From Eledone cirrhosa (Eukaryota), in assembly GCA_964016885.1 (NCBI GenBank), contig OZ024749.1, forward strand, positions 16,430,001-16,494,000: a stretch of DNA of 64,000 bases, in the 5' to 3' direction. The position numbers and the translations under genes are program-made. Below the pieces are notes generated by a model, which was given only the letters and a program-made list of their open reading frames with translations, ran no database searches and had not been told where the DNA came from. Position 1 is the first letter of the stretch. Every line of letters begins with the position of its first letter. Below are positions 1-64,000 of the stretch, piece by piece.

Positions 1-76
1 GTATATATATATATATAATATATATATATACATATATATATAATATATATTTATATATATATATTGTACATTATAT

Positions 77-158
<82 letters not shown>

Positions 159-201
159 TTATATATATATATTGTACATAATATATATATATGATATATA
201 T

Positions 202-261
<60 letters not shown>

Positions 262-265
262 ACAT

Positions 266-356
<91 letters not shown>

Positions 357-381
357 ACATAATACATATTTATATATATAT

Positions 382-441
<60 letters not shown>

Positions 442-475
442 ACATAATATATTTATATATATATATATAATATAT

Positions 476-559
<84 letters not shown>

Positions 560-576
560 ACATAAAATATATTTAT

Positions 577-658
<82 letters not shown>

Positions 659-880
659 TGTACATAATATATATTTATATATATATATAATATATATATC
701 TATATATATATTGTACATAATATATATATATATATATATTGTACATAATATATATTTATATATATATATATATATATATATTGTACATAATATATATTTA
801 TATATATATATTGTACATAATATATATTTATATATATATATTGTACATAATATATATATATATAATATATATATATATAT

Positions 881-971
<91 letters not shown>

Positions 972-1009
972 TTTATATATATATATTGTACATAATATAT
1001 ATATCTATA

Positions 1010-1059
<50 letters not shown>

Positions 1060-1084
1060 ACATTATATATATATATCTATATAT

Positions 1085-1177
<93 letters not shown>

Positions 1178-1223
1178 TATATATATATTGTACATAATAT
1201 ATATTTATATATATATATTTTAC

Positions 1224-1299
<76 letters not shown>

Positions 1300-1301
1300 A
1301 C

Positions 1302-1342
<41 letters not shown>
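1..1342. repeat. (TA)n tract interrupted by a recurrent TTGTACATAA unit
   Basis: Read directly. The same TTGTACAT interruption recurs in TA tracts up to about 7600. Confidence 0.95.
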
Positions 1343-1349
<7 letters not shown>

Positions 1350-2313
1350 CAGAAGAAAGAAGAATACTGCGTGGTTTGCACACGGGTTACATATGATAAA
1401 AATAGTCCTTCGTCAGTGATTTGCCAACCATCATTGCTTTTTCATCACATTAAAAATCAGATACCTCAGGTTGGTGCGAGCAATAAGCTAAAAAAATAGT
1501 TATTGGGACCAGTAATCCCGTAAAGTGAGGGGGACAAGTGAACAACATAGAAAGATAAAAACAAACCAAAGAAAGAAAATAAACAAGCAACATGGTAGTC
1601 CTGGTCAGCATAAGCTGGGTGGATTTCATGAGCGAATAGTACAGACGTCCGACGTGAGTGAGATGTAAGCAAGAAAAGGCCCACTGTTAGCCAAGCGGGA
1701 GGAAGTGAGAAGGGGAGAAACAGAGAGTGAGTGAGTGGAAGTGCGAGGAAGCGGTCAGTCAAGAGAAAGTGTACCTGAACGAGGGGACGAAAGAAGGTGA
1801 GAGAAACAGAAAGCGGGGAAGCAGTAAGAGAGAAACAGACAAACGCAGCCGAGGTAAATATATATAAAAAACATGAGAAGAAAGAAGAATACTGCGTGGT
1901 TTACACACGGGTTATATATGATAAAAATAGTCCTTCGTCAGTGATTTGCCAACCATCATTGGTATTTCATCACATTAAAAATCAGATACCTCAGGTTGGT
2001 GCGAGCAATAAGCTAAAAAAATAGTTATTGGGACCAGTAATCCCGTAAAGTGAGGGGGTCAAGTGAACAACATAGAGGGATAAAAACAAACCAAAGAAAG
2101 GAAATAAACAAGCAACATGGTAGTCCTGGTCAGCATAAGCTGGGTGGATTTCATGAGCGAATAGTACAGACGTCCGACGTGAGTGAGATGTAAGCAAGAA
2201 AAGGCCCACTGTTAGCCAAACGGGAGGAAGTGAGAAGGGGAGAAACAGAGAGTGAGTGAGTGGAAGTGCGAGGAAGCGGTCAGTCAAGAGAGAGTGTACC
2301 TGACAGAGGGGAC
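1343..2313 (-). mobile_element. Non-coding partial-tandem repeat (about 525-bp unit, 1.9 copies) in (TA)n, PLE pLTR-like
   Basis: 1343-1790 is repeated near-identically at 1868-2313. It shares a motif (cactgaYgaaggact...tcatatgta) with the 33541-35081 element. Strand is inferred from that motif. Confidence 0.7.
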
Positions 2314-2320
2314 GATATAT

Positions 2321-2351
<31 letters not shown>

Positions 2352-2370
2352 TGTACATAATATATATTTA

Positions 2371-2401
<31 letters not shown>

Positions 2402-2404
<3 letters not shown>

Positions 2405-2875
2405 AAGTTATATTTAAAATTGTTGGGTTACAACTAGTAAATATTTATAACTGATATAAAAGCACTCGACAAATACTTGGAGTATATTTACAATATTAAA
2501 TAAATGGAAAACTATATTTATAAAACCATATTTATTTCATTATATATATTTCGGGGATATCATATTAACAATATGCTATGCCTTCATCAGACAAAATACA
2601 ATATAAACAGTTTTATAGATAAATATATTCGACATACCGTAATAAACATCAACTTCATTTGAAGAGGTTTACTCTAGCAGAGGTTTACTCTGCTAGAGTA
2701 AACCTCTTCAAATGAAGTTGATGTTTATTACGGTATGTCGAATATATTTATCTATAAAACTGTTTATATTGTATTTTGTCTGATGAAGGCATAGCATATT
2801 GTTAATATGATATCCCCGAAATATATATAATGAAATAAATATGGTTCTATAAATATAGTTTTACATTTATTTAAT

Positions 2876-2881
<6 letters not shown>
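2402..2881. mobile_element. Fold-back PLE pLTR insert with about 195-bp inverted arms
   Basis: 2489-2682 is the near-perfect reverse complement of 2688-2881. Each arm carries a hammerhead. Confidence 0.85.
2772..2837 (+). ncRNA. Type I hammerhead ribozyme (mirror copy at 2533-2598, minus strand)
   Basis: tattttgt-CTGATGA-imperfect stem II (ggcatagcatatt/aatatgatatcc)-GAAA-tatata-TA-atgaaata. Stem I is 8 bp with two GU pairs. Confidence 0.75.
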
Positions 2882-2912
<31 letters not shown>

Positions 2913-2915
<3 letters not shown>

Positions 2916-3048
2916 AACCAGTAAGACCCCGACGGCTGAGTTGAGGCCGTCGGGGTCTTACTGGTTCCTATTACCCACTCTACTACCCTAAGTATTGAGT
3001 ACTTTGGTGCGTTATGGTCCACCTGGTTCCTTACCACATTTCCTTCGT
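2913..3048 (+). mobile_element. Short fold-back insert in (TA)n; same family as 18489-18622
   Basis: 24-bp perfect hairpin aggaaccagtaagaccccgacggc/gccgtcggggtcttactggttcct, followed by a tail shared with 18545-18622. Confidence 0.75.
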
Positions 3049-3139
3049 TATATATATATATATATATATATTGTACATAATATATATTTACATATATATA
3101 TTGTACATAATATATATTTATATATATATATTGTACATA

Positions 3140-3171
<32 letters not shown>

Positions 3172-3182
3172 TATATATATAT

Positions 3183-3640
3183 AAATGAGAGGTATAGAGA
3201 TTGTTTTAGCAAGAAGCTAACGGCATTCTATAACATATATGCGACTATAACGTCAAGATGGGAAAAGTAGTTAACGAAAGATTTAGGAAAAATAACTCAA
3301 ACTCATCTCAAAAGAGAATCAGGATATAAATTCATCCACAGAATTTAGTAAAATCCAGGGAAAAATCTATAGACCTTTAACTCATGATAAAATAAAGTTT
3401 GAAACACTTATCCTTCAATTTGGAATAACATAAAAATGCTCTGTATAGTCTTAAAAGACTATTTCATGAAAACTTTCAGTGGAGATGGTCACGGTTGGAT
3501 TTCATTCATCAGCAGAGCTCAACAGAAACCAGGGCTCTCACAGTAATATAATCCGAAAAAGGGAATTCTAAAACTGGCTAGTTCGCCTTCATGTGTATTT
3601 ATGAAAAAGCACATGAGGAAAAAACGGGGCTAGTGACGTC
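3183..3640 (-). mobile_element. Non-coding PLE pLTR-type insert; second copy at 33209-33513 (+)
   Basis: 3183-3490 is the reverse complement of 33209-33513 with scattered differences. Contains a hammerhead. Confidence 0.8.
3438..3518 (-). ncRNA. Canonical type I hammerhead ribozyme
   Basis: Minus strand: gctctg-CTGATGA-atgaaa...tttcat-GAAA-tagtct(ttta)agacta-TA-cagagc. All three stems are Watson-Crick. Confidence 0.9.
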
Positions 3641-3688
3641 ATATATATATATATATATATAATATATATTTATATATATATATTGTAC

Positions 3689-3744
<56 letters not shown>

Positions 3745-3779
3745 ACATAATATATATATATATATATTATATATTGTAC

Positions 3780-3872
<93 letters not shown>

Positions 3873-3964
3873 ATAACAGTTTTAATATAGATGAGATTCA
3901 TATACTCTGCTATGTATTGAGTACCTTACTTACTGTGGTTACCTCCGATTCAACCCGGAATAAC

Positions 3965-4035
<71 letters not shown>

Positions 4036-4080
4036 ACATAATATATATCTATCTATATATATATATATATATATAATATT

Positions 4081-5114
4081 AGGGCAAATATTGATGCAAT
4101 TCAATTCAAGCACTCAACGTACTTTTTCCACATAGGAGTGACGGAGTAAATATCGAATAAGTAAAAGCGAAGTAGTTTCAGATGTTCAAGTCCTTTAATA
4201 ATAATGCTGTGATATATATTTCAATGACGACACTGGCCCCACTGTTCTGTGTGCGAGTGTCGTGACATCATCAGACAGCTTGTTACATAATAAGGTTGTT
4301 TCCGAGGCAATCCAAATTGAATCGACATGGGAACGGATGAAGTTCGTGCTTTGGGGTTTTTCATCCGTTCCCTTGTGAGCACCAATTCACACCCACCGGT
4401 CTGCGCAAGCGCATGTCCGAAGGAAGTTGACCATTAGCACCGCAGATTTCAACGAAATTCGCTGTCAGTGGTCCACCTATGCCTTGCCAAAGTTTACTGC
4501 TACCCATCGCTACTGTGGCAGTCAGCCGAAAGCCAGAGGGGATGGGATGGTGTTAGTTTTTATAGGTCATAATACTACCTTTCACTAAGCGTTGACAGTA
4601 AGACTGACCATCAACTCATAAGGGAAAATAAACTTAATTCTAGGTACTATGGTTTTACATAGTAAGTTAAGAGTGAGAGTTGGGAATAAAAATTAAAATT
4701 AAAAGTTAAAATCCTAAATGAAATATCAGAGATTATAAATTAAACAATAAAGAATTCAAAAATTCTAAATTCAAAAATTTGTTTCAAGTGATAATTCGGA
4801 TTAAGTAAAAATATAGATTGAAGTGAGTAAATAATATGGAGAGAGATGTTTAAGTAATATGTTCTGGGAGAGATTCTAGTGTTACAGATATTGAACGGCA
4901 GTGCCGTACATTATAACGGAGGGCAAACCACTGATTCCCATGTCAATTCAATTTGGATTGCCTCGGAAACAACCTTATTATGTAACAAGCTGTCTGATGA
5001 TGTCACGACACTCGCACACAGAACAGTGGGGCCAGTGTCGTCATTGAAATATATATCACAGCATTATTATTAAAGGACTTGAACATCTGAAACTACTTCG
5101 CTTTTACTTATTCT
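4081..5114. mobile_element. Head-to-head PLE pLTR insert with about 175-bp inverted arms
   Basis: 4156-4333 is the reverse complement of 4936-5113. Flanked by (TA)n on both sides. Confidence 0.85.
4989..5062 (+). ncRNA. Type I hammerhead ribozyme (mirror copy at 4206-4279, minus strand)
   Basis: gctgt-CTGATGA-tgtc-acgacact...agtgtcgt-catt-GAAA-tatata-TC-acagc. Confidence 0.88.
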
Positions 5115-5145
<31 letters not shown>

Positions 5146-5150
5146 TGTAC

Positions 5151-5240
<90 letters not shown>

Positions 5241-5242
5241 AC

Positions 5243-5280
<38 letters not shown>

Positions 5281-5340
5281 ACATTATATATATATGGTTT
5301 TACATAGTAAGTTAAGAGTGAGAGTTGGGAATAAAAATTA

Positions 5341-6147
5341 AAGTATCAACACATATATTTTTATTGTTTGACCCGAATTACTTGGTCGTTTTGTTTTGGC
5401 TGTGCGGATGATATGTTTAACCATCATCTCAGTGTGTTTGGCCCTTAACGTATGTTGTAGCTCTGATTCATATGATTCATCGAGCGCTTGCCACACATAT
5501 CGGACGTTGATTTTCGTTAATTCCTGAGCTGAAAACGATTCTCGCTAATTTATATTTGTATTAATCTCCAGAGTCTAGCTATTGAGCAGTTAATTTTATT
5601 GATTTTTTTCAGTTACTTATATTGACTGTTGAATTGCTCTGTTATATTTAACCATTCTGTCGAGAGCTTTATTCGATTTGTGATATTTTGCATTCTCGCA
5701 ATAATACACAACTGAATCATTCGCTTAATAGAGGTGTTACCTCCCTTGCTGAATCCCACGAGGGGTCAGTAATAGCCACACTATCTATAGCATCTTGGAG
5801 CAAAACCCGTTGATAACACGACTGCCTTGTTCATCATCTCACCAGAAGCCCAACATTCTTTATGTAGGCGGACAGTACCTGATTTGGAGTCGCAGACACC
5901 AATACTGGATTTTACCATCAGTCCAGGGTCCGGGAAAGTATCAACACATATATTTTTATTGTTTGACCCGAATTACTTGGTCGTTTTGTTTTGGCTGTGC
6001 GGATGATATGTTTAACCATCATCTCAGTGTGTTTGGCCCTTAACGTATGTTGTAGCTCTGATTCATATGATTCATCGAGCGCTTGCCACACATATCGGAC
6101 GTTGATTTTCGTTAATTCCTGAGCTGAAAACGATTCTCGCTAATTTA

Positions 6148-6152
<5 letters not shown>
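5341..6152 (+). mobile_element. Non-coding partial-tandem dispersed repeat (about 595-bp unit); another fragment at 15005-15170
   Basis: 5341-5557 is repeated at 5937-6152, and the same sequence occurs at 15005-15170. All copies lie in (TA)n. No hammerhead recognised; strand tentative. Confidence 0.7.
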
Positions 6153-6194
<42 letters not shown>

Positions 6195-6200
<6 letters not shown>

Positions 6201-7281
6201 GAAAACACAGGTAAGCATTAAGAGAAGGATTTAATCCAGGTATTTACGACCGTTTCATTGGTAAGTGCAACCTTATATTGCTATACTGCAAATAGCAACC
6301 ACTCAATTATAATTGTTGTTCACAGTCCAAATTTTCAAAATAGTGAGTTACTCTTGAAATAATTCTTAATATATACAGAAAAACATTTATTTGGAATTGT
6401 ATTTACTAGTATAGAGAGAGAGGAATCAGGAGGTGAGGGGACAGACGGCATAGTATAAAGAGAGAGGAAGGGGGAAGAGGTAGGAAGTAGAATGACAAAC
6501 TGAGGTGGAGGTAGGGGTAGAGTTGGAAGGATTCTTTGGTCAGTTTTGATAGCAGACATGTCGTGGAGTGTAGTGAGTTAAAGAGAATTAAATAGATAAT
6601 AGAGGGAGGGATAGATAGAGAGTGAGAGTGAGGGGGGGGGATATAAAGAGATAAATATATATATACACATATATATATATATATATACACACACATATAC
6701 ATATATATATATATACATATGTATACATATATATATATATACATACACGCACACACACACACATATATATACATATATACACATATATATATATAAAAAA
6801 ATAAAAATAAAGATAATAATGACAAAAATAAAAGCAAAGAAGGCGGTGAGAAGGAAGAAAAGAAAAGATAGCCAAGAAGGGGAAGGAAGGAAACGAAGAA
6901 ATAGAAGAGGAATGAGGGAGAAGGGGGGGGGATATGTGTATTGGTTTTGTGGGTAATTAAAGGGTCTAGATATTAGAGGGTATAAAGTCTAAGTATATGC
7001 AGTTTGTCAGTTGGTAGTAAGAGCTTAAGGGTTCGATTTGTAGTGCGAAAATTTCTCTTTGAGTCTATGGTTACAATAAATTGATCTCTCAATTTTATTG
7101 TTGAGTAACCTATTCTTCGAACTTAATGCTTACCTGTGTTTTCTTTTTTATACTTTATACTCCAAGATTGAACGGAATTCTTACAAACTTGTGGAACTAC
7201 CCCTAACCGTACGTTGAAACCATCCACGAAACTGGCTTTCTTAACCAAAAACTGGATCACAATAAGCAATTTTTTGCTTCT

Positions 7282-7287
<6 letters not shown>
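6195..7287 (-). mobile_element. PLE 3' fragment (GIY-YIG C-terminus, 3' UTR, hammerhead) with inverted pLTR piece at 7123-7287
   Basis: Minus-strand 7025-7120 translates SKNRLLNNKIERSIYCNHRLKEKFSHYKSNP*, homologous to 50581-50677. 6195-6220 is inverted at 7123-7150. Confidence 0.8.
6241..6342 (-). ncRNA. Hammerhead ribozyme, U3-A8 core variant with long stem II
   Basis: Minus strand: tatt-TTGAAAA-t-ttgg...ccaa-t-GAAA-cggtcg-TA-aata. Confidence 0.7.
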
Positions 7288-7348
<61 letters not shown>

Positions 7349-7406
7349 ACATTATATATATATATATATATATTGTACATTATATATATATATATATATA
7401 TTGTAC

Positions 7407-7462
<56 letters not shown>

Positions 7463-7673
7463 ATATATATATATAAATATATTATGTACAATATATGTAT
7501 ATATATATATATTATGTACAATATATATTTATATATATATATATTATGTACAATATATATATATATATATACTATGTACATATGCATATGTACATAATTA
7601 TATATACATATGATATATATACGTATATATATATGCATATGTACATAATTATATATATACATGATATATATAC

Positions 7674-7712
<39 letters not shown>

Positions 7713-7716
7713 TACG

Positions 7717-7795
<79 letters not shown>

Positions 7796-8364
7796 ATGAG
7801 CATGTGTGTATACATATACACAAATATATATACATACACATACATACACAAATATATACATATACGCATTTATATATGTGTGTGCGTGTCTGTCTGTGTT
7901 TACGATTGTGCTTGTGTCTGTGTTTATGTCTCGTAACATATCCGTTCGACATACAAAGATCGATAAAATATAAGTTGCAGACTATCGAATATGTACTGGT
8001 GTTGATAAGTTCGATTAAATCAAATCTCTTTAGTTCGATGACTGAAAACAGTAAAAGTGTGAAAGATTTCCACGATACAAAATAAATGAGGAAACACACA
8101 CACACTCACACACTCACACCACACACACAGATACACCACACACACACGGATACACCACACACACACACACAGATACACCACACACACACGGATACACCAC
8201 ACACACACACACAGATACACCACACACACACGGATACACCACACACACACACAGATACATCACACACACACACATGCACACATACATACATACATATGCA
8301 CACAAACATATACATACACACACACACACACAAATAATCACACCCACTCACACACATACACACA

Positions 8365-9080
8365 CGTGAGATGGACCCCCGTTGGTTGCGACGATGAATG
8401 TTCCAGTTGTTCGATCAACGAAATGTCCTGCCTGTGAAATTAAAGTGGAAGTTACTGAAACATTTCACAGGAACATAATTCTCAGGGAGATTCTGTGTGA
8501 CAATAATATGTGACATGGTTGGCCCTTTAAATTTAGATACAGATAGCCCATCTGAATGGCTTCAGGGCGATTAACTGTGTGACAGTATGTGCCAAGGCTG
8601 GCCCTTTGAATTACTGGCACAGTACAGTACATCTGAAGGGCTTCAGATAGATTCGCTATGACAGGGCTGGCCCTTTAAATTTACAGATACAGTACAGTCC
8701 ACCTGAATGGCTTCGGGGAGATTCAATCTGTGGCAGGGCTGGCCCTTTAAATTCACAGGTACAGTACATCTGAAGGGCTTTAGGAAGATTCAATGTGTGA
8801 CAGGGTTAGCCCTTTAAATTTACAGGTACAGTACATCTGAAGGGCTTCAGGGGGATTCACTGTGTGACCGGGCTGGCCCTATGAATTACAGGCACTGAAC
8901 AGTCGATCTGACGGGCTTCCAAACAGTCTCCGTCTACCCAATCCCACTCACAAGTTATAGGTTGACTCAAGGCTAAGGTAAATGATAATGGCACAAGTTT
9001 CCATGCCGTGGGGCGGGGGGGGGGATAACCAGAGTTTTAATGATTAGGAGGCGAACTCCTTTACCATTTGATCACGCTGC
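8365..9080 (-). mobile_element. Decayed SINE-type repeat with an internal 60-65-bp minisatellite (about 7 units, 8490-8920)
   Basis: Unit approximates agggctggccctttaaatttacaggtacagtacatctgaagggcttcag. 8860-8960 matches 41670-41755 in reverse complement. Resembles octopus tRNA-SINEs from memory. Confidence 0.55.
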
Positions 9081-9199
9081 AACCACTAACACACACACAC
9101 AACAATCGAAGAACTTTGATAATTATAAAGAAGAAGAATTTTCGGATTTTCTTTGTTCGTATTTTCGGCAAAAGGAAGACAAAATCTAAATTAAGATAT

Positions 9200-9410
9200 C
9201 TTAATGAACTCACCTTAATCCGGTTTAATCCAGTTTAATCCGAAAAATCGATAAAAAAAATCGATAAAGTGCGACTGTAGCTTCTCTGGCAGTATTCGAA
9301 CTCTTCACTCCGTTTTCAAAATCGAAGTTAATTTTTATAGAAAGAGAAAAATAGTTTTAAACCGCCACTTCACTTACTAAATGGCGGACTACCATATTCC
9401 TGCAGACCGT
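9200..9410 (-). promoter_or_regulatory. Candidate host promoter or first non-coding exon
   Basis: CpG-rich unique patch. Minus-strand donor AAG|GTGAGT near 9206-9214, ATCGATA twice (DRE-like), AAATGGCGG (YY1-like) near 9379, ACTACCATATTCC (ZNF143-like). Confidence 0.35.
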
Positions 9411-10850
9411 GTTGGAGATGGTGTGGTGGTGTGGGGGAGATGGTGTGGTGTGGTGGTGGTGGTGTGGTGGTGGTGTGTGGTGATGGTGGTGTGGTGGTGG
9501 TGTGTGTTGGAGATGGTGTGGTGGTGTGGGGGAGATGGTGTGGTGGTGTGTGTGTGATGGTGGTGTGTGGTGATGGTGGTGTGTGGTGGAGATGGTGTGG
9601 TGGTGGTGGTGTGGTGGTGGTGGTGTGGTGGTGGTGGTGTGTGGTGGTTTTGGTGGTGGTGGTAGAGTGTGTGGAGATTGTGTGATGTGGTGAAGTTTGT
9701 GTGATGGTTTTGGTGGTGGTGGAGTGTGTTATGGTGGTGTGTGGTGGTGTGTGTGTGATAGTGGTGGTGGTGGTGTGGTGTTATTATTGTAGTTGTTGGC
9801 GGTGGAGGCGACGTAGTAGTAGTAGTAGTGGGGCTGGGGGTGATTATGGTAATAGTGGTGGTGTTGGTGTATATATGTGTGAAACTACTGGTTGTGGTGG
9901 TGGTGGTGTGTTATGGTGTTGATGTTGGTGTTGGTGTGGTGTGGTAATAGAGATGGAGCTGGTGGTGTTATTGTTGTGGATTTGGGTGGGGGTGATAGAG
10001 TAGTGGTGGTGGTGTGTTATGGTGTTGGTGTTGGTGTTGGTGTGTGTGGTAATAAAGATGGAGCTGGTGGTGTTATTGTAGTTATTGTTGTTGATTTTGG
10101 TGGTGGTGGTGGTGGTGGTGGTGGTGGTGGTGGTGGTGGTGGTGGTGGTGGTGGTGATAGAGTAGTATTGGTGGTGGTGGTAACGGTAGTAGTATGAGTA
10201 TGGTGTATATATGTGTGAAACTGTACTGGTGGTGGTGATGGTAGTGGTGGTGTTACTGCTGTGGTTGATGGTGGTGTTGGTGATAGTATTGGTGGTGATG
10301 GTGGTGGTGGTGGTGGTGGTAGTATTTGTAGCGGTTTTGGTGAGAGTATTGCTGGTGGTGCTGCTGGTGGTGGTGATAGTGGTGGTGATAGTATTACTGG
10401 TGGTGGTGGTGGTAGTGGTGGTGGTAGAGGTGGTAGTGGGGTGCTTATTGTTGGTGCAGTTCTCTGACACTTTGTTGCTAACGGCTATTGCAATTTTTAC
10501 AATTGCACTGCACTTTTACAGTTGTTGTTGTAACTGCAGATTCCACCTGTGTTGCGTTTTTGTTTTTGTTTTTTTTTACTATTGGTTATTGTAGTTAATT
10601 CCTGTTGCTGTTGTTGCTGTTGTTGTTGTTGTTGTCACTTGTTGCTGAAATTGTTCGTTGAAGTTGTTTGTTTGTTTGTTGTTGTTGTTATTGTTGTTAC
10701 TGCAGTTGTATGTTGCTGTTGTTGTTGTGTTGCTTATATTTTTGTTGTTCTTGTTATTGTTGTTGCTTATATTTTTGTTGTTCTTGTTGTTGTTACTGCA
10801 GTTGTATGTTGCTGTTGTTGTTTATATTTTTGTTGTTCTCGTTGCTATCG
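9411..10850. repeat. (GGT)n/(GTG)n followed by (GTT)n low-complexity tract
   Basis: Read directly; contains internal duplications. Confidence 0.9.
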
Positions 10851-10982
10851 TCACTCACAGCTAGTCTTCTGTATGTCTCTCTCTCTCTCTCTACCTCCTC
10901 ACACTGTCAGCTTCTTAAATCGTGTGAAACAAAAACACACCTACCCCCACCAACACCACCACTACCACCAACACATCGCACA

Positions 10983-11035
<53 letters not shown>

Positions 11036-11166
11036 ATATATATATGTGTCTGTGTGTTTATACATTTGTATGTAAGTGTGTGTATATATATATATATACA
11101 CACACTTACAAAAACATGTATACACACACACACACACGTATATATATATCTATATACATGCATAAC

Positions 11167-11265
<99 letters not shown>

Positions 11266-11507
11266 TATATACGTTACACTTGGGCAATGATAACAAGAAG
11301 ATGAGAGAATGGATATGTAGAAGAGTGAAAGAAAGGAGGGGTGTGAGGGTGGGGAGAAGGGGTGAGGGAGTGAGTTAATGGGGGTATGAGAGGGGTGTTA
11401 ATGGTATGTTGGAGGGGGTGAATATAAAGGGGTGCTTTCCCTTCATTACCCTCCATCTTCCAACTCACCCCCCCCCCTCCCACTATATACATTGTTCTTG
11501 CAAAGTG

Positions 11508-11572
11508 CTTGGCTGACGAACTACTAACTTTACTGTAGTGTACAGTAAAGTTAGTCTAGAGTGTAGACTAAC
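11508..11572 (+). ncRNA. Truncated hammerhead-like motif (5' half only)
   Basis: CTGACGA (11513-11519) is followed by a 15-bp perfect hairpin actaactttactgta/tacagtaaagttagt. GAAA is missing, replaced by a small fold-back. Confidence 0.4.
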
Positions 11573-12041
11573 ACATACATGAGATTGTTTATATATATGT
11601 ATATATATATATATATCATATATATATATACATATCATATATATATATCATATATATATATACATATCATATATATATATACATATCATATATATATATA
11701 TATATATACAATATCATATATATATATATACATATCATATATATATATATATACATATAATATATATATATACATATCATATATATATATATATATACAT
11801 ATCATATATATATATATATCGTATATATATATATATACATATCATATATATATATATATCGTATATATATATATATACATATCATATATATATATATACA
11901 TATCATATATATATATATATATCATATATATATATATCATATATATCATATATATATATATATTATATATATATATATATCACATATATATATATATATA
12001 TCATATATATATATATATCATATATATATATATATATATAA

Positions 12042-12074
<33 letters not shown>

Positions 12075-12143
12075 CATATATATATATATCATATATATAT
12101 ATATATCATATATATATACATATCATATATATATATATATATA

Positions 12144-15484
<3,341 letters not shown>

Positions 15485-15539
15485 CATTAACAATAATTCT
15501 CTTAATAAACATCAGGATACATCCTATAAATACAATAAA

Positions 15540-16344
15540 CAACATCGAAACCGTAATAGACGAATTACTTGGTATAATGCTCCATTTAATTTACAAATTA
15601 AGGATAATATACCTAAAAAATTCTTTAATATCCTAGAGAAAAACTTTACATTTATATACTATGTTATTAACAAGGCAATTTCCTTTTAATGGACAGTTTG
15701 CCTTGTTTCTACAGTTACAACTTTTCGTGAATCCTGTATCTGACAAATACCATCACATTTTAAATAGATCAACGGTTAATTTCTCCTACTCAACAACCAA
15801 AAACATAAAACAAAATATAAGTGCCTACAATGCATATAAATGTAATAAGACCATGAGTATACCACCAGTAAATCAAACTAACCATAATATCTCCTCAGAT
15901 ACAGGATTCACGAAAAGTTGTAACTGTAGAAACAAGGCAAACTGTCCATTAAAAGGAAATTGCCTTGTTAATAACATAGTATATAAATGTAAAGTTAACA
16001 CTAAGGACTCAATTTATTCATATATAGGAGCTACCTCTAACAAATTTAAGGTAAGATTTAATACCCACAAACATAGTTTTAAAAATGCCGCACTAGCTAA
16101 TACAACATCTCTAGCTGAAATAATTAATAATTATAGAAAGAGGAATATAGATTATGACCTGACCTGGAGTGTGCTCAAAAGGGCCACCCCTTATCAAAAT
16201 AGTAGATATGAATGTAGATTATGTTCCCAAGAACTTTTTGAAATAATGAAATCTAAGGATATCCTGTTAAATAAGCGACAGGAATTAATAATATCGTGTA
16301 ATCATAAATTGAGAAAAACCTTTAAATATTATAAACCTAATTAA
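15540..16344 (+). pseudogene. PLE RT-thumb/GIY-YIG endonuclease fragment
   Basis: ORF 15661-16344 plus the upstream WYNAPF frame, which is broken by an inverted insertion. Confidence 0.85.
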
Positions 16345-16702
16345 TATACACTTTAGAAATTTAATATATAAACTGTTTTTAATTTAGTTAACCTATAATT
16401 AATATTCTACTACTGATGAACCACATCATTTTACTTTCCTTCTTACAACTATCATTTCCTAAAACTGATACCATTAAGTAAACATATATAATGCCTTAAC
16501 TTCAGGTTATGACTCTATGTTCCTTGAAATCTCTATATATTTATTATTTCTCACTAATAAATTTAATTCCCCCCCCCCCCAATAATTATATGTATATGTA
16601 ACTATGTATGTGTGTGTATATATATATATGTATGTATGTATGTATATATGTGTGTATATATATATGTGTATATATATATATATGTGTGTATATGTGTGTG
16701 TG

Positions 16703-16747
<45 letters not shown>

Positions 16748-17441
16748 TATTTTTATATTCTTTTAATTTCCCCTCATCTTTAACAGCACTTTTCAACTGC
16801 ATCTAACTCTTATTTATCATATCTATATGCATTAGTATAATTTTATCAATATAAATATACCCATCAATTAAATTAATTTATATTCTTTTCATAGATGTAT
16901 TTTTTTCACTAACACTCTTATCATAAAATTGTAGTCTCCTTAGATATTTGCATTGGCATTACTGGTTTATAACAGCAACTGCTCATATACTTTTTACTGA
17001 CATGACCTATTTTCACCCCTAAAATAACTTTCTCATTCTTCACACTCCATTCAAAACTGAAATCTGCCTTATTCTACCCCTAAAATAAGCTTCAATTACT
17101 ACTATTTTACCATTTGGCCAATTATTAACTTTCTATTGGTTAATTCTAAAACTCTTACCAAACAGACAGAATATATTAGATTTTTGTTGGTTTTATTCAA
17201 TGAACAAATATAATTATTTCTGGGGTCAGCATACGACCTATTTTCATCCCTAAAATAATCTTTCATTCATAATATTCTTTTCCATCCAAAACTGAAATCT
17301 ACCTTCCTCTACCCATAATTTAAGGTTCTTCTACTACTATATTACTATCTTGACTCTCACTATCTCTCTATTGGTCAATTCAAAACCTGTTCCCAAACAG
17401 ACCTATTGTATTGAATCTTTGTTTTTTTCAATAAACAAATA

Positions 17442-17583
17442 TCATTATTTCTGAAGACAGCATATATATGTGTAGGTATGTATATTCCCTCTGATAGTTT
17501 GTATAAATATTGTACATAGATCTATAGAATATGCATACCAACTCTAACACATATATATCCTAGAAACGATCGTAAAATGATGA
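17442..17583 (+). ncRNA. Type I hammerhead ribozyme with about 105-nt stem II domain
   Basis: tcattattt-CTGAAGA-...atatatatgtgt/acacatatatat and ggtatgtatattc/gaatatgcatacc...-GAAA-cgatcg-TA-aaatgatga. Stem I is 9 bp. Confidence 0.82.
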
Positions 17584-17642
17584 ATTTTTTTAAATATAAG
17601 GAACTGTTTCTTTGTTTATTTATTATTTTATTAATTTATATA

Positions 17643-17706
<64 letters not shown>

Positions 17707-17819
17707 CATATATATATAGCATATATATATATATATAGCATATATATATATATATATATATAGCATATATATATATATATAGCATATATATATATATACC
17801 ATATATATATATATATAGC

Positions 17820-17854
<35 letters not shown>

Positions 17855-17922
17855 ATATATATATATATAGCGTATATATATATATAGCATATATATATAT
17901 AGCGTATATATATATATATATA

Positions 17923-17968
<46 letters not shown>

Positions 17969-18244
17969 CATATATATATATATAGCATATATATATATAG
18001 CGTATATATATATATATATATATATATATAGCATATATATATATATATAGCATATATATAGCATATATATATAGCATATATATATATAGCATATATATAT
18101 ATATAGCATATATATATATATATATAGCATATATATATATATAGCATATATATATAGCATATACATATATATATATAGCATATATATATATATATATAGC
18201 ATATATATATATATATATTGCATATATATATATATAGCATATAT

Positions 18245-18302
18245 GTTCTGTTATTAATTCTGGCAATATTACACAAATATGACCCTCCCCAAGTATAACA
18301 AT
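18245..18302 (+). mobile_element. 3' tip (about 58 bp) of the PLE at 20835-22487
   Basis: gttctgttattaattctggcaatattaca...gaccctccccaa.tataacaa matches 22430-22487. Confidence 0.85.
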
Positions 18303-18358
18303 ATATATATATATATATAGCATATATATATATAGCATATATATATAGCATATATACC

Positions 18359-18417
<59 letters not shown>

Positions 18418-18444
18418 GTACATATATATAGATAGATAGATAGA

Positions 18445-18488
<44 letters not shown>

Positions 18489-18491
<3 letters not shown>

Positions 18492-18622
18492 AAAAAGTAT
18501 GACCTCGACGGCAGAGCTCTGCCGTCGGGGTCATATTTTTTCCTATTTCCCACTCTACTACCCTTTTTTTTAGTACTTTGGTGCGTTATGGTCCATCTGG
18601 TTCCTTACCACAATTCCTTTGT
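18489..18622 (+). mobile_element. Short fold-back insert; same family as 2913-3048
   Basis: Hairpin aggaaaaagtatgacctcgacggcag/ctgccgtcggggtcatattttttcct plus the shared tail gtactttggtgcgttatggtcca. Confidence 0.75.
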
Positions 18623-18649
18623 TATATATATATATAGAGATAGATAGAT

Positions 18650-18761
<112 letters not shown>

Positions 18762-18837
18762 ATAAATATATATATATATAGCATATGTAGAATATATATA
18801 TATATATGTATATATAGCCTATATAGAATATATATAT

Positions 18838-19293
18838 TAGTTTGATTAAAATAACAGGAGGCCGGACTGATGAAGTTCCCTTAAAGTTGTATCGTTGCAC
18901 AAACAATGCTGGGTAACAACAATAATACCTACTTCACCGAATCAAATATCTGTATTTATTTTTTTTTTCTATTTGTGTTTGCCGTAATTCCTTTATTGAT
19001 TAACTAATTATGCATTACACACCTGATGATGTCACCAGGATCTTACGTAACCAGGCCATTGAAATCTATATAGTGGTTTTGCAACAATAAAAAAATGTAA
19101 GGGATCTTCACCAGTCCGGCAATCCTGCTATTTTAATCCAACTTATATCAACCTCCGTTCCCGCACCACCCAAAGGATTCCACATCAACGATGGATGAGT
19201 TGCATAACATTGACTACTTTTCCTACTAGTACCTCAGGGTGGACTATACGGAATGACCAGTTCTATCCAGTGGTGAACCACTAAACTTAACTA
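18838..19293 (+). mobile_element. PLE pLTR-type insert with inverted 5' piece and degenerate hammerhead (19020-19074)
   Basis: 18839-18875 is inverted at 19106-19143. cac-CTGATGA-tgtcacc...catt-GAAA-tctata-TA-gtg. 3' end shared with 20542-20580. Confidence 0.65.
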
Positions 19294-19312
19294 TTTATAT
19301 ATTCATATTATA

Positions 19313-19393
<81 letters not shown>

Positions 19394-19403
19394 ACACGCA
19401 TAT

Positions 19404-19825
19404 CAGGGGCGGTTGAAGCATTTCTTAATGGGGAGGGGCAAATTTCGTCAATTTAGTTTTAGTAATTAGTTTAGATCTTTGCACTGTAAAATTGTCAGAA
19501 AATGTAATTTGAGACCAAGCAGGTCATATTGCATCTACAGCTTTCAATAATTATAAATAGATTATAGTAAAATGACCTATGAAATCTGTCTCTGAATAAA
19601 CAAACTAGCAATTGGCAAATCGTGATATATGGAGAAAAAATATGACATGACAAAAAAATTTATATATTACCGTGTTATTATCAAATATCAACCAAGATAT
19701 TAAAGACTTCGATGTGCGATAAACATAACATGTACATAAATTGTAGCGCATATACAAATAGTAGTTTGGTAGTTTGTGGAGAAAAATATAATTACTGGGG
19801 TGGGGGGTGGCATGACCTGGAGTGA
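19404..19825 (+). mobile_element. Possible hAT-type MITE remnant
   Basis: Begins CAGGGGCGG...GGGGAGGGGCAAA with a G-rich subterminal block near 19796-19812. No matching right TIR or TSD found. Confidence 0.3.
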
Positions 19826-19829
19826 CTCT

Positions 19830-20160
19830 TTGATATCCGAACTTTACACTCTATCGAGTAATGTTACTCCAGAGACCCTTCGGAAGAACCCCATTTTGGC
19901 CACTTTGGCTTTTACACCAACCTCCCTTATGTTTACCGAATGCTGAAGCATTACTGCACCAGCTCCTGCAATTCTTGCACTTAATTCAGTCTCCTGCCTT
20001 CCATCACTCGTGAACACATCCCTGAGATACTTGAACTTCTCTACCTGCTACATTCGAACTCCATTCACATGTAAAGTGCACTGCGTGGGCTTCCTTGGGA
20101 GGACGAGTGTTTCAGTTTTCGCAGCACTGCTTTTCATTCCAACCATACAGCACTCGGTAT
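19830..20160 (-). pseudogene. Decayed RTE-type LINE RT C-terminal fragment
   Basis: Minus strand reads ...VEKFKYL...TSDGRQETELSARIAGAGAVM... and ...MGFFRRVSGVTLLDRV with frameshifts. Confidence 0.7.
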
Positions 20161-20224
20161 AGGCTTAATGCCGAGTATATATATATTATATATATATATT
20201 ATATATATATATATATTATATATA

Positions 20225-20260
<36 letters not shown>

Positions 20261-20262
<2 letters not shown>

Positions 20263-20590
20263 ATAATGAAATGACAGGAGGCTGGATTTGTGTAAATCCT
20301 TGAAAGGTTTATTATACTATGATCATTTCAATGACCGGGTTCCGTATGATATCACCGGATTCATACGGAACCCGGTCATTGAAATGATCATCGTATAATA
20401 AACCTTTCAAGGATTTACACAAATCCAGCCTCCTGTCATTTCATTATAATATTTAACTCCGTAATAGCACCACGAACTACAAAAACAAAGACGGTTGAAC
20501 TGCTTTACGTTGAGTACTCTCTATATTATTACATTGCGATTGACCATACGGAATTGACCAGCTCTATCCAGTGGTGAACCTCAAACCTGA
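20261..20590 (+). mobile_element. Fold-back PLE pLTR insert (about 88-bp arms) truncated inside its hammerhead
   Basis: 20264-20349 is the reverse complement of 20361-20446. GAAA-tgatca-TC is present. Homologous to 19027-19070. Confidence 0.75.
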
Positions 20591-20783
20591 ATATATATAT
20601 TATATATATATATATATTAGATATATATATTATATATTATATATATATATATTATATATATATATATATTATATATATATATTATATGTATATACATTAT
20701 ATATATATATTATATATTATATATATATATTATATATTATATATTATATATATGTATATATATATTATATATATATATTATAT

Positions 20784-20814
<31 letters not shown>

Positions 20815-20834
20815 ATATGTGTGTGCGTGCGTGC

Positions 20835-21995
20835 GATATCGTAAACGATATCAATATAGTTATAAGAACACCCCCACTAGAGAGCACTAACAAGTTTGAT
20901 TTAGAACGTAGCACGATGGAAAGCATCCAGCAGATAGCTAATTCCATACACCAGAGTATAACTGTAACTATCGACTTCCCTTCCAAACACCCTAACAATA
21001 GACTACCTGTATTAGACACAGAACTCTGGATTAACACTATAGACGAGAGAGCCCAAATTCTCCACTCACACTATGCTAAACCCATGGCCTCCAAATACCT
21101 GATACTCAAAAATTCAGCAATGTCCAGTAGTGCTAAGTTTAATATTCTGATCGCAGATTTGGTACGAGTGATGAAGAATGTGTCCCGCATGTGCGACCCA
21201 ACAGAAATGGAAAGACACATCCAACACTTCATCAACCGCATGCAGTTCTCTGGCTACAACCAAAGAGACAGAGTTAGAGTATACGAAGGAGCCATGGAGA
21301 AGTATAAGACCCTCATAGAACTGGACATGAAAGGAATTTGCCCATTATACAGGAGCAAATCATGGAATAGCTTAGATAGGGCTAGACATAAGATAGGGAA
21401 AGCCACCTCATGGTACGACAACCAGAGATACCAGAGTGTCATGTTTGTGGACGCTACCCCCGGAGGGAAATTAGCTAACCAGTGTAGAAAGGCCCTGAGA
21501 AAGACCCACTTAAAAATTAAGGTGGTAGAAAAGCCAGGAACCACCATAAAATCCCTGATCAGCAAAACCTACCCTTTTAAGAAAACCCACTATACCAATA
21601 GGAAGTGTATCATATGTAAGGTAAACCCCCGGATAAACTGTAAAACTAGAAACGTAGTCTATAGCATAAGATGTACAGAGGGTACTTGCAGAAACATGAC
21701 AACAACATACATAGGTGAGACAGCTCGTAGCATAGGTGAAAGGATAGACCAACACTGGGGGGAACTAAAAGGACGAAAAAACGGGTCAGTACTATACGAA
21801 CATGCTAGACAACACCATGACGGTAACATAGACAACATAGAAATTAGAATAATATCTAAACATAGAAATGACCCAGCAGATAGGCAAATCAGAGAGGCCA
21901 GTGAAATAGAAATTAGAAGGCCAAGATTAAACAGAAAGAATGAATGGAATAACAACAACACCCAAACAAACAACACTGACCTAAGAGAAGTATAA
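20835..21995 (+). CDS. PLE RT C-terminus plus GIY-YIG endonuclease (5'-truncated; upstream YI part of the listed ORF is microsatellite)
   Basis: Unique part of ORF 20571-21995 is uninterrupted. Confidence 0.85.
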   Translation, partial: DIVNDINIVIRTPPLESTNKFDLERSTMESIQQIANSIHQSITVTIDFPSKHPNNRLPVLDTELWINTIDERAQILHSHYAKPMASKYLILKNSAMSSSAKFNILIADLVRVMKNVSRMCDPTEMERHIQHFINRMQFSGYNQRDRVRVYEGAMEKYKTLIELDMKGICPLYRSKSWNSLDRARHKIGKATSWYDNQRYQSVMFVDATPGGKLANQCRKALRKTHLKIKVVEKPGTTIKSLISKTYPFKKTHYTNRKCIICKVNPRINCKTRNVVYSIRCTEGTCRNMTTTYIGETARSIGERIDQHWGELKGRKNGSVLYEHARQHHDGNIDNIEIRIISKHRNDPADRQIREASEIEIRRPRLNRKNEWNNNNTQTNNTDLREV

Positions 21996-22235
21996 ATAAG
22001 TAACTAAAATAAAATAAATAAATAAATAAATAAATACATACAGAAACACAATAACAACAAGCACATAAACACACACTAGTCACCCATCACACAGCAAACA
22101 AAACACTATACACACACGCAAACGCATGCGCAAAGAAGACAAAATAAAATAAACAAACAAGCAAATAAGTAAATAAATATATAGACAGACTGAATAAAAA
22201 TGGCGTAGACATATAATACAACAGGAGGAAACGAT

Positions 22236-22300
22236 AACACCACTGACGATGTTGCAGATGTGCAACGAAAGATATATGATAAACTATATATATGTGTTTG
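22236..22300 (+). ncRNA. Hammerhead-like motif
   Basis: CTGACGA-t-gttgca(gatg)tgcaac-GAAA. Stems I and III are imperfect. Confidence 0.55.
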
Positions 22301-22577
22301 TGTCTATAGTGTATCTGTATTATTTTTGACCGTCGGTCAGTCAATGGCAACATTGAGGACCGAGTATATTAGATTACCGATATAAAAAACACAGAAGCGA
22401 GAAGCGAAAACCAACCAAACAGTGAGTGTGTTCTGTTATTAATTCTGGCAATATTACATGCATATGACCCTCCCCAATTATAACAATATATATATATATA
22501 CATATATACATATACATATATATATATACATATATATATAAATACATATACATATATATATACGTATACATATATAC

Positions 22578-22628
<51 letters not shown>

Positions 22629-22669
22629 AATACATATACATATATATATATACATATATATATATATAC

Positions 22670-22700
<31 letters not shown>

Positions 22701-22711
22701 CATATATATAC

Positions 22712-22752
<41 letters not shown>

Positions 22753-22933
22753 AATATATACATAAATATATATATATATACATATATATATATACATATA
22801 AATACATATATATATACATATAAATACATATAAATACATATATATATATACATATATATACATATATATATACATATAAATACATATATATATATACATA
22901 TATATATATACATATATATATATATACATATAT

Positions 22934-22966
<33 letters not shown>

Positions 22967-22967
22967 T

Positions 22968-23558
22968 ATGGTGGCTGCCAACTCGTTTTCGAGTACGGCC
23001 ACTACTTTATATCCATGTAGGAGAACCCCTACCGATGCGCTCAACGAGTGTGACTTTTTAGTCCAGCCGGTGACTTAAAGACTTTGGTACAAACACTACA
23101 CTTGTGATAATTACTGACACATAGTGCAGGGCCCATGGTACCATGTGTCAACAAGTGCAGAGAAATCTCCAGATATAAAGCAATACCTGTGCCGTGAAGC
23201 TTTTATAGTGAGCAAAGGCACTGCACAAAACCAGTCCCACTCTCTTAACCAAGATGATATTTACCAAAAAGAAGAACATGTCAACATCATTGGATACCAT
23301 CAGAGTTTTCCTTCTCCTAGAATTCTGCCTTGACAAAGGCTTAGGGGTCATCTCTCCCGGTGATTTTGGATGGCCATTGACTCTTAAGAGCTCCTTCGCC
23401 CTTTGACAGGTTTTGTTTTTAGTCCTGCAGGATGTCCAAAGTCACCCTCCTCACCAAGAAACCTTGGTGGGGTTGCCAGTTTAGTCGCCAACGACCCGAC
23501 CATGAGACAGGTTATACTGGGATACATGTTTCCAGTAGCACCAACTGGTGACCTGACA
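22968..23558 (-). mobile_element. Non-autonomous bipartite RTE-derived element (SINE-like), near full length
   Basis: Reverse complement of 63393-64000 apart from a short internal deletion. Homologous to both ends of the RTE at 43240-47427. Confidence 0.9.
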
Positions 23559-23661
23559 TAATATATGTATGTGCATATATATATATATATATATATATGT
23601 GCATATATATATATATACACACATGTATATATAATATATATATATATATATATACACACAC

Positions 23662-23703
<42 letters not shown>

Positions 23704-23725
23704 TATATAATATATATATATACAC

Positions 23726-23795
<70 letters not shown>

Positions 23796-23876
23796 TATAC
23801 ATATATATATAATATATATATATATAAACATATATATATAATATATATATATATACACACATAAATATATATATAT

Positions 23877-23917
<41 letters not shown>

Positions 23918-24135
23918 TAATATATATATATATATATACACACATATATATAATATATATATATATACACATATATATAATATGTATATATATATACACA
24001 TATATATATAATATATATATATATATACACATATATATATAATATATATATATACACATATATATATAATATATATATATATATACACATATATATATAT
24101 AATATATATATATATATATACACATATATATATAT

Positions 24136-24176
<41 letters not shown>

Positions 24177-24205
24177 TATATATATACACATATATATATA
24201 TATAT

Positions 24206-24351
<146 letters not shown>

Positions 24352-24395
24352 ATATATATATATATATACACATATATATATATATATATATACAC

Positions 24396-24543
<148 letters not shown>

Positions 24544-24673
24544 GCACACATATATATATATATATATATATACACCTATATATATATATATATATACACA
24601 TATATATATATATATATACACATATATATATATATATACACATACATATATACACACATATATATATATATAT

Positions 24674-24716
<43 letters not shown>

Positions 24717-24769
24717 TATATATACACATATATATATATACATACACACATATATATATATATATATAT

Positions 24770-24814
<45 letters not shown>

Positions 24815-25111
24815 AAATTGAGGTTGGTAATGGCACATGGAATATATAAGAGACAGAATACTTTTTTGTGAAAAAACATAATTTTATAAGGTAAGGAAAT
24901 AATAAAGGGTATAAAAAATGACCGGTTTCGATGGGTCTGCAAAAGCCATCTTTTCAAATGTTGATTAATATTAAGAAAAATTAATAATACGAAGAGTTAA
25001 AATTTGAGACTTGAAAATTCAAGTATAAAATTCATTGTGGGATTTCATAGCAGTTTTCATCTAGGTAGCAACAACAGGTTGACTGCTGTGTCCCTTTCTG
25101 GTAGTGAATGA

Positions 25112-26272
25112 GAACCTAGTCATGGGATTCCATGAACAACAAATATACAGTCAGTCCCTTCTCTTATTTGGAGACTCTTTCCACACACACCTCAAAGCCA
25201 ATTGGAAAAGATATCTAGACGACCGCTTTATCCTATGGCAAGAAGACATGAACTCACTTACTACGTTTAAAAACATGATAAACAACATAGATAATAACAT
25301 ACAATTCACAATGGAATCCAATCCTAAGGAATTAGCCTTCTTGGATATTCTCATCTCTGTAATAGACGGGAAATTAGATACAGATATATTCTATAAACCC
25401 ACAGATTCCAAGCAATACCTCTTTTTCACATCAAGTCACCCAAAACATACAAAACTTAACATTCCTTACAATTTGGCAAACGTATATGTACCATAGTATC
25501 AGATCCACCTAAACGGGAGCAAAGACTAAAGGAACTAAAAGACACCCTTATCTTAAGAGCCTTTCCACTTGAAATAATCAACAATGGAATAGACAGGGCA
25601 AAACACCTAAATCCCCATCAACTTAACAATCCAAAACAGAAAACCACACTCAACACCCTGCCATATGTATCCACTTTCAACCCCAGAAATACCGAAATGT
25701 TTGATCACCTACACAAAAACCTCCCCATCCTACTTAAAGATGTAAAAATGAAGTCTATTCTTGAAACACACAAGATCCTTAAAAGTAAAAGACAACCCAA
25801 ATCACTTAAACGCATTCTCACTGGACCAAATATACCCAAACCAATCCTCAACCCTACAGTTACCAAATGTGGTAGAACAAACTGTGGAACGTGCCTCTAC
25901 CTCACTGAAGGACAAACATTTACATTCAAAGATGGCCAAACATTTACAGTAAAAAACAATTTCACCTGCAACTCGGAGAACTTGATTTACGCAATAACTT
26001 GCGGTGGGTGCAAACACAACTACATAGGACAGACGGGCACCTCATTACGCAAAAGAATGACCATCCACCGCCAACAAATCCGGGACGCTAACACAAGAAA
26101 AATCCCCTTGAGCAGCCATATTGCGAACTGCGCAGGAATGACACTACCCAACTTTAAAATCTTCCCCTTCTACAAGTGCTCAGATTCGTTCACACAACAA
26201 CAAAGAATAAACAAAGAAAATCTATTCCTTAACAAATTTAAACCAAAACTAAACGGGTTATCACCCCAATAG
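25112..26272 (+). pseudogene. 5'-truncated tandem copy of the PLE RT/GIY-YIG ORF
   Basis: Nearly identical to 29989-31149, with a 1-bp deletion near 25475 and YLDDC changed to YLDDR. Confidence 0.92.
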
Positions 26273-26816
26273 AATTGTCATAAAATATAAACACACATAC
26301 GCACGGAATTACTACTATTAAAGACCAGAGACCAATTCTGTAGAATCAGGTTTATTCATTGACAGACCATGCCTTTGTGTGACCAACACATCCATGTTAA
26401 ACCCTGCACGTGCACACACGTATATCTATATATATATGCGCACACAGAATTATTTTAATTTCACTGCCCCAACTTCTTATATTATGGAAAAAATATATGT
26501 GTCTGTATGTATATATATATATATATATATTTGAAGGCCATTTCTCTGTGTGTGGGTGTATGTATGTGTGTGTGTGTGTGTGTGAGTATGTGTGTGCATG
26601 TGGATGTATGTATTGTGTGTGCGTGTGTGTGTGTGTGTGTGTATGTATGTGGGTATCTGGATGTATGCGTATGTGTATATATATATATATGCATGTGTGT
26701 GTGTGTGTGCGTGTATATATATGTGTGTGTATGTGTGTATATATATGTGTGTGTGTGTGTGTATGTTTGTATGTGTGTATGTATATATATATGTGTGTGT
26801 GTATGTATGTGTGGGG

Positions 26817-26880
<64 letters not shown>

Positions 26881-26887
26881 GTGTGTG

Positions 26888-26932
<45 letters not shown>

Positions 26933-26963
26933 GTGTATCTGGATGTATGTGTATGTATATATA

Positions 26964-27020
<57 letters not shown>

Positions 27021-27091
27021 ATGTGTATATATATGTGTGTGTGTGTGTGTATGTGTGTATGTATATGTATGTGTGTGTGTATGTATGTGTG

Positions 27092-27144
<53 letters not shown>

Positions 27145-27420
27145 ATATGTATGTGTATGTATGTGTGGATGAAGGTATGTGTGTGTATATTGCTTCCACC
27201 CCCTCACTGACCAGCAGCTGGCTATTGCTAAATCTGACCTTTATAAAATAACCCACACCCCAAATAACTTCTCATTCACTACCAGAAAGGGACACAGCAG
27301 TCAACCTGTTGTTGCTACCTAGATGAAAACTGCTATGAAATCCCACAATGAATTTTATACTTGAATTTTCAAGTCTCAAATTTTAACTCTTCGTATTATT
27401 AATTTTTCTTAATATTAATC

Positions 27421-27470
27421 AACATTTGAAAAGATGGCTTTTGCAGACCCATCGAAACCGATCATTTTTT
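27421..27470 (+). ncRNA. Hammerhead (U3-A8 variant) in the upstream pLTR
   Basis: aacat-TTGAAAA-gatgg...ccatc-GAAA-ccga-TC-atttt, about 170 nt upstream of the ORF1 ATG. Confidence 0.65.
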
Positions 27471-27637
27471 ATACCCTTTATTATTTCCTTGCCTTATAAA
27501 ATTATGTTTTTTCACAAAAAAGTATTCTGTCTCTTATATATTCCATGTGCCATTACCAACCTCAATTTTCTCTATAACCTTCGTTTTGTGTAGAAAATTA
27601 CACTTTTCATATATACTAACCTACGCAAATCCGGAAA

Positions 27638-28903
27638 ATGGCACTGGAACAAGACAACACCACTTCAAACTCCAATATCAATGAGGAAATCCTGAAAATC
27701 CTAAAAGAGATAAATGGAAAACTCACCATTCTGACAAAAAAACAGGATATACCCCAAACCACCACACCGACTGACAACCAAATTTATTTAAACGTTCAAA
27801 ACGTATGCAACTCCATCGAAAAACTTATGAATACCAACACAGAACAAACGACATTGCTCCATATCAAAAACCAAATGGGACACCTCTGGAAAAAACATCT
27901 AAAAACCAGAAAATTCACTTTCTGGAATATGATAAAAAACCTCAACAAAGCTGGAATTTACCAAAAATGGATTAACTCAACACCGATAGTTTTACCACGT
28001 AAATTCCAAATAAAGCATATTACAAACGAACCTGAACCAGAAAGAAAACTCCGTGAACAAATGTCACTCAACAGGATAAACATGGAAATAGAACTCCTAA
28101 AATTAAGGGCCACCTCAAACGAGCAAGAGTATAAGGATACTGATAAAAATATGGAGGAAGAATGCACTAAAAAGGCCGAGGGAACAACCCTACAAAATTT
28201 AATCAAATCGTGGAAACAGGACTGCGAGAATGCAGAAACTATTTCCCTTAAACGGTGGGAAAAATCCGAAAACTGGTTCCTCAAATATGAAGAAGACTTT
28301 AAAAGGACGCACCAAACAGGTAACCCCTTTATAAAGCATTTGAACATAACAAGAACTACAACAGACACATTTACACCACCAAACCCAACACACACTAACC
28401 ACAGGCACATCCCCCACCAACACAAACCAAATACGGCCAACTACACCAAAAGAAACACACCCAACCACCACAACACAGGTTTCCGTAGAAATGCCCCCTA
28501 CATAAACCAACGACGAAATAACATAGATCCAACTCACAACACACACACCACATTCCTCAGAAGAAATCCACCCAGGCCACTTGAAATCACAACAGAACTT
28601 ACCCACAACCACACCAGACATCACCCTCAATCCAACAAAAGACAACCCCCCAGCCTCAACACTCTGTACCACAGAAATAACGCACCCAGACCACATGAAC
28701 CAACAACAGAACCCTTGCTCATCAACAACCACAACACATACCACCCCCACCATCACATTCACCCTCATGAAACAACAAGCTACAGACCCACACGCAACAG
28801 ACCAACAAAATATAATCACACACAAAACTACATTCCTTTTTTAGGGAAAAGCCTGAAATACCAGGATACTCGATGGCCCCCCCTCAGGAGAAACCAAAAA
28901 TAA
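27638..28903 (+). CDS. PLE ORF1: predicted coiled-coil N-half and disordered H/P/R/T/N-rich C-half (421 aa)
   Basis: Open from ATG to stop. Homologous to 52639-53757 ([33 protein letters not shown]). Confidence 0.85.
   Translation: MALEQDNTTSNSNINEEILKILKEINGKLTILTKKQDIPQTTTPTDNQIYLNVQNVCNSIEKLMNTNTEQTTLLHIKNQMGHLWKKHLKTRKFTFWNMIKNLNKAGIYQKWINSTPIVLPRKFQIKHITNEPEPERKLREQMSLNRINMEIELLKLRATSNEQEYKDTDKNMEEECTKKAEGTTLQNLIKSWKQDCENAETISLKRWEKSENWFLKYEEDFKRTHQTGNPFIKHLNITRTTTDTFTPPNPTHTNHRHIPHQHKPNTANYTKRNTPNHHNTGFRRNAPYINQRRNNIDPTHNTHTTFLRRNPPRPLEITTELTHNHTRHHPQSNKRQPPSLNTLYHRNNAPRPHEPTTEPLLINNHNTYHPHHHIHPHETTSYRPTRNRPTKYNHTQNYIPFLGKSLKYQDTRWPPLRRNQK
28837..28843 (+). promoter_or_regulatory. Putative -1 frameshift slippery site T_TTT_TTA
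   Basis: In the ORF1 frame (cct ttt tta ggg). The -1 frame is open from 28816 into the RT ORF. Confidence 0.7.
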
Positions 28904-31149
28904 TCAACCTCTCAAAGACACCTCTAACCAACACACAAATCAACATTTTAAGTAAGGGCCTGAAATTTACACCTACACCACGTAAACCAAACTTCCCCGA
29001 AATGAAGGATGACATCATGGAATACTGCCGAAAGCTGCGACTAACGGAATTCTTCCACAACGACACCAACACTGAAGACGAATCACTGGTTAGAAATAAA
29101 AGCAATTTCTGCCCACAAAAGGGAAGAAATAAAGCACTGGACACGTACTGCGAACACATCACCAACTTTCCCTATGAAACAATTACAAATAAACACACGA
29201 AATCAAACCTATCTACACACGAATGGGAAGAATTATTCACACTTAGAAACAACCCTGAGATAACTATCAAAGAAGCCGATAAAGGCAGTACTGTTGTGAT
29301 TATGAATACGGACTACTATAGGACCCTCGCACTTAACATTTTAGAAAACAACACATACTATGAAAAAACAGAAAACTACAAACACACCAAAACAATGGGG
29401 AACCTTTTGACCTTACTGAATAAATACCGCAACAGCTTAACCACAAAAGAGTTTAACTATATAAGCCACTTCAAATGCAATACAAGCTCTTTTTACGGCT
29501 TACCGAAACTTCACAAATGTAAACCCATAAACGATGCATGTGACACCTCAACCAACAATTACATTGAACTAACACCACCAGAAGACCTAAAACTCAGGCC
29601 AATTATAGCAGGCCCTACATGTGAAACCCACAGACTTAGCAACTTTCTGGACATCCTACTGAAACCCTTTCTACAACATATACAGAGCTACATACGAGAT
29701 GACCTTGACATGCTGAAACACCTCCCTAAAACAGTAAGTGCAAATACAATTCTTGTCTCCTTTGACGTAATAAACCTCTACACAAACATACCTCACAACT
29801 ATGGAATAACAGCAGTCCAATACTGGCTTAACACACACCCATCAGAAATACCGACACGCATCAACACAGATTTTATCACTGACGGACTCCGCTTTATCCT
29901 ACAAAATAACTACTTCACATTCAATGGTTCAACATACAGACAAGTATCAGGTACGGCAATGGGCACGAAAGTAGCACCCACATATGCCAACCTAGTCATG
30001 GGATTCCATGAACAACAAATATACAGTCAGTCCCTTCTCTTATTTGGAGACTCTTTCCACACACACCTCAAAGCCAATTGGAAAAGATATCTAGACGACT
30101 GCTTTATCCTATGGCAAGAAGACATGAACTCACTTACTACGTTTAAAAACATGATAAACAACATAGATAATAACATACAATTCACAATGGAATCCAATCC
30201 TAAGGAATTAGCCTTCTTGGATATTCTCATCTCTGTAATAGACGGGAAATTAGATACAGATATATTCTATAAACCCACAGATTCCAAGCAATACCTCTTT
30301 TTCACATCAAGTCACCCAAAACATACAAAACTTAACATTCCTTACAATTTGGCCAAACGTATATGTACCATAGTATCAGATCCACCTAAACGGGAGCAAA
30401 GACTAAAGGAACTAAAAGACACCCTTATCTTAAGAGCCTTTCCACTTGAAATAATCAACAATGGAATAGACAGGGCAAAACACCTAAATCCCCATCAACT
30501 TAACAATCCAAAACAGAAAACCACACTCAACACCCTGCCATATGTATCCACTTTCAACCCCAGAAATACCGAAATGTTTGATCACCTACACAAAAACCTC
30601 CCCATCCTACTTAAAGATGTAAAAATGAAGTCTATTCTTGAAACACACAAGATCCTTAAAAGTAAAAGACAACCCAAATCACTTAAACGCATTCTCACTG
30701 GACCAAATATACCCAAACCAATCCTCAACCCTACAGTTACCAAATGTGGTAGAACAAACTGTGGAACGTGCCTCTACCTCACTGAAGGACAAACATTTAC
30801 ATTCAAAGATGGCCAAACATTTACAGTAAAAAACAATTTCACCTGCAACTCGGAGAACTTGATTTACGCAATAACTTGCGGTGGGTGCAAACACAACTAC
30901 ATAGGACAGACGGGCACCTCATTACGCAAAAGAATGACCATCCACCGCCAACAAATCCGGGACGCTAACACAAGAAAAATCCCCTTGAGCAGCCATATTG
31001 CGAACTGCGCAGGAATGACACTACCCAACTTTAAAATCTTCCCCTTCTACAAGTGCTCAGATTCGTTCACACAACAACAAAGAATAAACAAAGAAAATCT
31101 ATTCCTTAACAAATTTAAACCAAAACTAAACGGGTTATCACCCCAATAG
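28873..31149 (+). CDS. PLE reverse transcriptase plus GIY-YIG endonuclease (758 aa from ATG)
   Basis: ADKGS, FYGLPKLHK, LRPII, SFDVINLYTNI, GTAMGT, RYLDD, KCGRTNCGTC, LIYAITC..C...YIGQT. No disablements. Confidence 0.97.
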   Translation: MAPPQEKPKIINLSKTPLTNTQINILSKGLKFTPTPRKPNFPEMKDDIMEYCRKLRLTEFFHNDTNTEDESLVRNKSNFCPQKGRNKALDTYCEHITNFPYETITNKHTKSNLSTHEWEELFTLRNNPEITIKEADKGSTVVIMNTDYYRTLALNILENNTYYEKTENYKHTKTMGNLLTLLNKYRNSLTTKEFNYISHFKCNTSSFYGLPKLHKCKPINDACDTSTNNYIELTPPEDLKLRPIIAGPTCETHRLSNFLDILLKPFLQHIQSYIRDDLDMLKHLPKTVSANTILVSFDVINLYTNIPHNYGITAVQYWLNTHPSEIPTRINTDFITDGLRFILQNNYFTFNGSTYRQVSGTAMGTKVAPTYANLVMGFHEQQIYSQSLLLFGDSFHTHLKANWKRYLDDCFILWQEDMNSLTTFKNMINNIDNNIQFTMESNPKELAFLDILISVIDGKLDTDIFYKPTDSKQYLFFTSSHPKHTKLNIPYNLAKRICTIVSDPPKREQRLKELKDTLILRAFPLEIINNGIDRAKHLNPHQLNNPKQKTTLNTLPYVSTFNPRNTEMFDHLHKNLPILLKDVKMKSILETHKILKSKRQPKSLKRILTGPNIPKPILNPTVTKCGRTNCGTCLYLTEGQTFTFKDGQTFTVKNNFTCNSENLIYAITCGGCKHNYIGQTGTSLRKRMTIHRQQIRDANTRKIPLSSHIANCAGMTLPNFKIFPFYKCSDSFTQQQRINKENLFLNKFKPKLNGLSPQ

Positions 31150-31695
31150 AATTGTCATAAAATATAAACACACATACGCACGGAATCACTACTATTAAAG
31201 ACCAGAGACCAATTCTGTAGAATCAGGTTTATTCATTGACAGACCATGCCTTTGTGTGACCAACACATCCATGTTAAACCCTGCACGTGCACACACGTAT
31301 ATCTATATATATATGCGCACACAGAATTATTTTAATTTCACTGCCCCAACTTCTTATATTATGGAAAAAATATATGTGTCTGTATGTATATATATATATA
31401 TATATATTTGAAGGCCATTTCTCTGTGTGTGGGTGTATGTATGTGTGTGTGTGTGTGTGTGAGTATGTGTGTGCATGTGGATGTATGTATTGTGTGTGCG
31501 TGTGTGTGTGTGTGTGTGTATGTATGTGGGTATCTGGATGTATGCGTATGTGTATATATATATATATATGCATGTGTGTGTGTGTGTGTGTATATATATG
31601 TGTGTGTATGTGTGTATATATATGTGTGTGTGTGTGTGTGTGTATGTTTGTATGTGTGTATGTATATATATATGTGTGTGTGTATGTATGTGTGG

Positions 31696-31797
<102 letters not shown>

Positions 31798-31828
31798 GTG
31801 TATCTGGATGTATGTGTATGTATATATA

Positions 31829-31885
<57 letters not shown>

Positions 31886-31956
31886 ATGTGTATATATATG
31901 TGTGTGTGTGTGTGTATGTGTGTATGTATATGTATGTGTGTGTGTATGTATGTGTG

Positions 31957-32009
<53 letters not shown>

Positions 32010-32285
32010 ATATGTATGTGTATGTATGTGTGGATGAAGGTATGTGTGTGTATATTGCTTCCACCCCCTCACTGACCAGCAGCTGGCTATTGCTAAATCT
32101 GACCTTTATAAAATAACCCACACCCCAAATAACTTCTCATTCACTACCAGAAAGGGACACAGCAGTCAACCTGTTGTTGCTACCTAGATGAAAACTGCTA
32201 TGAAATCCCACAATGAATTTTATACTTGAATTTTCAAGTCTCAAATTTTAACTCTTCGTATTATTAATTTTTCTTAATATTAATC

Positions 32286-32335
32286 AACATTTGAAAAGAT
32301 GGCTTTTGCAGACCCATCGAAACCGGTCATTTTTT
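32286..32335 (+). ncRNA. Hammerhead (U3-A8 variant) in the 3' pLTR (mirror copy at about 24913-24962, minus strand)
   Basis: aacat-TTGAAAA-gatgg(cttttgcagac)ccatc-GAAA-ccgg-TC-atttt. Confidence 0.72.
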
Positions 32336-32469
32336 ATACCCTTTATTATTTCCTTACCTTATAAAATTATGTTTTTTCACAAAAAAGTATTCTGTCTCTT
32401 ATATATTCCATGTGCCATTACCAACCTCAATTTTCTCTATAACCTTCGTTTTGTGTAGAAAATTACACT

Positions 32470-32508
<39 letters not shown>

Positions 32509-32536
32509 CATATATATATATATATACACACACATA

Positions 32537-32576
<40 letters not shown>

Positions 32577-32616
32577 CACATATATATATACACACATATA
32601 TATATACATATACATA

Positions 32617-32670
<54 letters not shown>

Positions 32671-32696
32671 CATATATACATATATATATGTATATA

Positions 32697-32826
<130 letters not shown>

Positions 32827-33208
32827 TATATATACATATATATACATATATATATGTATACATTATATACATATATATATACAGAAACAACACAACTAGT
32901 TAGGAAATTACAAGTACAATCCATTAATGGAACAGTAAAAATATGTAAAACATTCCAAAAATGTTGCATCTAATAACTGCATATACACATGTACAGATAC
33001 AAAGCATATACACATGCACATATACAACTCAAAACATACACATCCACACATACAATAACATCCATATCTACACATGTATGCATATCTACCTAGTTGATGT
33101 TGTGTAAATTCCAATGAGAAAGTCTTGTGTCTATGTTAGAAACCAACTCTCTCTTTATTGGGAAAAAATTTGTGAAATTATAAAACCAGAAGAATGTATA
33201 TATATATA

Positions 33209-33512
33209 TGACCATCTCCGCTGAAAGTTTTCATGAAATAGTCTTACGACTATACAGAGCATTTGAAGTTTTTCCAAATTGAAGGATAGGTATCTTGAAC
33301 TTTATTTTATCATGAGTTAAGGCTCTATTGATTTTTCCCTCGATTTCACTAAATTCTGTGGATGAATTTATATCCTGATTCTCTTTAGGATGAGTTTAAA
33401 TTATTTTCCCCACATCTTACGTTAACTATTTTTCCCATTTTGACGCTATAGTCACTTATATACTATGGAATGCTGTTCGCTTTTCGCTGCAGTGTTTTCT
33501 ATACCTTTCATT

Positions 33513-33513
<1 letters not shown>
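33209..33513 (+). mobile_element. pLTR-type insert truncated in hammerhead stem II (family of 3183-3640)
   Basis: tttcat-GAAA-tagtc(ttac)gacta-TA-cagagc is retained; CTGATGA is lost. Confidence 0.8.
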
Positions 33514-33540
<27 letters not shown>

Positions 33541-33543
<3 letters not shown>

Positions 33544-35077
33544 GAAAAAGTGAGTCCTTCATCAGTGACCCTCCAACCGTCCTGGGCATTTCATCGCTTT
33601 AAGGGCCATATGCCTCAGGTTGGTGCGAACAACGGCTAAAAAAAGTCGTTGGGACACGTAAACAAAGGGGACGCCAGGGTAACAACAAAAAAGTTTTAGC
33701 AACGGAAAGTGAGTAGAAATAGACAAGTCCCAGATCTCTATGAATATAAACTCTGTGAAATCGTGAACAAGAGACAAAAGACCATCAAACCTGGTTGAAA
33801 TGTGAGCAAGGAAAGAATTTCGCCCAAGTTTGACGGGAGGGAAAAAAGAGAGAGAGAAAGGAGAGAAGAAGAAGAAGAAGAAGAAGAAGAAGAAGAAGAA
33901 GAAGAAGAAGAAGAAGAAGAAGAAGAAGAAGAAGAAGAAGAAGAAGAAGAAGAAGAAGATGAAGAAGAAGAAGAAGAAGAAGGGTCTGGTCTACGAATTC
34001 GGTAAACGTAAGTTTTGTGAAGTCGCAGACGAAAGAGAGAGAGAAAAAAATTCCATACCAGCTTGGTCAAGACCGCGCGAGAAAAGAATTACACACAGGT
34101 CAAACTTGAAGGAGGAGGAGGAGAGGTAGTGACAGAGAATGAGTGAGTGAAAGTTGAGGAGGAGGCTAACAGAGAGAGAGAGACTGCTAGAAGGGGTAAA
34201 GATACAAACGAAACAGACGAATGGCAGCATGGAAAAAATATATGTGTAAATATGATAATAATGGAGCTGCGGCGTTGCAAATGGGATACATATGAAAAAG
34301 TGAGTCCTTCATCAGTGACCCTCCAACCGTCCTGGGCATTTCATCGCTTTAAGGGCCATATGCCTCCTCTCTCTCTGTTAGCCTCCTCCTCAACTTTCAC
34401 TCACTCATTCTCTGTCACTACCTCTCCTCCTCCTCCTTCAAGTTTGACCTGTGTGTAATTCTTTTCTCGCGCGGTCTTGACCAAGCTGGTATGGAATTTT
34501 TTTCTCTCTCTCTTTCGTCTGCGACTTCACAAAACTTACGTTTACCGAATTCGTAGACCAGACCCCTTTATCTTCTTCTTCTTCTTCTTCTTCTTCTTCT
34601 TCTTCTTCTTCTTCTTCTTCTTCTTCTTCTTCTTCTTCTTCTTCTTCTTCTTCTTCTTCTTCTTCTTCTTCTTCTTCTTCTTCTTCTTCTTCTTCTTCTT
34701 CTTCTTCTTCTTCCTCTTCTCTCCTTTCTCTCTCTCTTTTTTCCCCCCCGTCAAACTTGGGCGAAATTCTTTCCTTGCTCACATTTCAACCAGGTTTGAT
34801 GGTCTTTTGTCTCTTGTTCACGATTTCACAGAGTTTATATTCATAGAGATCTGGGACTTGTCTATTTCTACTCACTTTCCGTTGCTAAAATTTTTTTGTT
34901 GTTACCCTGGCGTCCCCTTTGTTTACGTGTCCCAACGACTTTTTTTAGCCGTTGTTCGCACCAACCTGAGGCATATGGCCCTTAAAGCGATGAAATGCCC
35001 AGGACGGTTGGAGGGTCACTGATGAAGGACTCACTTTTTCATATGTATCCCATTTGCAACGCCGCAGCTCCATTATT

Positions 35078-35081
<4 letters not shown>
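33541..35081. mobile_element. Head-to-head non-coding insert (about 750-bp unit with internal (GAA)n), partial tandem on the left arm
   Basis: 33541-34182 is the reverse complement of 34365-35045. 33541-33615 is repeated at 34291-34365. Confidence 0.85.
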
Positions 35082-35159
<78 letters not shown>

Positions 35160-35160
<1 letters not shown>

Positions 35161-35410
35161 TGGCTGCCAATAAGTTTTCAAGCACGGCCACTACTTTATA
35201 TCCATGTAGGAGAACCCCTACGGGTGCGCTGAACGAGTGTGACTTTTTAGTCCAGCCAGTCACTTGAAAACTCTGGTACAAACACTACACTTGTGACAAT
35301 TATTGACACATAGTGCTGGGCCCATTGTACCCTGTGATGACAAGTGCAGAGAGATCTCCAGATATAAAGTAATGCCTGTGCCGTGAGCTATTATAGTGAG
35401 CAAAGGCACT
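35160..35410 (-). mobile_element. Bipartite RTE element, 3' fragment
   Basis: Matches 22970-23222. Confidence 0.88.
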
Positions 35411-35436
35411 ACATACATATATACATACATACATAC

Positions 35437-35486
<50 letters not shown>

Positions 35487-35755
35487 ACGTACATATACAT
35501 ACACACATATATATATATATATACATACACACACACACATATATATATATATATAAACATACATACATTCATACATATATACATACGTATATACCTACAT
35601 ATACATATATATACATGTATATACACATCCATATATATACATGTATATACACCTCCATATATATACATGTATATACACCTCCATATATATACATGTATAT
35701 ATATACCTCCATATATATATATAGATACATATACATACATACATACATACATACA

Positions 35756-35789
<34 letters not shown>

Positions 35790-36103
35790 ATCTGTGTGTC
35801 TGTATGTGTGTGTGTGTGTGTGTGTCTGTATGTGTGTGTGTGTGTGTGTATGTGTGTGTACACTGTATTATAACTGAGAACAAGATACCTACTTGACATA
35901 CTTACTGAAAAAACGGTGATAACACGTAATATATATGATATCACCGCGTGTCTTCACGTGATGTCTAGGATATCATATCATGCATCACACCTACAGTTTT
36001 GTCACGTGATATACTAGCTCACACGGTGGAAATTCCATTGTTCAATTCTAAATAACCGGCAAGGGTCCAACAAAATAGGACACCTCAAATGTTTTATTGG
36101 TTA

Positions 36104-37190
36104 TACTCACACACATACATACACACTTACAGAGAGAGAGACACACATACATACAGACTTACAGAGAGAGAGAGACACACACACATACACACTTACTGAG
36201 AGAGAGACACACATACATACAGACTTACAGAGAGAGAGACACACACATACATACAGACTTACAGAGAGAGAGAGACACACATACATACACACTTACAGAG
36301 AGAGAGAGACACACATACATACAGACTTACAGAGAGAGAGAGACACACACACACATACACACTTACTGAGAGACACACATACATACATACATACTTACTG
36401 AGAGAGAGACACACACATACATACACACTTACTGAGAGACACACAGACATACATACACACTTACTGAGAGAGAGACACACACATACATACACACTTACTG
36501 AGAGACACACACACACATACATACACACTTACTGAGAGAGAGAGACACACACACACATACATACATACTTACTGAGAGACACACACACACATACATACAC
36601 ACTTACTGAGAGAGAGACACACACATACATACACACTTACTGAGAGAGAGAGACATACATACATACACACTTACTAAGAGAGAGACACATACATACATAC
36701 ACACTTACTGAGAGAGAGACACACACATACATACACACTTACTGAGAGAGAGAGACACACACATACATACACACTTACTGAGAGAGAGACACACACATAC
36801 ATACACACTTACTGAGAGAGAGAGACACACACATACATACACACTTACTGAGAGAGAGACACATACATACATACACACTTACTGAGAGAGAGACACATAC
36901 ATACATACACACTTACTGAGAGAGAGACACATACATACATACACACTTACTGAGAGAGAGACACACACATACATACACACATACTGAGAGAGAGACACAC
37001 ACATACATACACACTTACTGAGAGAGAGACACACACATACATACACACTTACTGAGAGAGAGACACACACATACATACACACTTACTGAGAGAGACACAT
37101 ACATACATACACACTTACAGAGAGAGACACATACATACATACATACAGAGAGAGAGAGAGACATACATACATAGACACTTACAGAGAGAG
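36104..37190. repeat. Minisatellite of about 30-36 bp (cacacttactgagagagagacacacacatacata)n
   Basis: About 30 units built from CA/GA/CATA microsatellite pieces around an ACTTAC core. Confidence 0.92.
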
Positions 37191-37249
37191 AGACATACAT
37201 ACATACATACATACATACATACATACATACATACATACATACATACATA

Positions 37250-37499
37250 CCCATCATTATTGGTGCTATGGGTTATATACCAACCCGCTTGGACCAAAGT
37301 ATGACTGAACTTGGATTTGCGGACAAAAAGCGCAGCTCCCTAATTCATAGTCTACAAATGGCTGCGATAGCTGGCACCTTCAAAATTTGCAAAACATTCT
37401 TGCGATTCAAGGGATGACAATTTCTTTTCTTTTACAACCTTGCCACCAGGAAGGTGGCCGGTCAAAAAAATATACTCAAAATTAAGAGAAAGAGAAAAC
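37250..37499 (+). mobile_element. 3' tip of an R4/Dong-like (RLE) non-LTR retrotransposon inserted in (CATA)n
   Basis: PIIIGAMGYIPTRLDQSMTELGF...LQMAAIAGTFKICKTFLRFKG* matches the R4-clade C-terminal pattern. A-rich 3' end; (CATA)n on both sides. Confidence 0.75.
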
Positions 37500-37716
37500 A
37501 TACATACATACATACATACATACATACATACATACATACAGAGAGAGAGAGAGAGAGACATACATACATACAAACTTACAGAGAGTGAGAGACACATACA
37601 CGTAACGAGAGAGAGACAGAGACTCACACGCTCATATACACTTCCCATCCCCTTTTCCATAAAGACTTGTTACAGTGCGGGATTTAAAACTGTTTTTTTT
37701 TTTTCGACGTTGCTGC

Positions 37717-38085
37717 CAGGGCCGGATTTTGATTTGATGAGGCCCTAAGCTGTTTGAGATAATGGGGCCCTAAGCTGTTTGAGATAATGGGGCCCTTTAT
37801 ATGTTATAAAAAATGTTATAAAAACTGCAAAACGTCTTTGCCTTTCATCCTTACGGGGTCGATAAAATAAAGTACCAGTAAGGCACTGGGTAATTGCTGG
37901 CCTTGTGCCTAAAGTAGAAACAAATATTAAAGCAGAAAACTGTTTAAAACTATTGCATTATTTTATTTCTTTTTTATCTTATATTTTGGAAATGTACACA
38001 CCGTTTTATTCAATTTTCTCGGGGCCCCAAGAAAGTGTGGGCCCTAAGCTATAGCTTGTTTAGCTTATACGTAAATCCTACTCTG
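37717..38085. mobile_element. hAT-type MITE with nested SINE fragment (about 37836-37928)
   Basis: Imperfect TIR CAGGGCCGGATTT / AAATCCTACTCTG. Exact 8-bp TSD GTTGCTGC at 37709-37716 and 38086-38093. Confidence 0.85.
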
Positions 38086-38459
38086 GTTGCTGCTACGACC
38101 ACCACTCACTTTCTCTCCCTCCCTCTCTCGTTCTCTCTTTCTTTCTTTCTCTATTTCTCTCCCTCTCAATATCCTTCTCTCTGTATCTCCCTACTTCTCC
38201 TCCCCCCTCTCTTTTTCTCATACACACACACATACATACATACACGCACACTCGTATCATTCATTCCCTTTCCAACGTAACATGTTTTAAACGAAATATA
38301 CAACGGCTTTCATATCATACATCATATGTCACAGCTACCATGGCGACACGTCATATACATATACGTCACAACTACCGTGGTAACCTGTCATATAAGACAT
38401 CATACATGATGTATCACAGCTACTGTGCTAACATGTTATATATAAATATGTGTGTGTCT

Positions 38460-38562
<103 letters not shown>

Positions 38563-38756
38563 TGAGGTCACTCTCGAGTGCTACTGGTAACATGTAACCC
38601 AGTACAACCTGTCTCATGGTCGGGTCGTCGGCGACTAAACCGGCAACCTCACCCAGCTTGCTTGGAGAGGAGGGTGATATTTGGACACCCTGCGGGATGA
38701 AATACAAGACCCAGGAAAGGGCGGAAGAACTCAGCAGAGTCAACGGCCATCCAAAT
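38563..38756 (+). mobile_element. Diverged 5' leader of the RTE/bipartite family, followed by (TTTTC)n
   Basis: Aligns to 63393-63585 (gtgctactggtaacatgta.cccagtacaacctgtctcatggtcgggtc..ggcgactaaac). Confidence 0.8.
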
Positions 38757-39050
38757 AGTGTTGGGTTTATTTTTTCTTTTCTTTTCTTTTCTTTTCTTTT
38801 CTTTTCTTTTCTTTTCTTTTCTTTTCTTTTCTTTTCTTTTCTTTTCTTTTCTTTTCTTTTCTTTTCTTTTCTTTTCTTTTCTTTTCTTTTCTTTTCTTTT
38901 CTTTATGCGGAGAGGTCAAACTCCGAGGCATAAAAAGCTGAGGGCTGTCGTTGTATTTTCCGTGGCAAACATTTGCACCGAAGATATGTGTCGTCAGTTC
39001 CAAAAAGTGTGGTTGGTCCTACACAAGCCTACACCACTTAAAACAAAACC

Positions 39051-39222
39051 TTGTGTGGGTAGTTCAACATCAGTTCACTTTCTCACATTTAACTTTTGTT
39101 GGACACTCATACGTAGGATATCGACGGGAGAGTCCATCAGACTCTCCCGTCGATATCCTACGTATGAGTGTCCAACAAAAGTTAAATGTGAGAAAGTGAA
39201 CTGATGTTGAACTACCCACACA
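39051..39222. repeat. Perfect about 83-bp inverted repeat with 5-nt loop
   Basis: tgtgtgggtagttcaac...gacgggagagtc (catca) gactctcccgtc...gttgaactacccacaca. Confidence 0.92.
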
Positions 39223-39454
39223 CAGTTTTATATATAAGACATGATATATCACAGCTACAGTGGTAACACGTGATACATTTACAGGGTGTCCCAAAAGATG
39301 CATGCACACTGTTATTAGAATGCTGTTGAAGTATGTACATATTTCGGGCGGGGGGGCTTTGTATATATCACAGTTACTACGACATGCGGAGTTCAAACGA
39401 TACACGTGCTCAGAAAAGATTGTGATGGGGCGGCGGAGGGTGAACTAGAACTGC

Positions 39455-39591
39455 ATGGCGGCGAGGGGAGTGTTTTTGGCAACATTTGTAATTAGCAGTT
39501 GCTATTTGGCAGGGATCCTGCTCTATGTACTTCAACAACAGGCGTCACGGTTTCAGTTTTGTACAGTGTTCGTAAAGGCATGTACACACAC
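39455..39591 (+). CDS. Candidate first coding exon with a signal-anchor-like N-terminus
   Basis: GC/CpG-rich context; ATGGCGGCG start; MAARGVFLATFVISSCYLAGILLYVLQQQ hydrophobic helix. Splice donor uncertain. Confidence 0.3.
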
Positions 39592-39669
39592 ACAAATTCA
39601 TGTCACCCTCTTCTCGTATCTTCTTCACTTAATGTCCTAGAAGATAACGCTTTCTACCAGATGAAACCG

Positions 39670-40830
39670 CATTAGCAAGACACTCTTAAAAAGTACAAAA
39701 ACAACACTATGACTACACCACTTTAAAAATTTAAGAATTTATTCTTATATCACAAATTTACGTAACCATTTGTAAAAAGATTATAAACCGTATAACACAT
39801 TATCAAGACATTCTTAAAAAGTACAAAACAGTATCATGACTGCATCACATTAGAAATTAATCTATATATAAGTTTGAGCGACTTCCGTCCGTCCATTCGT
39901 CCGTTAAACAATGTGTGTGTGTGTGTGTGAAAGAAAGGAAAGGGATGGTGAAAAGCCTATAGTAAAACACCGGCTGGTTTCCATTTCCTAAGCTGTGTGT
40001 GAGTGTATGTTTGTGTATGTGTATATGTGTGTGTCTGTGTGAATGCATATGTGTGTTTGAGTGAATGTGTGTGTGTGTGTTTGAGTGAATGTATATGTGT
40101 GTGTGTGTATTTTTGTATGTCTGTCCGTGTTTATATTTATATACTCGTACATATACATGTATGCATATGCACTTAAACACACGCACACACATATATACAC
40201 ATACGCGTCAGCGTGTTGAAAAAATCCTAGTTCTTAAAAACTACAAAACAGCATTATGGCGTCATTGCATTAATAATTAGTTTCTTCTCTTTAATACTAC
40301 AAATGTTCATAACGATCTGTCTACCAGTAAAGATACAATAGACATTTACATTAACAAACCACGTGATACTGCACTGACATTCTTAACTACAAAATAGCAT
40401 TATGACTGCATTACATTAAAAATGAAGTATTTTCTCTAATACTGCAAATTTTCACAACGATCTGTCTACGAGTAAAGATATTATAAATATTTATATTAAC
40501 AAACCATGAGCAAGACATTCTTGAAAAGTATAAAATACCACAATGACTATCACATTAAAATGTTCACAACGATCTGTCCACTAGTAAACATACTGTAAGC
40601 ATTTGAATTAACAAACCAGTTTTCGATATTTTCAAAATCATTCATTAAAGGATGGTGGAATTTAATTTTGTCATGAAAACTAAATACATCCAGTGTGTTT
40701 CATAATTTCGAAAATAATCAAGAACTCCGAGAGGTTTCGAAAATTCCGAGAGGTTTCGAAAATAATCAAGAATTTCGAGAGGTTTCAATTAATTTCGAAA
40801 ATAATCAAGAATTCCAAGAGGTTTCATTAA
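39670..40830. repeat. Diverged about 125-bp tandem units (39670-39860, 40225-40620) and short ttcgaaaataatcaagaa repeats (40705-40830)
   Basis: Recurrent agacattcttaaaaagtacaaaa...atgactgcatcacatta and aacgatctgtc...ttaacaaacc. Confidence 0.7.
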
Positions 40831-40934
40831 GTTGGTATTTAAAACAAAACAAAAAATTCTTTGCATACAATTATGATGGAAGATATTTTTTTAAATTTAG
40901 ATATCCAAATTCAAATCCTGGGCCTTCTCAGTCC

Positions 40935-41330
40935 TGTTGAAGGAACCCCTCTCTGGTTGACATCCACAGCTTCATATCTGATCACATTGGACCATGAGGA
41001 GCCGAGGTATTGGGTCAGATCATCACGCCATCTTGCCATTGGTCGCCTTAGTTCTTCTTCACTGCCTTGGTGTCCACTCTATGGCTCTAATAGTCCACCT
41101 GTTGTCTTGGAGACAATAGACGTGACCAGCCCATCTATGTTTGCCTTTCTTAATTACGTCCTTCACACCAGTCTGCTGTAAAATCCAGGTGTTGCTCTTC
41201 CTGTAATGCTGAGCATGATTCGCTTCATTTTACATTAGGCCACTGCAAGAATCTCTACATTTGTGATGTTCAGTGCCCATGTCTCACTTCCATAAGTCAT
41301 CACCGACAGAAGATATTCATTAAACAACTT
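40935..41330 (-). pseudogene. Decayed RTE (BovB-like) LINE 3' fragment
   Basis: Minus strand: ...KKGKHRWAGHVYCLQDNRWTIRAIEWTPR, with stops and frameshifts. Confidence 0.75.
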
Positions 41331-41629
41331 TAGATGTATATACACATCGACATTTTCAGTTTTATTGGTGAACCAGGGGTGGTTTCAGACGAGTTGCTAT
41401 CAAAAGGGTTAATCCTCGCATCCTCACCCGCACCACCACTCTCTTTTACATAAGTTCGCCTCGCAATCATGACATGGCAGTGATAGAAATGGCGGTATAC
41501 CCAGATGGACTGTGTTCCTGTAAGTGTTAGTCTCTAGTGAAGAAGACACGGGGTAGCTTATAGTGTCTAACTCTCTCTGTCCTTCCCAACCTTAGCCTCA
41601 CTAACTTAGGGTAACCCTTGTTCCTAAAA

Positions 41630-41760
41630 CACATGACAATCCCTTGGCAAGTATCTCGGGCCGTCGAAAGCTTTGTGAGTGAAAATTTGGTAGACGGAAA
41701 GTGTGTAGAAGCCCATTACTTGGAATTGTGTCTGTAATTCAAAGGTCTAGCCTCGTCAAA
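41630..41760 (+). mobile_element. SINE remnant (related to 8860-8960 in the opposite orientation)
   Basis: ttgtgagtg..atttggtagacggaaa.tgtgtagaagccc followed by gtaattcaaagg.c.agcc. Confidence 0.55.
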
Positions 41761-41994
41761 TATTGTACCAAACTGATTTCTGATCTAATGACTGGCGGTG
41801 TACTCGGGTAGACTTCATTACAAACGAAGGAAGATCCATCTGGTGATCTGACAAGACAAGAACCGAAACATCTGGCCATGTTGTAAGAAGGTTCTCGGCT
41901 GTTTCAATGAATTTCAACTGTACTGGTTCTTGGAGAAGCCGCCATTACCGTGGCTTCTGGAATTACCAAACGCATAATTAGCACTGCTTCACTG

Positions 41995-42048
<54 letters not shown>

Positions 42049-42172
42049 TCTCTCTATCTCTTTCTCCCTCACACTCCATCTATCTCTCATACACACACTC
42101 TCTCTCTTTCTCTTTCACACTCCATCTCTATCTCTCTCATACACACACTCTCTCTCTCACACACACACTCCA

Positions 42173-42209
<37 letters not shown>

Positions 42210-42691
42210 ACCTCTCTCTCTCTCACACACACACACTCTCTATCTCACACACACACACACACTCCATCTCACTATCTCACACACACACACAATCTCTCTA
42301 TCTATCTACCTATCTGTGTGTATATGCGTGAAATGTTTATAGAATAAAAAGCAGAACTAATATCATATGACAAGTCTATGTTATTGATGTTATTGTTGTT
42401 GTTTAACCACAGGTCAGCCTTGACTGGACATCAACCGCGTTTTTGCCATGACCTGCCCGTACTTCCTTGTATTGCGTAACAACAACAACAGCAGCAACAA
42501 CAACAAGAAAAACAAGCAAACAAGAGGAAACCAAAAATATTTCAGGTGTGTGGAATTCCAGTAATGTCTGGCAGCGAAAGATGTGTGTGTGTGTGTGTGT
42601 GCGCGCGCGCATATGTGTGTTTGTTTGTGTGTGTGTGTGAAAGAAAGAGAGAAAGAAAGATGATGAAGCAGAGAGAAAAATAGAAAGAAAA

Positions 42692-42730
<39 letters not shown>

Positions 42731-43105
42731 GACAGCAGATGTATGAACGTGTTTGTCAATAAGATTTCTTTTAGTACGTATATGTGTGTCTTAGAAAATA
42801 GAGAGGGAGAAGAGGGGGAAAGAGAAAGGGTGAGGGAGACAGAGAGAGTGGGAGTTGGTGAGGAAAACAGAGCAAGAGAAAAAGAGAATGAGTAAGGGAG
42901 AGAGGGGTGGTAAACTCAAGCCAAAAGCAGATCTTATTTTAACTACGCAAAATAAATGTTAAATGGTTAACCACACAAAAACACGACTAAATAAATATGG
43001 TTTCTTATATATATTACATATATATATATATATATATAATATTTATATATATATAAATATATATATATATAATATATATGTATATAAATATATATATATA
43101 TAATA

Positions 43106-43148
<43 letters not shown>

Positions 43149-43277
43149 GTATATATATATATGTATATATATATATGTATATATATATGTATATATATAT
43201 ATATGTGTATATATATATATGTATATATATATATATACATGATGGCTGCCCCCTCGTTATCGAGTATGGCCATTGCA

Positions 43278-43366
<89 letters not shown>

Positions 43367-43445
43367 GCAATAATAATAATAACGACAACAACAATAATAA
43401 TATACATATTCATATATATATACACAAACACGCACGCACATAAGC

Positions 43446-43485
<40 letters not shown>

Positions 43486-43493
43486 GATAGCAA

Positions 43494-46040
43494 CTAACAG
43501 TGCTGCGATCGAATGTGACTTTTTAGCCCAGCCAATGATCCAAAATGTCTTGCACAGAGTCGGCAACCAAAACATTTACTGGGAATAGTCGGCTGTGGTT
43601 GGAGTTCGTGTACTTTTGCATGTCGCTTGAGTCCTCCTGCTGATTTACATTCTCTACCACATGTTTGGCAAGCATGATGAGTAGCATCTCCAACAGCAGC
43701 CTGGTAGTCAACCACTGGTCTTACTTTATGACTGCGAAGATGACTTTCGAGTCCAGCTTTGCTTAGGCAGAGTCTCGCACAGACGCTGCATGTCAGAAAC
43801 ATAGGAGGACCCTCGCCGTCTGGAAGTGCAACAGCAATACCCTTCCTCACGTCCCGCTTTACTTTCTCGTGTGCGATTCGAGATGCCTCAAAGGCAACTT
43901 TTCCCTCATATACAGTCTTTCTCCATTTATTACGATCAGCAGCAATATTTTCCCATGTATCAGCAGAGATGTTAGCGTCTTTCAGAGAGGCCTTCAAGGA
44001 ATCCTTATACCTCTTTTTTGGTTTATGTGGCGGTCGTTTTCCTTTAACCAACTCTCCATAGAAGAGTTGTTTTGGTATTCTAGAATCCTTCATCCTGGCA
44101 AGGTGACCACTCCAACGGAGTCGCTGCTTAAGCACAAGAGCTTCTATACTGTCACACATAGAGCTTTCCAAAATCTCGACATCACTGATGTGGTCCCTCC
44201 AGCGAACGCCATGTATCCGTCTGAGACACATCTGATGGAAACGCTCCAATTGCTTAAGGTGGCGTCGATATGTGACCCAGGTCTCGCAGGCATAAAGAAG
44301 ACAAGAGAGTACACATGCCCTGTACACCTTTACCTTTGTCCTCCTGCATATGTCTCGCCGACCCCAGAGTCGCCTTTCTAGCTTTCCGAAAGCATCACTT
44401 GCTTTCCTAATCCTAAGTGAGATTTCACTGTCAAGGTTGCCGTATCGATTGACAGTGCTTCCCAGGTAGACAAACTGATCAACCACTCCAAGTCGTTTGC
44501 CATACACATAGATGTTTGGTTCAGTGTACTGCCTACCAGGTGCAGGTTGGTACATGACGACGGTTTTCTTGAGACTGACAGTCAAACCCAGGGCAGTGCA
44601 AGCGTCAGAAAATACATTCAAAATGTGCTGCATATCACTCTCTGTGTGCGCTACAAGATCGCAATCATCTGCATACAAGAGGTCTCTTATGACTGATGTA
44701 AATACTTTTGTCTTCGCAGCAAAGCGCCTGATGTTAAATATGCTGCCTGAGGTTCGATATCGGATGTAAACACCATGCTCGCAATTCCCGAATGCAATAC
44801 AGAAAACCATTGCAAAGTATATGGCAAACAGGGTCGGTGCTGGAATATCCCCCTGTTTCACTCCATTTTTTACTGAGATAGGCTCCGACATGTTACCTCC
44901 GACATTAACCCAAGCCTTCATGTCGTCATGGAAAGACCTAACTAAAGCAAGGAACTTATCAGGGCAACCAAGTTTCTGGAGAACCTTCCATAATGCATCT
45001 CTGTTGACAGTATCGAAAGCCTTTGTCAGATCGACAAAAACCTGATACAGATCCAAGCCCTGTTCAATGCACTTCTCCTGGAGCTGTCTAGCTGAGAAGA
45101 TCATATCAGTAGTGCCGCGTCCAACACGAAAACCAGATTGACTTTCAGGAAGGACACAATCTGCAATGTGTGTCAGCAGACGGTCCAGAAGCACCCTACA
45201 TAAAACTTTCCCCACGACAGAAAGCAATGATATACCTCTGTAGTTCCCACAATCATTCCTGTTACCCTTTCCCTTGTACAAGACCACCATTACTGCATCT
45301 CTCCAGTCCTCAGGCACGGATTCATTAGCCCATATCCCTCCAAACAGAGAGTGAAGATGTTGCAGGAGTCTCTCACCACCATATTGTAGGAGCTCAGCAT
45401 GTATGCCATCCATACCTGGAGATCTTCCACTGTTCAGCTTCGAAATAGCCACTGCAACCTCCACAAGTGTCGGAGGCTCTGCGAGAGCTACTTTCACAGG
45501 ACTTTCCGGAATGAGATTGAGGAAATCTTCACTGACGACAGACGGCTGATTCAAAAGATCATCAAAGTGCTCCCGCCACCTTCGTAGAATTCCCTGTGAG
45601 TCACGAAGAAGTTCTTTGCCATCCCTGCTGCGAATCGGTGTCACCAGAGAAGAAGACGGTCCATAAACCTCACGCAAGAGACTGTACAACAGCTTTGTGT
45701 TATTGCAATCAGACGCAGTTTGTATCTCACCAGCCTTCTCACTCCACCACTGATCCTTCATCTGAGAAAGACTCCGCCTAACACGTGATTTTACATCCCT
45801 GAGCTCCTCATGCAACGTATTCCTCTCCTGTGGTCTTGCCGTCAAGTAGCGTGACAGAGCGCGCCTCTTATCAGCCAACAAGTCATCTATATGCACATCT
45901 TTCTCATTAAACCAGTCCTGATGTTTTCTCTGCACCAATCCCAGAACACGTCTGCCTACATCATAAACCGACTTTTTAAGGGTCGGCCAATCCTCACCAA
46001 GATCTGCAGCCTGCATCTCTTCTTCCAATGTCCTCTTCAC
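43494..46040 (-). CDS. RTE reverse transcriptase plus three C-terminal C2H2 fingers (frame 2, separated from frame 1 by one extra A in an A7 run)
   Basis: [36 protein letters not shown]; CxxC...HxxxH three times. Confidence 0.95.
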
Positions 46041-47041
46041 ATTTTTTTATCCTTAAGACGAGCAGCATTCAATCTTTTGGGCAGGGTAACACCAGGAGCC
46101 CGGATTTTACGTTTGGTGATTAGATTCACTTTTGCGCGTACCAGGCGGTGGTCCGTCCAGCACTCAGCTCCACGAAGAACACGAACACACCGCACATCCT
46201 GTCTGTCACGCATCCTGACTAGGACGTAGTCCAAAAGATGCCATTCCTTAGATGCAGGATGCATCCATGTGGTCTTGAATTTGTTCTTTTGTTGGAACAT
46301 GGTGCTGGTAACACACAGATCCAGCTCCTCACACATCTGCAGCAAGAGCATACCATTGCTGTTACACTTTCCCACCCCATGCCTTCCGATTACATTCCAT
46401 GTGTTAAAATCCCTACCCACTCTAGCATTAAAGTCACCAAGCACGATGACTTTGTCTGCCTGAGGGATATTTCTTAAAACACCTTTCAAGGCATGGTAAA
46501 AGGACAGTTTTTCTTCATCGACAGAATTCATAGTTGGAGCATACACACTCACCAGGGTAGCATATCTTCCCTTGTCCAGCGGAACTCTCATGGACATAAG
46601 ACGCTCACTAATCCCCACTGGGAATTCTTCCAATTTATTCACCAGTACAGTCTTAACAGCAAATCCTACCCCAGCCTCTCTTCTGGTTCCTTCATCTCTT
46701 CCTTTCCAGAAGAATGTATATTCTCCACAAAATTCCGTAAGATGACCATCTCCAGCTAACCTCGTCTCAGACAAAGCCACGATGTCAAGATCGTAACGTC
46801 GAAGCTCCTTCGCAACAAGAGCGGTCCTTCGTTCAGGACGCTCCAAAGAATCCCTGTCAAGCAGCGTCCGTACGTTCCAGCAGCCAAGACTAAATGCCCT
46901 GTTTGGCTCTATTACAATGGCACGATGACGGGCGGGCCCAGGTTGTGATAACTTGGGGCCCCTGCCCTTATTGCCAATGATCTTTTTTGTTCCAGAACCC
47001 AAATTGGCAATTATCTCGTTTACATTGTTCTGGAACATCAT
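46037..47041 (-). CDS. RTE apurinic endonuclease part (frame 1)
   Basis: WNVRTL, ALSETR, VYAPT, LGDFNARVG, LDYVL, TDHRLV. Confidence 0.92.
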   Translation of the reverse strand: MMFQNNVNEIIANLGSGTKKIIGNKGRGPKLSQPGPARHRAIVIEPNRAFSLGCWNVRTLLDRDSLERPERRTALVAKELRRYDLDIVALSETRLAGDGHLTEFCGEYTFFWKGRDEGTRREAGVGFAVKTVLVNKLEEFPVGISERLMSMRVPLDKGRYATLVSVYAPTMNSVDEEKLSFYHALKGVLRNIPQADKVIVLGDFNARVGRDFNTWNVIGRHGVGKCNSNGMLLLQMCEELDLCVTSTMFQQKNKFKTTWMHPASKEWHLLDYVLVRMRDRQDVRCVRVLRGAECWTDHRLVRAKVNLITKRKIRAPGVTLPKRLNAARLKDKKM

Positions 47042-47051
47042 TGAATTGGGG

Positions 47052-47084
<33 letters not shown>

Positions 47085-47089
47085 TAATA

Positions 47090-47124
<35 letters not shown>

Positions 47125-47705
47125 ACACTATTAATAATTATTAATGCACTCGTGCAATGCCTGTGCGTGACGAATATTTTTAAAGTGAGGAAAGACTGTG
47201 CACTGAACCAATCCCACTCTCTGAGCGACAGTAGCTATAACCCGAAAAGAAGAAAAGATCAACATCATCGGTAACTACTGAGCCGCAGGTTTTATATCGG
47301 AGTTAACCCAGTTTCCTGAGATGCCTTCTCCTAGAAGAATACCCTGACATGGGCTAGGGGTTCTTCACTCCCAGTGGTTTAACTGCGCGATCGGGCATCC
47401 AGCCCGATTATTTCTATGTCCCCGCGCAAAAAAAAAAAAAAAAAAAAAAATTACTTATTGACACTTATACGTACGACATACACACACACGCATACATATG
47501 CGTGCACACAGCAACACTCACACACACAACAAACACACACACACGCTACTCTACTCACTTACACGCACACACACACATATATATATATATATTACCGTCA
47601 TTACTGATACAAGATTACCAGATTATGTCAACTGTTGACTTTCAAGAGTTTGTATAGTTGAAGCCGATCGTATTACAGTCCAGTATTACTATAATTGCTT
47701 TACAG

Positions 47706-47753
47706 CATAGAGTTATGGCTCTCCACGGAGTCAACAAAAGAGAGTACCAGTGA
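47706..47753 (+). CDS. Candidate terminal host exon (HRVMALHGVNKREYQ*)
   Basis: Good acceptor context tactataattgctttacag in a unique patch. Frame unverified. Confidence 0.2.
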   Translation, partial: HRVMALHGVNKREYQ

Positions 47754-48373
47754 TGCGCTGGCCAGTCGCTGGATCCGTGCCAAACGCAGAAAAATTATTA
47801 TTAAAGTTGTTCTTAAGGCCAGGTCGCTGGTGATGGTGATGGCGACGGCGGTGGCGGTGGTGGTGGTGGTGGCAGTTGATGTTGTTGTTCTGTTGTGTGT
47901 GTGTGTGTGTGTGTGTGTTTTGTTATTTTGAGTTTTTTTTTTTTTTTTTTCCTTTCTTTTTTTTTCTCCTTTTTTTTTTTTTTTTTTTTTTTTTTTCCCC
48001 TTCCCTTTTCTTTTTTCTTTTCCCTTCCTTTTTTTATGTTTTGATGCCGCTGTTGTTGTTGTTGTTGTAATTGTTGTAAATGTTCATTTCAGTTCATTCT
48101 GAAGCTGTTGTTGCTGTAAACATTAGGGCCGGTGTTGTTGTTGTAGATGTTGGGGTTGAAATCTGGTTGTTTGACTGAGTGATGTATATACACACATACA
48201 TACACACACATATTATGTAGGTATGTATGTATGTAGGTATGTATGTATGTTTGTATATATATACATACATACAAACATACATACATACCTACATACACAC
48301 ATACATACATACCTACATACCTACATAAATATCTACATATATACATACATACACACATACCTACATATATACA

Positions 48374-48785
48374 TGGTGGCTGCCAACTCGTTTTCGAGTA
48401 CGGCCACTACTTTATATCCATGTAGGAGAACCCCTACCGATGCGCTGAACGAGTGTGACTTTTTAGTCCAGCCGGCGACTTGAAAACTCTGGTACAAACA
48501 CTACACTTGTGACAATTATTGACACATAGTGCTGGGCCCATGGTACCATGTGACGACAAGTGCGGAGAGATCTCCAGATATAAAGCAATGCCTGTGCCGT
48601 GAAGCTTTTATAGTGAGCAAAGGCACTGCACAAAGCCAGTCCCACTCTCTTAACCAAGATGATATTTACCAAAAAGAAGAACTAGTCAACATCATTGGAT
48701 ACCATCAGGGTTGCAGGTGTTATATCAGAGTTTTCCTTCTCCTAGAATTCTGCCTTGACAAAGGCTAAGGGGTCATCTCTCCCGG
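48374..48785 (-). mobile_element. Bipartite RTE element, 5'-truncated
   Basis: Reverse complement of about 63590-64000. Confidence 0.9.
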
Positions 48786-48975
48786 ACATATATACATACA
48801 TACACACATACATACATACCTACATAAATACATACATACCTACATACATACACATAACTACATATATACATACATACCTACATACACACCTACATATATA
48901 CATACCTACCTAGGTATGTATGTGTGTATGTAGGTATGTAGGTATATGTGTATATATGTAGGTATGTATGTATGT

Positions 48976-49501
48976 GCAACCCCACCAAGGTTTCTTGGTG
49001 AGGAGGGTGACTTTGGACATCCTGCAGGGCTAAAAACAAAACCTGTCAAAGGGCAAAGGAGCTCTTAAGAGTCAATGGCCATCCAAAAATCACCGGGAGA
49101 GATGACCCCTTAGCCTTTGTCAAGGCAGAATTCTAGGAGAAGGAAAACTGATATAACACCTGCAACCCTGATGGTATCCAATGATGTTGACGTGTTCTTC
49201 TTTTTGGTAAATATCATCTTGGTTAAGAGAGTGGGACTGGCTTTGTGCAGTGCCTTTGCTCACTATAAAAGCTTCACGGCACAGGCATTGCTTTATATCT
49301 GGAGATCTCTCTGCACTTGTCATCACAGGGTACAATGGGCCCAGCACTATGTGTCAGTAATTGTCACAAGTGTAGTGTTTGTACCAGAGTTTTCAAGTAG
49401 CTGGCTGGACTAAAAAGTCACACTCGTTCAGCGCATCAGTAGGGGTTCACCTACATGGATATAAAGTAGTGGCCATACTCGAAAACGAGTTGGCAGCCAC
49501 C
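48976..49501 (+). mobile_element. Bipartite RTE element, 5'-truncated
   Basis: Matches 63474-64000. Confidence 0.9.
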
Positions 49502-49541
<40 letters not shown>

Positions 49542-49649
49542 CATTTCATTTGAGTTTGAGTCCATGCTCAGGCCAAGTCGAAGACTCCACCCTCATATAT
49601 GTGTGTATATATATATGTATATATATATATGTGTGTATATATATATATG

Positions 49650-49680
<31 letters not shown>

Positions 49681-49935
49681 GTGTGTGTATATATATATAT
49701 GTATATATATGTATATATATATATATATATATATGTGTATATATATATATGTATATATATGTATATATATATATATGTGTGTATATATATATATGTATAT
49801 ATATATGTATTTATATATATATGTGTGTGTATATATATATGTATATATATATATATATATATGTGTATATATATATATACATGTATATATATATATATAT
49901 ATATGTGTATATATATATGTATATATATATATATG

Positions 49936-49967
<32 letters not shown>

Positions 49968-49971
49968 TGTG

Positions 49972-51450
<1,479 letters not shown>

Positions 51451-51475
51451 ATATATATGTATATATATATATATA

Positions 51476-51538
<63 letters not shown>

Positions 51539-51542
<4 letters not shown>

Positions 51543-51656
51543 ATGCCCTAAGGACAGACACTGGTCTGTTGGAGACGCAGGACATGGCAGCGATAATGAG
51601 GGACAGAGACCGCTGGAGAGAACTCGTCCATGGATCTCGGGAATTTTACCCGCCTT

Positions 51657-51658
<2 letters not shown>
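51539..51658 (+). mobile_element. 3' tip of an RTE-like LINE in (TA)n
   Basis: [30 protein letters not shown]...* matches the RTE C-terminal DR..WR pattern. Confidence 0.7.
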
Positions 51659-51744
<86 letters not shown>

Positions 51745-51787
51745 GTGTGTATATATATATATATATGTGTGTATATATATATATATG

Positions 51788-51915
<128 letters not shown>

Positions 51916-51935
51916 TGTGTGTATATATATATATG

Positions 51936-51967
<32 letters not shown>

Positions 51968-51969
51968 TA

Positions 51970-52021
<52 letters not shown>

Positions 52022-52039
52022 TATATGTATATATATATA

Positions 52040-52193
<154 letters not shown>

Positions 52194-52219
52194 TATATGT
52201 ATATATATATATATATGTG

Positions 52220-52340
<121 letters not shown>

Positions 52341-52397
52341 GTGTATATATATATATATGTATATATATATATGTGTGTATATATATATATATATGTG

Positions 52398-52450
<53 letters not shown>

Positions 52451-52493
52451 TTGTATATATATATTTATATATATATGTGTGTATATATATATG

Positions 52494-52526
<33 letters not shown>

Positions 52527-52638
52527 GTGTGTATATATATATGTATATATATATATATGTGTATATATATATATGTATATATATATGTGTATATATATAT
52601 ATGTGTATATATATATATATATATATACTATCCAAACT

Positions 52639-53757
52639 ATGTTCACTACTACCAACCCAGGAAAAACCAACGAAGAACCATGTGAGATTGATTCATACAA
52701 AATGAAAATTCGAACAATTCCAAAATGGAACAAATCCCTCAGAGACAGAAAGTTCTCATTCTGGAAGATGATACAAAATCACAACAAAGCGGAGATATAT
52801 GAAAAATGGCTTAACTCAACCCCTCTAACTCTCCCCCGTAAAATACAAATAAAGTCCATTCCAAATGAACCCGAACCTCAAAGACACCTTAGGGAAAGAA
52901 TGGCATTGGAAAAAATGAAGACAGAAATTGAACTTCTTAAATTGAGGGCCCAGACAAATGAGGAAAAAATCAAAACCATCGATGAAGAGATCCTCCTGGA
53001 AATCAACAATAAAACTGAAGGCCCCAAGGTAGAGAAGATCTCTAAATTATGGAAAGGGGACTGCAACAGAGAAGAACTGAAATCCCTTCAACGCTGGGAA
53101 AAAAGTACCGCATGGTTCCTACTCTATGAATCGACTTTTCAAACGGATTACACCTCCAATAACCCGTTCATAAAAATAGGAAATCCCATAACCGAACCGC
53201 ACAACAACTTCGCAAACCCCCAAGCCACTAACAAACGAAGAAGGAAGCACCACACCGAAGATGAACTTCCCAACCTCGCTACCATAAGAAGGAACAGAAA
53301 CCCTAGAAATCATCTCCCCCAGAATGACATTTACAACTTTCCCCCTTCAAGGAGACACTATACCAAATCACTCAACTACTACGCGGATGCCCCATCGTCA
53401 AACATAGGGAAAAGATACCACCACCATGATAGATGTAACAACTTCCCCGCTTCAAGAGGACAGCAAGGTAATTTCCATTTTCTCAACTCTTGCTCCCACA
53501 ATACACAACAAACCCACACCACACGATACAACCAACAACGTAGGCCACTTATAACACCACAATCCAACATGGCACATAGAAACACACACCCATACTCGCA
53601 ATACAGGAACACCCCATTCAATCTACAACCACCAACCCGAACCACATTTTACGACAAGGAATATAACAAACACAGGAGACCACTTAACATCAGCAGACAA
53701 CCCCTCTACCCCAACCATTTTTTAGATACAGCACACAGATACAGGCAAACAAAATAA
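52639..53757 (+). CDS. PLE ORF1 homolog (upstream YI part of the listed ORF is microsatellite; true start uncertain)
   Basis: [32 protein letters not shown]...EIELLKLRA...RWEKS..WF..YE..F...NPFIK. Confidence 0.82.
53718..53724 (+). promoter_or_regulatory. Putative -1 frameshift slippery site T_TTT_TTA
   Basis: In the ORF1 frame (cat ttt tta gat). The -1 frame reads RYSTQIQ...KIINL...LLSKGLKFTPTP with no ATG before 53895. Confidence 0.75.
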
Positions 53758-56041
53758 CACAAGACAGGGAGGAGAAACCGAGAGTAATAAAAATTATCAA
53801 TCTTACTAGTGCAGAACCAACACCCAACCTTATCAACTTACTCTCCAAAGGTCTTAAATTCACACCGACCCCACTACGTCCTAACTACTATGAAATGAAG
53901 GAAGACATCACAGACTTCTGTAGAAAGTTACGACTCAGTGAAGAACTATTCGACCAGTACAATGAGGATGAATCATTATCCAGAAATAGAAGCAATTACA
54001 CCCCATCAAAAGGTAGAAATAAAATCCTGGACGAATTCTGTGAACACATCACAAACTTCCCTTACCAACACTTGCACAGACAAAAAACACAAGCCAAACC
54101 TCAACAAGAAAGAATGGGAAGAATTAAATTGATTAAAAACCGACAGAACCATTACAATTAAAGAGGCTGATAAAAGGAGTACAGTAGTCCTAATGGAGAC
54201 AGAATTCTATATCAACTTAGCGCTCTCCACTTTGGAAAACGAAACATACTACGAAAAGGCTGAACACTACAATCAACAGAAAATTATGAGAAACCTAAAA
54301 ACTCTGATCAACCAATACAAAGAAGGACTCACTACAAGGAATTCAGCTTCATCACAGACTTCACAAGTAAATCCAGCCTTTCTACGGTATCCCTAAAGTA
54401 CATAAAAGCGAATTAATAAGTAAGGCATGCAAGGAAGCCACAGAGATAGTCATGAATGTCCCCTCACCCAATGATCTCAAATTAAGACCTATAATAGCAG
54501 GCCCCGCTTGCGAAACCCACCGCCTTAGCAACTTCATTGATACCCTTCTCAAGCCTTTTCTCAGACACATCAAAAGCTACATAAGGGACGACCTAGATAT
54601 GCTCAATCACCTCCCTAATATGCCCCTTTCTGAACAAACCCTACTAGTGACGTTCGATGTAGTCAACCTATACTCCAACATCCCCCACAACCTAGGAATA
54701 GAAGCTATCCAATTCTGGCTGGATAATTACCACAATGAACTCCCACAACGCATCAAAAAAGAATTCGTGATAGAGGGACTCAAATTTATTTTGGAGAACA
54801 ATTACTTCGTTTTCAATAACAAACCCTACAGACAGAAATCTGGGACCGCTATGGGAACGAAAACAGCCCCCACTTATGCCAACCTAGTCATGGGGTACCT
54901 GGAAATCACCCTCTACACTAAAGTCTTAAACAAATTTGGAAACACTCTCCACTTACACATAGAAAGGAACTGGAAGCGATATCTAGATGACTGCTTCATC
55001 CTTTGGCACGAAAACATCGAGAAACTTAAAGAGTTTCACACCATTATAAATGGGCTCAACACGAATATTAACTTCACGATGGAATACAGACACCAACAAC
55101 TCCCCTTCCTCGACATCCTCATTAAGATCCATAACAAAAAAATAGAAACAGACATATACTACAAGCCTACAGACTCCAAGCAATATGTTCCTTTCAACTC
55201 TTGCCACCCTAGACACGTTAAAATTAATATTCCCTACAACTTAGCCAAGAGAATCTGTAATATAGTCTCCAATAAAAACACCTGCTACTTACGGCTACAA
55301 GAACTAAAGGACACACTCATAGGCAGGGACTACCCTGCATCACTAATTGACAATGGAATCCAACGTGCCCTAAAACTCAGTACCCAGGACCTTAGACACC
55401 CTAAATTAAATCAACCGAAACTAAAAGCTCTTCCATACATCTCCACACACAACCCCCTCAACAATGAGGCCTTTGACACCATCCTCCAGAACATCCCTGT
55501 GTTGAAAAAGGACCATAGAATGAACCAAATCCTACGAACACACGATATCATAAAGAGCAAAAGACAATCTAAGTCAATGAAAAACATCCTAACACATGCC
55601 AAAGTACTGCCAACCACAACAACGAAACCCACAGTAAAAAAATGCGATAGACCCAACTGAGGCATATGCATCAACCTAATAGAGGGTTCGGAATTCTATT
55701 TCAAAGAAGGACAACGTTTTATAATAAAACACAATTTCACATGCGCATCAGAAAATTTAATATATGTATTAACTTGCTCAGGTTGTCGAGAACAATACAT
55801 AGGCCAGACCAAAAACAGCCTCCGCCAACGCATGACTGTCCATAGATCCCAAATTAAAATACGGGAATACAGGAAAATACCACTGAGTGAACACATTGAT
55901 ACCTGTGCCGCCCCAAATCATCCCAACTTCAGAATCTTTCCCCTCTACAAATTTAAAGATAATGCCACCCACACCCAGTGCATCAGCAAGGAATCTTACT
56001 TTATTAACAAATACGGACCCCGTCTAAACACTTCTCCCTAA
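53724..56041 (+). pseudogene. PLE RT plus GIY-YIG ORF with two frameshifts (near 54085 and 54335) and an in-frame TGA (55658)
   Basis: Fragments 53895-54161, 54193-54396, 54452-55660 and 55832-56041 align to the 758-aa protein. Confidence 0.92.
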
Positions 56042-56499
56042 GACGAGCCCACAACATACACAGGTCAACATACATACCTACATCAGCATACATCTCTATC
56101 CACATATAAACACAATGAGATACGTAAACACACATGTTCTATGGTGCAACACAAATATACACAAATTTGCATACTTTTGATGTCTGTAGATATAAACGTG
56201 CCGACACACACACATACATAAACGCACACATGTATTGCACACTGATGGGCACATACATATTTGTACACAAGTATTCCAATACGGCAAGGCCTAATGGATT
56301 CCCCTTGTAGTACGTACAATCTGGACACTCACACACACCTTGGTATTATGCCAATACTATATATCATTTCACACCTTTTATTATTAAGGTTTTTGATGTT
56401 CTATTGAGAGAATCGTTTTTACTGAAAATATCGAATAATGTACACCATTTTACCAGGAATAAATACTGGTCCACCCACACACACACACACACACATTCT

Positions 56500-56554
<55 letters not shown>

Positions 56555-64000: not shown

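Follow-up and report, generated by a model that had tools for sequence, protein, structure and literature searches.

Two Penelope-like elements with overlapping ORFs

The window, a 64,000-nucleotide stretch of the Eledone cirrhosa genome (contig OZ024749.1), contains two Penelope-like elements (PLEs), and all features described here lie on its forward strand. The second of these, PLE2 (52625 to 57278, with an approximate 3' end), is a 5'-truncated copy of a young two-ORF element; it sits within a (TA)n/(TG)n tract and is 96 to 97% identical to the full-length copies L279 to L282 from position 52625 on. It consists of an ORF1 remnant with a low-complexity N/R/H/Q tail (52627 to 53757; 436 aa in the full-length copies), an ORF2 in the -1 frame (53718 to 56041) that encodes an N-terminal block, a reverse transcriptase (RT), a Cys linker, and a GIY-YIG domain, and a 3' terminal repeat region, or pLTR, with approximate limits (56361 to 57278). 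This copy is dead, its ORF2 being disrupted by three 1-nt indels (near 54082, 54334, and 54379) and a TGA codon (55658); in copy L280, ORF2 is open for 769 aa, including the RT and GIY-YIG. The family as a whole is young and high copy, with 1,532 candidate places scattered across many contigs of the 3.0-Gb host genome and top matches that are 98% identical. All four of the fuller copies have two overlapping ORFs, and in each of them the first ATG of ORF2 is the same downstream one. The first element, PLE1, has a 421-aa ORF1 (27638 to 28903; 42% identity to that of PLE2) and an intact ORF2 of 777 codons (28816 to 31149), encoding an RT, a C-x4-C-x2-C linker, and a GIY-YIG-type end.

The PLE-type RT is matched by Pfam family RVT_1, with 1,626 homologues sharing the domain set, and a GIY-YIG endonuclease with the Cys/His motif occupies the C terminus (PF01541; E = 5.6e-8). 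The pseudo-LTRs of EN+ PLEs, which can be direct or inverted, were found as well (direct in L280 and L282, inverted in L281, and in inverted tandem in L283). A hammerhead search of the element gave neither an Rfam match nor a match to the core pattern, and atypical PLE variants that evade such descriptors exist (PMC4209133). The linker of PLE1 (in the window copy of PLE2, the TGA falls on its second Cys) fits the Neptune-type CX2-5CxxC pattern before GIY-YIG, which is common to Neptune, Nematis, and Naiad and so not exclusive to Neptune (PMC8557442). The element is likely a Neptune-like EN+ Penelope, its RT having been compared by eye with rows from a supplement. It does not have the features of Athena/Terminon, which lack an endonuclease and are telomere associated: GIY-YIG is present and the copies are dispersed. 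Canonical EN+ PLEs are described as single-ORF elements (PMC8557442); here, in contrast, an ORF1 of 350 to 470 aa that belongs to no known family is joined by a -1 overlap. Searches with PLE2 ORF1 returned no Pfam family, PDB, or Atlas match, and a marginal match to DUF4292 in 1 of 12 ORF1 proteins was the only Pfam family found.

A slippery heptamer at the junction

Within the ORF overlap of PLE2 lies a heptamer of the X XXY YYZ type, T TTT TTA (53718 to 53724), in ORF1 phase (CAT TTT TTA GAT), which is the predicted site of a -1 shift. The overlap is bounded upstream by a TAA that shuts the -1 frame (53685 to 53687), separated from the heptamer by 10 sense codons rather than the 11 given in the initial annotation. 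Downstream, an unstructured spacer of 10 codons (53725 to 53754), open in ORF1 and the -1 frame alike, leads to the ORF1 stop codon (TAA, 53755 to 53757), whose first base lies 33 nt past that of the UUA codon and at which a terminating, leading ribosome would reside. The conserved KIINL...KGLKFTPTP block (53790 to 53873, with KIINL at 53790 and KGLKFTPTP at 53847) follows, 5' of any ATG in the -1 frame; the first such ATG (53895 to 53897) is 3' of this block.

The same heptamer had been proposed for both elements, and it was indeed present in PLE1 (28837 to 28843). ORF1 had been thought to end in the FL that the heptamer encodes; it actually continues for 10 further codons in PLE2 and 19 in PLE1. 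The proposed lack of an ATG for the RT N terminus stands for the PLE2 family and not for PLE1, in which an in-frame ATG (28873) is found 12 codons past the heptamer, before KIINL.

Conservation within and outside the host genome

The heptamer was kept in 29 of the 30 best-matching PLE2 copies, and none of the 30 had an ATG before the conserved motif; these were the top 30 of 1,532 candidates and are hence biased to likeness. Family copies had neither an in-frame ATG upstream of KIINL nor a fused ORF, either of which had been named beforehand as an argument against frameshifting. Since the heptamer and the lack of an upstream ATG extend across the best copies, the split into two ORFs represents the state of the family and not decay. 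For PLE1, the heptamer was kept in 20/20 top genomic copies. A wider survey of the host, in which three GLKFTPTP patterns blind to the heptamer plus seven further places yielded 84 loci, found TTTTTTA at the expected place in 27 of 37 loci of family F3 (in phase in 23), 17 of 22 of family F4 (in phase in 12), 10 of 13 of family F5 (in phase in 9), and 8 of the 12 remaining loci (in phase in 2). Inspected loci without a heptamer were mostly truncated or indel-bearing old copies.

Beyond the host, no relatives turned up in the viral contigs searched. The RT N terminus was reached in 64 of the 119 foreign loci examined, and in 24 of these an ORF of 90 or more codons lay upstream, with a -1 overlap with ORF2. 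A phased heptamer was present in 16 of these 24 (7 with T TTT TTR and 9 with G GGT TTT, L109 and L110 being duplicates); of the other 8, 4 had an ATG 3 to 22 codons from the ORF2 opening and 4 were unexplained or decayed. In a quickly built RT tree with 52 rows, the T TTT TTR elements, L140 excepted, fell into one 13-row clade (SH-aLRT, 99). The clade included L058, which has A AAA AAC instead, as read from just 157 nt of upstream DNA.

All 14 clade members examined at the DNA level, 7 families from the host and 7 contigs from elsewhere, had a phase-correct T TTT TTR. Across their junctions, the six thymines were invariant, without a single C, and the seventh base was A in 12 and G in 2, whereas flank identity was only 0.30 upstream and 0.35 downstream; other Phe-Leu pairs in ORF2 of the same elements were written T TTT TTR in 2 of 38 cases. 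The -1 frame had 0 stops in 231 codons from the heptamer to the ORF1 stop, versus 36 in the 420 codons immediately before it. As the 14 members are related to one another, nominal significance is overstated for such counts. In L055, the entire overlap is 13 nt, with the heptamer inside, and the linker between heptamer and IINL can be as short as 8 or as long as 68 codons across families. From these sequences, we regard the heptamer as a trait of the clade. Because PLE1 and PLE2 both belong to it, their common heptamer reflects retention through deep divergence and not independent origins. The preference of the initial annotation for selected frameshifting is supported as the best reading, with the qualification that the two elements are not independent.

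A second type of junction was seen in L105 to L125, a single record series with G GGT TTT/C and a stop 0 to 2 codons later. Here, a conserved bulged stem begins some 9 nt past the heptamer, with 77% of cells paired versus 14 to 46% in slid controls and modest covariation (13/500 shuffles); in L112 and L133, the heptamer is present but the stops are far from it. ORF1 of this group had no detectable homology to ORF1 of the U6A clade. That G GGT TTT and a conserved stem 3' of it occur together in this second group indicates that frameshift-type junctions recur in EN+ PLEs.

These comparisons bear on two other ways in which ORF2 might have come to lie, or be translated, in its frame. RNA polymerase slippage (+1 U on T6), or decay or an assembly error of a single ORF, would fit the occasional copy with one T more or less (L233; P0128 and P0143 seem to be further examples) and the one long ORF of some distant PLEs (L098 and L099). 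We consider it highly improbable: the split is common to 29/30 and 20/20 copies of two young families and to foreign contigs, the seventh base is limited to A or G, a G GGT TTT group exists, and a run of six bases is short for polymerase slippage. Alternatively, ORF2 could be reached by termination-reinitiation, leaky scanning, or a non-AUG start, with the T-rich motif serving as a tether or being incidental, and AUG-independent ORF2 initiation has been discussed for mammalian LINEs (PMC5009743). An in-frame ATG, GTG, or CTG does lie 9 to 12 codons past the heptamer in 7 of the 14 families, an in-frame ATG follows it in PLE1, F1b, and F6, and in a separate PLE group (L070, L073, L079, and L088) an ATG near the ORF2 start goes with absence of the heptamer. 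However, PLE2, F4, F5, L055, and L126 have no ATG, CTG, GTG, ACG, or TTG from the heptamer to IINL, the -1 frame is open from the heptamer on and not from the stop, and the phase lock to ORF1 persists over stop distances of 1 to 40 codons, which leaves this route improbable. A general near-cognate start (NTG G, 9 to 12 codons past the heptamer) was rejected, being absent in five families.

The junction in ORF1 homologues

An ORF1 profile search yielded 974 clusters at 50% identity. The best 150 of these, together with earlier ORF1 matches, gave a test set of 151 proteins, of which 87 of at least 330 aa, nearly all of them representatives of 50%-identity clusters, were taken as full-length homologues; in these, the heptamer is deduced from the amino acids. 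FL was present within the last 60 aa in 76 of the 87, compared with 8.9 in shuffles and 7 and 13 in upstream windows. The residue before FL was in all 76 cases one for which an NNT codon is available, as X XXY YYZ requires, and never K, E, Q, M, or W, although these make up 19% of the tails. Removing 14 matches that extended over the FL columns left FL in 63 of 73, with 18 at 10 codons from the stop. The 64 shorter proteins, which were put aside as probably partial, had FL in 24, including 4 at 10 codons and 2 at 2 to 9.

The codon after FL began with G in 52/76 proteins, creating an acceptor-like UUUUUUAG string. This brings up the possibility, already raised in the initial annotation, that UUUUUUAG acts as a 3' splice acceptor, with ORF2 being translated from spliced RNA. 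TTA followed by G is possible at 11 of the 14 DNA junctions and in up to 52 of the 76 proteins, introns are possible in PLEs (PMC8557442), and F4 has a CAG 7 nt downstream in the same phase. Nevertheless, AG is absent at the site itself in F4 (T TTT TTA ACG) as well as in L065 and L126 (TTTTTTG T), and in 17/76 proteins the next codon begins with U or C, so no AG can be there. Moreover, an acceptor would not have to be phase-locked to ORF1 or to carry exactly six thymines without C in 14/14 junctions, and we find splicing a most unlikely explanation. Contigs of four runs whose RNA nature is a guess, from relatives with about 88% identity, were colinear over the site, with no splice joint, and were not counted as evidence. 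Judging from this conservation, ribosomes very probably enter the RT-endonuclease frame through a programmed -1 frameshift on U UUU UUA.

Stop spacing and the search for an RNA stimulator

The canonical stem-loop or pseudoknot 5 to 9 nt downstream was not found in PLE2 by folding or by a pseudoknot scan, in line with the earlier impression that no strong structure follows the heptamer (folding z, -1.1 to +0.6). Past the heptamer, the 3' fold never fell under a z of -1.8 in 13 of 14 clade families, L055 being the exception (-3.4), and a simple pseudoknot scan was above shuffles in 0/14.

Instead, the position of the ORF1 stop stood out. Among the 76 homologues with FL, the distance from FL to the stop was 1 codon in 7, 7 codons in 1, 10 codons in 22, and 11 to 40 codons in 46; only 4 were at 11 codons, and none were at 2 to 6, 8, or 9. 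Seven control dipeptides gave 0 to 2 cases at 10 codons and no comparable peak. The final 10 residues of the 22 ten-codon homologues were 9.8% identical. Members with DNA and a stop at 10 codons are PLE2, F5, L057, and L065. This spacing, one codon wide, is the surprising feature of the system. A slight excess at 21 to 23 codons, where a second queued ribosome might be imagined, was also noticed, and we make no claim for it.

The UUA-to-stop distance of 33 nt in PLE2 equals an offset known from yeast, for which disomes were mapped by 5'P data to 30 and 33 nt behind a ribosome terminating at the stop codon (-47 and -50 versus -17; PMC7685019). In E. coli reporters, a ribosome stalled at a stop boosts -1 slips of the trailing ribosome, with an optimum of 9 codons (range, 8 to 10) A site to A site, compared with 11 in PLE2 (PMC6815119). 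Given that frameshifting takes place, we therefore lean toward the view that the slip is stimulated when one ribosome queues behind another that is terminating. Most ribosomes would release the ORF1 protein, and a minority would slip back one base with UUU/UUA in the P and A sites, producing a fused ORF1-RT-EN protein some 1,200 aa long. As the leading ribosome terminates at the stop 10 codons past the heptamer, the trailing one, impeded during translocation over the heptamer, would slip into the RT frame, and slips would become more frequent at higher ribosome load and when termination is slow. Taken as a whole, a two-ORF Neptune-like Penelope with a queue-stimulated -1 frameshift is our best explanation, at somewhat better than even chances.

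A queue at 10 codons is not the sole stimulator, as 47 of the 76 homologues have the stop at 11 to 40 codons (or, in one, at 7) and 7 have it at 1 codon; in PLE1, it lies at 19 codons. The queue model also has no explanation for the near-empty range of 2 to 9 codons, and the E. coli optimum of 9 codons, against 11 in PLE2, speaks against it as well. A programmed -1 frameshift without a queue, relying on a low basal slip, slow decoding of UUA, a protein factor, or the nascent peptide, is a less probable though serious competitor; the 10-codon distance would then be inherited or kept for the length of the ORF1 C-terminal tail or some other cause. The heptamer evidence fits this equally well, and 54/76 homologues have the stop at a distance other than 10. 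Furthermore, 19 of the 22 ten-codon cases fall in one weakly supported branch of 34 rows (SH-aLRT, 83), which points to shared ancestry, while the ORF1 tree, which has long branches, needs 9 changes for the ten-codon state. In close pairs, the 30 nt past the heptamer were conserved at 0.83 to 0.87, compared with 0.60 to 0.70 for the ORF1 tail, and a cis element or dual coding could explain this. What speaks for the queue-stimulated slip over this competitor is that the peak is one codon wide with a random tail sequence and that lengths are otherwise free, as the 8- to 68-codon range of the heptamer-to-IINL linker demonstrates.

Comparison with known systems

A frameshift with a pseudoknot is known from PLEs that we take to be Athena/Terminon. 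According to a figure legend (PMC8557442, Fig. 1, with the same statement in the preprint), some PLEs have an ORF1 set apart by a frameshift that comes with a pseudoknot, and the elements described here likewise have an ORF1 that precedes a PLE RT and is joined to it by a predicted frameshift. They differ in having an endonuclease, a nontelomeric location, and a fixed stop distance and in that no pseudoknot or stem was found.

HIV carries a 3' stem-loop at its frameshift site; in PLE2, in contrast, none was found. The heptamer U UUU UUA and the logic of fusing a structural ORF to an RT are otherwise identical to those of HIV-1 gag-pol (PMC5009743), and PLE1 resembles HIV-1 further in the GGG that follows its heptamer. 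Penelope is not mentioned in the accessible portion of PMC5009743. The closest parallel is the engineered E. coli system of Smith et al. (2019; PMC6815119), in which a heptamer likewise lies one ribosome length before a stop with no RNA stimulator; that system is synthetic and bacterial, whereas the PLE case is natural and eukaryotic and is deduced from conservation alone. The known effect of a nearby stop on -1 shifting resembles the 1-codon subclade (7/76) and the G GGT TTT group (0 to 2 codons), but it acts at the distance of the same ribosome, and the PLE spacing is one footprint away. Among the open-access papers covered by our literature search, there was no description of a slippery site in EN+ PLEs and none of a natural stop-spaced collision signal.

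Implications

The conserved N terminus is missing from the annotation of 63 of 120 database ORF2 homologues, which we attribute to the hidden ORF1 and the frameshift junction, resulting in ORF2 calls with the N terminus cut off. The architecture of EN+ PLEs would accordingly be revised to include a hidden ORF1 family and a frameshift junction.

Textbook -1 signals pair a slippery site with a roadblock of RNA or protein. That a large animal retroelement clade (974 ORF1 clusters) carries a natural -1 signal whose stimulator is another ribosome, with the ORF1 stop kept precisely one disome length from U UUU UUA, seems to us evenly balanced. If true, nature would have evolved a collision-programmed frameshift in eukaryotes, for which our literature search found only an engineered bacterial construct, and dozens of natural sequences could be used for testing collision-driven frameshifting in eukaryotes. 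A heptamer with a stop 10 codons on would then form a third class of -1 signal that ties RT dose to ribosome load, and the RT output of these elements would be set by ribosome traffic and the speed of termination rather than by an RNA fold.

Other ORF1-ORF2 arrangements among Penelope elements

Within the T TTT TTA clade, one subclade of ORF1 homologues (P0121, P0152, P0154, P0240, P0246, P0257, P0261 and genomic locus L055) ends ORF1 exactly one residue after the Phe-Leu pair, and in L055 a hairpin (z of -3.4) lies 3' of the site. A second group of two-ORF Penelope elements (PLEs; L105, L108, L109, L116, L118, L120, L123 and L125) carries G GGT TTT, followed by a stop 0 to 2 codons past it and by a bulged stem conserved across the group. 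In a third group (L070, L073, L076, L079, L080, L082, L088 and L092), no heptamer was found; the long upstream ORF varies in frame, an ATG lies near where ORF2 opens, and translation of ORF2 is possibly coupled by reinitiation.

Animal PLEs were also found within assemblies labelled bacterial MAGs (L126 to L169), which probably reflects host contamination; protein databases name PLEs of this kind GIY-YIG nucleases of symbionts. In the host genome, a copy of another family of the clade (F4; L283, G000:C1:21871000-21880999) forms a near-perfect (98.5%) head-to-head inverted tandem of 9.2 kb.

Other retroelements in the window

Two further PLE-like fragments lie on the plus strand (20544-21995 and 25113-26034). 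One has a C-x2-C-x7-C linker and belongs to a different type; the other is ~64% identical to PLE2, the 5'-truncated Neptune-like element. On the minus strand, 43494-47122 holds what we take to be an RTE-like LINE, in which two frames meet at an A run near 46040; this break looks like a 1-nt lesion.

A second minus-strand LINE (57995-62088), encoding APE and RT, possibly undergoes -1 frameshifting. Its ORF1 and ORF2 overlap in -1, with a phased T TTT TTA G (heptamer at 60979-60973) that is followed by the stop 34 codons downstream; A AAA AAC forms a second phased heptamer. The earliest ORF2 ATG lies 81 codons into the endonuclease domain. Among the best 25 of 3038 candidate copies, 20 keep the site, and a weak predicted pseudoknot scored above all of 40 shuffles. 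Unrelated to the PLEs, this LINE shares with them both the -1 overlap and the phased T TTT TTA.
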